A DNA stretch of 64,000 bases from Bdellovibrionales bacterium. Lineage in GTDB: Bacteria > Bdellovibrionota > Bdellovibrionia > Bdellovibrionales > UBA1609. Made by a program: the position numbers and the translations under genes. Position 1 is the stretch's first letter. Every line of letters begins with the position of its first letter. The stretch lies in contig OZ241329.1 of the NCBI GenBank assembly GCA_965199825.1, positions 1-64,000 on the forward strand, read 5' to 3'. Of this stretch, positions 1 to 64,000 are shown in pieces. The notes under the pieces are model-generated. The model had not been told where the DNA came from, ran no database searches, and saw only the letters and a program-made list of their open reading frames with translations.

Positions 1-1
1 C

Positions 2-805
2 ATTGTTATTGATGCAGACAAAGGTCTTATTTTTTCTTCTGAAGATGAGCTCTATAGTTATTTTTCAAAATCCATTCAAATTCTCGAAGATGAATTTATG
101 CATCTCCGATCAAAAAATGACATTCCTGAAGTCGACTTCGTCAATCACGAGCGCAATTTAAATCTGACACTCGAAGATCCGGATGAGGTTTGGGAAGATC
201 ATAATTTGATCAAAGACATTCCATTAAGAATTTACGTTCGACATTTTATGCAGTCACAAGATTCAGAACCCTTGTTTCACGTAGCGGTTTGTTATCTGAC
301 CGATAATGTTCCGAGTTTTATTTTTTTGCATTTTCCAACTTGTGAGCAAGAGCTGCTGGATGAATACCGCCGGGGCGAATTGATTTATGATCAATCATTA
401 AGACAATTGCCGCTCGGAGCTCTTGAAGGCGATGCCCTTACTGAGGGCGACAACCTCGCACTCGGATTGTACAATGCGATGCTTTCGCTACGAGCTCATG
501 ACAAAGACATTCCCGAAGAGAGCTTTATCGAATTTTATGCTCTTCGCGAAGAGACTCTCAATGAGGCCGACGAAATTTGGCGAAAGCCCGATAGTGTGGG
601 AAATGTGCTTGTGACCTTTATCAAAGATTTTTCGGAGCAAGCCGGGCAAGAACTTCTTTATGTGGTGGTCACCCTAGAGGATGCCCCGTCTAATTCTCAT
701 GCCCTGATGTTTTCATTTCCCACCGAAGACAAATCCCTGGTGGACCGCTATCGCTTTGGCGAAAATTTGCAGGCCGAAGAGGTCGTTCAAGAATCCTCGC
801 ACTAA
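2..805 (+). CDS. Conserved acidic protein with two tandem PBECR2-like (RelE/barnase-like fold) repeats; 5'-partial
   Basis: Frame is open from base 2 (IVIDADKGLIF...). Internal duplication: TLEDPDEVW...FPT...EYRRGE versus TLNEADEIW...FPT...RYRFGE. Family name is from recall. Confidence 0.6.
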   Translation: MVIDADKGLIFSSEDELYSYFSKSIQILEDEFMHLRSKNDIPEVDFVNHERNLNLTLEDPDEVWEDHNLIKDIPLRIYVRHFMQSQDSEPLFHVAVCYLTDNVPSFIFLHFPTCEQELLDEYRRGELIYDQSLRQLPLGALEGDALTEGDNLALGLYNAMLSLRAHDKDIPEESFIEFYALREETLNEADEIWRKPDSVGNVLVTFIKDFSEQAGQELLYVVVTLEDAPSNSHALMFSFPTEDKSLVDRYRFGENLQAEEVVQESSH

Positions 806-885
806 ATTTTTAATGCACCGCCATCAGAGATGACCGCCATTTTATTATCATTTATTTATCAATTCACTTTCAAGAAGGAGTCACT

Positions 886-1269
886 ATGTCCCAACGACGT
901 GAATTTTTAAAAAACCTGGCTTTTGGAACAGGCGCATTGGCCTCAACCCAACTGTTTTCTTCTCCCCTTTTTGCTGCATCAGCAAAAAAAGCGGGTGGAC
1001 TTAAAAAACTAACCGCGGCGGATCTCGTTGTGGAAGGTGCGGCAACTGCGGGTGGTCTGCACTATTGTGCAAATCCCGATAAGGATGCAAAAAACTGTGA
1101 AGAGCGCAAAGATCCATCACGTAAATCTCAATTTTGTGTGGGTTGCTCACAGTACACTGCAGCTGGAAGCTACAACGGTGTTGAAGCCGGTAAGTGTGCG
1201 GTGATTGCTGATCCACCAGACAAATATGTGATGAAAACCGGTTGGTGTGCCGCTTGGTCAGCAAAGTAA
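886..1269 (+). CDS. High-potential iron-sulfur protein (HiPIP), Tat-exported
   Basis: Twin-arginine signal SQRREFLK; CxxC...C...GWC cluster ligands; AAGGAG RBS. Confidence 0.85.
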   Translation: MSQRREFLKNLAFGTGALASTQLFSSPLFAASAKKAGGLKKLTAADLVVEGAATAGGLHYCANPDKDAKNCEERKDPSRKSQFCVGCSQYTAAGSYNGVEAGKCAVIADPPDKYVMKTGWCAAWSAK

Positions 1270-1300
1270 AATCAGCGAAATAGGAAACTTTCTTCCTTCA

Positions 1301-1331
1301 TCCTTAGTCGAGTTTGATCAATGACTAAGGA
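1301..1331 (+). terminator. Stem-loop downstream of HiPIP
   Basis: TCCTTAGTC...GACTAAGGA inverted repeat; weak U-tail. Confidence 0.45.
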
Positions 1332-1362
1332 CGAAACTTAATTATTTAGCTAACCTTGTTTT

Positions 1363-2361
1363 ATGACAAAAAAAATTACCGTGATCCCCGGCGATGGGAT
1401 TGGTCCTGAAATTACCGCTCAAGTTTTGCGGGTTTTAAAAGCTTTAAATTTGAATCTCGAATTTATTGAAATGTCCGCAGGACTTGAGTGCTTCGAAAAA
1501 ACCGGCGAGTTGCTGCCCGAAAAAACTTTGCTCTCCATGAGCGAGACGGGTTTAGCACTTAAAGGACCCACCACAACTCCGATTGGCAAAGGCCACAAAT
1601 CGATCAATGTGGTATTAAGACAAAAATTCGATCTTTATGCCAACGTGCGCCCCGTACATGCGTTACCTAATTTAAGTTGTGTGAACGACCATGCCGATTT
1701 TACCATCGTTCGCGAAAATACCGAAGGCTCCTACATCGGTGTTGAACGAATGGTTGATGAAGACACTGCTGAAAGCATTAAGCGTATCACTCGAAAAGCC
1801 TCGATGCGCATTTCTGAATATGCTTTCGAGTTGGCACAAAAAGAAGGTCGTAACCTTGTGACCTGTGTTCATAAAGCCAACATTATGAAATTGAGTGATG
1901 GCTTGTTTTTAAGTTGCTTTCAAGAGGTGGCAAAGCGCTATCCCGATATCAAAGCCAAAGATATGATCGTCGACAATTGCTGTATGCAGATGGTGACTCA
2001 TCCCGAACAATTTCAGGTGATCGTGACCGAAAATTTATATGGAGATATTATCTCTGATTTAGGTGCAGGATTGGTTGGCGGTTTAGGAGTTCAACCCGGA
2101 GCTAACATTGGCCAAAAATGTGCGATGTTTGAAGCCGTACATGGATCAGCGCCCGATATCGCAGGACAAAATAAAGCCAATCCGATTGCCCTTTTGCAGA
2201 GTGCAGGAATGCTGTTGACCCATATTGGTGAGAGAGCCGCACGTGATCGCATCATGTCTGCAATCAAAACCGTGTTGACTCATAAGGAAGCTCTCACCGG
2301 TGATCTTGGTGGTAAGGGTTCAACCGAAAGTGTCACAACAAAAATTATTGAGTGCCTTTAA
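1363..2361 (+). CDS. idh: Isocitrate/isopropylmalate dehydrogenase family (NAD-dependent IDH-like)
   Basis: IPGDGIGPE, HKANIMK, ENLYGDIISD, FEAVHGSAPDIAG motifs. Confidence 0.9.
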   Translation: MTKKITVIPGDGIGPEITAQVLRVLKALNLNLEFIEMSAGLECFEKTGELLPEKTLLSMSETGLALKGPTTTPIGKGHKSINVVLRQKFDLYANVRPVHALPNLSCVNDHADFTIVRENTEGSYIGVERMVDEDTAESIKRITRKASMRISEYAFELAQKEGRNLVTCVHKANIMKLSDGLFLSCFQEVAKRYPDIKAKDMIVDNCCMQMVTHPEQFQVIVTENLYGDIISDLGAGLVGGLGVQPGANIGQKCAMFEAVHGSAPDIAGQNKANPIALLQSAGMLLTHIGERAARDRIMSAIKTVLTHKEALTGDLGGKGSTESVTTKIIECL

Positions 2362-3083
2362 AGCGACAACACCGCTTGAAAATGAATTTCACGATTAAAG
2401 GCATCTGTCATGGTTGCCGGAAATTGAATTTGATGGGTTGCGACCTGCAGGCATGATTCTAAATTGTGCCGGATGGCGTTTTGGCCGACCCCATCAAATC
2501 GCACCACACTCTCGGCAATTGCTCCCACTTTTGAAACCTTGAGTGAGAATCGCACCCGACCATTGAGCGAGCTATCTTTGAGTAAAGCGCTATCGTAACA
2601 GGTTTGGAATTGATGTTGATAGCGTCCCAAATATTGGGTCACTTGATCTTTGTCGTTAGACTTATCCATTTTTTCTAGAGGAATATTTTGGGGGATCACG
2701 CGCTGTAAACTTGTGCGCTGAGAAATTGGTTGTGATTTTGATTTGGCAATCGCTCTCACGTTCAGAATTCGATACTTATCAAATAGCTTTTGGGCTTCGG
2801 TCTTTGGCTTTTTCTTTTCAACCGGCATGACGATATCTGATGAACCATCATACACCGGCTCAACATCTGAACTTGCACTCATCTCAACTTCCACCGTTTC
2901 TAGAGTGGGACTTTCAGAATTCTCAAGCGCGGCCAAAATTTTTGATTGTGGAGCTAACACCAAACCCAAAAACGCCGCCACATGAACAATCACCGAGGCA
3001 AGAGTTGCAAATGGCAAGCGGGCGGTTGGGATTTTTTGAAGCCATTGCCGAGGGGTGGTATCTAAAAAAGTATTAAAGCTCAT
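2358..3083 (-). CDS. AgmX/PglI C-terminal (TonB-C-like) domain membrane protein, GltG-like
   Basis: N-terminal TM with SxxxH (SVIVH); C-terminal CYDSALLKDSSLNGRV...CL...IQFP. Confidence 0.75.
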   Translation of the reverse strand: MSFNTFLDTTPRQWLQKIPTARLPFATLASVIVHVAAFLGLVLAPQSKILAALENSESPTLETVEVEMSASSDVEPVYDGSSDIVMPVEKKKPKTEAQKLFDKYRILNVRAIAKSKSQPISQRTSLQRVIPQNIPLEKMDKSNDKDQVTQYLGRYQHQFQTCYDSALLKDSSLNGRVRFSLKVSKVGAIAESVVRFDGVGQNAIRHNLESCLQVATHQIQFPATMTDAFNREIHFQAVLSL

Positions 3084-3285
3084 GCTTATTCCTCTTTAAG
3101 AGTTCTTTTTCGAATTCTTTAAAACTCAATTCGCTCAGCTCTTTAATCTGGTCAGGATGAAGGGTTTTGAGCTGGTAAAAATCAACCGAAGGCTTTCGCA
3201 CATCGCCTTGGATTTTTAATTCTCCAAGATCCATCACTTCTTTTGAATGAGCCATCATCAAACTCAAGAGCACGATCATAATCAT
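3073..3285 (-). CDS. Small secreted CglF/GltF-like protein
   Basis: MDLGELKIQGDVRKPS resembles the CglF I(E/Q)GxxxKP motif; ATGA overlap with the upstream TPR gene. Confidence 0.55.
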   Translation of the reverse strand: MIMIVLLSLMMAHSKEVMDLGELKIQGDVRKPSVDFYQLKTLHPDQIKELSELSFKEFEKELLKRNKHEL

Positions 3286-5174
3286 AAACGGGTCTCCCAA
3301 ATGTGAGCAAGATGACTAAGCTGACTTAAAGATTTATTCTTTTGTAATTGAGATTGAAAACTATTGAGACCCTTTTTTAAAATCGATTTATAAATCTCAG
3401 CATAAAAACTGGAAGACCAATGATGAGTTTTAAGTAAGCGCAGTGCATTTGCCGACTCGGCCATTCCCTTTTCGGTCTCAGGTGTGTTGATCAATATTTG
3501 ATTCACACTTTGAACTTTTTGAATCGCCTGAATATCTGGTGACGACTCCGCAATAGGTTCAGAATGAAGAAGACGTTGCGCCAATTTCATTTTATTTGCT
3601 ACAGGATCGTTAAGCTTTTCAAATTGGCTTAAAGAATTTTGGCTGAGAGATAAGAGCAACTGATCGTTGTGCTCCACGATCGGGCTAAAATGATCCCACG
3701 ATTCGATAATTTTGGCTAATCCATAGCGCTCAACAAGTTTATTAAACAATTTCAGTTGATCATCCGAGCTCAGCTCTAAAAGATGATCCGCAGCTAAACA
3801 GTTTTTAAGAGAATCTTGGTTATTGAGAGTCAAAACCAAGCAGGTGGTTTTGTTGGGTGAAGCTAACGATAAAGAATTTAAAAACTCGGTTTTATTATTT
3901 TTTAAATCTTGGTTGAGCACATAAATCAGATTCTCATCCAAAGACATATTGCCTTTGTTTTTTTGCCACATCGCCAATCGAAAAGACGGCGAAAATCTTG
4001 AATCTTCGACCAATGTTTTGGCGAGTTCTTGATCCATTGGATAATTTGCGATCCAATTCTGCTTTTCAAATTCGGTACGCATTACGGTATCATCAGCAAT
4101 CAGCGAAAGATAAGTTTTGAGCCACGGGCTTTGATCGCGAAGAGCAGAAATATAAAACTGGGGCTGTGCGGGCAAATGAGCCACATCCAAATTGTGTTTA
4201 CATACCGAAAACAAAAGATTGAAATACTCAACCAAGTTGAGATTTTGGGGCACACTCGCTTTGATCCGCAATTCACAAGCCTTGGTGTTATCCCCAATTT
4301 TTTTGAATATTTCGCTCGCCAAAATAAAATCTTCTGGAGCGAATTGTTTAAAAGATAAAAACACCGCCGCCGATTTTTGATTGGGACATTGAACTAAAGC
4401 CTGTTTCAACTCTGGAGTGGGTACTACGAGCTCTTGATATTGGCTTGCGATGTCTACCTTGGTACAAGCTTTATAAGGTCCCTTAAAAACTTGGGTGAGC
4501 CAGCTGTCGGTAAAATTGCTCGGAAGAATATGGATCATCTTGACCGGGTCGATTTTTTTTTCGCGCTCAAGACTTGCTGCAAACCCGGCTACAAAATCAT
4601 CAGCAAGCGCATCATCCATGGGCTGGGGTTGAAACACTTTGTGCGACAAATAGGCCTCGCCAAGGCTTCGCCCCATATCTTTGACAATATCTTTTTTAAG
4701 ACGGCAAAGGCTGCAGGTTTTGATCCAGCTTGAGAGCCTTTGATAAGCGGCAAATTGATTTTTTAAATTCAAATCGCACCAGGCAATTTGATACTGAAAA
4801 TATTCTTGATCGGCCTCAGATAAATTTTTTGTGTTCAGCGCAGTTTCAAATAGGCTTTTCGCTTTTTGAAACTGACCATTAGAGTAAAACCCCTCACCGC
4901 TTAATTTGAGAAGTTTAAGTTTTAAATCAAGGGCCAATGACGAATCATTTTGAGCAGCATAGGCCGCATACAAATAAGGTTTAACTTGAACTTTGTCCTC
5001 TGGAGCAAAGGCCAATAGGGTTGCAAGGCGCGCTTGCTCACCAGAGTCGTGAGTCGAATTATAAAGTGACTCAGCATGGGCAAAGGCTGCCGGATTTTTT
5101 TGCCGGATCTCGAGCAAAATCTGGGGCGACTGTGCAAATGCGATTTGAAAAAGAACAAATAAACCTATGAGCAT
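3282..5174 (-). CDS. Secreted TPR/alpha-helical repeat protein
   Basis: Signal peptide MLIGLFVLFQIAFA; TPR-like GEGFYSNGQFQKA and YQIAWCDLNL. Start moved to 5174. Confidence 0.7.
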   Translation of the reverse strand: MLIGLFVLFQIAFAQSPQILLEIRQKNPAAFAHAESLYNSTHDSGEQARLATLLAFAPEDKVQVKPYLYAAYAAQNDSSLALDLKLKLLKLSGEGFYSNGQFQKAKSLFETALNTKNLSEADQEYFQYQIAWCDLNLKNQFAAYQRLSSWIKTCSLCRLKKDIVKDMGRSLGEAYLSHKVFQPQPMDDALADDFVAGFAASLEREKKIDPVKMIHILPSNFTDSWLTQVFKGPYKACTKVDIASQYQELVVPTPELKQALVQCPNQKSAAVFLSFKQFAPEDFILASEIFKKIGDNTKACELRIKASVPQNLNLVEYFNLLFSVCKHNLDVAHLPAQPQFYISALRDQSPWLKTYLSLIADDTVMRTEFEKQNWIANYPMDQELAKTLVEDSRFSPSFRLAMWQKNKGNMSLDENLIYVLNQDLKNNKTEFLNSLSLASPNKTTCLVLTLNNQDSLKNCLAADHLLELSSDDQLKLFNKLVERYGLAKIIESWDHFSPIVEHNDQLLLSLSQNSLSQFEKLNDPVANKMKLAQRLLHSEPIAESSPDIQAIQKVQSVNQILINTPETEKGMAESANALRLLKTHHWSSSFYAEIYKSILKKGLNSFQSQLQKNKSLSQLSHLAHIWETRL

Positions 5175-5611
5175 TGTGATTTTACCAAAACTTTTAGGTT
5201 TTCTGGTGATTTGATTTTGGCATAGTCTTTGGGACTTAAGCGCCACAACTGACTTTTTTGGATCACATCCTCAACAAATGGTTTTTTTGTATTGTGTTGA
5301 TTCTCGACAAATTCTTTATATTCTTTTTTGAGCTGCACAATCTGAAGAGCTTTGAGACTCAAAGGTCCGACCGATTGAAACTGAGAGATTTCTTGATATC
5401 TACAGTGTTTGGCCAAAGCCATAATTTCTAAAGCGAGCCACTGATCTTTTAAATCTGGCGAAAGCGCTGACCATTGATTCAGGTGCGCCCAAACTGTCAT
5501 TCCAAAAAATGAATCAAAATCATTTTTCTGATATGCCATTTGAGCCCGTTCGAATATCGAAGGTGAGCTTCCAAAAACTGGCAAAATAATGAGGAGTTTC
5601 AATATAAACAC
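5165..5611 (-). CDS. Secreted hypothetical protein
   Basis: Signal peptide; tight packing within the operon. Confidence 0.65.
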   Translation of the reverse strand: MFILKLLIILPVFGSSPSIFERAQMAYQKNDFDSFFGMTVWAHLNQWSALSPDLKDQWLALEIMALAKHCRYQEISQFQSVGPLSLKALQIVQLKKEYKEFVENQHNTKKPFVEDVIQKSQLWRLSPKDYAKIKSPENLKVLVKSQCS

Positions 5612-5614
5612 GTT

Positions 5615-7009
5615 TTATAGACTTTCTCTAAACGCATTCAGGACTTTGAGCTGATTTTCGATTTCCTGAGCCCAATAAAAATGGGGCACTGGGGGATAGC
5701 CCATCAGGATCCCATGGGTTTTAACTTCCACATTCTCACCATTTGAGTTGTCCACATCCTCCACCACGAATTGTACGGCGTTGGCCGTCTCAAAAAGATG
5801 AGGTATAAAAAATCTAAAAGCAGGTTGATGCTGAATGGATGACAGCTCTTCATAGCCTTTGAGTAAAGCTTGAGGAATGTGTTGGTGGTCTTTTGCAAAA
5901 AGCAAAATTTCACCATCGTTTAAGCGCTGATTTTCGCAGGCAGGAATTTGGAAATAGGATTGTTTAGAAAGCCGCTTGTTATAAAATCTTTGGCATAATT
6001 CTCGAGCCTGATTGAGATAAATATTTTGATCTGCATCAGGGATTGGTAATCCAAAACTTTGTGCATCCGACTTCAAAGCTTTAAGACTGCGCGCCCAGTG
6101 AAATAGACCAAAACTTTGGGCTATTTCTTGGCGAAGTTGTGCAAATTCATTTAAAGAAATAATTCGCGCTTCTACCTTTTCTATTTTTTGATCTTTAAGT
6201 TGATCGCCGGGACCAAGAGTCCCCACCCCATTGTCACCTTGGGGACCTTTTGATCCTCCAAGCACACTCACTTTAAAATTCATTTCACCTTTGCCGCAGA
6301 CCAGATGGACTTCTTTTCCGCCATCGCCACCCTCACCTCCCGCACCGGGCAGGCCTCCGGGACCGGGCTCGCCTTGAATTCCAGACTCACTCTTGATCTG
6401 TGCGGTTTGCAGTGAAGTCGAAGTTTCGATATTGATCGGAATGGCTTTGCCTCCACTTCCAGGTAGAGCCCCCTTCCCGCCCGTTTGTCCTTGGCCGCCT
6501 TTACCACCGTGAGTACCCACAATATTTTGGCCAAATAAAATTCCAAAACAGCTGGCTTTTGCATCAAGACCGCTTGAGCCCTTTGGACCTTGAGCACCTT
6601 GAAGACCTTGACCTCCACGTCCACCTTTTTGGCCCGTACCATCGATCACAACTTCGCCTGTGATGCTGGTTGCAAAAATCTCGATGGGTTTCACATCTTG
6701 TTTCCCGCTTTGACCTTGAACGCCCAAAGCACCTTGAGTTGCTGGAGAGTTAAAACCACGGATTGCTCCACCCGCAAAGTTAAGAACAGCCACATCAATT
6801 TTTAACTGAAATCCATTGGTGATGATTGGACCTTGAAGATCGAGTTCATCAACTTTGATGGTCATATCTTTATCGAGCTCAAAACCCTCTTTGGGAATTG
6901 TGATCTGGTGGCGATTTCGATAAAGACCAATATGGAGATGATTTTTTTCAAGCGCCATCGGAATTTCAAGAGCTTTAGCAAAAACAAAAAGCATCATTAA
7001 CAATTTCAT
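5615..7009 (-). CDS. Secreted collagen-like (Gly-X-Y) protein
   Basis: Signal peptide; several interrupted GXY runs (GQKGGRGGQGLQGAQGPKGSSG; GIQGEPGPGGLPGAGGEGGDGG). Confidence 0.8.
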   Translation of the reverse strand: MKLLMMLFVFAKALEIPMALEKNHLHIGLYRNRHQITIPKEGFELDKDMTIKVDELDLQGPIITNGFQLKIDVAVLNFAGGAIRGFNSPATQGALGVQGQSGKQDVKPIEIFATSITGEVVIDGTGQKGGRGGQGLQGAQGPKGSSGLDAKASCFGILFGQNIVGTHGGKGGQGQTGGKGALPGSGGKAIPINIETSTSLQTAQIKSESGIQGEPGPGGLPGAGGEGGDGGKEVHLVCGKGEMNFKVSVLGGSKGPQGDNGVGTLGPGDQLKDQKIEKVEARIISLNEFAQLRQEIAQSFGLFHWARSLKALKSDAQSFGLPIPDADQNIYLNQARELCQRFYNKRLSKQSYFQIPACENQRLNDGEILLFAKDHQHIPQALLKGYEELSSIQHQPAFRFFIPHLFETANAVQFVVEDVDNSNGENVEVKTHGILMGYPPVPHFYWAQEIENQLKVLNAFRESL

Positions 7010-8916
7010 TATTGTTTCTCCAAAATCAGTTGCGAGGCGGTGGTTTCATCGGTCAATTGCTCGGCAGCCGCTAACCCAAGTTCATTCCAGCATTGTCGGG
7101 TCGAGCAAACGTTGGGTAAAAAACGATTGAGACGATCGGGTTCAACAAATATTCTTGTGAGACCGCTAGTTGTGCGCGACGCGGACATGAGTAAAGATCT
7201 TTTTGTATACGCATCGAGCTGATCAATTGCTTTTGGTTGAGCCTTTGAATCACCCAAAGCCTCTTTAGTTTGGGCAAGCGACTGCTTGTAGCCTTCCCAA
7301 TCCAAAACTTTAGGATCTTGGGTTTTTTGATAAACAACTCGGGGAAGTTTGGATTTTTCAAAATCTGTAATTTTCAGTTTGAGTGCACCCGCTGTTTCTA
7401 AGGTCACAGGAAAATAATAAGTGCCTGGTCCATCAAGCGATTGATCGGTCATTCGCAGTCCGATCACCATTGTGATCGCGGGCAATGACAAGTTGATAAA
7501 TGATCCATCAAAGGATTTGGCTTTTACTGTTAAAGGCTGACCTTTGTTGAACACAACAGAATCAAACGCCATCTGAATATCAGAAGTCTCTTCAATCGAG
7601 GGTGCCCCATGGATTTCGATACATCCTGGTTTTTGGGTCATCGCCCAAGACCACTCTTTGGCCTCGATCTCACGCTTTTGCACACCATTTTGGTTGAGCC
7701 ATAAACAATATTTGTCGAGAGCACCCGCAAATTGATCATTGTCTAAAGTCCAAAGTTCTAATTTTTTATACAGAGCAAGTTCAAGTGGATTTGATGCGGT
7801 CATTTGGTCATCCATGTGAACAGTACTGTTCAGGCGGTGTTTTAACCAAAGAGTGATTAAATCTTTAGAGGAGTCGTCGAGTTGGACCTGACCTTGAGCG
7901 ATTGCATTTTCTAATGAGCGCAGGATTTGTTCGACCCATAAGAGTTGTTTCTCAAACGAAGGTGGTGCACTGAGCCGAGTGGGCAAGAGTTCCAGCAAAT
8001 GGAGAGTTCGAAGATTGTCATCATAAGACATTTTTGGGGATGACTTCTGAAATGCCTCTTTGAGAGTTTCAAAATGCTGCTCGATCAAATTTGGTGGCAG
8101 ATCTTTTGTGGCATGAACCAATCCAGAATCTTGAGTTATAAAATGAAGCAGATCTAAAAGATTATTTTTTTCGACCAAGGCTTTAAAGTTTTCAGCACTC
8201 TTAAGCCAATCGACAATCACTCGATTTAAAAATGGATTTGCACCAAACTCGGTTTGATTGACCTGCACCATTTGGGCTGCAAGATGCGCCTGACCACTCT
8301 GAAGCAATGCCGAAATCAATCGTGCCCACTCTTCGGCAGAGAGACTTTTGAGAAGGTTCAATCGATCCGCAGTGGGGCCAAATGAATATTGTGAAATAAT
8401 AAAGGCCGCAAATTGATTGGTGTTCAGATCAAAATTGAGACTTGAGGTTTGGATATCTTCTGTAGAACGAAGACTCGGTTTTAAAAAATGATCAAGATAG
8501 CTTTTTAAAACCTTGTTGCTGATGGGCAAGCCACATGACTTTTTATTGCCGTAGATATATTCGAATCCATTGTTTAACTTTAATGCAAGCTGTGCAAATT
8601 GCTCAAAGGCCTCGGGGCTACACGCCTGTTGGCCGAGTTCAAATATGCGAACTTGAAATCGATCAGGAAGGGTTTGGATCGCTTCCTGTGAGCTTGACCA
8701 AAACTGAACCCAATCGAATCCAGCACGTCGATCGCTCTCCAACTTTTTAACAGCAATTTCTTTTTTTTCATCCGTATCGGCTTTAAGTAGAATCTGGATC
8801 GCATTATCGGCGGTGATGCCGGCGTGCACTAAGGTAGGATCAGATCCCTTACAATTTGTAAGACAAAACCCTGCGAGGACTAGAAATAAAAATTTGGATT
8901 GAATCATCGATCTCAT
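7009..8916 (-). CDS. Large hypothetical protein, probable lipoprotein
   Basis: Lipobox-like LTNC. TAATG overlap with the collagen gene. Start is probably 8916 or 8907 given the sigma54 promoter position. Confidence 0.7.
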   Translation of the reverse strand: MRSMIQSKFLFLVLAGFCLTNCKGSDPTLVHAGITADNAIQILLKADTDEKKEIAVKKLESDRRAGFDWVQFWSSSQEAIQTLPDRFQVRIFELGQQACSPEAFEQFAQLALKLNNGFEYIYGNKKSCGLPISNKVLKSYLDHFLKPSLRSTEDIQTSSLNFDLNTNQFAAFIISQYSFGPTADRLNLLKSLSAEEWARLISALLQSGQAHLAAQMVQVNQTEFGANPFLNRVIVDWLKSAENFKALVEKNNLLDLLHFITQDSGLVHATKDLPPNLIEQHFETLKEAFQKSSPKMSYDDNLRTLHLLELLPTRLSAPPSFEKQLLWVEQILRSLENAIAQGQVQLDDSSKDLITLWLKHRLNSTVHMDDQMTASNPLELALYKKLELWTLDNDQFAGALDKYCLWLNQNGVQKREIEAKEWSWAMTQKPGCIEIHGAPSIEETSDIQMAFDSVVFNKGQPLTVKAKSFDGSFINLSLPAITMVIGLRMTDQSLDGPGTYYFPVTLETAGALKLKITDFEKSKLPRVVYQKTQDPKVLDWEGYKQSLAQTKEALGDSKAQPKAIDQLDAYTKRSLLMSASRTTSGLTRIFVEPDRLNRFLPNVCSTRQCWNELGLAAAEQLTDETTASQLILEKQ

Positions 8917-8929
8917 ATTCAGCATTCAG

Positions 8930-8945
8930 AGCAAACCGTATACCA
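8930..8945 (-). promoter_or_regulatory. Sigma54 -24/-12 promoter for the lipoprotein-collagen operon
   Basis: Minus strand TGGTATACGGTTTGCT (GG-N10-GC). Confidence 0.7.
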
Positions 8946-8961
8946 TGGCATTCATTTTGCT
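8946..8961 (+). promoter_or_regulatory. Sigma54 -24/-12 promoter for the beta-barrel gene
   Basis: TGGCATTCATTTTGCT (GG-N10-GC); predicted +1 lies at about the ATG at 8973. Confidence 0.75.
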
Positions 8962-8972
8962 GATTTTGGTTT

Positions 8973-9572
8973 ATGAGAATTTTAGTATTGTTATTTATGT
9001 CTTCCTTCGTTCACGCTCAAGATTTTAAATCCTATGGTTCACTTATGATTCAAGACGAGCAGGCCTTTGTAACTGGATTCGAAGCCCATGTGTCGTTGGG
9101 CTACGACGTGACCAACCCTTACCTAAATAGTTTTAATGCCGACACCATGCTGATTTACAATGCTCATCCGTTGTTTTCTTTTGGACTCGAAAGTTTGATG
9201 TTTTCGATGTCACCCAATCGCTACAATCAATTGTTGTCTTCAGAAATCGGCGCCTTCGGAATCACCGCCAATGACGATCGGCCCAAAGCCGAATCGATTG
9301 CGATCATGCGGCTTAAACTTTTGAATGGCCGGGTAAATCTTTTGGGTACAGGTGCATTGGCATTTAAGTTTTCACTTAAAATTGGAACAGGTCTGATCTG
9401 GAATTCGGATTCGAATACTCACGGTGTGACAAGTTGGGGTTTTGAACAGCAACTCTTTTTTACCGATCATTGGGCTACCACTTTAAAATTTGATCAAGAT
9501 GTCGAATCCCTTTTGGCCGGGCACGAAATTTACCGCAACCGCTTGGGCTTTGGGGTGAGTTATCTTTTTTAG
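8973..9572 (+). CDS. Outer membrane beta-barrel protein (myxobacterial GltA/B/H-like family)
   Basis: Signal peptide; NPYLNS and LNGRVNLLG motifs; C-terminal GFGVSYLF beta-signal. Confidence 0.7.
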   Translation: MRILVLLFMSSFVHAQDFKSYGSLMIQDEQAFVTGFEAHVSLGYDVTNPYLNSFNADTMLIYNAHPLFSFGLESLMFSMSPNRYNQLLSSEIGAFGITANDDRPKAESIAIMRLKLLNGRVNLLGTGALAFKFSLKIGTGLIWNSDSNTHGVTSWGFEQQLFFTDHWATTLKFDQDVESLLAGHEIYRNRLGFGVSYLF

Positions 9573-10450
9573 TGCAGTGATCCCTTTTTTATAACCGAGA
9601 TCACCTGCATTAAAGCCGCCGAGTCGCGCACATAAAGCCTGCCACAAAACTCGCAGCGCACTTCGATATTTTCTTTTTGATCGATCATCTCTTGCAGCTC
9701 TTCAATCGGGAACAAGGTGAGACTTCGGTCTACCCTTTCGACCGAGCAACGACAAAAATATCTCGGCACCTGGGGATGCGCGATGGGCAGCAGCTCGATA
9801 TCGCCAATAAAATTTCTTGCAACATCAATTGCTGTTGCGCCCTTTTCGATTGCTTCAGAAATCGATCCCGCGGCCTTGACCCTTTGTTCGAGGTCTTCAA
9901 CCAAGCCTTCGCTGGCACCAGGCATAAGTTCAATCAGCACCCCTCCTGCAGACACAACATAGCCATAGGCGTTGACCTTAACCCCCAACGCCACAACCGA
10001 TGGCGTTTGATGAGACTGCTGAAAATAAAAAGCGATGTCGTCTCCAATTTCGCCGGTTTGAATTTCCACCGTCCCGCGATGAGGCTGCAACTGATAAGGA
10101 AGTGTTCGGGCAACGGTTAAAAAACCTTTTCCAACTGCACGTCCCACATCAATTCGCCCGTTATTCAATGGCATTTCAAGTTGTGGTTGTGGAGTGTAGC
10201 CCCGCACATCGCCCTCAAAATTGGCTTCGGCAAAAACCATTTCGAGTGGGCCATCACCACGAAAATAAAGACTCACCTCTTGGTCATCTTTAAGATGCGC
10301 CGCCATTAAGAGTGCGGCCACCATCGATCGTCCCACCGCCATTGTTGCTAAGGGATAGGTATTTTGGAGGCTCTGCATTTCACGCACAACAAGCGTGGCA
10401 TCCACTGCAGCCAATCGAAAGCTTAAGTCTTTAGAAATAAATTTTACCAT
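9569..10450 (-). CDS. hslO: Hsp33 redox-regulated chaperone
   Basis: GDGPL, GEIGDD, CRCS...CEFC zinc centre. Start set at MVKFISK. Confidence 0.92.
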   Translation of the reverse strand: MVKFISKDLSFRLAAVDATLVVREMQSLQNTYPLATMAVGRSMVAALLMAAHLKDDQEVSLYFRGDGPLEMVFAEANFEGDVRGYTPQPQLEMPLNNGRIDVGRAVGKGFLTVARTLPYQLQPHRGTVEIQTGEIGDDIAFYFQQSHQTPSVVALGVKVNAYGYVVSAGGVLIELMPGASEGLVEDLEQRVKAAGSISEAIEKGATAIDVARNFIGDIELLPIAHPQVPRYFCRCSVERVDRSLTLFPIEELQEMIDQKENIEVRCEFCGRLYVRDSAALMQVISVIKKGSLH

Positions 10451-10624
10451 GTAAAGATGTGATCTCGAAATGACTTCAAAAAAGCAATACTTTTCGTAAG
10501 GATTTAACCATTTGCTGTGTGCTCGAAGGTATTGCGATTTAACAAAACTTACTCTGAGCACAAATATTTTACGAAACAGCGTTTGGTCTTCGACCTCATA
10601 CGCAACTTCGTGTAAATAAATTTT

Positions 10625-11239
10625 ATGAAAAAAATAATTTTTGCGTCCTTGTTTTTTTGTTTGCCGGTTGTTGCTCAATCCAGTCTTGAGCGACTCAGTT
10701 GTTCAAACCGCGCCGTGGTGATCAACTTTGCTGATAATAAGAATGCTGTTGTTGTCGAGGCGCCGATGGCAAAGCTCTATTTCAAACCGAAGGATAAAGC
10801 CACTTTGGCGGTTTTGGCCGAAACACTCAAAGGTTATCCCTATCGGGCATTGCCGGTTGAAGCGCCCCTAAAAGCGGTCACTCAGCCCAAGACGAAGATG
10901 GAAAAGTTTGTGCGCTTTATCCAAAATCGGGTGATGGATAATTTTGGCAGCTTGCCCAATGTTTTCAATACGGTCTTAACGACGGAAACCTGGAATGACC
11001 AAGTGCCTGAGATTTTCGGATTTATCGAGCCTGATGATCATAAGAATTCTGACTTCGTGGTTAAGCATTCTCATAGAATCAGTGAGATCATTCAGGCACT
11101 CCCAGCTGGATCTGATCTTTTTGTGATTGCTGAGCGTGAGTCGCCAAACTATGAGGGCGAATCCTTGCCTGAGTTGGTGAACGAAATTGAAAATCAAAAT
11201 CCAAATTCACAGCACCACGAAGTCTGGTGCCCAAAGTGA
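10625..11239 (+). CDS. Secreted hypothetical protein
   Basis: Signal peptide MKKIIFASLFF; 204-aa ORF. Confidence 0.7.
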   Translation: MKKIIFASLFFCLPVVAQSSLERLSCSNRAVVINFADNKNAVVVEAPMAKLYFKPKDKATLAVLAETLKGYPYRALPVEAPLKAVTQPKTKMEKFVRFIQNRVMDNFGSLPNVFNTVLTTETWNDQVPEIFGFIEPDDHKNSDFVVKHSHRISEIIQALPAGSDLFVIAERESPNYEGESLPELVNEIENQNPNSQHHEVWCPK

Positions 11240-11295
11240 TTCTTGATCTGAGACACACGGTTTAGTTTTTTTTGTGGCCGTGTTAAGATTTAAAG

Positions 11296-11694
11296 ATGAT
11301 TTATCTTCTTCTTTTTATTTTGCCGGCCTTTGCAGAACTCGATCGCTACGACACCCAAGCTCTTGAGCAAACCAAGCAGCTTTTGGTTTCTCCCAGCGAG
11401 CGGGCCCAAGCCATAAAATCGGATTCAAAAGCCCAAGAGGCCGACAAAGAACTGCAAAGTGTTGCGGGATCTGATGAACGAAAACAAAAGCTCTATGAGC
11501 TTTCAGCTAAAATATTTGAATCGACGACTCAACAAACAAACGGTGGGGATCAGACCGAGTTGATGCAGAATGCGATGAAAGACCCAAAGGCTTTTTTTGA
11601 GTCTCTTTCACCTGAACAGCAACGAGAGCTATCAGGGATTGCCAACGAGATCCACGGCTCCGCTGATTTGAGTTCGAAGGCGCAAAAGCCCTAA
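11296..11694 (+). CDS. Secreted helical hypothetical protein
   Basis: Signal peptide; DPKAFFESLSPEQQ motif. Confidence 0.7.
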   Translation: MIYLLLFILPAFAELDRYDTQALEQTKQLLVSPSERAQAIKSDSKAQEADKELQSVAGSDERKQKLYELSAKIFESTTQQTNGGDQTELMQNAMKDPKAFFESLSPEQQRELSGIANEIHGSADLSSKAQKP

Positions 11695-12597
11695 CATCGT
11701 CAGTCCAAGAATCAGACCAAAGATCTCTCCACCCAGGTGGGCCGAATACGCCACACCTCCACTCAAACTTGAGCTCGAAAAATATCCGGCAAGATCGGCA
11801 AGACCCCAATACAAAAATAAGATCCATGTCGGTAAGAGCACGAGGCCCGAGTAGCGGTTTCCAGGTAAAAAAAGCCAATAAAAAAACGGAACTCGAGTCG
11901 TGATAAAGCGTGAACAAAGGTAGCCCATAAGTCCTGATACCGCAGCACTAGCGCCAATCAATGGAGCAAGTGATATCCCAGTGAGCAAAGCATACGAAAG
12001 TGCTCCTATCATTCCTGCGCCTAAGAAAACTAAGAGAACAAGCAGTCCCCCTTCGCGGCGCTCAAGGTATCCACCAATCAATAATAAAAAAAACATATTC
12101 CCGATCAAGTGCATCGCTGAGCCATGGGCAAAGATATAGGTAATCCACCTGACCAAGTGGGTGTGAGATTTAAAAAATCCCATACCGTTTAAAGGATCAG
12201 AATTTTGAATTGTCTTGATTTGGCTGATCCCTTTTTTTAAAAATTTGCTCGCCACAGGATCTGGATTCGACGTTTCAGAATACTCTGCCATAAATTGATG
12301 GTCTCGGAGTGCGCTGATCGACATGATTTCAAGGCTCGAAGTTTCACCTTGGACTGCATGCGCCGCAACACTTTGAAGTGAACGATCAAACGACTGAGGA
12401 TGACGGTGTACAAACGTAGAAAACAAAACACCCTGGGTATCGGAATAATAATCTTGCGACGCTATGAGATCAATTTGAGCATCGTCGCTGATCACCATTG
12501 GATTGGTAAATAAAAAAAGAAGAGTATTGAGCAGCACCAAAAACCAGGTGACCGGAATCGAAAAAAACCGAATGCCCTCAAGCCAAGGAAAGATCAT
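11632..12597 (-). CDS. Rhomboid family intramembrane serine protease
   Basis: FAHG..HLIGNM, GASAAV (catalytic Ser), AHLGG (catalytic His). Confidence 0.9.
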   Translation of the reverse strand: MIFPWLEGIRFFSIPVTWFLVLLNTLLFLFTNPMVISDDAQIDLIASQDYYSDTQGVLFSTFVHRHPQSFDRSLQSVAAHAVQGETSSLEIMSISALRDHQFMAEYSETSNPDPVASKFLKKGISQIKTIQNSDPLNGMGFFKSHTHLVRWITYIFAHGSAMHLIGNMFFLLLIGGYLERREGGLLVLLVFLGAGMIGALSYALLTGISLAPLIGASAAVSGLMGYLCSRFITTRVPFFYWLFLPGNRYSGLVLLPTWILFLYWGLADLAGYFSSSSLSGGVAYSAHLGGEIFGLILGLTMLGLLRLRTQISGAVDLVGNP

Positions 12598-14132
12598 TTG
12601 GATTTCACACTTGCGGGTCGTCGCGAATTTTCAAGCGCATTTAAAATATGATCGCGCTCAGGCCCGTCACCCAAAATTTGTGCGTAATGCATCAAAGGTT
12701 TTAAAAACTTTTTTGATGGTGCGGATAGAGTCCATTGGCGGGTGATTTCACGCTTCAAGACAGCGCTTGAAGTCGAGCGCAAAATTGAATCAAAATCGGT
12801 ATAGGCTTGAGCGTAGTTTTTTAATTTAAGTTCATCCATCGCAACCCCAAAAGATTTTAAATCCTCAGAGGACGCCTTAAGAAAAACATCAGTAGAAAGT
12901 GGATTCTGTTCGCATTCGAGTTTTCGAAATTGGGCGAGCAGATTTCGGTTGGACGAAGTATTTTTATTGGCAATAAAATCGCATGAGGATTCAGACTTCT
13001 TGTCACAAGAGTTTTCGAGTTGCTCAAAACAGGTCAGGCTTGCGATATTTAAGGCCTCATCTTGATCTAAGGTCTCGATGGCGATGTTTGAGAGCATTCG
13101 GGCCGATGCCATATGTCCCATTGCCAAAAGCGATTGAACTCGAGACTGAAGTAAAAACCCTTTAAGGCTTTGAGGATGCTGAGATTTGCTTATCAGCTGC
13201 AATGCGGAATCATATTGATGAATGCTAAATAAATATTGGATCGACCAAACCAGCGCAAAAGAGTTTTGACTCAAACTTAATTTTTTAAATGCCTCTTTGG
13301 ATTCAGCACTGAGGGCTCCACCCTTAATCATAGTGGCGATCGCACAGGCATCACCTTGAGTCCTACAAGATTGAGCTAAATAATCATTCATCACTTCGGC
13401 TTCATCATCATAGATCAAACTCATCGCTAGCGAGGCCAACTCAAAATTTTTGTGTGTCAGGTAGATTGCTTTATAGGCTTCTTTTTTTAAGCATTCTTTT
13501 GAAAGCAAATCTGCGCTGTATAAGGCGACAGCCTCACCCAAGGGATCAGTTGAGTCTTGCAAAGTGTTACAAGAGTCTTGGTCTAAAACTTTAAAGCTTG
13601 CGATAAAATTTTTGGCGAAAGGTGCGGTAGCCAAACAAACACAAAAAATAAAGAGGGCCGCACCAACCTGAAGTCCGCGGCCGAATGCTTTTTCAATAGA
13701 GGTAGGTGCAGATCCAATGATTTTTTCAGATTTTACCTGAGTTTCAGAAATCAAATCATGAAAGGTCAATCGAGTGGGATGAGTCAGAAGTCTCAAACAA
13801 AACACACCCAAAGTCAGAATCTCAAATATCAATACACCACTCCGCAGAGCACATTTTGAAAAGGAATCTGCATCTGTGACAGACAGTCCGAAGCAATGCT
13901 GGCCAAGTGTTTTTTTAAAAAAATAGACGCTCAATGTTTGATAGAGAAATATCGAAACAAGGGTAATCATAAAAATACTTAAACCGCATGTGGTAAGTGT
14001 AAAGAGATCCTCTTCAAGTGCTGCGGTTTGAGCGAGAGCTCTCAATGGAGCAATAAGTAAAAATAGCGGCGGCGGTAAAAGAATAAAAAAATCGACGATA
14101 AAACTCGCCGCGCGGTCTTTGACTAAAGGCAT
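12594..14132 (-). CDS. RDD family membrane protein with a large Cys-containing helical extracytoplasmic domain
   Basis: RAASFIVD, TLG, FHDLISETQV motifs; AGGAGG RBS. Confidence 0.8.
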   Translation of the reverse strand: MPLVKDRAASFIVDFFILLPPPLFLLIAPLRALAQTAALEEDLFTLTTCGLSIFMITLVSIFLYQTLSVYFFKKTLGQHCFGLSVTDADSFSKCALRSGVLIFEILTLGVFCLRLLTHPTRLTFHDLISETQVKSEKIIGSAPTSIEKAFGRGLQVGAALFIFCVCLATAPFAKNFIASFKVLDQDSCNTLQDSTDPLGEAVALYSADLLSKECLKKEAYKAIYLTHKNFELASLAMSLIYDDEAEVMNDYLAQSCRTQGDACAIATMIKGGALSAESKEAFKKLSLSQNSFALVWSIQYLFSIHQYDSALQLISKSQHPQSLKGFLLQSRVQSLLAMGHMASARMLSNIAIETLDQDEALNIASLTCFEQLENSCDKKSESSCDFIANKNTSSNRNLLAQFRKLECEQNPLSTDVFLKASSEDLKSFGVAMDELKLKNYAQAYTDFDSILRSTSSAVLKREITRQWTLSAPSKKFLKPLMHYAQILGDGPERDHILNALENSRRPASVKSK

Positions 14133-14138
14133 TCCTCC

Positions 14139-14753
14139 TTATCGGATGGAATGCGTTTGAAAATGAACCAAATGGCCCGAAATATCCATTTCAAAATCGG
14201 CTGTGGCCACAACTTTTGTAGAGTCCATAAGATCATAAGACTCTACGACCTTTGTCGTAGAAATTTGTTTATCAGTTAAGACTGCACTCGAAAATTTTGC
14301 ATTGATCAATTCGCGTTGCTCATCCAAAAACTCTTTGCTGCCTGCAAATTCTGGAAGTTCTTTTGAATCACTTTCGATTTCGGTGATTTTTCCATTTTCA
14401 AATCTCACCATATATTTTCCTTGAAGAGTTCCGACGCGCAGCTGATCCATTGCAGCTGGACTTTGACCCACACTTGCCGGGGCTCGATTTGAACTTAAAC
14501 TTTGAGCAACTGATTTTTCCCATTGCGAATTCATTGTGCTGACGCCGTCAACACTTGCGAGAGATCGTTGGTTAACCACTTCCGAATTTGATCGCAACAA
14601 AACACGATTCGCTAGACTGACCACCAGCACGATTGAAAACAACGATGCAGAAATTAAAACCTTTTTTTGTTCGAGATCATAGCGTGTCTTACCTTGAGAC
14701 GTTGGTCGGCTTCGTGCTTTGCTTGGAAACTGAATCACATTTTTTGAACTCAT
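14139..14753 (-). CDS. Single-pass membrane hypothetical protein
   Basis: One TM segment; RSLAS/RAPAS motifs typical of Bdellovibrionota exported proteins. Confidence 0.7.
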   Translation of the reverse strand: MSSKNVIQFPSKARSRPTSQGKTRYDLEQKKVLISASLFSIVLVVSLANRVLLRSNSEVVNQRSLASVDGVSTMNSQWEKSVAQSLSSNRAPASVGQSPAAMDQLRVGTLQGKYMVRFENGKITEIESDSKELPEFAGSKEFLDEQRELINAKFSSAVLTDKQISTTKVVESYDLMDSTKVVATADFEMDISGHLVHFQTHSIR

Positions 14754-14924
14754 TTAAATCCCCCACACTCTATTATACAATTGCTATGCCGCCCTCTTCG
14801 CCAATCTTTCGGCAGTAAATCGGTTAGTATCTCGACAGGACCACACAATATTGACTACGACTTTAGGCTTGTTCAAATGCACACTGTCTCGTGTTGAGAT
14901 TTCAAACACCGTATACTTTAACCC

Positions 14925-15953
14925 ATGACACTCTTTTTGATTACCTTTGCATTGGCGGCGTCACTCGACGTCGATATTTCCCGCCTTGAAAAAGAAATCA
15001 ATCTTCGTCCACAGGTTCTCATTGTTCGTGAAACTCTGGCAGATAAATATTCTCAAAAACACGACTATGATAAGGTGATCTCGCTTTTAGATCCTTTTAT
15101 TGATCGGGCTCCACAAAAATCATTGTTGCTGCTGGCAAGTGCCTATCGTGCAAAAAAAGATTATGAAAATGAAATCCGTGTTTTAAAGCTGGTGGCTGAA
15201 AAAAACGAAACAAATCCAAAGTTTTTTTATTTACTCGGAATTGCCCAAATGAATGCCAAAAAAGAAAATGAGGGTATTGCAAGTTTTCGCCACAGCTTAG
15301 AGCTGAATGAAAACTTTAAAATCGCTGCAGATGCTTTAAGAGAATATTTTTTAAAAATCGATGCGCGCTACGAGGCTCGAGAGTTGATCCTCTCGATGAT
15401 CAAAAAGTTTGGTCCAGCTCCTGCTTATCTCAATGATCTGTGTAAGCTCTATGCCGCTGATGGTTTTGGAGTTGATGCGGTCAAACAATGCGAAAAAGCG
15501 ATTCAAAAATCTCCGCAGCTCCCCGACAATTATGTCTATCAAGCGCAAAGCTATTATGACTCCGATCAATCTCAAAAGGCAGAGCAAATACTCACCAAGT
15601 CAGCAGATCAATTTGCAAAGTCTGAATTTGTGCTATGGGCAGCGGGTTCGCTTTATTTAAAGAAAAATCTTTATCCGGTAGCTGCCAAATATTTTAAAAA
15701 AGCCATCCTTGCCGATCCCAATTCACCAAGAAGTCTTGTTGGTTTAGGCCAAGCCGAATTACAGAATGGACACTTTAGCGAATCCTACGATTCGTATTTT
15801 AAAGCATGTTCGCTGGATATAAAAATGGTTGAGAGTTTTCAAGATGGAACGGCCACGCTTCGCCAAAAAGGCAACGAAACATGGGCGCGTAAATTCAATC
15901 AAGGCAGTTATTCATGTCGACCTAAGGCTGCTGCCAGTCGGCAGCAGCGCTAG
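14925..15953 (+). CDS. Secreted TPR protein
   Basis: Signal peptide followed by multiple TPR repeats. Confidence 0.85.
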   Translation: MTLFLITFALAASLDVDISRLEKEINLRPQVLIVRETLADKYSQKHDYDKVISLLDPFIDRAPQKSLLLLASAYRAKKDYENEIRVLKLVAEKNETNPKFFYLLGIAQMNAKKENEGIASFRHSLELNENFKIAADALREYFLKIDARYEARELILSMIKKFGPAPAYLNDLCKLYAADGFGVDAVKQCEKAIQKSPQLPDNYVYQAQSYYDSDQSQKAEQILTKSADQFAKSEFVLWAAGSLYLKKNLYPVAAKYFKKAILADPNSPRSLVGLGQAELQNGHFSESYDSYFKACSLDIKMVESFQDGTATLRQKGNETWARKFNQGSYSCRPKAAASRQQR

Positions 15954-15964
15954 TGCAAAAGCGA

Positions 15965-16405
15965 TTAAGCCGCTTTTTTACGACGAGCGTCTGCAGGATC
16001 AATATTATACTGTTTTACTTTACGATAAAGAGTGGCACGGCCAATACCTAAAGCTTTAGCAGCTTCGGTTAAATTTCCGCCGTATTCTTGAATCGCATTT
16101 TCAATCGCTAAACTTTCAAGTTCATTGATTGTGCGAACTTTTTTATCGCTATCACTATGTGAGAGTGATGCAGCTGGTGAAGGAAATTGCAAAATTTTTG
16201 CGCCTTCTTCAACCGGGTTTGTTCCCACAACGAGCGAAGTCAATTCGCCGGTCAGTTGCGCGCGGAAACTCGCGTCATTCACACCGCGAGCCCACTCGCT
16301 AGTTGAAAACGATTTCACCACACAACCTTGTTGTTGGCCCAAGGTCTTCATCTTTTCAATTGTCATTTGGTCGTCAGCAACGACGAACATCCAGGTCTTT
16401 AACAT
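15965..16405 (-). CDS. Fis-type HTH domain protein
   Basis: C-terminal GNLTEAAKALGIGRATLYRK; no AAA+ domain. Confidence 0.85.
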   Translation of the reverse strand: MLKTWMFVVADDQMTIEKMKTLGQQQGCVVKSFSTSEWARGVNDASFRAQLTGELTSLVVGTNPVEEGAKILQFPSPAASLSHSDSDKKVRTINELESLAIENAIQEYGGNLTEAAKALGIGRATLYRKVKQYNIDPADARRKKAA

Positions 16406-16435
16406 TCATACCCCCATAAAAGCTTGTATACATAC

Positions 16436-16463
16436 TTATCGGCGGCTCGCTTTGAGAATATGA
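16436..16463 (-). promoter_or_regulatory. Putative sigma28/FliA promoter of the Fis-like gene
   Basis: Minus strand TCAT-N16-GCCGATAA, with a consensus -10 element. Confidence 0.5.
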
Positions 16464-16516
16464 GTAAAAAATCTTTAAATGGGTCGTAATTTATAAACTA
16501 CTGAAATTATAAGGAA

Positions 16517-16960
16517 TTAACGGCGTCCAGATTTGATCTTAATCTGCATTTTTGAAATTAAATGCACTGCCATCTTTTCATGAACCTTACACATTTTAAG
16601 CTCATCTTTGCGGTAAGATCGTTGGCTGGGAGTCAACGTGCCCGTCTCGAGTTCCATTTCGTAATCCAATTTGTTGGATCGAATTCCTTCGAGCTCTTTG
16701 GTTTGCTGCTTAAAAAGTTTGCTCACACCACTCACAGGCGCAACATCCAACCACTCTTCTTTATTTTTATACCAGCTCAGCATTCTTAAAAAGCGAGCTT
16801 TGTTTTTAGCTAAAGTGAATTTTGGAAATCGACTCTCTTCGAGATCTAAAATATTATCGATACTATCAAGGAGCACAAAGTCTTCATCAAACCCTTCATG
16901 TTGAACAACATTCTTCAGGGCGTTTTTACTCTCATCAATGGTCTTTGCGGTTTGAAGCAC
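16517..16960 (-). CDS. Hypothetical protein
   Basis: AGGAGG RBS before a GTG start; 147-aa ORF. Confidence 0.75.
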   Translation of the reverse strand: MLQTAKTIDESKNALKNVVQHEGFDEDFVLLDSIDNILDLEESRFPKFTLAKNKARFLRMLSWYKNKEEWLDVAPVSGVSKLFKQQTKELEGIRSNKLDYEMELETGTLTPSQRSYRKDELKMCKVHEKMAVHLISKMQIKIKSGRR

Positions 16961-17090
16961 TCGTATAACCTCCTAGGTATTTTGATTAGTACTCTAGTTT
17001 TCGCAAAATTTCATTATTAAAAAAACTGACGCGCGAATAAAGATGTCGATCTCCAATTGACCCATGTGAAGATTAATCCAAAACTACAGC

Positions 17091-19847
17091 ATGTTTTATA
17101 TAAGAATTCTTTGCCTATGCTTTACCTTTTCAAGTGTAACCATTGCCCAAGTCAACTTGATGCCGTCTGATGAGTCGTACACAGTTTACGAGCTCGAACA
17201 ATCAAGACTGATCCTGCCGCAGATGTATCGACCACTCGCCACAAAGTTTTCGCTCCAGATTGATTCCATGTTGAAACTTTACCGTGAAGAGTTTCATTGG
17301 CAACTCGACGATCGAGCCGCCAACACCGTGGCCTCGGCTCACACCCAAGAGATCAATGCCTACACATTCAATTATCCTTATTTAGGTACAATTTTTTATC
17401 CCAATGGGACTCAGATTCTTGATGCGTCGGCCGCGAAGTCCTGGGCTCAATTGTTAATCGTTCACGAATTTGCCCATCTTTACCAACTCAATCAAAAAGG
17501 TCCGGTGTCGTCAGTTCTTTATTCTGTATTTGGCACATCCGAACTGCCGTTTGTTGTACTGCCTTTATTTACTCAGCCCAACGATCTTCTTCCTGATTTT
17601 GTGCTCGAAGGGAATGCGGTATTTAACGAATCGCGCTTTGGTCTAGGTGGACGGCTTTACAGCGGTGAAGTTCGTGCCCAAGTCTATGAACTGATTAAAG
17701 ATCAAAAAATAAATCTCAAGCGGCTTATGAACAATCATCTCGAGTTCCCGTTCGGCAGCGAAAAATATTATGTGGGCGGATATTTTATGGAATATCTCGC
17801 CAAGCGGTTTGGTTTAGAAAAAACAAATGGTTTTTTTAAAAATCACCGAGATCATTGGATCAATCCATTTTTGCTCAACCGCTCTTTTGTTGCGACCTTT
17901 GGATTGGGCTACGAAGACTTGTTCCAACAGTTTTTAAATCAAACTCTAGAAGTTGCAAAAAATCAAAAAACAAATCCCAACGCTCCACTGGTGACCGCTT
18001 TTTTTAATGGACCCTTAAATAGCGATGAGAACCAAGTGACGTTCGTTGCTCAAACCGATGGGCGCAGTCAGCCTCGCTTGTTGAGTATAAATAAAAAGAC
18101 ATTAGAGGTTCATAATGAGGGTAAAAATTTAGAGACAGGCAAAGTTTTTTTTAACTCCAATCTTGAGCCCGTGGTTGCGGCACCGCTGCGCTACAGTGTA
18201 CGGCGGCTGCAGTATTCCCTTTATGGTGAAAATGCCAAATTTTATCCTGAGCATAAAAATCAGATTGTCCAAGATATCCGCGCGGCTCACACCCTCACAA
18301 TTGATGCCGAAAATTCCCTTTTTGAAAATCGTTTGCTACTCGATAATAAATTTTTTGCTCAATCTCATTCGTCAGCAATTTTAGACGATAAGGGATCGGT
18401 CTATTATTTTAAACAAGACCATAGCAAAAAAGTCTTGTTCAAAAATCATGAGGAGATTGCCCGCTTTGATGGGTTTTATGCAAAACTCACCGAGGTCACT
18501 CCTGATGGAAAAGTATTTTTTATTGCAAATACGCCTTATGGGTCTTCGCTTTTTTCGTTTAATGGAGCTCAATTTGAACGGCACTCAGATTCCGATGTGA
18601 TCGTTGACGCACGATTTTTAAATGACAATAAAATTGTCGCGGTCGAAGTGAGTTCAGAGGGCTATCAAACAAAAATTATTGATCAGGTTGCTCAGAGCGA
18701 AAATCCAGCGGTGTATCATTATTTTTTTGACAAGACCCCCGATTTTGAAAAGTTCCAAAATAATTTTCCACTTGGATCAAAACCCCATTCGCACAGCTAT
18801 TTTGAGCCCTTTCAAATGCGCTATTCTTCAGCGGTTTTTGGTGCTCTCATGTCACCCTTCGGACTCGGCGGAGCCTCTAACATCACTTTTGTCGATCCTC
18901 TTGAATACAACACTTTAAGTCTAACCTACCAAACAGGATTTAAACACGCAGGGACGGGTTTATTGTCCTACCAAAATAATCGTCATGTGGTGAGCTACAC
19001 TCTGGGAGCCTTATATGACGAAGATCGTTTACTCGATAACCAAACTATTTTATCGCATCACTATAATCATACGGTGTTTTTAGATTTAAATTCGCCGTTG
19101 TGGATTCGGGGTCGCTGGAAGAGCGCTCTGATCAGCGAGCTCAGCTATGAGCATTTAGATGAAACTAATTATGCAGGCTTGATTGCGCCGGCTGCACGAA
19201 ACTTAGGACTCAGCAATACTCTTCAATTCCGTTTTTCAGAATCCTATCCCCTCTCATTTGTTCCGCACCGCGACCTTAATTTTACCATCGCTCACAAGTA
19301 TGTGACAGATGGTGATCGATTCAAAATCGCTGATAATGTTGTTGCAGCTAAAGTGAGTGGCAGCATCGATTTAGGAAAAGAAAATATCATCTCTGCAGAT
19401 GGGGGCAGCGGGTTTTCACAAAATCATAATATCGCCATTGATGACACTTTTGCTCTTCATCCTACTTCCACTTCATTTACTCCATTGATCCCCGGAATCA
19501 GCTCGAGCACGCCTGGATTTGCAACTCGTGCTTTGGAGGTTAAAGAGGCCTCTTTTGGATATCAAAAAGTAATCAATCGCGGAATTTATTCTTCGGTGAT
19601 TCCGGTCTCTCTGAGGCGCTTTGCTCCTTTTGCTCGTGCCCAATATTTTTGGTATCGCGAAAGAACGAGTCTGCCCTTTTCCCAACCCAATGATGTTCAA
19701 TTTTGGCAATATTTGATAGGCAGTGACTTTGATGTGCTGATCGCTCACAAAGCCGCAATTAAGCTCAGTGCGGCCTATGTGAACGAGACTCTCACTCGAA
19801 CAGGAACCGGGTTTATGTTGAATTTATCGACCCAATTGGCTTTTTAA
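17091..19847 (+). CDS. Outer membrane protein: gluzincin-like metallopeptidase domain, beta-propeller-like region and C-terminal beta-barrel (Omp85-like)
   Basis: HEFAH...EGNAVFNES; aromatic-rich beta strands; terminal Phe. Confidence 0.7.
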   Translation: MFYIRILCLCFTFSSVTIAQVNLMPSDESYTVYELEQSRLILPQMYRPLATKFSLQIDSMLKLYREEFHWQLDDRAANTVASAHTQEINAYTFNYPYLGTIFYPNGTQILDASAAKSWAQLLIVHEFAHLYQLNQKGPVSSVLYSVFGTSELPFVVLPLFTQPNDLLPDFVLEGNAVFNESRFGLGGRLYSGEVRAQVYELIKDQKINLKRLMNNHLEFPFGSEKYYVGGYFMEYLAKRFGLEKTNGFFKNHRDHWINPFLLNRSFVATFGLGYEDLFQQFLNQTLEVAKNQKTNPNAPLVTAFFNGPLNSDENQVTFVAQTDGRSQPRLLSINKKTLEVHNEGKNLETGKVFFNSNLEPVVAAPLRYSVRRLQYSLYGENAKFYPEHKNQIVQDIRAAHTLTIDAENSLFENRLLLDNKFFAQSHSSAILDDKGSVYYFKQDHSKKVLFKNHEEIARFDGFYAKLTEVTPDGKVFFIANTPYGSSLFSFNGAQFERHSDSDVIVDARFLNDNKIVAVEVSSEGYQTKIIDQVAQSENPAVYHYFFDKTPDFEKFQNNFPLGSKPHSHSYFEPFQMRYSSAVFGALMSPFGLGGASNITFVDPLEYNTLSLTYQTGFKHAGTGLLSYQNNRHVVSYTLGALYDEDRLLDNQTILSHHYNHTVFLDLNSPLWIRGRWKSALISELSYEHLDETNYAGLIAPAARNLGLSNTLQFRFSESYPLSFVPHRDLNFTIAHKYVTDGDRFKIADNVVAAKVSGSIDLGKENIISADGGSGFSQNHNIAIDDTFALHPTSTSFTPLIPGISSSTPGFATRALEVKEASFGYQKVINRGIYSSVIPVSLRRFAPFARAQYFWYRERTSLPFSQPNDVQFWQYLIGSDFDVLIAHKAAIKLSAAYVNETLTRTGTGFMLNLSTQLAF

Positions 19848-20509
19848 AAATTCCAAGAAAGCTTAATAAGATCTTTGGTCTCAATCGGACTCAAAGTATA
19901 AGCATAAATAATATCTATTTGCTGAAGAAATTTTCGCTTGATTTCAAAACCCACCGCCTTTTGCTCGCTTTGGTAAGACAAGGAAGCATCAGCTAAACCC
20001 TTATAAGACAGCGCAGCACTTGAATCGGCCGCACGCAACTGCACCTGAAATCGATTTTGAAACCCTGCGGTTTTAAACCATGGAATATCTGCGGCAAGCG
20101 CATTGGAAGGCAAACCCTTTTGGGCTTTTTGATCATCGGTTTGATCATCAATTGATTCTTGAATGGTGTGCTTGAGAAGTCGCACGCTTAATGATGAGGG
20201 ATCCTGAATTCCCTGAACATCAGGGGTTATAAATTTTTGGGCATCAAACTTTTTTGGTTTACGCTTTTTAATTTCTTTTTGAATGCTTTGGATTCCTGGA
20301 ATATCAATGATCAGTTCACCATTTGAATTGGTTGAGAATAAAGCATGTTCTTTTAATGGCGTAGGATGAAGCTCGGTGGGCACATGGCTCAGCTGTCGTA
20401 CAAATTCAAGGGTGGTCGAGGCCTCATAGGTAAAGGGTGCCGGAGCGTCATGAATCACCATCACATCGGCATGGGCTGAAATTAAATATATAAAATAGAC
20501 CAGGTGCAT
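19844..20509 (-). CDS. Secreted or outer-membrane hypothetical protein
   Basis: Signal peptide; C-terminal beta strands ending LSWNF. Confidence 0.65.
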   Translation of the reverse strand: MHLVYFIYLISAHADVMVIHDAPAPFTYEASTTLEFVRQLSHVPTELHPTPLKEHALFSTNSNGELIIDIPGIQSIQKEIKKRKPKKFDAQKFITPDVQGIQDPSSLSVRLLKHTIQESIDDQTDDQKAQKGLPSNALAADIPWFKTAGFQNRFQVQLRAADSSAALSYKGLADASLSYQSEQKAVGFEIKRKFLQQIDIIYAYTLSPIETKDLIKLSWNF

Positions 20510-20515
20510 ATCTCT

Positions 20516-20542
20516 CTATCGGACATTTATGAGGGTCATTGA
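20516..20542 (-). promoter_or_regulatory. Putative sigma28/FliA promoter
   Basis: Minus strand TCAA-N15-TCCGATAG, 6 nt before the ATG. Confidence 0.5.
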
Positions 20543-20634
20543 AGGCGAGGTCCTGTATATTATTTTTTCACTTGGATCCCCAATTTGAAAGTCCTGAACT
20601 GTATTTCTCGATCGACCTTTGATAAGAAGTTTTT

Positions 20635-20994
20635 ATGCTTCTTTTGTTTATCACCAGCATCTGGATGAGCCTCGCCTGCCCACTGGACGTTATCGTGCTG
20701 CCTGCGCGCATCCAAAAACATTTGATCGAATACCAAGTTCTAAAAAGCAGCATACCAGTTGCAGGCCTAAACTTGATTGGCGAAGACGATGTTTACCGGC
20801 AAGTGATTGAAGCGGTTATTTATTCCAAAATCAGTGAGCTAATCAATCAGACCTCTGAGCTTGATCCCAATCAAAAAGCTCTGTTGGCTAGTTATTTTTG
20901 GGCTGACATCCAAAAAACAAATTTTGAAGAAAACTATCCAGATGTGTGGAAGAAATTTTCAAATCAATTGAGCGATGCCATTTTACCTGAGTAA
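20635..20994 (+). CDS. Small secreted hypothetical protein
   Basis: Signal peptide; fills the gap between flanking genes. Confidence 0.55.
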   Translation: MLLLFITSIWMSLACPLDVIVLPARIQKHLIEYQVLKSSIPVAGLNLIGEDDVYRQVIEAVIYSKISELINQTSELDPNQKALLASYFWADIQKTNFEENYPDVWKKFSNQLSDAILPE

Positions 20995-21800
20995 CAAACA
21001 GCTCTATAAAATCCCAGATTTCGTAAAGCTGCAGTCACCGCCGCACTTTTGATTCCATCATCCGAGAGGACATAGATTTTATCACTTAACAAAAATCCCA
21101 CACCTTTTAATTTTTTAAGCATCGATTTTTCAACCCGACCTTCGGAGTCCAAAAATTCCTTCCAAAAAATATCGATCGCACCATAATCCATCTGAGCGGA
21201 CTTCAAATATTCAGGGGCTGATCGCACATCAATCACTTTGATATCCTGGGCACGAGGATGATCCTTGGGCAAGATGTTTTCAAATAATTTTTGTTTATTT
21301 ACCACCAGATCGTCTTTAAGTACAAGCCCATTCGATTTCGAATTCTCTCGTGGGTTTGGAGTCTGCTGCACCTGAGTTTTAAAATGCTTTAATCCAACAA
21401 AATGAACGTTTTCAACACCAAGCCACATCAGGGTCCACGCTAGCCGTCCTTCATCCCCCTCACCCGCTAATCCTTTTCCGATCACCACCACCGGAGTTTT
21501 GGGACCAATCCCAAATAAAGTAAGTCGACGGTGATACGTTTTAATATCAGTGCCGACCTCATTGTTTTTTTGAGCGAAATCTTGCCAGTCCATCCAATAG
21601 GAATTTGGCACATGGGCAAGTGCATACTCAAATTTTGGCCGGGCATCGATCAACAGAGTGTCCTCGGTAATGGCAAAAGGTTTAGGCTCTGCGATCAAGG
21701 GATAGATCCGATTTTCAGAAGTCGCGGTTGGCTTTTGGGCACAACCACAAATCAACAATAAAACAATTAACGTTTTTTGGATTTTTTGGGCATTTCGCAT
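20964..21800 (-). CDS. Tandem rhodanese/sulfurtransferase-like lipoprotein
   Basis: LIDAR, HVP, IDVRS..EY; lipobox ICGC; no Cys at the usual catalytic position (YVLSDDG). Confidence 0.8.
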   Translation of the reverse strand: MRNAQKIQKTLIVLLLICGCAQKPTATSENRIYPLIAEPKPFAITEDTLLIDARPKFEYALAHVPNSYWMDWQDFAQKNNEVGTDIKTYHRRLTLFGIGPKTPVVVIGKGLAGEGDEGRLAWTLMWLGVENVHFVGLKHFKTQVQQTPNPRENSKSNGLVLKDDLVVNKQKLFENILPKDHPRAQDIKVIDVRSAPEYLKSAQMDYGAIDIFWKEFLDSEGRVEKSMLKKLKGVGFLLSDKIYVLSDDGIKSAAVTAALRNLGFYRAVCYSGKMASLN

Positions 21801-21961
21801 TTGTCGTTATCGCCAAGCTTTTTTGGAGGTTCGCATTCAGGAACTTTTTTTTCATTACCCGCTTTTGCTTCAAGCGGCGGAGATTTAATCGCCCAATCAA
21901 AACCGAAATAAATCGACAAAACGAATAGGGCTTTTAAAATAGGATGATTGATCAATTTCAT
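21767..21961 (-). CDS. Small hypothetical membrane or secreted protein
   Basis: ATGA overlap with the lysS stop; hydrophobic N-terminus. Confidence 0.5.
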   Translation of the reverse strand: MKLINHPILKALFVLSIYFGFDWAIKSPPLEAKAGNEKKVPECEPPKKLGDNDKCEMPKKSKKR

Positions 21962-23436
21962 GACTTTATCCTCATGGTTGGAAAGAATAAAATATCTCGA
22001 ATGCTATTTTGATTTGTTAACAACATCACAAGCCGCTCGATCCCTAAGCCAACACCACCAGTGGGAGGCATTCCTGTGTCTATCGCATGCAAAAAGTCTT
22101 TGTCCATCGGTTGAGCCTCAAGATCGACCATGCGCTGGGCTTCTTGTTCTTGCATTCGGCTGCGCTGATCTTCGGGGTCATTTAATTCTGTATAGGCATT
22201 GCCGATTTCCATATTGGCAATCATTGGCTCAAATCTTTCGACCAATCGCTTTTCGGTGCGGTGAGATTTTGTCAATGGCGACACCTCAAGCGGAAAATCT
22301 GTAATCAAGGTGGGATCCCATAAATGCTTTTCGACCAGGTGTTCAAATGCGAGCATCACCATTGAGCCGTGCGACGGATTGGGTTGCACATCAATCTCGA
22401 GCGACTTTAATTTTTCGCTTAATTGCGAAGAATTGAGTTCATAAGGATCAAATCCGCCGTACTCTTTAACTCCGTCACGAACAGTCAGCCGTCTCCAGGG
22501 TGGAGTCAGATCAATCTCACGATCTTGATAAATAATTTTTGTTGAGCCACAAATTTTTTGAGCTACCGTTGAAACAAGCTCTTCGAATTGCTTCATCTGA
22601 TCGTTATAGTCGGTGTAGGCCTCATACCACTCAAGCATGGTAAATTCGGGATTGTGGGTGCGGTCGATTCCCTCGTTACGAAAATTTTTGCCAATTTCGT
22701 AAACCTTTTCAAATCCGCCAACAATCAAACGTTTAAGATAAAGCTCAGGCGAAATTTTTAAGAACAGCTTCATGTCTAGAGCTTTATGGTGAGTCGAAAA
22801 AGGATGGGCTGCAGCTCCGCCGTAAATGGGCTGGAGGGCTGGTGTTTCGACCTCTAAAAATCCGCGATGATCCAAAAAATTTCTGACTTCACGAATAATT
22901 TTTGAGCGGGTCTCAAAAACTTTTCGCACGTCGGGATCCATAATCAGATCGAGGTGGCGATGGCGATACTTAATTTCGATATCGGCAAGCCCATGATATT
23001 TTTCGGGCAAGGGTTCAAGGGTTTTACAGAGCATAAATAAATTTTCGACATGAATCGACAGCTCACCTTTTTTTGTACGAAAGGGATAACCCTCAACACC
23101 GATAATATCTCCAATATCAAGATGGGCAAATACCACGCGGGCCGACTCGGGCAAATCCTGCAGACGCAAATAGGCTTGAACATTTTCGCTCTGATCTTGA
23201 AAATTAAAAAATGCGGCTTTGCCCATATCCCGACGGGTCATTAAGCGACCCGCAAGCATAAACTTATTTTGTTTACTCTCTTCGCCGTCTTTAAGATTTT
23301 CAAATTCTTGATGGATGAGGCTAATCACCGCAGAGCGCTTAAACTCATGGGGAAAAGGATCAAGTCCTAATTTTTTAAATTCATGAAGCTTGCGGCGCTT
23401 TTCGGCCCGTATCGGATTTTCGCGTTCATCGGTCAT
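21958..23436 (-). CDS. lysS: Lysine--tRNA ligase (class II)
   Basis: ISPELYLKRL, FRNEG, HNPEFTMLE, GMPPTGG motifs. Confidence 0.97.
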   Translation of the reverse strand: MTDERENPIRAEKRRKLHEFKKLGLDPFPHEFKRSAVISLIHQEFENLKDGEESKQNKFMLAGRLMTRRDMGKAAFFNFQDQSENVQAYLRLQDLPESARVVFAHLDIGDIIGVEGYPFRTKKGELSIHVENLFMLCKTLEPLPEKYHGLADIEIKYRHRHLDLIMDPDVRKVFETRSKIIREVRNFLDHRGFLEVETPALQPIYGGAAAHPFSTHHKALDMKLFLKISPELYLKRLIVGGFEKVYEIGKNFRNEGIDRTHNPEFTMLEWYEAYTDYNDQMKQFEELVSTVAQKICGSTKIIYQDREIDLTPPWRRLTVRDGVKEYGGFDPYELNSSQLSEKLKSLEIDVQPNPSHGSMVMLAFEHLVEKHLWDPTLITDFPLEVSPLTKSHRTEKRLVERFEPMIANMEIGNAYTELNDPEDQRSRMQEQEAQRMVDLEAQPMDKDFLHAIDTGMPPTGGVGLGIERLVMLLTNQNSIRDILFFPTMRIKS

Positions 23437-24362
23437 TGAGAATATTCTCCACTAAATATATCCATCGCGGTTTTTAAAAGTTGTATGGCTTCAGCTTTGG
23501 GTCGCTGAAAGGCGTTGCGGCCCATGATCGATCCAAAAGATCCACCCATTGCCATATCTTGAAGTTCTTGAAGTAAAACATCAGTAGTCTTTGGTTCCCC
23601 ACCAGAAAAAATCACGATGCGTTTGCCGTTAAAAGCCGCATCGATCACATGCCGAGTTCGCTCAGACAAGGTTTTTGTTCGGATGTGTTGGGATTCATAA
23701 ACTTTGCGCGCCTCGGGCTGTTCGATGTGTGCGGTGGGAGGTTTGACCTTGATGATTGTGGCCCCCAATTGCGCAGAGATATGGGCAGCATAAGCAACTA
23801 CGTCCACCGCAGTCTCGCCTTCTTTTGAAAGCTGCTCCCCGCGTGGATAGGCCCACATCACAACAGCAAGCCCCGCTTTTTTGGCGGTCAAAGTGAGATT
23901 TTGAATTTCTTCATACATTTGTTTTCGCTTGAGGCTTCCGGGATAAATTGTAAATCCGATTCCGACACAACCCAACCTCAACGCATCCTCAACATGCGCG
24001 GTCACCGCTGAAATTGGATCAGGCCCTGGTTTGTAAAGCGAATCCGAACTGTTTACTTTTAAGATCAAAGGAATCTCGCCGGCATAATCGCGCGCACATA
24101 GTTCTAGGGCACCAAGGGGTGCAGCATAAGCGCTGCATCCTGATTCAATCGCTAATTCCATGTGATACATCGGATCGTAGCCCGCGGGGTTTGCGGCAAA
24201 ACTTCTTGCGGGTCCATGTTCAAAACCTTGATCCACCGGAAGGATCACAAGTTTACCCGTACCTTGAAGTCGGCCGTAATTGAGCATGCGACTCAGATTT
24301 GTTAAAACGCCGCAATTTTCGCCGCCGTACCAACTTAAGATCTCTCTAACTCTTGGTGTCAT
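23433..24362 (-). CDS. fbaB: Class I fructose-bisphosphate aldolase (DhnA/FbaB type)
   Basis: ILPVDQGFEHGP, WAYPRG, IIKVK, GRNAFQR. Confidence 0.92.
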   Translation of the reverse strand: MTPRVREILSWYGGENCGVLTNLSRMLNYGRLQGTGKLVILPVDQGFEHGPARSFAANPAGYDPMYHMELAIESGCSAYAAPLGALELCARDYAGEIPLILKVNSSDSLYKPGPDPISAVTAHVEDALRLGCVGIGFTIYPGSLKRKQMYEEIQNLTLTAKKAGLAVVMWAYPRGEQLSKEGETAVDVVAYAAHISAQLGATIIKVKPPTAHIEQPEARKVYESQHIRTKTLSERTRHVIDAAFNGKRIVIFSGGEPKTTDVLLQELQDMAMGGSFGSIMGRNAFQRPKAEAIQLLKTAMDIFSGEYSQ

Positions 24363-24456
24363 AGTGTCAAGCCCCTCGCCTAGTTAAAGCGACGAACTTA
24401 ATGAAGGCGCGAAACGAAATCAACTTTATCTGCGAGTTGTGATAGCCAAATCATAA

Positions 24457-25683
24457 ATGTCCAACTTTTTTAGCAGTCGCTTTCGACCGTTTTATAATCG
24501 TAATTTTCGTTTATTTTTTGTTGTTCAATTATTTTCGATGATTGGGACGATGTCGCACGACCTTGCGCGCTCCTGGATCGTGATCGAATTGCTAGGTAAA
24601 GCAAGTGCACTTGGGACTTTGCAAATGTCGAGTGCTCTTCCCTCAGTGCTCATGATTTTGCAAGCCGGTGTGATCGTCGATCGCTCCGACGTGCGCGTGA
24701 TCATGATGGCAACAAAATCTTTTCTTGCGATCGTGGCGCTCGGTCTTGCGGTGATCACCGCATTTTATCATGTGGAATTTTGGCAGCTCTTGGTTTTTGG
24801 TATTATCGAAGGCTTAACTACTGCGTTTGATTCGCCAGCCTTTCAAGCCCTCACCGTACGTTTGGTTCCCCGCGAAGATTTTCAGCAAGCACTTGCTCTG
24901 AACTCCACCAACTTTCATGTGGCCCGAACCCTTGGGCCATTGGTTGCCGGATTGTTGATGGCATGGACCGGGCCCTCGGCGGTGTTTTTCTTTGATGGAT
25001 TGACCTATTTGGTATTGATTTTTGTTTTATTCAAATTGGATTTAGGAGCGGCACGGCTCAAAACGGTGAGAGCTCCCAATGCTCTTCGAACAGGTCTCTA
25101 CTATGCGTTCAGAACCCCTCAACTTCGCTATGCCCTTTTGCAATTGTTCAGCTCGATCGCATGTATTTATCCTTTATTGATTGTGATTTTTCGCACGTCA
25201 GTGAAAGAAAAATTTAATTTGGATGCTGCACATTTTGGTTATGTGTTTACGGTTCCCGCTATCGGTTCGGTGTGCGGCGCTTTGGCGTTTACAATCTTTA
25301 AACCCAAAAAACCGCTGCGCGCCCTTTTTATCGGAGTTCCTTTAAGTGTGATTGCTGTGGCACTTGAACCGTATGCCCCCAATTTGATTTTGACCGCGAT
25401 GTTGATGGGCCTGAGTGGGTTTTTTATGTATCTGACCTATGCGGCGCTCACCGTCTCACTCCAATTGGACGTGAGCGAAGAGTATCGTGGCCGTTTGGCA
25501 AGTCTTACCGGCCTTGGGTTTGTTGGACTTGGGCCGTTGATGGCTCTCCCGGTCGGCATGCTGAGCGATCATTTGGGTTCAAAAACCGCAATTGAAATTA
25601 TTGTTGTGATTTATCTGAGCCTTTCGGTTTTGCTATTTTTGTTACATCGAAAGACCCTACTTCGTGTTAAAGGTGAGTTATGA
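24457..25683 (+). CDS. MFS transporter (DHA3/MFS_3-like)
   Basis: About 12 TM segments; RNFRLFF, GVIVDR, YRGR motifs. Confidence 0.9.
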   Translation: MSNFFSSRFRPFYNRNFRLFFVVQLFSMIGTMSHDLARSWIVIELLGKASALGTLQMSSALPSVLMILQAGVIVDRSDVRVIMMATKSFLAIVALGLAVITAFYHVEFWQLLVFGIIEGLTTAFDSPAFQALTVRLVPREDFQQALALNSTNFHVARTLGPLVAGLLMAWTGPSAVFFFDGLTYLVLIFVLFKLDLGAARLKTVRAPNALRTGLYYAFRTPQLRYALLQLFSSIACIYPLLIVIFRTSVKEKFNLDAAHFGYVFTVPAIGSVCGALAFTIFKPKKPLRALFIGVPLSVIAVALEPYAPNLILTAMLMGLSGFFMYLTYAALTVSLQLDVSEEYRGRLASLTGLGFVGLGPLMALPVGMLSDHLGSKTAIEIIVVIYLSLSVLLFLLHRKTLLRVKGEL

Positions 25684-26222
25684 TTTTTTATGAAGCCACT
25701 CCCAATCCACAGGCAATGAAGTTTTTGTTAGGTCAGTCTTTTGGAGACGAGACCTTGCATATTGACGACTCGCTCCAAGCGGATCGATCGCCCTTGGCAA
25801 AAAAACTTTTTGGATTTCCGTGGATGTCTTCGGTGATGATCGGCCCTGATTTTGTGACCATCACAAAACAAGATTGGGTCAGCTGGGAAGTTTTGGCAGA
25901 ACCCTTATCCGAATTGATCAATGAACACATCGAAAGCGGCGAGCCATTGATGGTGCAAGGGGCCTCGGCTGTTGCGGGTTCTGAAAATGATTCTGAAATT
26001 GTTAAGAAAATTAAAATGGTTTTAGATAGCGAAATTCGCCCAGCGGTTGCAATGGATGGCGGCGATATTACTTTTGATCGTTTTGAAGACGGGAAGCTTC
26101 ATCTTCACATGCGTGGATCTTGTGCCGGGTGCCCCAGCGCCTCGATGACTTTAAAACAAGGGATTGAAACTCGCATGCAGGAATTATTTCCCGAAGTGAA
26201 AGAGGTCGTTTCCTCAATTTAG
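25680..26222 (+). CDS. NifU/Nfu Fe-S cluster carrier protein
   Basis: TPNP N-terminal domain; DGGD and GSCAGCPS. Confidence 0.92.
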   Translation: MIFYEATPNPQAMKFLLGQSFGDETLHIDDSLQADRSPLAKKLFGFPWMSSVMIGPDFVTITKQDWVSWEVLAEPLSELINEHIESGEPLMVQGASAVAGSENDSEIVKKIKMVLDSEIRPAVAMDGGDITFDRFEDGKLHLHMRGSCAGCPSASMTLKQGIETRMQELFPEVKEVVSSI

Positions 26223-27524
26223 CTAAAAACGATAAACCCCTTTGAGATCTAAAATTCGGGTGAGCTCTTCCAATGCGGTCAATGACTCTCTATAAAATTC
26301 AATATCACTCAAGTCTTTGAGTTCTAAGCGATCGCGGTAATGGCGGTTCACCCAACTTTCCAATTCGCTCGCCTTTTGTTCATTGAGTAAACAATTTTTA
26401 TTAACATGCACGAGCTCTTGCTCATTGAGCACCACTCTGAGCCTAAGGCAGGCGGGCCCTCCCCCATTGCTCATGCTCTGGCGCAAATCAAAATACTTAA
26501 TATTTTTGAAGGGAGATGAACGAAGGTAGTTTTTGACCGAAGCAATCTCTTCGCAATCTTGAGGGGCTACCAATAAGGTCTCACCACTTGGCAGAGTCAA
26601 AAGTTGTGAGTTAAAAAGATAAGATTTTACCGCATCCGCCAATGGTACCTGAAATTCACTCACACTTATTTGGTCGAGATCCACAAATTTTTTGATTTGC
26701 TCTATCACCTGATCCGAATCGCAAAAAGCCGACTCGTGATAAAATAGAGTGTTGAGGTTTCCAACCGCCACCACATCATTATGAAATGCTCCGTTATCGA
26801 TACATTGAGGATTTTGCTGAATAAAAATCGCGTTCTCAACCTGGTGAAGCCGAGCCACACTGAGGCTTGCCTCTTTGGTTTGGCGTGCCGGATATTTTTT
26901 GGGCAAAAGTTGATGGGGCGAGAGCGCTTCACGCCCATAGACAAAAAGCTCAAGACCTTTGTGGCCATAAGATGATGTGAGTCGTGTGTGATTGGCTGCA
27001 CCCTCATCGCCCAACGTGTCGGACCCCGATAACGGATCGTGATGAACGAAATGATCTTCGGATCGAAAAATGGATTTCAAAATTCGCGATGTGGTTTTTG
27101 ATTCGAGCGAGCGATGAAGTTTTTGATTGAGATTGGCCGGAGTCATATGAACTTTTTTATCAAAGCAATCCGCACTCGGCGACACGGTTGCCGCATTGGC
27201 GGTCCACATTGAAGAGGCCGAGGCACACGCCGCAAGCAATTCAGGATTTTTTTTAAAAGCGGTTTGGAGAATTTCGGCATCGGTGCCGATAAAGCCTAAG
27301 TTTTTGAGAGCTTCTATATCTGGCCGTTGCTGAGGCGGAAGGATTCCTTGTACAAAACCTAAATCCATCAAAGCCTTGGCTTTGCTTAGACCTTGAAGGG
27401 CTGCCTCTTTGGGATTCGAAATTGTATTGCGATGAGAGGTGGATGCGATATTTCCAAAAGACAGTCCGGCATAGCAATGGGTTGGACCAACCAGGCCATC
27501 AAAATTAGCTTCGACCGTTTTCAT
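26223..27524 (-). CDS. astB: N-succinylarginine dihydrolase
   Basis: NFDGLVGPTH, SMWTANAA, DEGAANH, FHNDV, NGGGPACLRLRV. Confidence 0.95.
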   Translation of the reverse strand: MKTVEANFDGLVGPTHCYAGLSFGNIASTSHRNTISNPKEAALQGLSKAKALMDLGFVQGILPPQQRPDIEALKNLGFIGTDAEILQTAFKKNPELLAACASASSMWTANAATVSPSADCFDKKVHMTPANLNQKLHRSLESKTTSRILKSIFRSEDHFVHHDPLSGSDTLGDEGAANHTRLTSSYGHKGLELFVYGREALSPHQLLPKKYPARQTKEASLSVARLHQVENAIFIQQNPQCIDNGAFHNDVVAVGNLNTLFYHESAFCDSDQVIEQIKKFVDLDQISVSEFQVPLADAVKSYLFNSQLLTLPSGETLLVAPQDCEEIASVKNYLRSSPFKNIKYFDLRQSMSNGGGPACLRLRVVLNEQELVHVNKNCLLNEQKASELESWVNRHYRDRLELKDLSDIEFYRESLTALEELTRILDLKGVYRF

Positions 27525-27533
27525 AATGGTGAT

Positions 27534-27767
27534 TTAGGATTTCTTTTTTCGAACCGGCTTTTTTATTTCGGGCGGGTCAAGGTCCACACCATTTTTTTCG
27601 GCAAGTTCGACAAGCGCCGCTTTTGCAAACTCGGTCATCGAAATCGCTTTTTCAAAAAACACCCGCTTATAATCTTCGGGCTTTGTGGTGTCGCGAAACT
27701 CTTTGGCCTGCTCGAACATGTTTGCACCAATCATTTGGCCAAGCTGGATCATATCTTTTAGCTTCAT
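27534..27767 (-). CDS. Small hypothetical protein
   Basis: GGGAG RBS; operon position. Confidence 0.65.
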   Translation of the reverse strand: MKLKDMIQLGQMIGANMFEQAKEFRDTTKPEDYKRVFFEKAISMTEFAKAALVELAEKNGVDLDPPEIKKPVRKKKS

Positions 27768-27778
27768 GGTGTGCTCCC

Positions 27779-29035
27779 TTATCTGATGGTTTTACATCCC
27801 ATATGTTCATCAACATATTCGGCTTCTGATTTATAAAATCCGTATACTGAGCCTTTGATCGTTTTCTGTTCTTCGCGAATGCGGATCACATCGGGTTTTA
27901 CTTTTACAATTTCCTTACAATACTCTTCGCTTTGTTTTTCGACAAATCGACAAGCACAGTACATCCGCGATCCGTAATGGCTGCCGATGCTGCCGAGGGA
28001 GGATTGATATTTGATCGCATTGATTTTTTGGCGGGGCACTGGGACAGCGGCCTCGTAGCCTTTTTTGACTAAAGGCTGATATTGAAGGTCAGCCATCAAA
28101 AGTTTTAAAAACTGTTCGGCATCAAACTGTTTATCGCGATCATTGGCCAAACGGACCACTATGGTTTTGAGTTCTGGAATCACAAATAAAAATTGGCCCC
28201 AATGTCCATTAGCAGAAAAGCTTGAGGCCGGCATATCGCCAGTCATCGCCAATCGGGGGCGCCAAAAAGATTTGAGCTTTAAAAAATCTCCAGCTCCCGA
28301 GGGCGAAACATTCAATAAGGTCGATACAAAGCCTGAGGGCTTAAGCAAGTATTGCCCCAACTTTAAAAGATCCTGTGCCGAAAGATACGACCACGCTCCA
28401 CCAATAAAAGTGCCCGAGGTGTCTTGTTCAAAAGTGGCATGAGAAATTTTTAAAGGATCAAACAGCAATTCCCAGGGAAGTTTGTTGTAACGGTTTTTGT
28501 CGTGAATCGCGTTCTTTAACACTCCCATCAAGGCTGTGGTGTCACCGGTCGAGTACGCAATGTTTTTACCAGGAGTATTTTTGATTTTATGGTGAACCAC
28601 AAACGAAAACATGTCGTCTCGGCCATCACCCGAAAGCATTTCGATCACCGAAGATTTGGTTTGATCGTCACCTTCGCCTTCGTATTCTTCGTTCCATTCG
28701 AGGCCACTGGCCCAACTCAAAAGATGATCAACCGTAATCTGGCAGGTTGGAAGTTTTAAGTCTGCGCCTAAACAAATACTATCCGAGGCTTTAAGGATTT
28801 TTTTATCGATCGCCGCACCAATAATCATGGCAGTCAGGCTTTTTGAAACCGACCACATCAGATGAGGTTGATCTGTTGACCAACCGCCTGCGGTTTTTTC
28901 CACCAAAGTTTTGCCGTCACGAACAACCAGCAGCACTTCGGTTTGGGGACCCCCTTTTTCATTTTTAAAAGCGAATTTTTCGGATAAAAATTCGCTAGCG
29001 ACAGCTAAATGAATAAATAAAAAGAGTCCGAGCAA
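27779..29035 (-). CDS. Serine hydrolase, beta-lactamase/AmpC-like family
   Basis: SVSK, YST and GHWGQ motifs; signal peptide. Confidence 0.88.
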   Translation of the reverse strand: MLGLFLFIHLAVASEFLSEKFAFKNEKGGPQTEVLLVVRDGKTLVEKTAGGWSTDQPHLMWSVSKSLTAMIIGAAIDKKILKASDSICLGADLKLPTCQITVDHLLSWASGLEWNEEYEGEGDDQTKSSVIEMLSGDGRDDMFSFVVHHKIKNTPGKNIAYSTGDTTALMGVLKNAIHDKNRYNKLPWELLFDPLKISHATFEQDTSGTFIGGAWSYLSAQDLLKLGQYLLKPSGFVSTLLNVSPSGAGDFLKLKSFWRPRLAMTGDMPASSFSANGHWGQFLFVIPELKTIVVRLANDRDKQFDAEQFLKLLMADLQYQPLVKKGYEAAVPVPRQKINAIKYQSSLGSIGSHYGSRMYCACRFVEKQSEEYCKEIVKVKPDVIRIREEQKTIKGSVYGFYKSEAEYVDEHMGCKTIR

Positions 29036-29977
29036 TCAAACTCCAGCTTTTCGAAGTTTCATATGGTAACGGCGGACGTAAATCACTAAGGGAGCTGCAA
29101 CATAAACGGTTGAGTACGCACCAAGGATCATACCAATCACCATTGTTTTGGCGAAATCAGCGATCACCCCGTGATCCATAATCCAAAGAGTCGCCACCGC
29201 AAGCATCGTCACACCAATCGTCAAAATCGTTCTTGAGAGACAATCATTGATCGAGCGGTTGATCACAAATTCAAAGGATTCATTACTGTAAACTTTTAGA
29301 TTTTCGCGCACACGATCAAAGATCACGATGGTGTCGTTGAGTGAATAACCAATCAGCGTGAGTAATGCGGCCATGGTTTGCACATTCACTTCCCAACCAA
29401 ACATCGAATAAATTCCGAGAGTGATCAGCGTATCGTGACAAAGACAAATCACCGCACCTGGGGCAAATTCATAATCAAAACGCAATCCCACATAAATCAA
29501 GATCACAAGAAGGCTATAAAACATGGCCAGCACACCATTGCGCTTAAGTTCGGCTCCCACTTGGGGGCCTACGGTGTCGATCCTGCGAATGTCGGGTTTT
29601 GCATTGGCAAATGTGGTTTGGATTCCGCCCTTGATTTTATCAATGGTTTTGTTGAGGTTGCGGTTTGTTTCTTCTTCGGTTTTTCCATGATCGAGACCAG
29701 TGCGGATCAACCATTCATTTGAGTTTCCACCAAAGCCTTGCACAAATGCATTTTTTAAACCGGCATCATCGGTAAATTTTCTGATGGCTTCGCTGTCTAC
29801 AGGTTTTTCAAATTTGACCTGAACTTCGGTGCCACCCGCAAAATCAATTCCGTAGTTAAATCCCTTAGTCCACATAAATCCGAGGGCAACAAATGTGAGC
29901 AAGGTCGAGAAAATCGCAAAGTATGCACCGGTGCGAAGAAAATTGTATTTTCCGGGATTGTGTTTTTGTTTTGCCAT
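29036..29977 (-). CDS. secF: Protein translocase subunit SecF
   Basis: GIDFAGG, VGPQVG, GYSLNDTIVIFDRVRE. Confidence 0.96.
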   Translation of the reverse strand: MAKQKHNPGKYNFLRTGAYFAIFSTLLTFVALGFMWTKGFNYGIDFAGGTEVQVKFEKPVDSEAIRKFTDDAGLKNAFVQGFGGNSNEWLIRTGLDHGKTEEETNRNLNKTIDKIKGGIQTTFANAKPDIRRIDTVGPQVGAELKRNGVLAMFYSLLVILIYVGLRFDYEFAPGAVICLCHDTLITLGIYSMFGWEVNVQTMAALLTLIGYSLNDTIVIFDRVRENLKVYSNESFEFVINRSINDCLSRTILTIGVTMLAVATLWIMDHGVIADFAKTMVIGMILGAYSTVYVAAPLVIYVRRYHMKLRKAGV

Positions 29978-29983
29978 GATCAA

Positions 29984-31684
29984 TTACCCTTTAACCGAGG
30001 TGAGCTTTTTAATATCAAAGCGTTGAACCAAAAATTCGAGCAGAGTCCGCGAAAAAAACACACCCGTAAAAAGTGATGTCACAATCCCAGCAATCAGAGT
30101 GACCGCAAAGCCTTTGACCGGACCGGTCCCGTAATAGAGTAAAACCGCACAGGTCGAAACCGCGGTGATGCTTGAGTCAAAAATGGCGGTAAAGGCATGC
30201 GAAAATCCTTCGCGAATCGCTGTCTTGGTGGTGGCTCCCCGAGCGATCTCTTCTTTGATCCGTTCAAAAATAATCACGTTGGCATCCACCGCCATCCCCA
30301 CCGTGAGCGCAAGACCTGCGATTCCGGGAAGGGTGAGAGTTGCGCCAAGAGATGTTAAGATCGCAACAGTCAAAAGAAAATTAAAGATCAGTGACATGTC
30401 AGCCACAAAACCCAAAGTGCGATAATACAAAAGCATAAAAATTAAAATCAAACAGCATCCGGTCACAGCCGCTGTTGCGCCCGCTTTGACCGAATCGGCT
30501 CCAAGACTTGGACCCACCGTTCGTTCTTCGAGCTGTTCAAGAGCTGCAGGAAGTGCTCCCGCACGCAATACAGTAGCTAAGAAATTGGCTTCGTTGAGAG
30601 TTTCATTATAATTTCCACGACCCAAGCTGATTTGACCGTTGTCGGTAATTTTCGCCTGAATGGTGGGAGCCGACTGAATCACATCATCAAGAACAATCGC
30701 CATACTCTGACGCAAGTTTTTTCCGGTGAGTTCGCCAAACTGATTGCGCCCTTCAGACGAAATCTTAAACGAAACTTGGGGCAGGCCCATTTCGCCCGCA
30801 CTGACGCGAGCATCTTCTAGAAGTTCGCCGCCCACTTTCATATCGGTTTTCAATAAGAATGGAATCTTGCCGGCTTCGATTGTCAAAGCGGCTTGATTTT
30901 TTTGAAAAGCAATTTGCATGTTTGGGGGAATCTTTGATTTTAAATCTTCATTCACCCGTTTGACATACTTGTTGTACTGAAGACCCTCTTTACCAAGAGC
31001 GTAGTTGCCGTCGGTCTCGGCCTTTTTGATCATCTCGTCTAATTTTTGGGGCTCAATATCATGGGCAACAATTTGAAAAGCCAAACGTGCGGTGCGGTTG
31101 ATCAATTCTTTAGCTCGGGCTGCATCTTTAACACCTGGAAGTTGAACGACAATGCGGTTTGAACCTTGAGCCGCAATGATTGGCTCAGCCACACCAAACT
31201 CATCGATCCGATTTCGCAAAACACCGATCGCTTGATCAATAATTTGCTTGCGAGTTTCTTCGATCCGAGCCGAAAGATACTGAATCCGTAAACTTGAACC
31301 TTCGTTCGCAATTTGAAGAGCTGCGGGATAATTTCGATTGAGGTAAGCTTGAACTTTTTTAATGTCTTCGGGACTTGAGGCCGAAACCAAAACCTGGTTT
31401 TTGTCTTGAGGGTCAACTTTGGAAGTCACACCCGTCACACCATCGCGACTGAGATCGTCACCAATCACTTTTGCCATGCGGATCATCTTTTCGCCAATGA
31501 CGCCGTCGACATCAACACCCATCACAAGATGAGTCCCGCCTTGAATGTCTAGGCCGTAGATAATCTTGTCGCGTGAAAACCACCAGTTGTCTGGAACTTT
31601 AATAAAATTGGGTAAAACATAAATCAGGGTACAAATAAAAACGATAAAGCAAATGACGATACGGGTACGGAGATTTTCGATCAT
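29984..31684 (-). CDS. secD: Protein translocase subunit SecD
   Basis: GLDIQGG, RIDEFGVAEP, GMAVDANVIIFERIKEE. Confidence 0.96.
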   Translation of the reverse strand: MIENLRTRIVICFIVFICTLIYVLPNFIKVPDNWWFSRDKIIYGLDIQGGTHLVMGVDVDGVIGEKMIRMAKVIGDDLSRDGVTGVTSKVDPQDKNQVLVSASSPEDIKKVQAYLNRNYPAALQIANEGSSLRIQYLSARIEETRKQIIDQAIGVLRNRIDEFGVAEPIIAAQGSNRIVVQLPGVKDAARAKELINRTARLAFQIVAHDIEPQKLDEMIKKAETDGNYALGKEGLQYNKYVKRVNEDLKSKIPPNMQIAFQKNQAALTIEAGKIPFLLKTDMKVGGELLEDARVSAGEMGLPQVSFKISSEGRNQFGELTGKNLRQSMAIVLDDVIQSAPTIQAKITDNGQISLGRGNYNETLNEANFLATVLRAGALPAALEQLEERTVGPSLGADSVKAGATAAVTGCCLILIFMLLYYRTLGFVADMSLIFNFLLTVAILTSLGATLTLPGIAGLALTVGMAVDANVIIFERIKEEIARGATTKTAIREGFSHAFTAIFDSSITAVSTCAVLLYYGTGPVKGFAVTLIAGIVTSLFTGVFFSRTLLEFLVQRFDIKKLTSVKG

Positions 31685-32001
31685 TTTTTTTCCTCAGATT
31701 CTTTAGCGGGCCCAGCAATTTGTGATCGCAAAATGCGAACACGTACACCACTTGCAATTTCTAAAGTTGCAAATTGCTCGGTTAAGCCCTCAATGGTTCC
31801 AAGTATCCCACCCGCGGTCAAGACTGCATCACCACGTTTTAAACTTTGTAGGAAAGTGGCGACGGTCTTTTGCTTTTTTTGTTGGGGGCGAATCAAGAGA
31901 AAATAAAAAACCACAAAGATAAAAACAAAGGGCATGGCTTGCTCAAGCATGCCTGGCGTTGCGCCAGCAGCCGCGGTTTGGGCCCAAGCGGAATTGAACA
32001 T
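31681..32001 (-). CDS. yajC: Preprotein translocase subunit YajC
   Basis: FYFLLIRPQQKK, GDAVLTAGG; AGGAGG RBS before 32001. Confidence 0.93.
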   Translation of the reverse strand: MFNSAWAQTAAAGATPGMLEQAMPFVFIFVVFYFLLIRPQQKKQKTVATFLQSLKRGDAVLTAGGILGTIEGLTEQFATLEIASGVRVRILRSQIAGPAKESEEKK

Positions 32002-32051
32002 GAATCCTCCTAAAATCAAAAGGGTAAAAACAACATCAGTGGGTTTAAAAA

Positions 32052-34162
<2,111 letters not shown>

Positions 34163-34164
34163 CG

Positions 34165-34188
34165 AAAAAGCGGTGTAGAACGCTTTTT
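34165..34188. terminator. Hairpin AAAAAGCG-N8-CGCTTTTT just upstream of queA
   Basis: Perfect 8-bp inverted repeat; overlaps a possible TAGACT-N17-TACACC promoter on the minus strand. Confidence 0.4.
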
Positions 34189-34218
34189 GCTAAAAGTCTA
34201 TTGAGGTGTTTGAAAAGG

Positions 34219-34262
34219 CTATTCAGCCTTTGCAATTGGGCTATTCAGCCTTTGCGATTTGG
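34219..34262. repeat. 22-bp tandem duplication of the 3' end of the DUF3332 gene
   Basis: CTATTCAGCCTTTGCAATTGGG / CTATTCAGCCTTTGCGATTTGG. Confidence 0.85.
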
Positions 34263-34771
34263 CTGTCATTCCAAAGAGCGTGGGTCTTGATGGTCTCACC
34301 TTTTTTATTGTAGAGGCTCAAAACAGGGATTTGGGTGATATCGGAGATGGTCCCTTTGAGTAGACCGTCCACGATCACATCGATCTTAAAATTTTCGATT
34401 TCGCGCAAAACCATTGTTTCAAGCGGTTTGCCCTGTTCTGAAATCCGAATGGTCGACTCGCGCAGTTTGTTATTGAACCGATGCTCGACCACATAGGTCT
34501 TGGTTCCATGATTAAAATTGTAAGTGCCTGCAGCCATACGGCCATTCCAAAAATCCATGGTGTTATTGAGCACCACATCCACCAGCATCGTCACCGCAAA
34601 GACCACTGAGGTCAAAATGTAAAGGACCACGCGAATGATCACTTCTTGCTTATTCACAAATGAAGCGTATTGCCGGGTGAGTTTAAAACTTCCCGAGACA
34701 CATCCGGTAAGACCCAAGATAAAAGACGCCCATAAGGAAACCGCTAAATACGAAATTTTTTTGTTTGTCAT
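34241..34771 (-). CDS. DUF3332-like lipoprotein
   Basis: LTGC lipobox; GSFKLT...DVVLNNTMDFW motif. Confidence 0.75.
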   Translation of the reverse strand: MTNKKISYLAVSLWASFILGLTGCVSGSFKLTRQYASFVNKQEVIIRVVLYILTSVVFAVTMLVDVVLNNTMDFWNGRMAAGTYNFNHGTKTYVVEHRFNNKLRESTIRISEQGKPLETMVLREIENFKIDVIVDGLLKGTISDITQIPVLSLYNKKGETIKTHALWNDSQIAKAE

Positions 34772-34838
34772 GAAGCGATCATATCGAATCGGCCAAGAAC
34801 GCCAAATCCTTTCATCAATTCTAGACTGCAGTCTGTGC

Positions 34839-36059
34839 TCAGTGCGGAATTGAGCTTACCAAGACATCGTAAACACCGGCTTGATAAACTGGATCTTTAA
34901 AACAAGTTCCTTTAGCAGTGAGCACGTCGGTGACGGTGACGCGAGTCTGGCCATAAAGCGATTTGCAGCTTAAACAATTTAAGTTTGTAGAAGTACAAAA
35001 TGCTCTGGCACTTTGGCGTTGGCAGTAACCGAGGTTTACCAATCCATGTGCTTGGAGAATAGCGCTCCCCATAGTGTAGGACGAGACAACTCCCCCACCG
35101 GGTTGAATGGTGCCCGAGCTAGACGTGAGCGAAGTATCATATGCTCCTTGTGCACAATAAAAATTGGTAAAGTTTTGGCAAGCCGAGGTGGTATTGCCAT
35201 CACAACTTTTTTGCAGCCCTTGAAGGCACTGCGAAGAATTGAGCATGGGTTGACCAATGCCGACTCGTTGTAAACACACAGGACCAGAAAGTGCGATGGT
35301 TGCACCGTTAACCGATGCGGTTGAGAGCGCACTTTTAGAAAGTGTGGTGAGTCCTGTTGCAGCGGTCTGGGTGGTTGGTGCTGTTGCTGTTGGTGCGGTG
35401 TATCCCGAAGGGGTTACTGCAACATCGGATGTTGGTGTTGCGGCATTTGGAGCTGTGGGATTTATTATTCTTGGTTGAGTGGGAGTGGGCGTTGTTGTGG
35501 ACGAATCTTGAGAACTTGATGACGAGCCGAATGCTTTCGACAGATTTTGAACCGCAGCAGAACCCATTTGGGCGATCATCATATTTGAAATTTCGCCGCC
35601 GGTTTCGCTCGCATTGATTGTTCCAAGAGTGTTGCAATAGGTAAGAAGACGGGTCGCCTCAGCTAAATTTTTGGTTTGGGCTGCCACGAGTGCCGGTTGA
35701 GGTGGGGCCGGCAGAGGAGCACTGATTGTCGCTTTCGAAGCGGTACACACAGATACGCATTGTCCTTTGATCGCTTGAAATTGGGCAAGCTGTGCGGCTC
35801 CTGCTGATTTTCCTGCACTTGCCAGAGCCCCAAGCTCACCCGAGCTTCCACTTATACTATTTGCCGCGCGATATTGGGCGGCGACACTTTCACTGTTGCC
35901 AAATCGCACCGCCAAGTACTGGTTGTACCCCGTGCTAATTGTTTTGTAACAGTTGTTGAGAGCAGCCGTAGCGTTGGGCTGTGCTGCATCCATGTTTGGA
36001 GGCAATGCCATCGGAATGTATTCGATAGCAAAAGCTAGAGATAAAAATAGTAAGACCAC
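34839..36059 (-). CDS. Secreted Cys-rich protein with a Ser/Thr/Pro linker
   Basis: Signal peptide; two Cys-rich regions separated by low-complexity S/T/P sequence. Confidence 0.75.
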   Translation of the reverse strand: MVLLFLSLAFAIEYIPMALPPNMDAAQPNATAALNNCYKTISTGYNQYLAVRFGNSESVAAQYRAANSISGSSGELGALASAGKSAGAAQLAQFQAIKGQCVSVCTASKATISAPLPAPPQPALVAAQTKNLAEATRLLTYCNTLGTINASETGGEISNMMIAQMGSAAVQNLSKAFGSSSSSQDSSTTTPTPTQPRIINPTAPNAATPTSDVAVTPSGYTAPTATAPTTQTAATGLTTLSKSALSTASVNGATIALSGPVCLQRVGIGQPMLNSSQCLQGLQKSCDGNTTSACQNFTNFYCAQGAYDTSLTSSSGTIQPGGGVVSSYTMGSAILQAHGLVNLGYCQRQSARAFCTSTNLNCLSCKSLYGQTRVTVTDVLTAKGTCFKDPVYQAGVYDVLVSSIPH

Positions 36060-36183
36060 ATCTAAAGTGTATCAGCTTCTCGAGATTGCTAAAATTGAAT
36101 CTCATTTTGGGCCAAGCTTTGGTCGCATAAGGATTGTGGTTGACCAAAAGCCGCCGAGTGATTAATTTTTGGCGCTTCTCCCT

Positions 36184-36269
36184 GCACGCGTGGCGAAATG
36201 GCAGACGCACTACCTTGAGGTGGTAGCGCTCGAAAGGGCATGGTGGTTCAAGTCCACTCGCGTGCACCA
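36184..36269 (+). tRNA. tRNA-Leu (anticodon GAG)
   Basis: Acceptor stem GCACGCG/CGCGTGC, TTGAGGT anticodon loop, long variable arm, GTTCAA T-loop, encoded CCA. Confidence 0.96.
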
Positions 36270-36327
36270 ATTTTAAAAATTACGGTTCGCACAAGCCCGC
36301 GTATGCGACTTCGTAAATGCGCTCACA
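36261..36327 (+). repeat. Copy 1 of a degenerate direct repeat (tRNA 3' end plus trailer)
   Basis: 36278-36327 matches 37693-37742 at 39/50 positions, ungapped; similarity extends to CGTG(C/G)ACCAA. Confidence 0.75.
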
Positions 36328-36411
36328 TTAAAGTTTAAAAGATTTGCATGTTTTGTTGCAACGTCATCAACAGAGTTGTGATTGCGAATTTCGGTATTGT
36401 CGCATCTCAAA

Positions 36412-37218
36412 TCAATGTCGATGATGGGCACGATGATGACCCGAACACAAAATCGTCAGATTCTCGATTTCATCTGTACCACCCTGTGATTTTGGATGTT
36501 GATGATGGATATCAAGATGTCTTTGCTGCGTGCATCTTTCACCATTTTCATCGATGTGGGTACATTGACTGTTGTGTTGCTGATGGAGCTTACGGTTGAT
36601 TGTGAGTTTCGAAGAGCTTTTGGGCGGGCACGATTTTTTGAGCGGATCCATTTTCTTAAGTAATAGTTGTGTTGCGTGATCGTGCACATCTTGGATGGTA
36701 GCAGCGCGTTTTAGTTTTTGACTTAAAAGATCTTGGGCTCTTTGAATCTCTTTAAATTTATCTTCGCTCACCGCATAAGTGATTTGGATCAAGGTTGTTT
36801 CGCCCACCTGTTTGTATCGTGCCCGCTCAGGGATTGCTTTTTCGGGATGCGCCTTTGCAATTTGTTTTTCTAAATTTCTTTTTGTGCCCTTGGCATGTTC
36901 GCACCATTCAAGCACATTTTCTGGAGTGATAATACTTGCGATGCGGTTAATTTTAGAAACAGAAAGTTCGCCCGTTTCCATTTGAGTTTTAAGTTCAGGA
37001 ACTTCAGTAAATTTCTTGGCGAGTTTATTAAAGATGCTTGCAAGCTCTTCTGACATTTTGAGTTGCTTTGTCGAGTATTGAAAAAGCGAATGACAGCCAA
37101 ATTCGTAATAACTTTTGTTGCGCCACACTTGCTCTAAAGCATTCAGCAATTCCATTTCGGTTTTGCGATGGTTCTTTGCTGCGATCACTGCGGTCTCGTG
37201 AATTTTTTGGTGGCTCAT
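36412..37218 (-). CDS. HNH endonuclease with a DUF222-like helical N-terminal region
   Basis: N-terminal GCHSLFQYS...L.MSE and GELSVSK; C-terminal C-x9-C...HHQHPKSQGG...NLTILCSGHH; AGGAG RBS. Confidence 0.88.
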   Translation of the reverse strand: MSHQKIHETAVIAAKNHRKTEMELLNALEQVWRNKSYYEFGCHSLFQYSTKQLKMSEELASIFNKLAKKFTEVPELKTQMETGELSVSKINRIASIITPENVLEWCEHAKGTKRNLEKQIAKAHPEKAIPERARYKQVGETTLIQITYAVSEDKFKEIQRAQDLLSQKLKRAATIQDVHDHATQLLLKKMDPLKKSCPPKSSSKLTINRKLHQQHNSQCTHIDENGERCTQQRHLDIHHQHPKSQGGTDEIENLTILCSGHHRAHHRH

Positions 37219-37428
37219 TAAATATCTCCTATTTACTGAGTTAAATATAACATGAGTTTTTTTAAGAGCATTTTTGATGGGGCTCGTCTGGTTGTGGAGA
37301 TCAAGTTTTTGCCGAAGTGTTTGGCTTAAGGTGCGTTTGTGAAGTGAATGTGCTTCAAAAAAGAATCGGATGTTTTCAAAAACAAGACCTTGGGCATTTT
37401 AAGCCACCTAAATTTGCGTCAATTTTTT

Positions 37429-37445
37429 TTTTGGGCGGGCACGAT
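37429..37445. repeat. 17-bp repeat TTTTGGGCGGGCACGAT, identical to 36618-36634 inside the HNH gene
   Basis: Exact match; the core GCGGGCACGAT also occurs at 38032-38042 and, inverted, at 36816-36826. Confidence 0.85.
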
Positions 37446-37677
37446 AATTTATCAATCCAAATAATGGCCACAACAAATTTCTAGTTCCCACGCCGTGGGT
37501 CCAATCCCACTCACTACTGTAGACTTCTTTTTTCGCAAGGATTGCTAAAACGAGAGGCGATTTCCTCTATGATCAAACGTAGGCTTGCCAGCTGAGTTAA
37601 ATCAACTTTGACACCATTCCATCGCAACAATACCGTTATAACTGCTTGCATCTAGCATTTCACCTGCTTGTACGTTA

Positions 37678-37742
37678 CGTGGACCAACTTAGAATTACGG
37701 TTTGCACAACACTGAGTATGCAACTTTGTATGTGCTCTCAAA
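37678..37742 (+). repeat. Copy 2 of the degenerate direct repeat (att-like)
   Basis: CGTGGACCAACTTAGAATTACGGTTTGCACAAC... versus CGTGCACCAATTTTAAAAATTACGGTTCGCACAAG... Confidence 0.7.
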
Positions 37743-37768
37743 ACAACGAATAAAACAATTTTTAAATT

Positions 37769-38217
37769 CTAATGGTTGCGAGGCTCAGACCCACGAGCAA
37801 AAAGTTTATCTTTTTTTAGAAAAGCATTGATACCCCTTACGTAGGGATTCCAAAGTCATCGCTCAGCTTCATCGGGTTTGATGGTCTTTTCCATTTTCAT
37901 AACCGCATCATCATAGTTTCCAGCCAATGCAGTGCTTTGACCGCTATGCCATACGAGAAGATCCCATTGCCATTTTTAGAGCACATTGAGGTGACGAGAT
38001 GTGTAAGCATCAAGAAGTTCACGAACAAGTTGCGGGCACGATTGATACTTTCGCCAGCCGCCGCTTGGAAGTGATTGATCAAACGAATCAAAATCAAATT
38101 GAGTAATTCCACTTGCTCTGACTTTGAAATTTGGCATGACTCATGGTTCGAAATATCCTGTCTTATGGCCGTGTGCGAACAGGCGTTAAGAAGAAAAATA
38201 TTTAACAATAAAAACAT
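37769..38217 (-). pseudogene. Disrupted lipoprotein gene
   Basis: LNAC lipobox; frameshift near 38095 into DFDSFDQSLPSGGWR; in-frame TAA near 37977; second shift near 37858 into WNPYVRGINAFLKKD. Confidence 0.7.
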
Positions 38218-38253
38218 AGTCGCTTTCGAGTCCACCCAGACCAAAGAAAAAAA

Positions 38254-38592
38254 TTATTTTTTAGTTTTAGTCTTTTGATAGCGCTCAAGTAAACGCGATC
38301 CCTTCTCTGCAAGTTTTTTTGCAGCCGCCATTGTTTTTGGAACAGCCTCACCCCAGGCATGTGCCGAAAGTGCAAGTCGTGTTGGGTTGCCGTCTTTGTC
38401 TTTCATTGGTCCACGTGGGTTTGCAAAATGCCTGCGCAAAAAAGAACCTTTGCGACGCATTTTTTCTGGCGTGTCGGCTTTGCCCGTCACACCGGGTTTT
38501 AGATTTGCGCCCGTTTTCTTTTTAAATTCTTTGCGACCCGCTTCGGTGAGACCGCCTTTAGGATTTTTTGTCTGCTTCTTTTTTGTAGCCAT
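38254..38592 (-). CDS. Small basic DUF6321-like protein
   Basis: KNPKGGLTEAGR...RRKGSF...GPMKDKDGNPTRLAL...W; family name from recall. Confidence 0.7.
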   Translation of the reverse strand: MATKKKQTKNPKGGLTEAGRKEFKKKTGANLKPGVTGKADTPEKMRRKGSFLRRHFANPRGPMKDKDGNPTRLALSAHAWGEAVPKTMAAAKKLAEKGSRLLERYQKTKTKK

Positions 38593-38750
38593 GGTGAATC
38601 CTTTTAATCAGTTGAGTAGCTAATGTAATAAAAAACGCGATAAACAAAATTCGGGAGTTTTTATAACTCCACCTTCTGAATTAATCCAGACATATTAAGT
38701 CTTTCCTTTGTGATTGATATTTAAAATTTGATCCGCTTAAATTTAAAGTT

Positions 38751-39314
38751 ATGAAATACACTTTATTGTTTTCGTTTATGATGTGGACTTCTCCTCTTTT
38801 TGCAGCGGCATGGGGTCAGCAAGAACAAGATGGATTTTTGGCTTTGGTGGAAGCTGGATTTGATCCTGACGAGATGGATGATCGATCCTTGCGCGAAGCC
38901 GGATTGCTAAAACTTTATCAGTCGGCGTGGAATGATTTTGATCCCAATGAAAACCAAAGTTCTAATCCTAAAAAAATAATTTCTTATTATGCCGATGATT
39001 TTATTTATCGCGATACCTGTGTTCCACATGGGCTCACTACTCCAGCAAAATTCGATAAATATCTCAAACTTTTATATACCAAATATCCGCGACAAGTTTG
39101 GGGCGATGGTTGGAGTCAGATTCATCTCTTTAAAGGATCAAAACCTGGTGAGTGGGCCTACTACTATAATTTTTATTTATACAATTCCAAGGATACAGAA
39201 CCTGCATTGAGTGGTACTGGAATGGAACGCGTTCAATTCAATGAAGCCGGCAAACTCCTCAGTGATGAGGTCCATCTCATACTGAGCTCGGGTCAGGCCA
39301 CCTGCAAATTCTAA
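38751..39314 (+). CDS. Secreted NTF2/SnoaL-like protein
   Basis: YYADDFIYRD and GMERVQFNEAGKL motifs; signal peptide. Confidence 0.72.
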   Translation: MKYTLLFSFMMWTSPLFAAAWGQQEQDGFLALVEAGFDPDEMDDRSLREAGLLKLYQSAWNDFDPNENQSSNPKKIISYYADDFIYRDTCVPHGLTTPAKFDKYLKLLYTKYPRQVWGDGWSQIHLFKGSKPGEWAYYYNFYLYNSKDTEPALSGTGMERVQFNEAGKLLSDEVHLILSSGQATCKF

Positions 39315-39394
39315 ATGTTTGAATATTTTTTTATCAAACAGATTTTATTAAACTAAATATTGTAAAGACAGATTCGGTCATTTAACTGCCAGGT

Positions 39395-40063
39395 ATGGTG
39401 TTCATCTCTCTTTTGTTTTTGAATTTCGCTTTTGCCCATTCTCCCTGTTTGGATCCACTCAGTGCGATCAGACCACAAGTTGTTTTGGCTACAGCTCTTA
39501 AACGCAGCCACACAAAATTTGAAACCGCTCCAGCATATTCTGTGGTTAAAAAAACCACGCCGGTGGGGATGCTTATAGCTCCAAGTTTGTGGGACCTAGT
39601 GAAGAGCGAACACTTTACTCTTCATGTCAGACCGGCTTCAACACTGACTGTGAGTGCGACGAGTATTTTTCAAAATTTAGGCCTTTACGATGCTGTGATT
39701 TACACCGATAAAAAAGAAAAAATTGAGGCCGTGTTGCTTCATCCGGAACTCTTGGATTGGAAAAGCTACGATCTTAATCAGAACGATTGGTCTTTTAATA
39801 GATTTACAAACGAACTTCCGCTCGCGATGAAAACGGTACTGCTCGAGAACAAAATTTTAAAACTGACTCATCGACACAAATTGCCGTTATTGGTTCGTAA
39901 ATTAGCGACAGACGAACTTCCTCCACAGGCGATCACGGCTGCTGAGTTTAAAACTGAAATTTTCCGTCTGCTTAATCAAGTGACTGAGACCAATTCTCCA
40001 GTATTTTTTAAAATACAAGGCAGCTATGTCGGTGTTTATCCCGATTCGCCTGAATTCAATTGA
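39395..40063 (+). CDS. Secreted protein with tandem Phd/YefM-like modules
   Basis: Signal peptide ending AFA; C-terminal ITAAEFKTEIFRLLNQVTETNSPV is Phd-like, with three weaker upstream units. Confidence 0.6.
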   Translation: MVFISLLFLNFAFAHSPCLDPLSAIRPQVVLATALKRSHTKFETAPAYSVVKKTTPVGMLIAPSLWDLVKSEHFTLHVRPASTLTVSATSIFQNLGLYDAVIYTDKKEKIEAVLLHPELLDWKSYDLNQNDWSFNRFTNELPLAMKTVLLENKILKLTHRHKLPLLVRKLATDELPPQAITAAEFKTEIFRLLNQVTETNSPVFFKIQGSYVGVYPDSPEFN

Positions 40064-40530
40064 GCCTCAATCTGTGAACGAAGGTTGAGCGGATCCACAC
40101 GCGAAGCAAATCGCGACACCACCTCACCCTTTTGCGAAATCAAAAATTTAGTAAAATTCCATTTTATAAATTTTGTTCCAAACAAACCTGGCTTTTGATC
40201 TTTGAGCCACTTGTAGATTGGATCAGCTTTTGGGCCGTTGACATTGATCTTTGCTAAAACCGGAAAGGTCACCGCAAAGTGGGTTTTGCAAAAGTTTTGA
40301 ATCTCTTTGTTGCTGCCCGATTCTTGAGCGCCAAACTGATTGCATGGAAATCCAAGTACAACAAAGCCTTTTGACTGATAATCTTTGTAGAGCTGCTCAA
40401 GCTCCTTGTACTGCTTTGTAAATCCACAGCGGCTAGCCACATTGACAATCAATATCACTTTTTTGCGGTAGGTTTTGAGTGAGAGTTTTGATCCGTCGCT
40501 TTTTTTAACATCAAAGTCGTAGAGCTTCAT
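40036..40530 (-). CDS. Glutathione peroxidase (Cys type)
   Basis: NVASRCG, GFPCNQFG, WNFTKFL. Confidence 0.95.
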   Translation of the reverse strand: MKLYDFDVKKSDGSKLSLKTYRKKVILIVNVASRCGFTKQYKELEQLYKDYQSKGFVVLGFPCNQFGAQESGSNKEIQNFCKTHFAVTFPVLAKINVNGPKADPIYKWLKDQKPGLFGTKFIKWNFTKFLISQKGEVVSRFASRVDPLNLRSQIEAQLNSGESG

Positions 40531-40602
40531 CCTTCATTCAGACCATTAGGCTTTAAGAAAAGCAACTGACTCTGCAGGAGTTTTGATTTAGTTCTCGTCG
40601 CC

Positions 40603-41556
40603 ATGACATGGATTGCATTTTTAGTTATTGCCGCTTTTGCCCAAACCAGCACAAGTAAACTGATCACATCGCCCGCAGATTCGGATGAGGTGGATCAAAC
40701 CGATCAGATTGTAACAAACAAAATGATGCGCGCCCAGATCGGTTCACTCTCAAAATTTTCGGTTAAGTTAAGCTCGACCTACAATGCGGGCTCCTTACAA
40801 AATCCACTTGATCCGCCAAGGCCCAACATCGCAGGCACAAACAATGATCCTGTGGGTTTGCAATCGCTTGGTGGCTCAGTTGGGGTGCGCTACCGCTTGA
40901 ATCAAACAAGTTCGATTGGACTGAGCGGTGGATTCAATATGATGACTCCATTTCATGGGGCCTACACCGCAAAGAATTCGCAAACTCAACAAAGCTTTGA
41001 TCGCTATCATCAGCACATTGACTTAAGTAATCCAAACTTCAGCTACTCCACCGTTTTTAAATGGCAACAGACTTCAAATGTGATTTCGGTTGGTGAAACT
41101 GTTCAGACCAGCGAAGGCTTGAGAGACAACGGCTATTTGACCAATACTGGGGTTTCTCACACGATCGCTTACGAAATTCCCGAAACGAGCATGACCGCCA
41201 TCTTTTCGAGTTCGGTTGGATTCAATATTTTTGATAAGCCAGCGTCGACCCCCACCGAAGATTCACAAACTTTGGGAGCGGTACAAAATCTTTATCAACT
41301 TGGCATGTCACCCACACTTGAGTACCGCATCACCGACCGTCTAGCTGCGCGAGGCCAAATTATTTTTACCGCCTACCATGTGAGAGATGGTTCAAACTTA
41401 AGCACACTGAAGTTAGAGCGCATTTTTGAAAACGTGGGCTTAGGTATTGGTATTACAAGAGATATTTATTTATTTCCGAGTGTTTCTTTTTTGGCCGATG
41501 ATCTTCGCTCGGATCGCTCGAATGTGTCGCTTTCAGCAGACTTAAGTATTTTTTAA
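40603..41556 (+). CDS. Outer membrane beta-barrel protein
   Basis: Signal peptide; amphipathic strands; terminal Phe; N-terminal TNKMMRAQIGSLSKFS motif. Confidence 0.7.
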   Translation: MTWIAFLVIAAFAQTSTSKLITSPADSDEVDQTDQIVTNKMMRAQIGSLSKFSVKLSSTYNAGSLQNPLDPPRPNIAGTNNDPVGLQSLGGSVGVRYRLNQTSSIGLSGGFNMMTPFHGAYTAKNSQTQQSFDRYHQHIDLSNPNFSYSTVFKWQQTSNVISVGETVQTSEGLRDNGYLTNTGVSHTIAYEIPETSMTAIFSSSVGFNIFDKPASTPTEDSQTLGAVQNLYQLGMSPTLEYRITDRLAARGQIIFTAYHVRDGSNLSTLKLERIFENVGLGIGITRDIYLFPSVSFLADDLRSDRSNVSLSADLSIF

Positions 41557-41813
41557 TCCGATTCCTTAGCCTCAAGCTTTTTCTTGTACATGGTTTGAAG
41601 CGCCTCAATTTCCTTTTGATGTTTCACATCTTGCTCGGACAATCGCTTGTTATCGTGCGACCGAATCTGTTCGATCTCTTTTTGACTCTGCTCTTGAAGA
41701 CGCGTGAGGCTTGTCTGATTTTCCTTTTTTAATTTTTTGATTTCATCAGAGTGAGCCTTGTCGCGCTCGATCTCATGTTGAGAATTGATTTGTGAGTTTT
41801 GTATGGTGCTCAT
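41553..41813 (-). CDS. Small coiled-coil hypothetical protein
   Basis: Charged heptad pattern; TTGCAA-N17-CACACT just upstream. Confidence 0.55.
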   Translation of the reverse strand: MSTIQNSQINSQHEIERDKAHSDEIKKLKKENQTSLTRLQEQSQKEIEQIRSHDNKRLSEQDVKHQKEIEALQTMYKKKLEAKESD

Positions 41814-41929
41814 TTTTTAAGTGTGGCTGGTCGGGATGCCAATTGCAATTTTCCAATGTTCTGCTAGGTTAAAGCCGAGTCTAACGATCGTTGGCTTAAA
41901 TCCTTAAATCTTCGAATCTGGAGCGGCGT

Positions 41930-43276
41930 ATGACTTTGCAGCAAGAAATTGAAATGCGGCAATTGGGGGCTTCGCCCGAAGTGGCTGAGCTTTTGTCCAC
42001 ATGGGCCTCACTTCCTACAAGCCAACATATTGAAACCTTTTTCAATTTGCCCCGTCACCAAGGTGAAGAGCTGTTTTTAGAGCTCTCGGCCAAGGATCAA
42101 TCAGAAATTTACGCTGTCCTCCCCGCCATCGATCGTAGGTCCTGGCTTCGACTCTTAGCACCCGATGATGTGGTCGACTTGCTCCAAGAGCTTGGCGAAG
42201 AGGCAAAGCCCGATGCGCTTGCCGTATTAGATTCGCAAACCCGCACCGAGGTGATTGCCCTTTTGGCCTATGCCGAAGACAAAGCGGGTGGTCTGATGAA
42301 CTCGCGCTTTGCAAGACTACGTCCCGAGATGACGGTCGAGGCCGCGATTCGCTACCTTCGTGCACAAACCAGATCCGATGTCGAAACGATTTATTATGCT
42401 TACGTGCTCGATAACTCGCAACATCTGTTAGGAGTGGTGTCGCTCCGATTGCTTTTTACCTCGCGGCCCGAAAAACAAATTCAAGAGATCATGATGACCG
42501 GAAAAGATCTGGTCACACTTCCAGACACGATGGACCAAGAAGAGATCTCAAAGTTTTTTTCAAAAAAAGAATATGTCTCTCTCCCCGTGGTGGATTCTGA
42601 AAATCGAATGAAGGGGATCGTCACCATCGACGATATTGTTCAAGTGGTTCAAGAAGAAGCCACCGAAGATATTCAAAAAATGGGCGGAATGGAAGCCATC
42701 GACGGACCTTATTTTAAAATCGCATTTCCGGTGATGATTCGAAAGCGTGCAGGTTGGCTACTTGCTCTATTTATCGGCGAAATGTTTACCGCAACCGCCA
42801 TGGGATATTACAAAGACGAAATCGAGCGCGCGGTTGTGCTCACTTTATTTTTGCCACTCATTATTTCGAGCGGCGGAAATTCGGGATCGCAGGCAACAAC
42901 ATTGATAATTCGTGCGATGGCGCTTGGTGATGTAAGGCTTAAAGATTGGTGGCGTGTGATGGTCAAAGAGTCGGCCTCAGGCCTCGTGCTCGGATTGATC
43001 TTGGGCTTTGTTGGGCTTTTAAGAATTATGTTTTGGCCCTTGCGCGAATCTCTCTATGGCCCGCACTACGCATTGATCGCGGTGGCTGTCGCCATCAGTC
43101 TGATTGGTGTGGTTTTGTGGGGAACGCTCACCGGATCGATGTTGCCGTTTTTGCTCCGTCGATTGGGATTTGATCCTGCCGCAGCGTCGGCCCCTTTTGT
43201 TGCCACATTGGTCGATGTGACGGGGCTCGTGATTTACTTTACGGTTGCGAGTGTGATCTTAGGGGGCGTTTTTTGA
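41930..43276 (+). CDS. mgtE: Magnesium transporter MgtE
   Basis: PDD, AGGLM, CBS pair, SSGGNSGSQ, DPAAASAPFVATLVD. Confidence 0.95.
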   Translation: MTLQQEIEMRQLGASPEVAELLSTWASLPTSQHIETFFNLPRHQGEELFLELSAKDQSEIYAVLPAIDRRSWLRLLAPDDVVDLLQELGEEAKPDALAVLDSQTRTEVIALLAYAEDKAGGLMNSRFARLRPEMTVEAAIRYLRAQTRSDVETIYYAYVLDNSQHLLGVVSLRLLFTSRPEKQIQEIMMTGKDLVTLPDTMDQEEISKFFSKKEYVSLPVVDSENRMKGIVTIDDIVQVVQEEATEDIQKMGGMEAIDGPYFKIAFPVMIRKRAGWLLALFIGEMFTATAMGYYKDEIERAVVLTLFLPLIISSGGNSGSQATTLIIRAMALGDVRLKDWWRVMVKESASGLVLGLILGFVGLLRIMFWPLRESLYGPHYALIAVAVAISLIGVVLWGTLTGSMLPFLLRRLGFDPAAASAPFVATLVDVTGLVIYFTVASVILGGVF

Positions 43277-43522
43277 GTAGTCTTTGCTATTCAACGTCAT
43301 CTCAACAATACGGTGGCACTTTTCAAGAGTGGCTCTGGCATATGTTGGATCTACACTCATGCAGTCTCGCACCAAAAAATTGAACATATCGTCTCTCATA
43401 CGTACCGTCATAACCTCGGGATGAGTTGCGATCATTGCTTTAAGAATTAGCCCATCGGGATTGCGTGGCATCGCCATACTGATCGAGGGAATCGTGATTA
43501 AGATCGCAAGTAGTGATTTCAT
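43259..43522 (-). CDS. Small secreted hypothetical protein
   Basis: GGAGG RBS before MKSLLAILI; two Cys residues. Confidence 0.6.
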   Translation of the reverse strand: MKSLLAILITIPSISMAMPRNPDGLILKAMIATHPEVMTVRMRDDMFNFLVRDCMSVDPTYARATLEKCHRIVEMTLNSKDYSKNAP

Positions 43523-43632
43523 AACACCTCCAGTGTCTGCTGATTTGATTGCAAACCTCTGGGCCGCCCGAAATTCACCGTGGACTTGGCTTTGTGCAAA
43601 TGGGTGCATTGGGGCGCGGAAATCGTCACAGC

Positions 43633-44958
43633 TCATTTCGATCGTGCTGAACGAGATGAATAACCTTCGTTCACCAGCAAGTTCTGACATGCTCTTTGTG
43701 TCCAGTCTTGATGGATCTGTCTTGCACGAGCCGACCGATTTTTAAGTCGGCTGAGATGATCAACAATTAATTTTAGATTTTTATGCGAAGAATTTGCTCG
43801 ATCCACTTCGCTCCAATACGTTTTATAAAGGAGATCGACCGCACCCTTGAAGGGTGGCTCCGATAAATCTTCGAGATATTCGCCTAGCGTTAGAATCGCA
43901 ATGTATCGCACTTCAGAGTTTGTGTGATCAAGCAATTCGGAAAGTGTCGCCTTCGACCCGGGAGCAGCGTCGAAAAAATGTCTCACTTGAAGTATTTGAT
44001 AATCCACACGCTCGTCGCGCGAAAGTTGCGAAGGGGGCTCACCCCAAAAAAGCTGCTGGGCCATTTCGTTATTTGCTCTTTCGATACTCGCAAAAACAAT
44101 ATCTATAATGTGATCTTGAGCGACGAGATCGAGGTGACGCTCAAAACGATTCTTCCCTTTGAAAAAACCAAGAATCACTTTTAATAAATGAGATTTTAAT
44201 ATTTCCTCGTTGGGGGCTGCGGATGACCAGGTTTGAATCGGATTGTGATCGCCACTTCGTTTCGATGCAAAAAAGAACCGACCGAACATATTGAAGTAAG
44301 CGTTGAATGCATTGATTCGAGGGTCAAAAGTTTCGGAGGCGGCTGAAAGCAACAACGTGGTGGCCGCAATCGCAGGTGCGAGAGTGCTGCCGTAAGAAAC
44401 ACCCTCTCCATCAGTTGAAGTGTAGACCTCAAAGGTAATATGTTTAGGCCACGTTGATTTTTTTAGGTGTTCAATCACTCCTCCCGAACTGCAATAATCT
44501 AAAAACAATCTCAATTTCAGTTCTTGATTGGGCGAAACGTCTTTTAAAACTGAAACTAAGAAAGATTTAAGTTCACGATGCGAGATATCACTCTGGGTGT
44601 AGCCGTCATGACAACTGAGTCGATTGGTATCACCATGACTCTGAATCACCAAATCGATCACTGCGGGGCCATCGAATGTGCGGGCGTTTGCCATCACATC
44701 TCGCACCGAATTTTGAAACGAGAACGCTTGCGCCGTTTTGGCCTTGAAAGGAATCATCGGGTTCAAATGGGTTTGGGTGCGAATCCATCTTACGTTTTCA
44801 TTCAAATCTTCCAGGTTTTTAAGGGCTGTAAACGTTTGAGTTGAGGAGTCATTAAGGTCAAACCAAGGCGCCCAAAATAAAATTGCATGGTAGCCCGTGA
44901 CAGGTTGAGCATAGGAGGGCGAAAATCCAAATAGAAATAAAAATACAATTTTGTTCAT
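43633..44958 (-). CDS. Secreted clan CD (caspase/legumain-like) cysteine peptidase with a HEAT-like C-terminal region
   Basis: LVIQSHGD and LFLDYCSSGG dyad motifs; signal peptide MNKIVFLFLFG. Confidence 0.7.
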   Translation of the reverse strand: MNKIVFLFLFGFSPSYAQPVTGYHAILFWAPWFDLNDSSTQTFTALKNLEDLNENVRWIRTQTHLNPMIPFKAKTAQAFSFQNSVRDVMANARTFDGPAVIDLVIQSHGDTNRLSCHDGYTQSDISHRELKSFLVSVLKDVSPNQELKLRLFLDYCSSGGVIEHLKKSTWPKHITFEVYTSTDGEGVSYGSTLAPAIAATTLLLSAASETFDPRINAFNAYFNMFGRFFFASKRSGDHNPIQTWSSAAPNEEILKSHLLKVILGFFKGKNRFERHLDLVAQDHIIDIVFASIERANNEMAQQLFWGEPPSQLSRDERVDYQILQVRHFFDAAPGSKATLSELLDHTNSEVRYIAILTLGEYLEDLSEPPFKGAVDLLYKTYWSEVDRANSSHKNLKLIVDHLSRLKNRSARARQIHQDWTQRACQNLLVNEGYSSRSARSK

Positions 44959-45268
44959 TTCATAAACCCTTAGCTTTATTTTGAGTTGCAATAAAGATTT
45001 GTTTACAAAAATGAAATATGTCATCGCTGATCCGCCGCCCCTCTTTGTATTTTAAAAAAATTATTCGAAACAAACAAAAAGTGACCGATGCTTAAGTCAT
45101 TCGCGATATGGTCAAAATTGCTTTCACCGGCTCTGACCGGTCTAGATTTGTAAGATATCGTTTTCAAATATAATTTGTATTGTGACAAACTATCTAAATG
45201 AAAATTATTTTTGTTGAGCTTTTAGCTGTTTGGACAAAAAAGACGTACTCCCTAATACCGCTGAACTT

Positions 45269-45742
45269 ATGTCTCTAAGCACAAACGACGACAGCTTTAC
45301 GATTGAGTCCAATGATAGCGGCAATCAGAATGCGGCACTCATGGCCGGAGGACTGAGTCTTCATTTTTTATTTTAACAATAAAACATATTGAGTTCAAAA
45401 AACACACCGCCCACCTATCATTTAGAGATAGTTTTGAATTCAGGACAAAGAATGAAACTGGGGCGTTGGTCATTATCAGCAGAAGAGATTGAGATGGAAG
45501 CACAAAATCTTTCGACTGCTCTTAGTGTTCCCTTAGATCCGACTTACCTGCCTATTTATCATCTCAGTCGTCGATCTGTGACAATCGCGCTGATTGGGTC
45601 CATTGCTGGTTACGCGATTTATTATCGTATGAAATTTGGACCATGGTGTGCGGGAATGTGGTATGGAAGTGCTCCACTGCGTATCATCCTCATCCTCTTC
45701 GTCAATATCCTTTTTATTTTGCGATTCAAGAGAGTTGAATGA
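45269..45742 (+). pseudogene. Probably disrupted membrane protein gene
   Basis: ATG at 45269 is in frame with the 45389-45742 ORF but separated from it by two TAA stops. Confidence 0.45.
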
Positions 45743-45767
45743 CTCTGTCCCGCAGAACTCAGAATAG

Positions 45768-46952
45768 TTAATCGCACAAAACAAAAAACGCCGAAAGATA
45801 GTTTCCTTCTGGAAATAATACCGAAGCCGCATGATCAGGGGAAGGCCCACTGGTTTGTAAAACTTTGAGAGTGCGCGAAGTTTCGCGTGAGACTTTGCGC
45901 AAGGTCTTTAAGATTTCGTTTTCACCCATGGCGTGGCTGCACGAGCAGGAGACTAGGAGTCCCCCGCTATTTAAAGATAAAACGGCACGCAGATTGAGAT
46001 CGTAAAAAGCCCGAGCTGCAGCTTCGCGGTGTTCACTGTCGCGAGCAAGAGGTGGAGGATCAAGAATCACGCAGTCGGTTTTTTGTCCTGACTTATGAAA
46101 GGCACGCAAAAATTCAAAGGCATCGGACCGGACCACATCGACCGTCACTTCATTGAGTTCGGCATTTTTTTGATACGTATCCAATGCGATTTGCGAGGAG
46201 TCGACGCCTGTGACCTTTATCCCCGCCTTTTGAAGATGCAAACCAAAGCCTCCCTCAAAAGAGCACACATCAAGCGCTGTTTTCACATCAAGTTGCTGGG
46301 CCCATCTTAGAGCAAGCAAATGATTTTGGCGTTGATCGAGATAAGCTCCTGTTTTTTGCGACTGGCCAGGCTGCATCCACCACTTTAATCCATTCCAGTT
46401 GTACACCGAAGCTTCGCCCTCGAATGTGACATCCTCAAGACTTAAACCTTCTTTTAATCGCACCTTGGCATTGCGGCGCTCGATGATGTCACAATCCCTT
46501 CCAAAGGCTGAGCGGATTGCCTGCAAAATTGTTTTCCAAAAATATTCGACCGGTGCAGATTGAATTTGGCACACCACTTTGTTTTCAAAAACGTCGATCA
46601 CCAACCCAGGGAGGCCGTCATTTTCGGCAAACACCCAGCGAAAGAGTGCATCACCGCCAACCAAATTTTGTTTAATGGCCAGTAAATTTTTAAGATGATG
46701 GGTCAATGGTTCTAAAAGCAATTTTTCAAATTGTTCATTGCTCACAACGATATCACTGAGCTCGGCGTTGATTTTTATTTCGCGAAGACGCAGATGACTT
46801 TGGGGCGACAAAAAAAACAACCGCCCCCCGATCGGGATCACACAGGGAACTTGCGGCAATTTTTGGGCAAGATGTTTTGCGGTAATCCATGGATGATTGG
46901 ACCGCCAAACTTTTAGGCCCTCAGGATTTAATAAAGCTTCGATGCGACTCAT
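45768..46952 (-). CDS. rlmI: RlmI-like class I SAM-dependent 23S rRNA methyltransferase
   Basis: HPWI, DGLPGLVID, QKTGAYLDQR, ILDPP, SCSCS. Confidence 0.85.
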   Translation of the reverse strand: MSRIEALLNPEGLKVWRSNHPWITAKHLAQKLPQVPCVIPIGGRLFFLSPQSHLRLREIKINAELSDIVVSNEQFEKLLLEPLTHHLKNLLAIKQNLVGGDALFRWVFAENDGLPGLVIDVFENKVVCQIQSAPVEYFWKTILQAIRSAFGRDCDIIERRNAKVRLKEGLSLEDVTFEGEASVYNWNGLKWWMQPGQSQKTGAYLDQRQNHLLALRWAQQLDVKTALDVCSFEGGFGLHLQKAGIKVTGVDSSQIALDTYQKNAELNEVTVDVVRSDAFEFLRAFHKSGQKTDCVILDPPPLARDSEHREAAARAFYDLNLRAVLSLNSGGLLVSCSCSHAMGENEILKTLRKVSRETSRTLKVLQTSGPSPDHAASVLFPEGNYLSAFFVLCD

Positions 46953-47818
46953 TCGAACAACAGAGGCAGAATAAGCTGCGAGGATTTTGAAGCTTTGGGA
47001 AATTTTAAAAGTTTTAGATTTTTTTTAAGTGGCACGACCACAGATGAATCAAGGATCGAACTTGCCAAAACCAAAATTTTTGCAACAGATCCGCTGGCAT
47101 TGATATCCAATCTGAGGCTCAAAAAACCCAAAGGATTCGTACCTTCGCTCGCATGAGCCACCACCTGTGCAACTTCGTTGGAGAGAAAGCCCTCAAGATT
47201 TTTGTGAGACTCAAGTCCCCCGTGAACAAAGGGGCAAGGGTCCATAAACCAGCCGTGAATCACGAGGCGGCCATTCATCGGATTTTTTTCGCCTTCCACT
47301 CTTTTGACACCGTGAGGGATGCGCGGATCAAAAACCAACAACTGATTAAACTCGGGTGCGACCTCTTCAAAAATATCGGAGACCTCAAGACCTTTTTGCC
47401 AAATCGGCTTTTCCCAATATTTAAGAATATCGGGTTTGATCATGAGTGTTTCGCCGCCTTTAAAGGTGCGCTGCTCCCAATTTGTTAAAGAATACACAAA
47501 AGCCCATGGACCTTGAGGCACATCGGCATGCAGATTTTGAAAACAGCCATCGGTGTAACAACTCAGCCATGGGCTTGAGACCATCGCACACCCAAATTGA
47601 AATTGCGCCAGCTCCAATAATTTTGAATAAAACTTTTGATACAAATCTTTTGGAAAATAATGAAGAGCCGGAGTTCTCAACAACGAGTATTGATTTTCGA
47701 TATGCCAGTAGTCCCAAACGAATTTATCGGCACGAGCTTGACGAGGATTTGCGAATTGTTTGTCGATATGACCACGAAGTTTTGGAGCCACTGAACTGAA
47801 TTTTTTAAATGTTTGCAC
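46949..47818 (-). CDS. 2OG-Fe(II) oxygenase with a TonB-C-like C-terminal extension
   Basis: HAD, FNQLLVFD..IPHGV, RLVIHGW; start placed at GTG 47818. Confidence 0.8.
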   Translation of the reverse strand: MQTFKKFSSVAPKLRGHIDKQFANPRQARADKFVWDYWHIENQYSLLRTPALHYFPKDLYQKFYSKLLELAQFQFGCAMVSSPWLSCYTDGCFQNLHADVPQGPWAFVYSLTNWEQRTFKGGETLMIKPDILKYWEKPIWQKGLEVSDIFEEVAPEFNQLLVFDPRIPHGVKRVEGEKNPMNGRLVIHGWFMDPCPFVHGGLESHKNLEGFLSNEVAQVVAHASEGTNPLGFLSLRLDINASGSVAKILVLASSILDSSVVVPLKKNLKLLKFPKASKSSQLILPLLFE

Positions 47819-47896
47819 CGCGGGACATTTACAGCTTTTAACGCAGATGTCAAAACCGCACTTTACCAATTAAACAATTTTTGTAACACTTTGGAT

Positions 47897-48384
47897 ATGA
47901 TTTTTTTATTTCTTCTTTGGGCCCAGGCCCAAAACTTTCATTGCCAGGTTATGCCCCAATCTTTTGATATGAATGGGACAACCATCTCCTCGCCCACCCA
48001 TCCGACTCAGGTGCTCGAATCTCAGTCGATGTGTCCCAAAGAAAAAAATGAACACTACAATGTGATCTGTCTCTATGAAGCCCTTTGTCGCCCGGTTTCG
48101 GAAAAGGAGTGCGAAGAGCTCCACCCGATTTTACTCCGCATGAGGCGATGGTGGAATATCTCAAAGGGCGTCTTCATCGCTCGTCGTTGGTGTGTTTGGG
48201 AAAAGCGACCATTAGAGATGGCAACATTACCGATCCTCATTGCGAGGAGCCTGCGGATTGTAAAAAGCGCGAGATTCTCTACAACTACATGTCCCCAGAG
48301 ATGACCCCCAAAGATCTTTTTAAGATGCCTCACGACACCACTCAAAATGTGAATGTTCCGAACGCAGCCTGGGAGACTCAATGA
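47897..48384 (+). pseudogene. Frameshifted Cys-rich secreted protein
   Basis: Signal peptide MIFLFLLWAQA; coding sense switches frame near 48125 into DFTPHEAMVEYL...; the second frame couples (ATGA) to the next gene. Confidence 0.6.
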
Positions 48385-48617
48385 CGATGTTATTATTTTT
48401 GGTCAGCGCTTTTGCGGCGGGCTCGATGAATCTTAAAGGAACACTTCGCAATACTTCGCCCGAATCGATCGACATTGAATCAGGCGGATGGGTGTACACT
48501 CTCAAAAATAAAAAACTGGGTGCTCAAGAATTAAAATTTTTGAAGTCCAAAAAAAGTTTGGACAAGGTTGATATCTGGGTCAATTTTGCCGCAATTCAAA
48601 AAACCAAAAAACTTTAA
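48381..48617 (+). CDS. Small secreted basic protein
   Basis: Signal peptide; GGGAG RBS. Confidence 0.65.
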   Translation: MTMLLFLVSAFAAGSMNLKGTLRNTSPESIDIESGGWVYTLKNKKLGAQELKFLKSKKSLDKVDIWVNFAAIQKTKKL

Positions 48618-49417
48618 GTGGGTTTGATTTTTTTATTCGTCATCGCTTTTAGATATTCAATGATCTCTTGAATCACTTGATCTCGATTTTCGATTTTCTT
48701 CAGCGGCGGCATCACGGTGTTGTAGCGAATGCTTGTGGGATCAGAAATCCACTGATGAAGCATCGATTCCTTAAAATATTCTGTCACATTCACCGGATAA
48801 TTGAGTTCGGGCCCTCGATTGCCCCCATTGCCGTTGAGCGCATGGCACACCAAACAATTGTTGCGGAAGTGTTGAAATCCTTTTAGGACTTCCATCGAAC
48901 TTTGATCGGGCGGCGAAATTTTTGGGTACTGCTCTTTGAATGAAACACGATCAACCGTTTTAATCCCAAAGGGCCAATTGAGAACATCAGACTGCCTTAA
49001 AGTTTGGTCATCAAGATTTTTCCAAACAAGATAATAGGGGCCAACCTCACGGATGCGTCCCCCTTCGTCTTGATCCGAGATCGCAAACTTTTTTTGATCT
49101 CTTCGCCCAAAGGCCACGTAAGCTTCTTTGTTCAAAAATCTTTCGGCAGCGATCGCGGGCTGGTAGCCGTCAACACAGGTAAATAAAAATTCGTCGGCAG
49201 AGGCATTCTTACCATAGACCTTTTGGAGTAACGAATCGAATTTGATCACGTCGTAATCCACTTCTTTTCGCTCGTGGGGCTCCCACAATTTTAAAACTTG
49301 GGGAGGTACCAAAGCTTTTAATTCTTTGAGCGAAAGAGTTTTGATTTTTTGTCCATGATTTTTAAATTCTAAACTTTGACCAAAACAAATACTTAAAAAA
49401 ATTAAAGCGTAGACCAT
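48614..49417 (-). CDS. c-type cytochrome with an N-terminal oxidoreductase (molybdopterin-binding-like) domain
   Basis: CLVCH, GPEL, distal Met in TVMP; N-terminal CVDGY...GPYYLVW...WPF. Confidence 0.8.
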   Translation of the reverse strand: MVYALIFLSICFGQSLEFKNHGQKIKTLSLKELKALVPPQVLKLWEPHERKEVDYDVIKFDSLLQKVYGKNASADEFLFTCVDGYQPAIAAERFLNKEAYVAFGRRDQKKFAISDQDEGGRIREVGPYYLVWKNLDDQTLRQSDVLNWPFGIKTVDRVSFKEQYPKISPPDQSSMEVLKGFQHFRNNCLVCHALNGNGGNRGPELNYPVNVTEYFKESMLHQWISDPTSIRYNTVMPPLKKIENRDQVIQEIIEYLKAMTNKKIKPT

Positions 49418-50406
49418 GAAGCCTCTTTGATGATCTTGGCAAAACCATCCACCCAATAATCCGAATCGTTAAGGCAAGGGATCAGTTGCAAGTCTTCTCC
49501 ACCAAAAGAAATAAATGTTTCTTTGCCCGCAATCGCAATCTCCTCGAGGGTTTCTAAACAATCGGTCACAAAAGAGGGGCACACCACACCGACTCTTTTG
49601 ACACCGTTTTTGGCCAAAGTTTCGAGCTGAATATCGGTGTAGGGTTGAATCCAAGGAGTACTTCCCAATCGCGACTGAAAAAAGGTGCCGTAGGTTCCTT
49701 CTTTAAGCTTTAATTTTTTTACGAGCATTCGTGTTGTGGCAAAACTTTGGGCACGATAGCAATCGCGGTTGGCAGGGGTGATGGTGTCGCAACACTCTGC
49801 GAATCGGCAATAGTCCCCTTGAGGTAATTTTTTAAGCTGACGCTCGGGCAAACCATGATAGCTAAAAACCAAATAATCAAAATCACCACTCTCTTTTATT
49901 TTTCGGGCAACCGAATCAATAAAAGGTTCTTGGTCAAAAAAATCTTTTAAAAAAAACTTTTGGGCCGCGCTTTTTTTTGTGCTCGCCACAAAATGATCAA
50001 GAGCACTTAACGAACTTGAAGTGGCATAATGCGGATAAAGCGGAATAAAATAGATTTTATCTTCTGCCGCAGCCTTTATCTTATTTGAAAGATTATGTTT
50101 CCCATAGCGCATGCCCCAGATCACTTTAAATTCTTGACCTAAAACCCCTTGCAGCTTTTGGGCAAACTTTTGGGTGACCACCACAAGGGGCGAGCCTTCC
50201 TTGGTCCAAACTTTTTGATAGGCCTTTGCCGAGCGATATTTTCTGAAGGGTGCAATGATGCAATAAACCAACAAGGCCCGCCATAACCAAAAAATATCGA
50301 TCACCCTAAAATCCATCAGAAATTCTCTTAAGTATTTTCCCACCGCCTTGGGGTAGGGATTTTCGGGAGATCCTAAATTTTCGAGAACTAAGATTTTTTG
50401 TGCCAT
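49402..50406 (-). CDS. hemH: Ferrochelatase
   Basis: NLGSP, GSPL, FSYHGLP, FQSRLG..W..PYT, DCLETLEEI. Confidence 0.95.
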   Translation of the reverse strand: MAQKILVLENLGSPENPYPKAVGKYLREFLMDFRVIDIFWLWRALLVYCIIAPFRKYRSAKAYQKVWTKEGSPLVVVTQKFAQKLQGVLGQEFKVIWGMRYGKHNLSNKIKAAAEDKIYFIPLYPHYATSSSLSALDHFVASTKKSAAQKFFLKDFFDQEPFIDSVARKIKESGDFDYLVFSYHGLPERQLKKLPQGDYCRFAECCDTITPANRDCYRAQSFATTRMLVKKLKLKEGTYGTFFQSRLGSTPWIQPYTDIQLETLAKNGVKRVGVVCPSFVTDCLETLEEIAIAGKETFISFGGEDLQLIPCLNDSDYWVDGFAKIIKEASWSTL

Positions 50407-51557
50407 TGTTCTGAGACTTTCTGGGCTTCAGACTTTGCGCGCTCGACCAACGCACTCAATCCAATTTGACCTAAATAATTGCCGACCAAAAAAACATGAT
50501 CCGGCAGTCGAAGCCGGTCAAGCTCTTGTTCTAGAGTAATAGTGTAATGTGGGAGCGCTTGTGGCCAATAGTGCATCACAAACGAAAGAGGTTGGGCTTT
50601 ACTTCCAAAACAAATTTGGCGCTGTCTTAAAATCAAATCGAGAAGTTGATTTTGATTTAACTGTAAAATCTGTTGATGCCCATATCCGCCAAGAATCCAA
50701 GTTTCTGACCAACACTCCGAACGATTTTCAAAAATACATTCGTTAAGCAAAACTCCGCGCACATCACTACTTGGAGAAAACAAAACCCCAAAGCCTTCGG
50801 GTCGATCACAATTTTCTCTTTTAAAAAACAATGTCGCCGAAACCAAACCCAAAATTTCAACTTTTTCTAAAAGCTGAGGAATCAGTTTTTGTGCCGAATA
50901 TAAGTCGGTGGCAACAACCTGAAGCCCTTGAGGTTCAATCGCTAAAACTTTTTGGTTGTGGATCGGAATACCGCTCCCAACCAAATAGGCTTTGAGTGCT
51001 TCAATAAATGCGCCCATACCTTCGCGCGGTGCGACCGTGTGAAGCCGTCGCGCTTTTGTTTTAAACAATTTTTTTAAGAGTAAACTTGCGCTCAATTCTT
51101 GGGTGTTGCCGGCGTAAATTCCCTGCACGGCCGTACTTACTATTTTTTTGAAAGTGACAAGACCAAAAGTACGAACAGTCCACTGTTTTAAAGTTTCGTT
51201 TGGTCGGGGCTCGTAGTTTTTTTTAAAAATCAAAAATCGCAAAAGCTTAATAGCGAAAATTAAACTTTGCCAAACTGTGAGGGGCCAACGGGTTAAACGG
51301 TGATAAAAAAAATAGCGTTTTCGCGATTCTCTTAATGTCGCACACAGCTCAATATTGATCTCACGAGCAAGCTCGAGCACCGCATCGCTATCTAAAAATC
51401 CATTGGCCGCGGTTTCGACCAAACCGTGTGCGGTTTTCTTGGTTTGGATCAGGCCTTCACCGTCGGCAAAGATCTCAACCGGAATTCCAAGCTTGTGGAG
51501 ATAAAACGCGACCGACAAACCAGAGATCCCTGCCCCGATCACTTTGACAGGTGTCAT
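50388..51557 (-). CDS. hemY: Protoporphyrinogen oxidase (HemY-type flavoprotein)
   Basis: IGAGISGL, GIYAG, GFGVL, W.QALPHY, GNYLG.IG. Confidence 0.85.
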   Translation of the reverse strand: MTPVKVIGAGISGLSVAFYLHKLGIPVEIFADGEGLIQTKKTAHGLVETAANGFLDSDAVLELAREINIELCATLRESRKRYFFYHRLTRWPLTVWQSLIFAIKLLRFLIFKKNYEPRPNETLKQWTVRTFGLVTFKKIVSTAVQGIYAGNTQELSASLLLKKLFKTKARRLHTVAPREGMGAFIEALKAYLVGSGIPIHNQKVLAIEPQGLQVVATDLYSAQKLIPQLLEKVEILGLVSATLFFKRENCDRPEGFGVLFSPSSDVRGVLLNECIFENRSECWSETWILGGYGHQQILQLNQNQLLDLILRQRQICFGSKAQPLSFVMHYWPQALPHYTITLEQELDRLRLPDHVFLVGNYLGQIGLSALVERAKSEAQKVSEQWHKKS

Positions 51558-52906
51558 AGTGAACGCGAAAAAACGCTAGAGTTGGGCTTGGCCGATCGCA
51601 GTCGTAGATCGAGCGCCATACAGGCATTGCGCAAAAAGGGTTTTCCACGCTCGGTGATTGAGAGCTCTTTTCCTCGGACATGAACCAGATCATCTTCGAT
51701 CAGTTCTTTCAGATAATTTTCGATATCGTGGGCAATCTCTTCGCTTGGAAGTTCCACCCGCATTTGGGTCATAAATTTCAAGATCAATTGGCGCTGGGTT
51801 CGATCTTCTTCGGTCAACAAGTGACCACGCAATGTGGGAATCAGATTTTCGCCAATCTTACGCTCATAAATGGGCAAAACTTTTTCGTTTTGATGAAAGC
51901 AAGTTGGACTTTCCGAAATGCTGCTCACCCCAAGACCCAATAAAATATCGGTGCGTTGATCGGTGTAGCCCATAAAATTGCGATGCAGTTTTTTTTGTTG
52001 GTGAGCTTTGTAGAGCTCGTCTTTTTCGAGAGCAAAATGATCCATCCCAATCTCGTGATAGCCTGCCTGCGTGAGAGTGTCGTAGGCGACTTCGTAAAGC
52101 TCGCGTTTGAGATCCCCTACAGGAACATCTTCATCTTTGAACAAACGCTGTGCCGGCCTAATCCAAGGCACCATCGCAAAACTGTAAAGAGCAATCCGAT
52201 CGGGACGAAGTTCAATAGTTTGTTGTGCTGTTTTTAAAAAGGCTTCTTTATTTTGTTTAGGTAAACCATAAATCAAATCGTAATTGACCGAATCATATCC
52301 AATTTGGCGTGCCTCATCGGTCACCTTTTTGGTGAGTTCATAGGGCTGCACCCGATTAACAATCTTTTGGACTTCGGGATTAAAATCTTGCACGCCCAAA
52401 CTAATCCTTCGAAATCCCACACCATACAGAGCCTCGAGCTGATCTTTAGTCGTTCTTCGTGGATCGACCTCTACCGAGCCTTCAAAATTTTTATCTAAAC
52501 CAGAAATATTTGATAATAATTTTGAAACCATAAGCTCAAGCTGTTGAGCTGAGAGAAATGTTGGAGTCCCCCCGCCCAAATGAATTTGCTTAAGAGGAGC
52601 TTTTTTAAATTGCCCCACCTGATCGCAATACAGACTAAACTCTTTTAAAATTGTTTTGACGTAAGGCACTTCGACTTGGTGATTGCGTGTGATAATGGTG
52701 TTGCAACCACAAAAGGTGCATAACGATTCACAAAATGGAATATGCAAATACAGCGACCAAGAGGTCGATGGATTTTCGAACGCCTGATTGAGCGACTGGA
52801 TCCACTCCTCTGTGGTTGGGGAATGCGACCAATAAGGAACAGTGGGATAACTGGTATAGCGCGGAGCTTGAATATCATACTTTTTAAGCAGCGCATGATC
52901 GGTCAT
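51554..52906 (-). CDS. hemN: Oxygen-independent coproporphyrinogen III oxidase
   Basis: PRYTSYP, CESLCTFC, GGGTP, RNFMGY. Confidence 0.95.
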   Translation of the reverse strand: MTDHALLKKYDIQAPRYTSYPTVPYWSHSPTTEEWIQSLNQAFENPSTSWSLYLHIPFCESLCTFCGCNTIITRNHQVEVPYVKTILKEFSLYCDQVGQFKKAPLKQIHLGGGTPTFLSAQQLELMVSKLLSNISGLDKNFEGSVEVDPRRTTKDQLEALYGVGFRRISLGVQDFNPEVQKIVNRVQPYELTKKVTDEARQIGYDSVNYDLIYGLPKQNKEAFLKTAQQTIELRPDRIALYSFAMVPWIRPAQRLFKDEDVPVGDLKRELYEVAYDTLTQAGYHEIGMDHFALEKDELYKAHQQKKLHRNFMGYTDQRTDILLGLGVSSISESPTCFHQNEKVLPIYERKIGENLIPTLRGHLLTEEDRTQRQLILKFMTQMRVELPSEEIAHDIENYLKELIEDDLVHVRGKELSITERGKPFLRNACMALDLRLRSAKPNSSVFSRSL

Positions 52907-53904
52907 CTTAAAACCTCACGGGCATAGTCGACAAAAAGTTTGACGTTGCGCTCTGGAGTTTGTGGCAGAACGCCGTGACCTAAGCCGCAGATGTAGCCGT
53001 TGCGCTCTTCGACACTTAATTCTTTGAGTGGAGCAAAATAATTTTTTAGCGCGGGCTTTAAATCATCCATAAACAAAAGAGATTGATCGAAATTTCCTTG
53101 CACAAAACCTTGATGCTTCGATTTTAATCGATCAGCAAGATCCCAGCGATGATCATAACCACGGCCCAAAAACCCGGTGACCGCCTCAAAGTGACTGTGA
53201 GTCGCCCCTTTGGCGTAGTATCCCAATTGTCCAGGGTAGGCCTTTGCAATCTCATTGAGGTGAGGAGCTACCGTGTCTTTAAAATCGAGTGCCGAGAGCT
53301 CACCCGCAGCCGTGTCAAAGAGCATCACAACCTCTGCCCCATTTGAAAGTTGCAGTTTGATATTTGCAATCAATAGCGGCACAAGGATTTTGGCAAATTC
53401 CTTATAAAGTCCAAGCTGAGTTTTGGCCGCAATCAAATTGCCTTTATGAGCCCCTTCAACCGCATAGGTAAAAAGAGTCCACGGTCCACCCACAAAACCG
53501 ATTAAACTTTTATTGTTTGGAAGTCTTTGGCGTGTGGCTTTGACCGCCTCACCTTGAAAATGCAATTTGGGCAAGGCCTCCTCAATAGGTTTAAGATCTT
53601 TTAGGTTTGAAGGATTGAGCCTCCAAGCCAGTGCGGGTGCGGGATTATAGGTGAGACCCATACCGAGAGCTTCAAGCGGAAAAAGCAAATCAGAAAACAA
53701 AATCGAAACATCAAAATCAAAATCTTTGATTGGGCCCATTGCGGTTTCGGCCGCAAGTTCTGGCTCTTTACACAGCTGCATAAAGGAATATTTTTGTTTT
53801 AGATCTTGATAGTGATGATGATACCGCCCTGCTTGGCGCATAAACCAAATTGGTGGGGTGGCCTGAGTTTGAGATTTTAATGCATTTTGAAAAAGCTGAT
53901 TCAT
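52903..53904 (-). CDS. hemE: Uroporphyrinogen decarboxylase
   Basis: PIWFMRQAGRY, FSD, LGHGV. Confidence 0.95.
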   Translation of the reverse strand: MNQLFQNALKSQTQATPPIWFMRQAGRYHHHYQDLKQKYSFMQLCKEPELAAETAMGPIKDFDFDVSILFSDLLFPLEALGMGLTYNPAPALAWRLNPSNLKDLKPIEEALPKLHFQGEAVKATRQRLPNNKSLIGFVGGPWTLFTYAVEGAHKGNLIAAKTQLGLYKEFAKILVPLLIANIKLQLSNGAEVVMLFDTAAGELSALDFKDTVAPHLNEIAKAYPGQLGYYAKGATHSHFEAVTGFLGRGYDHRWDLADRLKSKHQGFVQGNFDQSLLFMDDLKPALKNYFAPLKELSVEERNGYICGLGHGVLPQTPERNVKLFVDYAREVLR

Positions 53905-54566
53905 TTGGGTCCTTCCCATTGATAACCAATTCCTCTAACAGAACGGATCGCGCGCCCAGCATTGAGGCCGAGCACTTGGCGCAATCGAAGAATGGCATTG
54001 TCCACTGTGCGATTTGTGGGAAATTTGTCATGCCCCCACACCTCGTCTAAAATTTCGTCGCGACTTAAAACTTTGGGTGATGAGGTGATCAAAAATTTTA
54101 AGATCTCCATATCTTTAAATGGAATCGCCTCAGATTTTCCATCATCAAACCGCAAGCGGCAGGCGCCAAATTCGATCGAGACATCCTCGATATGTAGATC
54201 ATCTTTTGCCCGATGATTTTGCAGCACATGATTCACCCGGAGCAAAAGTTCTTTGAGGTGAAAGGGCTTCGGAATATATTCCTCGCATCCCATCTCGTAG
54301 CCCTTGAGGCGAGCCTCAGCATGGCTTTGGGCGGTCACAAAAATAAAAGGCGCCGAGGTTTTTGAGCGAATTTGTTTTGCCAAATCAAAACCCGAACCAT
54401 CGGGCAATCCCACATCAAGTATAAATAAATCATATTGATCAAGGACTTGGGCTAAAGCCTCATGTATGGTTTCCGACTTAAAAACCGAATAGCCTTCGCG
54501 CTCAAGACGTTCTTTTAAAGTTGACCCCAAGCTTTGATCATCTTCGACCAGCATCAATTGAGTCAT
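53901..54566 (-). CDS. OmpR/PhoB-family response regulator
   Basis: LVEDD, LDVGLPDG, KPF, RTVD, VRGIGY. Confidence 0.93.
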   Translation of the reverse strand: MTQLMLVEDDQSLGSTLKERLEREGYSVFKSETIHEALAQVLDQYDLFILDVGLPDGSGFDLAKQIRSKTSAPFIFVTAQSHAEARLKGYEMGCEEYIPKPFHLKELLLRVNHVLQNHRAKDDLHIEDVSIEFGACRLRFDDGKSEAIPFKDMEILKFLITSSPKVLSRDEILDEVWGHDKFPTNRTVDNAILRLRQVLGLNAGRAIRSVRGIGYQWEGPK

Positions 54567-55435
54567 AAAGTAACACCCGAGAGTTCGAGCTCAAAGACCA
54601 AAGACTTTTCGCGCAATTCAAAATTGAGCAGACCATTCATTTTTTTAGCTAACGACTTTGCGATATGAAGCCCGAGTCCACTGCCACTGCTCGTGGTGTG
54701 GCGAAAAAACGGCTCGGTGAGTTTTTTAAAATCTCCGTTGAAGCCATTGCCATTATCAGAAATCTCAAGAGCGATTTTTTGATTCTGCTTTTGTTTTGGT
54801 AAAATTTTAATTGCACTCGCCTTGCCGTGAATAATGGCGTTTTGAATAATATTTGAAAGCAAATTTTTAAGTGCCCGCTCGTCGGCTTCAACCACACAGT
54901 TTTTGGCCAGTTGGATTTGGGTTTGGGGCCACTGATATGAGAGGCTTTGAACTAATTTTGAAAGCTCCAAGGATTCCAAAATCACTCCGCTGCGCTCGGG
55001 ACTTGCAACCATCAAACTATTTTCAAGTTTCAATTGCAGTCGAACCGTATCGGCAACTAAGCGATCAAGAACGGTCATTGAGGGGTGATCAAAATCTTCT
55101 TTAAGGCTTTCGGCTTGAAGCCTCAGACTTGCAAGTGCGGTTTTCATATCATGCGAAAAGGCGGCAAAAAATTCTTTGAGTCGTCCGCCCTCGCGCTCTT
55201 GTTTGATCACCAAAAACAAAAGGGTCACGCCGGAAGCCACAAGCAAAATAATCCAGCTAATACCTTCGCTCACCAGCATATGTTTTTGCCTGGTAAATTC
55301 GGCATGGGCTTGGGGATTATAATGGGCAAGCTTTTCGATTTGCGAAAGTCCAAGGGTCATCCACCATCCCGCAAGCGAGAGTGTTAAAAGAAGCCAAAGA
55401 CTGATGAGTATCAATTTCCAATTAAGCTTTTTCAT
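54563..55435 (-). CDS. Sensor histidine kinase
   Basis: Two TM segments; SHDMKT, NAIIH, DNG.G, GSGLGL. Confidence 0.92.
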
Positions 55436-56714
55436 AAACGGCTGTGAAAGCCTCTTTGATACCTTTTATTGATTGTTCTAAAATTGAATCGGTATGGGCC
55501 ATGGACATAAATCCGACTTCGTACCCGCTGGGAGCCAAAAATATTTTTTGTTTTAGCAATTGATGAAAAAACTTTTTAAAACTCTCGGCATGACCCTTAG
55601 GAATTTGATCAAGCCTGCGTATGGTCTCATTTGTTTTTGAGTGAAACCAAAATAGACTCGCGTAACTTGAGATATCCATCGGAAAACTTTTTTTGGTTAA
55701 AAAATCCTGAATTTCATTACGAAACATTTCGGTTTTTTTCTCTAAAATTTCGTACGCATTGACCCGCTTGATTTTTTCTAATGTAGCCAGCCCTGCACGC
55801 ATCCCAATCGGATTTGCACTCAATGTGCCCGCTTGATAGACCGATCCCTCAGGCGCAACCAAAGACATCAGATCTTGTCGACCGCCGTACGCCCCTACCG
55901 CTAAACCGCCGCCTAAAATTTTTCCGTAGGTCACAAGATCGGGTGTGATATTGAGGCGCTCGGCCATGCCCCCAAGTGCGGTGCGAAAACCAGAAATCAC
56001 TTCGTCAAAGATCACCAACGCTTGAGATTTTTTAGCGGCTTGAACCGCTTTTTTTATAAACTCTTCGCGTTGAACCAATAAGCCATAATTTGCGGGCAAG
56101 GGTTCAAGAATAATTGCGGCAACAGTATGACCATGTTCAGTAAAAAATTTTTCGAGTGTGGCTTCATCATCCAAAGGGAGCACATGCGTGGTTGAGGCAA
56201 ACTCAGCAGGAACTCCTAGAGAGTCCGATGCCGCCTCACCCGCAAGACCGCTTCCGGCTTTGACCAAGAGCGAGTCGACATGACCATGATAGCAACCTTC
56301 GAATTTCACAATTCGGGTTCGGCCCGTGGCACCGCGCGCGACCCTTAAAGCACTCATCACCGCCTCAGTGCCTGAACAAACAAATCTTATTTTTTCGACA
56401 TGAGGAACATTTTTTGTAACCCATTCTGCAAGTTCAAGTGAATAGGGCTCGCATGTGCCAAACGCCCACGCGGTATCTACCGCCTCATGCAGCACCGAGG
56501 ACACATCGGGATCGCGATGGCCCAAAATATGTGGACCAAATCCCATACAAAAATCGATATAGGTCTCACCCTCCACCGATGTGAGCTGAGCGCCCTTTGC
56601 CGACTTAAAAAAGATGGGTGTACCACCCACACTTTTAAAAGCACGAACGGGTGAGTGCACCCCACCGGGGGCAACTTTTTTGGATCGTTCAAAAAGTTCG
56701 GCTGAATTCATCAT
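55422..56714 (-). CDS. hemL: Glutamate-1-semialdehyde 2,1-aminomutase
   Basis: [35 protein letters not shown]. Confidence 0.96.
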
Positions 56715-56721
56715 TCCTCTT

Positions 56722-58218
56722 TCATATGTTGTCTGAAAGGCTGTGTTCAAGACTTAAAAATATCTGAAATTGAGCATCACCCGTGAGGCGCCGCTGGACC
56801 GTCTCAGAGGTGAGCCCAGGCCCACAGGCATGAAATCCTCTCGAGCAAAGACTCGGGTCAAGTTCCAATGCCCGCTCAAATTGGCTTCCACTCATCCAAT
56901 AAAAATGAGTCTTTTTGGAAAAATCAAAAGGTCCATTTTGTTTTAATTTATAAGTTGGAACCACCGAGTAATTTTGTTTATGAGAGCCGGTATGGGTGAG
57001 CTTGATCCAATCTATATTTTTACCCGCCAAATGATCAATATGGGGCAATTCCCGCTCACCCAAAGAATCGGCAGACCCATGCACCCAAAAACCTCGCCCG
57101 GCTAAAGCTGCCCAAGTTTTTATCCCAGCAGTCCAAATATAACCAGCGTCGGTCGGACTCATATCCATGGGGACCGAACTTTCGCGCGCCACCCACCAAT
57201 CTTTTTTTAAACCTATTTTATTTATAACTGCTGAGCGATCAAAAAGTTCGCGTTCAAACAATCGCTCATGCCGGTTGGGAAAAAATTGTGATAGCTCTGC
57301 CGGTGGCTGCCAATTTCCCTGAGAAATTAATTTTCGCGAATCGAGCAACTCGCCCGCTTGAGTTTCACCTTGGATAAATTGAATCTCGCCAAAAGAGCGA
57401 TGAAGCACACTGATCCCAATTTTTTGATGGCAGCCACCGCCATAGCTTTTTAAAATATTTCGCTCGGCTGTGGCCTCGTCAAAAGTTTGAACATGATTGA
57501 TTGATGCTAAAATTTTTAAAATTTGGGCGTCATTGCTTCGCGCTTCTATGGCAAGAGCACCTTGGGCCGCAGCAGTAGGACAAACAGAAAGAGGCCACAC
57601 CTGAAACTCGCACTGATCCATTAGCGATCGGACTTTTGTTTTTACCTCATGATATTCAAGATGGTCTGAGGACAAAAATCGATCCAAGGCCGCTTTTGCC
57701 ACAAATAAAATATCACCGTCACCCGCAATCAATTTTTCGATACGTGTGGGAACATTTCCCCTCACCGCGGCATACTGGATATTGTCCACTTGCCATGGAA
57801 GACTTTTTTTTAAAAATTTACTCGCCCCAAAAACTCGCCGTGGGGACGAGGTCAAAATAGTTAATGATGACGAGCGTTTTTCAAAAGTTTTTTTGGTCAT
57901 CAGCAAAACGTCTCTGCTATCTTCGCGCTCTAGCGTTGCCGCCACTCTTGTGTGCTCACGCATTTCGACCGGCAAATCTTTCCACGAGTGCACCACAAGA
58001 TCGCATTCCCCTCGAACCAAATCATTGTAAAAATCTTCGGTAAATACCCCTTTGGATTCAGATTGCCAGAGGGGAATATGAGCGTTTTGATCTCCTAAAG
58101 AAGATTTAAAAATAAAGTCCAATTGAAGGTGTGGATTTTTTTTTAAGAGAGCATTCCCCACCGTATGCGCTTGCAGACGTGCAAGCTCGCTCTTTCGCGA
58201 GGCAATTCTTAGGCGCAC
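56722..58218 (-). CDS. hemC: Porphobilinogen deaminase with a C-terminal HemD-like extension
   Basis: [30 protein letters not shown]; about 190 extra residues including Y and CGPG.T motifs. Confidence 0.88.
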
Positions 58219-59048
58219 AGATCATCCCATCCGAAAGGTCGGATAAGACGACGAGAAAATCGGACTTCAGCCGCTTGATCAATTGCCCTTTTGGCTTGTC
58301 TTGCAAGCTTAAGACGTTTTTTTAAACCTTGATCAACTTGAGAAAATGCATCTTTAAGACAATAAAACTCAACCCCATTGATCAGACTTTGATTTTCACC
58401 TTCGCGAAAATCAATCACCGTTTTAAATTGGCAATCATTGCGCGCAATCCAATCCAAAAGTTCTTGATTTGAAAGTGGGGCTGCGATGATCAACGCCCCA
58501 CCCAATTTTTGATTGGGTTCAGATAACGAAACAACTTGGCCTTTAAGAACCTCTTTCGCTTTTTCAGTTGAGCGCACATGTGAGGTGAGAGTCTCAACAC
58601 TTTTCATCATCCAAGGATTGATCTCTTGAGCCAAATGCCCACCGCCAATCACATGCACCGCATTTTGACCTTTGCACCAGCGACGAGCAAGACTCGCATA
58701 ACTTTGCGATCCAAAATTTTTGAGATATTGATTGCGAACCGCCTTTGCGTCCACCCACAAATGGTGAATAAACTTACCAAACGGATTTTCTAAACCGACC
58801 TGCTCCATAAACAATTTAAATTGACCCATCACTTCGGTTTCGCCGAGCAAAGAAGATTTAAGTCCACAGATTATTTGGAGCAAAAACTGATACGCCGATT
58901 GATCACTATAAAATTCGGTAGCAGAGCTAGGCTGATGAATCGTAAATGTAATTTCACGAAGACATGTCGCCCACCTTAGATCGCCAGGTTGGAGCGGAGC
59001 CGACTGACAGGGTTTTGTTTGATGAATCACAAAAAGACGGATTGCCAT
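58209..59048 (-). CDS. hemA: Short glutamyl-tRNA reductase-like protein
   Basis: TCLR (variant of TCNR), GLKS..LGETEVMGQ, IGGGH; first gene of the hem operon. Confidence 0.78.
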   Translation of the reverse strand: MAIRLFVIHQTKPCQSAPLQPGDLRWATCLREITFTIHQPSSATEFYSDQSAYQFLLQIICGLKSSLLGETEVMGQFKLFMEQVGLENPFGKFIHHLWVDAKAVRNQYLKNFGSQSYASLARRWCKGQNAVHVIGGGHLAQEINPWMMKSVETLTSHVRSTEKAKEVLKGQVVSLSEPNQKLGGALIIAAPLSNQELLDWIARNDCQFKTVIDFREGENQSLINGVEFYCLKDAFSQVDQGLKKRLKLARQAKRAIDQAAEVRFSRRLIRPFGWDDLCA

Positions 59049-59081
59049 AACTGAGAATTTTAAGTCTTTTTGGCAAGGTTT

Positions 59082-59100
59082 ATGTCACATAAATGTCACA
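59082..59100. promoter_or_regulatory. Direct repeat ATGTCACA-N3-ATGTCACA (OmpR/PhoB-type box) upstream of hemA
   Basis: Perfect 8-bp repeat with an 11-bp period. Confidence 0.65.
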
Positions 59101-59102
59101 AC

Positions 59103-60146
59103 TTAGGTGCGCAGTGGCAACAACAGACTAAATGTGGTCCCATGAACCGGAGTGCTGGTGATCTCGATTTGGCCCCCATGGGCTTGGACAATTCCTTTCA
59201 CCAGCGGAAGTCCAAGGCCCCATCCGTTTGGATCGGTGCGACCGGCTCGATAAAAGGGTTCAAACAAAGCCCCTTGATCACTAAGGGCGATCGGCTCACC
59301 TTTGTTGTGAACCGAAAGTTTCACGATCGAATCCATCTGGGCCAACGTCACCCGAATTTCACCTTTGGGCTCGCCGTACTTAAACGCGTTGGTCAAAAGA
59401 TTTTCGAGGGCTCGGCGCATCCCCTCCTCGCTCCAAATTCCGATGAGCTTCTCAGGAATCTCCAGCCGAACGCGCTCCACATTGTAAGCGCGCAACTCCT
59501 CCACCGTTTTTTTGATAACCACAACAAGATCGCAGGTTTTAAAATTAAGATTCAAAATATGGCCGGCACGCATACGTCCAAGATCGAGGAGTGTTTCGAT
59601 CAGTTGATCTGCACGATCTAGACTTTCGATGGCACGCCCAGAAAATCGATTTTGGGTTTCGGGAGCCATTTGATACCTGAGCGACATTTGTATCGACATC
59701 TTGGCCGCCGCCAATGGATTTCGAATATCGTGGGAGACCATCAAGAGCATGCGCTCCATCGTTTTTGCCACATCCTCGGCATGACGTCGCGCCATTAAAA
59801 GCTGGCGAATCGAGAGTCTTAACGAAGCCGATAAAATGCTCACCGCAAGACCAAAGGCACATATAATATAAAGATTATGAAAACTCTCAGGAGTTAAAAG
59901 AACCGTTCCGAAAGGCTCGAGAAAAAAATAATCGGTAAGGACTACCAGCACCACAGTCGCGATCAGTCCGAGCCACCACCCGGCGAGCAATGTAATCAAA
60001 AAAATAACGATAATGGTGACTAATGGAAAATAGATCCCTGTTTCAGACTTCATCAGCCCGGTGAGCAAAAGCCCGAAAACCAAAGTCAAAAAAGCTAAAA
60101 AGTTACGAATCCAATAAGAATGGGGAGAAAAAAACTTTTCCCACAT
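59103..60146 (-). CDS. Sensor histidine kinase with DUF4118-like TM domain
   Basis: DYFFLEP, SHDIRNP, NAFKY, GWGLGL; start uncertain (60146 or 60209). Confidence 0.88.
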   Translation of the reverse strand: MWEKFFSPHSYWIRNFLAFLTLVFGLLLTGLMKSETGIYFPLVTIIVIFLITLLAGWWLGLIATVVLVVLTDYFFLEPFGTVLLTPESFHNLYIICAFGLAVSILSASLRLSIRQLLMARRHAEDVAKTMERMLLMVSHDIRNPLAAAKMSIQMSLRYQMAPETQNRFSGRAIESLDRADQLIETLLDLGRMRAGHILNLNFKTCDLVVVIKKTVEELRAYNVERVRLEIPEKLIGIWSEEGMRRALENLLTNAFKYGEPKGEIRVTLAQMDSIVKLSVHNKGEPIALSDQGALFEPFYRAGRTDPNGWGLGLPLVKGIVQAHGGQIEITSTPVHGTTFSLLLPLRT

Positions 60147-60236
60147 CGTGATGATGACGAGTTCAAGTTGTGGCTTAGAAGGTAAATGGTTTTCCAACAG
60201 AGAAGGCATTGCGCCATTTTTAACTACGGATCAATC

Positions 60237-60273
60237 AAAAAAAAATCACGGAGCGCAATACGCACTCCGTGAT
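60237..60273 (-). terminator. Intrinsic terminator of the DUF1328 operon
   Basis: ATCACGGAG...CTCCGTGAT stem followed by a long T-run on the minus strand. Confidence 0.8.
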
Positions 60274-60280
60274 CACATAA

Positions 60281-60910
60281 TTAGAGCTCGAGAGGGAACG
60301 AGAAGCTAGCAACCCAAGTATTTTGGTGAAGCTTTACACTAGTAAAATCTGATCCAGGATTAAATGATCCGATGGATTGAGCAGTCATGGTTCCATAGCC
60401 CAATTCTTGATACTCAAGATTGATGCTAAATGCGCTTACGCGAAAACCTGCTCCAACACGGAAACCTTTGCCGTTAGAAAATTTAACGTCATAGTTGCCG
60501 CTCGCGTCGGGATCAAGTTCTGCATACGGAATATAAGATCCGTACACACGCAAACCAATTTCAGGCATTTGAATCCCTACAACTGGAGCAATTTGATAAG
60601 CCTTTGCTTGTGCATCGTATCCAACCGATGAATCGGTAAACTTAGGCATAGAATAACGAGCATCTGCCGCTACAAAAAACATTTCGTCGATATGGAAACC
60701 AACACGACCATAAACCCCAAAACCTTTTACATTGCCAGACGATGTATTAAAAGGTGATGGCCAATCCAGCGAAGTGCCGGCAGTTTCATATGTGATACCA
60801 GGTTCAACATAAAAACCACTTTTTGGTTGTCTGTATTCTTCACCCCAACCGAAAGCTAGAGTTCCTGCAGCAAGTAAGCTTGCTAAGATTGCATTTTTAA
60901 TTAAATTCAT
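60281..60910 (-). CDS. Outer membrane beta-barrel protein (small, OmpA/W-like)
   Basis: Signal peptide; GFYVEP...; amphipathic strands. Confidence 0.8.
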   Translation of the reverse strand: MNLIKNAILASLLAAGTLAFGWGEEYRQPKSGFYVEPGITYETAGTSLDWPSPFNTSSGNVKGFGVYGRVGFHIDEMFFVAADARYSMPKFTDSSVGYDAQAKAYQIAPVVGIQMPEIGLRVYGSYIPYAELDPDASGNYDVKFSNGKGFRVGAGFRVSAFSINLEYQELGYGTMTAQSIGSFNPGSDFTSVKLHQNTWVASFSFPLEL

Positions 60911-60922
60911 TTTCTATATCTC

Positions 60923-61159
60923 CTATTCAACTTTGTCTTTTACGTTCTCAATTTTATGCTTCACTTTTTTTGGTAAGCATTTTAATTTTCCATTTACAGT
61001 TTCGCAAGCTTTGTCGTCTGCAGCTCGAGCCTTTTCTTTGGCTTTTACTTTGACTTCTTTTGCAGCTTCTTTGACTGTTTCTGTGGCTTCTTCCATTGCT
61101 GATTCAGCAAAACTTCCGAAGCTCACGATAAGACCCAGAGCTAAAATCATATTTTTCAT
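60923..61159 (-). CDS. Small secreted Lys/Glu-rich protein
   Basis: AGGAG RBS; signal peptide; C-x8-C. Confidence 0.75.
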   Translation of the reverse strand: MKNMILALGLIVSFGSFAESAMEEATETVKEAAKEVKVKAKEKARAADDKACETVNGKLKCLPKKVKHKIENVKDKVE

Positions 61160-61170
61160 TCAATTCTCCT

Positions 61171-61356
61171 TTATGGTAAACGCTTAGTTGCTTTAGAACC
61201 CATTAGTAAGCTGCCAATCAACGAGATGGCAACAAGTGCTAAAAATATAAATAGCAATGTGCGACCGATTTCTACTGATAAGCCAGCAACTCCGTAAAGA
61301 CCAAAAACGTATGCAACAATTCCGATTAGGAAAAATCCAATCGATGCGCGAATCAT
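61171..61356 (-). CDS. DUF1328 (UPF0391) membrane protein
   Basis: MIRASIGFF...VFGL.GVAG.S..IG..L.FIFL. Confidence 0.85.
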   Translation of the reverse strand: MIRASIGFFLIGIVAYVFGLYGVAGLSVEIGRTLLFIFLALVAISLIGSLLMGSKATKRLP

Positions 61357-61403
61357 AGAAACTCCTTTATTTTAAATTTTTTTATCTCGCTCGGGAGTTG
61401 AAC

Positions 61404-61420
61404 TGCAAAGGGCGAACCTA
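61404..61420 (-). promoter_or_regulatory. Sigma54 promoter of the DUF1328 operon
   Basis: Minus strand TAGGTTCGCCCTTTGCA (GG-N10-GC). Confidence 0.6.
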
Positions 61421-61518
61421 CTAAAAACTCGATATTGGCCGCCAACAACTCCCTTATTGTACCAAAACGACAGGGCAGGAGTTCGCATTTTGAACGCGCG
61501 TTAAACAAATAAGATGCT

Positions 61519-62181
61519 TCAAGAGAACCCGACTTCAAAGACTTCGGCTTGCGAAATCGCAAAGATTTTTTTGTCCCTCGTTTGCTCAATTTTAAAACCA
61601 CCGGTCAACGAACCATAGGACGGCAATGTGATCGCATGAGGCTTGACCACAAAGCATGGCAAACGCAATTTCACCGATCCGTGTTTGAGCTGAATCACGG
61701 GATGGATATGGCCCGAAATCTCATATTCCCCTTTTGGCTTTTTGTGACCATGACTCAAAATTACTGGGCCCATCGCCAAAAAATCATCGATCAAGTCAAC
61801 ATCAAGTTCGCGCAAAAAAGGTAAGGATCCGCGCTCGTGATTGCCTAAGACGATTTGAAATTTGATATTTTTTTTTGGATCAAAAAACTTCTTTAGACTT
61901 AAAAAAAGATCATTGGTCCAACTATTTTTTTGATGAATCAAATCACCAAGGATGGCCACGGTTTGAACGTCATGTTCATTGATCAAAACTTTAAGACGTT
62001 CGAGGTCCTCAACATCACTTCCGATCGGGATCGGAATACCAAAGGATTGCAAACTTTCGGCTTTGCCCAAGTGAAGATCAGATAAAATTAATGTTTTTGT
62101 GCGCGGCCAGAAGATCACTTTTTCTTTTAACAAACGGAGTTCTTCGCCCGCAAACTCTAAGGTCATCCACTCTTTTTCCAC
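61519..62181 (-). CDS. pdeM: Ligase-associated DNA damage response endonuclease (metallophosphoesterase)
   Basis: SDLHLGK, LGDL.H, GNHE, GHIHP, LPSYG.LTGG; adjacent to lhr. Confidence 0.9.
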   Translation of the reverse strand: MEKEWMTLEFAGEELRLLKEKVIFWPRTKTLILSDLHLGKAESLQSFGIPIPIGSDVEDLERLKVLINEHDVQTVAILGDLIHQKNSWTNDLFLSLKKFFDPKKNIKFQIVLGNHERGSLPFLRELDVDLIDDFLAMGPVILSHGHKKPKGEYEISGHIHPVIQLKHGSVKLRLPCFVVKPHAITLPSYGSLTGGFKIEQTRDKKIFAISQAEVFEVGFS

Positions 62182-64000
62182 GCTTTCTGAAGGCGAGCAA
62201 CTTTCATTTCGATCGACTCATTGGAGAGGTGGTTGGCATTTTCCATCTCGATAAACAGTGGAAATGAGAGTGGTGAAGGATGTGAGAGGTTTTTCCACAA
62301 GACCTCAAGCCCACTCATGCGCTTTAATGTTCGCCGCATTCGGTCGGATTGGAGGGCATTTTTTAGGACTTCTTCTTGGGCTTGTTTATAAAGCAAATTG
62401 TCGGGCTCGTATTTTCTAAACACATCATAGAGTAAAGAAGAACTGATCTGCATTTGGCGGCCGGTTTTGTTTTTTCCAGGAAAGCCGGTAAACACAAGTC
62501 CTGCAATCGAGGCAATCTCGCGAAAGTGGCGTTGTTGCAGCTCGCTCAAATGCATGGATTCGGGAATTTCTTTTTCGATTTGTGCGTCCGAAAAAAACTC
62601 ATCGTCAAACAAACCCTCAAAATCGTAATCTTCTGGACCCAAAATCTCAAAGCCATAATCATTGACCGCAAACGAAAAGGTCGAGGGCTTGCGGCTTGCA
62701 AATCGATGGGCCCATAGCTGACTTAAACCTTCGTGCACAAGTTGCCCCTCAAATGGAAACACAAACAGATGCTTTCCTTTTCGCGATGTCCAACACTCAA
62801 TCAAAAGTTGGGTTTCATTGGGGAGTTCAGAATTTTCGCGTTGGGCTTTTAATAATGGTGCGAGCAGGCGTTCGAGATTGGGATGACGTTGATTCAAAGT
62901 TTTTCGTAAAGCCGAACTCAAAATTTCGGAAAGTGGAAAACGATTACCCGCCCATGATGGAATAACTTTGCAAGGCGCAGTCGAGGCCTTTACATAAGCG
63001 GTCATGTCTTTAAGCGAAAAGAGCTCGAGCTTTTTTCCGGCAAATTGAAACACATCACCTTTTTTAAATCTAGAGATAAAAGATTCTTCCACACTGCCCA
63101 ACCGGCGCCGATTGGTAAACGCAATTTGAACACTCTCGCGAGTGACAATCGTGCCAATCGACATGCGATGTTGCATGGCAAGCCTCACACTTGAAAAGCG
63201 ATAGGCTCCGTCTTTTTCGATAAGTTTTCGAAATTGCGGATAAGCCTTTAAAGTTTTTCCGCCCACGGTTAAAAACTGCAGACACCAATCGAGTTCTTCT
63301 TCTGTGATTGTCGAAAAGCTCATGGTTCTTTTTAAATCTTTGGCGAGCTGATCCATTTGAAGACCCGGCCCACAGGCCAAACTCATCATGTGTTGAATCA
63401 ACACATCGATGGGCTTAAACAACGGCGGTCTGACTTCGATCGAATGATTTTCTAAAGAATTTCGAATCGCTTCGAGTTCAAAAATTTCCCATGAGTTTGT
63501 GGGCACGAACAATAATCGCGAAGTCGCCTGAGGACGATGGGCTGAGCGCCCGGCTCGCTGCATAAATCGGGCAACCATCTTTGGACTTCCGATTTGGACC
63601 ACCTGCTCCACTGCTTGAAAGTCGACACCAAGATCAAGTGCCGAGGTGCAAACCACCCATTTGAGGGCCCCGATTTTTACACCCTCTTCGATACGCTCGC
63701 GCTCCTCGCGCGCCACCGATCCATGATGCAAAGCCATTTGCTCGGCCATATCGGGAACACTTTCGAGAAGCGAGGAATACCATCGTTCGGCTTGTGAGCG
63801 AGTGTTGGTAAAGATCAATGTGGATTTGGTGCGGTCTAACTGAGAGAACAATTTATTTTTAAGCGCAAATCCAAGATGCCCCGCCCATGGGAAGGCATCG
63901 ATTTTATCGGGCAAAAGACAATCAATATCTATGATCCGCTTTGAATGATCCGAAATGATGAGTGGCTCATCAGAAACACCAAGCGCAACTTGTGCGGCCT
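62163..64000 (-). CDS. lhr: Ligase-associated DEXH-box helicase (Lhr-core); 5'-partial
   Basis: FPWAGHLG, FTNTRSQAE, HHGS, LDLGVDF, QRAGRS.H; frame runs off the window. Confidence 0.92.
   Translation of the reverse strand, partial: AAQVALGVSDEPLIISDHSKRIIDIDCLLPDKIDAFPWAGHLGFALKNKLFSQLDRTKSTLIFTNTRSQAERWYSSLLESVPDMAEQMALHHGSVAREERERIEEGVKIGALKWVVCTSALDLGVDFQAVEQVVQIGSPKMVARFMQRAGRSAHRPQATSRLLFVPTNSWEIFELEAIRNSLENHSIEVRPPLFKPIDVLIQHMMSLACGPGLQMDQLAKDLKRTMSFSTITEEELDWCLQFLTVGGKTLKAYPQFRKLIEKDGAYRFSSVRLAMQHRMSIGTIVTRESVQIAFTNRRRLGSVEESFISRFKKGDVFQFAGKKLELFSLKDMTAYVKASTAPCKVIPSWAGNRFPLSEILSSALRKTLNQRHPNLERLLAPLLKAQRENSELPNETQLLIECWTSRKGKHLFVFPFEGQLVHEGLSQLWAHRFASRKPSTFSFAVNDYGFEILGPEDYDFEGLFDDEFFSDAQIEKEIPESMHLSELQQRHFREIASIAGLVFTGFPGKNKTGRQMQISSSLLYDVFRKYEPDNLLYKQAQEEVLKNALQSDRMRRTLKRMSGLEVLWKNLSHPSPLSFPLFIEMENANHLSNESIEMKVARLQKAWKKSG

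Follow-up and report, generated by a model that had tools for sequence, protein, structure and literature searches.

A self-marked HNH nuclease cassette present in multiple copies in the genome of a Bdellovibrionales bacterium

Several described systems resemble the locus analysed here. HNH genes of the REP13E12/DUF222 type, found in Mycobacterium and other Actinomycetota, are likewise lone-type, dispersed and multicopy, combine a helical N-terminus with a C-terminal HNH domain and have no transposase. Annotations of repeated DUF222-type HNH genes go back 25 years, and we know of no mechanism for them. The accessible text of one study counts REP13E12, HNH and DUF222 genes as repetitive elements (PMC10589994), and no mechanism for REP13E12/DUF222-HNH genes was found in the accessible parts of the literature searched. 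As in REP/REPIN-RAYT systems, the nuclease gene at our locus has short repeats of its own on either side, some of which stand elsewhere in the chromosome without the gene, and it has persisted for a long time under purifying selection. RAYTs are HUH/Y1 enzymes with ~1.3-1.8 copies per replicon according to the available part of the source (10.1101/119735), whereas here the HNH gene itself is present in multiple copies, and its codons contain the repeat as well. A related Zn-HNH domain behind a non-coding leader is present in IscB of the OMEGA systems (IS200/605). The protein studied here, however, scores 30.4 bits with NF040563 against a cut-off of 175, over the HNH stretch only, is 268 aa long, lacks RuvC and has no structured RNA. 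Free-standing HNH homing endonucleases and phage Zn-HNH nickases are also encoded by small HNH genes without a recombinase and are presumed to act via host repair. Homing enzymes cut a site that is missing from their own allele and remain at one locus, whereas the cassette carries its presumed site at least four times and is spread over 28 loci. Small phage Zn-HNH enzymes nick DNA, as stated in the accessible part of the respective report (PMC3592412).

The window, i.e. the whole 64,000-nt stretch of DNA that was analysed, contains an ordinary-looking HNH gene, which is one copy of an undescribed self-marked cassette and kin to the repeated HNH genes of the DUF222/REP13E12 type. No account of such a self-marked HNH cassette architecture was found in the accessible parts of the literature searched, whose coverage takes in few subscription journals. 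A common plan extends over 28 dispersed loci: a variable number of motif copies, a TTGAC box, a fixed spacer, an extended -10 box and the gene, which contains three more motifs (Table 1).

Table 1. Features of the HNH locus and of the flanking DNA (positions in the window)
Feature	Position	Strand	Remarks
tRNA-Leu(GAG)	36184..36269	+	Neighbour outside the repeated unit
Degenerate 65-bp duplication, proximal copy (9 nt of tRNA end + trailer)	36261..36325	+	Window site only
Repeated unit (HNH gene with its fixed-length leader and upstream motif)	36412..37450	-	blastn against the copies
HNH gene, 268 aa	36412..37218	-	ORF list, Pfam; converges on tRNA-Leu(GAG)
Motif core TCGTGCCC in the last HNH codons (His-Arg-Ala-His)	36426..36433	-	Right end of the unit ~15-20 nt away
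Linker motif copy (17-mer; core 36626-36633; Ser-Cys-Pro, KKSCPP)	36618..36634	-	Exact repeat
Motif copy in reverse to the gene, at the Arg-Ala-Arg codons separating the HTH and RHH domains	36817..36824	+	
Ribosome-binding site AGGAG	37226..37230	-	Sequence; present in the copies shown
Extended -10-like box (TGnTAnnnT), preceded by A tract	37244..37252	-	Kept in 25/27 copies
Fixed-length spacer with positioned T and A tracts	37253..37416	-	Near-gapless alignment of copies
-35-like box TTGACG	37417..37422	-	170 nt before the TG of the -10 box
Upstream motif copy (17-mer; core 37437-37444)	37429..37445	-	Left end of the window copy
65-bp duplication, distal copy	37678..37740	+	77% identical; ~230 nt outside the unit

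Alignment with the three closest copies by blastn spans positions 36412/36414-37450(61), with 87-96% identity. The ends of the unit are ragged and correspond to the upstream (first) motif and to a point just past the last motif and the stop codon. Other copies possess 1 to 27 motif units at the upstream position. No terminal inverted pair was found at the ends of the unit, and a long flanking repeat is missing in 26 of the 27 copies. The cassette differs in these three respects from a classical insertion sequence, and a general target-site duplication was rejected on account of the ragged ends and the missing flanking repeats. The ORF list and Pfam revealed no integrase or transposase among the ORFs between the flanking repeats, as originally noted, and the view of a minimal, recombinase-free and multicopy unit is supported. 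The recurrence of 17 bp of linker-coding sequence upstream of the gene was also confirmed: both 17-mers are identical, and the upstream one is located 211 nt from the ATG.

The survey by tblastn detected 28 loci on the 2.78-Mb contig, so that the gene is not the lone HNH gene of the original prediction. Of these, 27 begin at residue 1 and one is a C-terminal fragment. The 27 other loci share 46-97% amino acid identity with the window copy, and the copies occupy unrelated sites in every orientation relative to their neighbours. Intact copies account for 24 of the 27, and four of the 28 loci are broken. The dN/dS values among the 13 pairs shown, including the closest one, are 0.07-0.16, indicative of strong purifying selection; such selection on resident copies fits a host function too. 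None of the copies are identical, the closest ones sharing 96% identity with dS of 0.14-0.21, which argues against recent movement. No joint skipping the unit, i.e. no empty site or excision junction, was present among the joints listed for four sequencing runs, a check made on contigs only and with two runs that may be source samples. Matches to the cassette family were absent from 50,697 phage and 72,556 plasmid records. The genome also encodes 17 Y1_Tnp genes, located elsewhere than the HNH copies. A reverse transcriptase route was considered and rejected; the sole reverse transcriptase gene of the genome is located on the small contig C2. Two parS-like 14-mers lie beside the predicted origin of the genome.

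The motif has the consensus RTCGTGCCCRC. Its core, TCGTGCCC, occurs at 522 sites in the genome versus ~49 expected from base composition. These include 151 sites upstream of the copies in the orientation of the gene and one in the opposite orientation, 72 inside HNH genes, 10 downstream and 288 elsewhere, 192 of the latter forming nine tandem arrays of 11-39 exact cores each without an HNH gene. The upstream motif is present in all 27 copies and the terminal His-Arg-Ala-His codon motif in 25 of 26, so that the pairing of gene-internal and upstream motifs proposed for this locus is general in the source genome. The reversed Arg-Ala-Arg codon motif was identified in 18 of 25 copies. The linker motif occurs in 23 of 25, in forward orientation (Ser-Cys-Pro) in 13 and reversed (Gly-Thr) in 10; two copies have neither, and none has both exactly, the linker of copy c08 combining a degenerate forward half with an exact reverse half 12 nt apart. 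The linker site is thus kept in either orientation although the encoded residues change. Codon fixation at the motif reaches 100% for R263, 96% for A264 and 91% for R134, and these are the three most fixed codons among 58 conserved multi-codon residues. Since this is so despite a median dS of 1.9 over intact pairs, the codon comparison indicates that the motif is selected at the DNA level.

The units between upstream motifs are locus-specific local duplications of 18 to ~130 nt. The longer inter-motif spacers, when run by blastn against the own genome, matched only other copies or gave short chance hits, and a CRISPR/TIGR-like array was rejected. A second word, ACAYCKYCGGAR, is common to nine upstream regions and the orphan arrays (15/18 sites), which ties these arrays to the left end of the cassette. 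Their interpretation as excision scars was discarded because the terminal codons of the gene were not found 3' of the arrays shown. The motif of the source genome forms no hairpin and represents a half-site compared with the palindromes of relatives. Depletion of CCCGGG as the cause of half-sites was unsupported (ratio 0.9).

Between motif and gene, a TTGAC(A/G) box with a T tract is followed by an A tract and a TGnTAnnnT box. The distance from TTGAC to the -10 box is 168-171 nt in all 25 copies having both boxes (of 27), and 21 non-redundant spacers, with a mean identity of 38%, can be aligned almost without gaps. Genome-wide, 20 box pairs are spaced at 168-171 nt and none at the canonical 19-20 nt; the sigma-70 consensus corresponds to a distance of 20 between box positions so measured. 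A promoter scan of positions 36100-37900 gave no canonical promoter. The leader does not occur without the gene anywhere in the genome, and solo leaders as non-autonomous elements were therefore dismissed. The same applies to a collapsed form with canonical spacing, given its absence genome-wide and the occurrence of a pair at 19-21 nt in just one of 73 upstream regions from relatives.

These 73 regions, obtained after removal of 6 of 79 rows as duplicates, show the spacing in three classes: 43 at 166-171, 7 at 174-177 and 10 at 186-190 nt (60/73), with no more than four regions in any other 6-nt window; the box pattern was widened after seeing genome G034, and the stricter pattern yields 26 regions in the first class and 6 in the last. 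The fixed spacing was seen in 31 of 39 samples, including Myxococcota genes at just 21-25% identity, and is kept from Bdellovibrionota to Myxococcota without conservation of sequence or RNA structure. DUF222-positive loci from the same order have spacings of 168-169 or 186-189 nt in 9 of the 13 with an HNH frame found (12 of 26 loci had no HNH frame by the pattern used). In contrast, neither the leader nor a self-motif was found upstream of five complete Acidimicrobiia DUF222 genes. Short, ordinary-looking leaders are present instead in the copies examined from G040 (22 matches) and in copies c25 and c27, so the long leader is not required everywhere for multicopy status. If read as sigma-70 boxes, the two elements would be separated by an excess of ~147-151 or 166-170 bp, roughly 14 or 16 turns of the helix, a reading which the 174-177 nt class does not fit. 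Phasing of A tracts at 10.5 bp was rejected (weak autocorrelation peak, at 13-14), as was dyad symmetry of the spacer, which gave a weak compositional signal only (0.317 versus a median of 0.268).

The only Pfam match over cut-off on the 268-aa protein is HNH (residues 228-267), and a C-terminal HNH domain (PF01844) is present in all 23 close homologues. Residues C219/C229/C258/H261, H239, N253 and H262/H266 are intact; the Zn-binding and catalytic residues are invariant across these homologues, which bears out their intact appearance in the initial reading. The predicted structure (pLDDT 79, pTM 0.46) suggests a helical ParB/KorB-like HTH domain (residues ~17-125), an RHH domain (~142-198), a linker and a Zn-HNH domain (208-268). 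In this model, residues 17-125 align to the DNA-binding domains of KorB, ParB and Spo0J with Z scores of 6.9, 6.6, 6.0 and 5.5, all below 8; four of the top five chains belong to the ParB family, and the best alignment, with KorB, has an rmsd of 3.2 over 96 aligned residues. Resemblance of the RHH part to MazE, TraM and NikR types (Z 4.3-5.3) and of the HNH part to IscB, McrA and Gme HNH (Z 4.7-5.1) is modest, and a Foldseek search with the predicted structure gave no match at E<=0.001. From this model we infer a ParB-like DNA-binding domain and dimerisation through RHH. An N-terminal CTPase (ParBc) domain has no Pfam match and no room before the helical domain. The cassette protein therefore differs from ParB, Noc and KorB in the absence of this domain and in the fusion to RHH and nuclease domains; its sites, moreover, are located in and around its own gene and are half-sites in the source genome. 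The palindromes of relatives resemble the 16-bp Noc site NBS and also parS. NBS has a CCCGGG centre according to the accessible part of the source (10.1101/2022.02.28.481274).

Pfam DUF222 (PF02720) was not detected on the protein, on 23 close or 16 distant homologues, or in the whole genome, and the DUF222-like N-terminus originally assigned to this protein reduces to an indirect relationship. The cassette protein is also shorter than REP13E12/DUF222-HNH proteins. The indirect homology is given by ORFs of genomes G040 and G032 that are matched by both Pfam DUF222 and the cassette-family profile. In G040:C18, DUF222 scores 30.9 bits, over cut-off, and the family profile matches the RHH-HNH part in the same frame; in G032:C18, the score is 23.4 bits, under cut-off, with overlap at the N-terminus. 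In the atlas neighbour cluster, DUF222 is found on 12% of members. A HUH (Y1_Tnp) catalytic domain is absent from the protein and the 23 close homologues according to Pfam, and defence-system models gave no match beyond the HNH stretch.

Half of the 40 genomes searched had matches, several of them 20-50, numbers that stand for matches and not for copies; the other 20 had none. At E<=1e-30, 659 representatives were obtained. In a quick tree, the copies of each genome form their own clade, with the exception of G030, which has three unrelated copies. The 24 intact copies of the source genome group in a single clade that excludes those of G036, G034, G035, G015 and G040 (SH-aLRT 100; copies c06, c26, c27 and fragment c28 not included). 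Many relatives possess palindromes of 14-20 bp, located both in the flanks and within the gene, at its end or in the linker. These differ by lineage, and their palindromic centre is often variable. Words of at least 14 nt are shared between a gene and its own flank in 32 of 99 loci, versus 32 of 589 GC-matched cross pairs, and in 30 of 42 genomes or samples, a set with non-independent members, sharing was higher for own than for cross pairs. A 12-mer with 275 sites in G000 has 0, 3, 0 and 0 sites in four other genomes; likewise, the motifs of G035 (56 sites) and G015 (8 sites) are each absent from four other genomes. The motif pairing expected at homologous loci thus recurs in relatives with different genome-specific words, but not in several Bdellovibrionota groups, in which no pairing was seen at the word level: the JBFWYS group (own 9.6 versus cross 9.8) and most loci of G036 and G034.

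Taken as a self-recognising multicopy cassette, the locus is interpreted with good confidence. We further regard it as probable that this is a slow selfish cassette, whose protein would bind its own tag and nick nearby; for a nick-and-copy route of spread, the case is evenly poised. The protein would dimerise through RHH, and its ParB/KorB-like HTH domain would bind the cassette's own motif, a half-site here and a parS/NBS-like palindrome of 14-20 bp in relatives. The Zn-HNH domain may then nick DNA near bound sites. Host repair of these nicks would occasionally place a copy of the unit in another intergenic region, leaving ragged ends without duplicating the target, and might also amplify single sites locally into tandem arrays. 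The fixed-geometry leader is a candidate control DNA that would all but silence the nuclease; its -10 box would drive the gene. Such slow spread would need no integrase. A more far-reaching version is rather doubtful, although conceivable. It envisages an autonomous class of HNH-nickase mobile elements with a parS-type binding domain, the own site in codons and at both ends, site and protein co-diverging, and a sigma-70 promoter split by the above extra lengths and firing only when the spacer is looped, wrapped or removed.

The tRNA neighbour offers another explanation, namely that an integrative element with a tRNA target once stood here, of which a remnant without integrase is left. The 65-bp duplication on both sides of the gene is real: its two copies are identical at 50 of 65 positions, with a score of 54 versus a maximum of 32 in 300 random windows, and no third copy exists in the genome. 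The predicted duplication of the tRNA 3' end plus trailer stands in this respect, but just ~9 nt come from the tRNA and the rest is trailer. The repeats lie 87 and ~230 nt beyond the ends of the unit, a flanking duplication occurs in one of 27 copies (the window copy, score 54; others <=26), and two of 27 copies are within 400 bp of a tRNA, so that anchoring at tRNA genes, as initially proposed, does not hold. None of 16 tRNA-Leu(GAG) loci in 15 genomes of the same family carries a homologue (seven are beside queA as in the window; three have <900 nt downstream), which speaks against vertical synteny at this site and also led us to reject tRNA targeting. With no integrase either, an origin from such an element is highly improbable for the cassette; it may account for the 65-bp duplication itself, as an older separate event. 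The tRNA appears incidental, and the duplication a local accident of the window site. Equally improbable is an RNA-guided, OMEGA-like nuclease with a guide or scaffold encoded in the upstream non-coding region. The conserved length of that region and the best NCBIfam score of the HNH stretch, 30 bits on IscB, would fit it; against it stand the missing RuvC domain and the inter-motif spacers, which are local duplications and match nothing else in the genome convincingly. Moreover, the leaders show no folding signal (mean z -0.3 and +0.05 on the two strands, 44 leaders; z 0.64 for positions 37219-37700), covariation is 0.16 versus 0.15-0.18 in the permuted null with an RNAalifold energy of ~0, and no Rfam family matches the locus. 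On these grounds, the guidance by upstream RNA considered in the original prediction, as well as a scaffold role, was rejected.

Two other alternatives concern what maintains or copies the cassette. The family could be domesticated, i.e. spread long ago and now retained in the service of the host, to which it would supply a nuclease (Noc-like or RAYT-like) for defence or for binding the chromosome at specific sites; the arrays would serve as its loading sites. This agrees with a dN/dS of ~0.08 even for the closest copies, with the lack of identical copies and of phage or plasmid matches, and with a lean towards the origin half of the genome seen, under a uniform null, for 21 of 28 copies (KS p 0.001) and 8 of 9 orphan arrays (p 0.02) but not for RAYT genes (10/17, p 0.84). 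Strong selection and the origin-half lean keep such a role in play. It is nevertheless unlikely in view of the patchy occurrence (20 of 40 relatives without a match), the separate expansion and motif of every genome, the four broken loci and the restriction of defence-model matches to the HNH stretch. Still less likely is a passenger role, in which IS ends carry the cassette or a RAYT/IS200-like HUH transposase copies it in trans and its own HNH only favours retention. Of the 17 Y1_Tnp genes, 14 have their own upstream repeat, TGACANTGCCC, which has TGCCC in common with the HNH motif, and one orphan array is directly upstream of a RAYT. However, TCGTGCCC is found near just one of 17 RAYTs, has no hairpin in the source genome and changes with the HNH lineage, and neither IS ends nor a transposase were found beside the copies inspected.

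For the repeated HNH genes as a family, this near-complete chromosome supplies a predicted binding site, unit boundaries and a control region of fixed geometry, and natural variants of site and protein are available from two phyla. A single 268-aa protein and a cassette of 1 kb are enough to address binding, nicking, mobility and promoter logic one by one. If the two boxes constitute one looped promoter, its geometry would, to our knowledge, be without a known description. If the cassette moves itself, it would spread in a way that involves no transposase, integrase or reverse transcriptase, and its 659 representatives would constitute a compact natural family of site-specific nickases with many specificities.

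The 2.78-Mb contig of the window's own genome (G000:C1) carries nine orphan tandem arrays of the HNH motif (RTCGTGCCCRC), which lack an HNH gene. Their locus-specific units of about 16-25 nt are built around the motif, and unit variants within the arrays occur in runs. One of these arrays is placed between murE/murF-side genes and mraY; another is directly followed downstream by a RAYT gene.

The arrays upstream of the HNH genes in this genome are G/T-rich on the gene strand about 350-150 nt before the TTGAC box (GC skew up to +0.39), and the second half of the leader is A/C-rich on the same strand (GC skew down to -0.43). This strand skew, which is weak in the relatives, could be a repair footprint.

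In several HNH homologues, heptamer simple repeats occupy the stretch that separates the -10 box from the start codon, or lie close to it, which possibly indicates phase variation. The linker palindrome in one related genome, G036 (L033), has three self-complementary centres, CCGG, GCGC, and TTAA; the sole locus with a GCGC linker centre carries this centre in its upstream copy too. The palindromes of Myxococcota cassettes differ by one base per arm from a parS-like word of G000. Two such 14-mers and a DnaA-box cluster are located at the GC-skew minimum of G000:C1 (972 kb).

In the window, the copies of the 65-bp duplication are 77% identical and look older than the split of this cassette copy from its closest relatives. 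The duplication was possibly a separate, earlier event at tRNA-Leu. A DUF6321 gene lies 0.8 kb past the cassette. A Pfam search with a 406-aa secreted-looking ORF gave no match over the cut-off. Outside the main contig, C2 (L191) encodes a reverse transcriptase within an open frame of 1291 aa, and C5 contains long frames with a helicase-like P-loop; both resemble eukaryotic mobile DNA that ended up in the genome's bin.

Coordinates and loci of the features described
Feature	Location	Position or locus	Remark
65-bp duplication	window	36261-36325 and 37678-37740	unique
DUF6321 gene	window	38254-38592	E 1e-31
Secreted-looking ORF	window	34839-36059	
Orphan arrays	G000:C1	246215, 484407, 751490, 808694, 953722, 1355538, 1538418, 1575780, 1618395	
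parS-like 14-mers	G000:C1	964356, 964919	
DnaA-box cluster	G000:C1	973170-973250	
Y1_Tnp genes	G000:C1	247156 (L009), 1558056 (L003)	examples
Heptamer repeats	G034	L051, L057, L058	
Heptamer repeats	G040	L041	
Heptamer repeats	G009	L060	

RAYT-like Y1_Tnp genes form a second multicopy family, with 17 loci on G000:C1. The repeated half-site TGACANTGCCC was detected upstream of 14 of these genes, with 49 sites as compared to 2 for the reversed control. The family shares the plan of the HNH cassette, namely, an oriented repeated motif combined with a nuclease gene.
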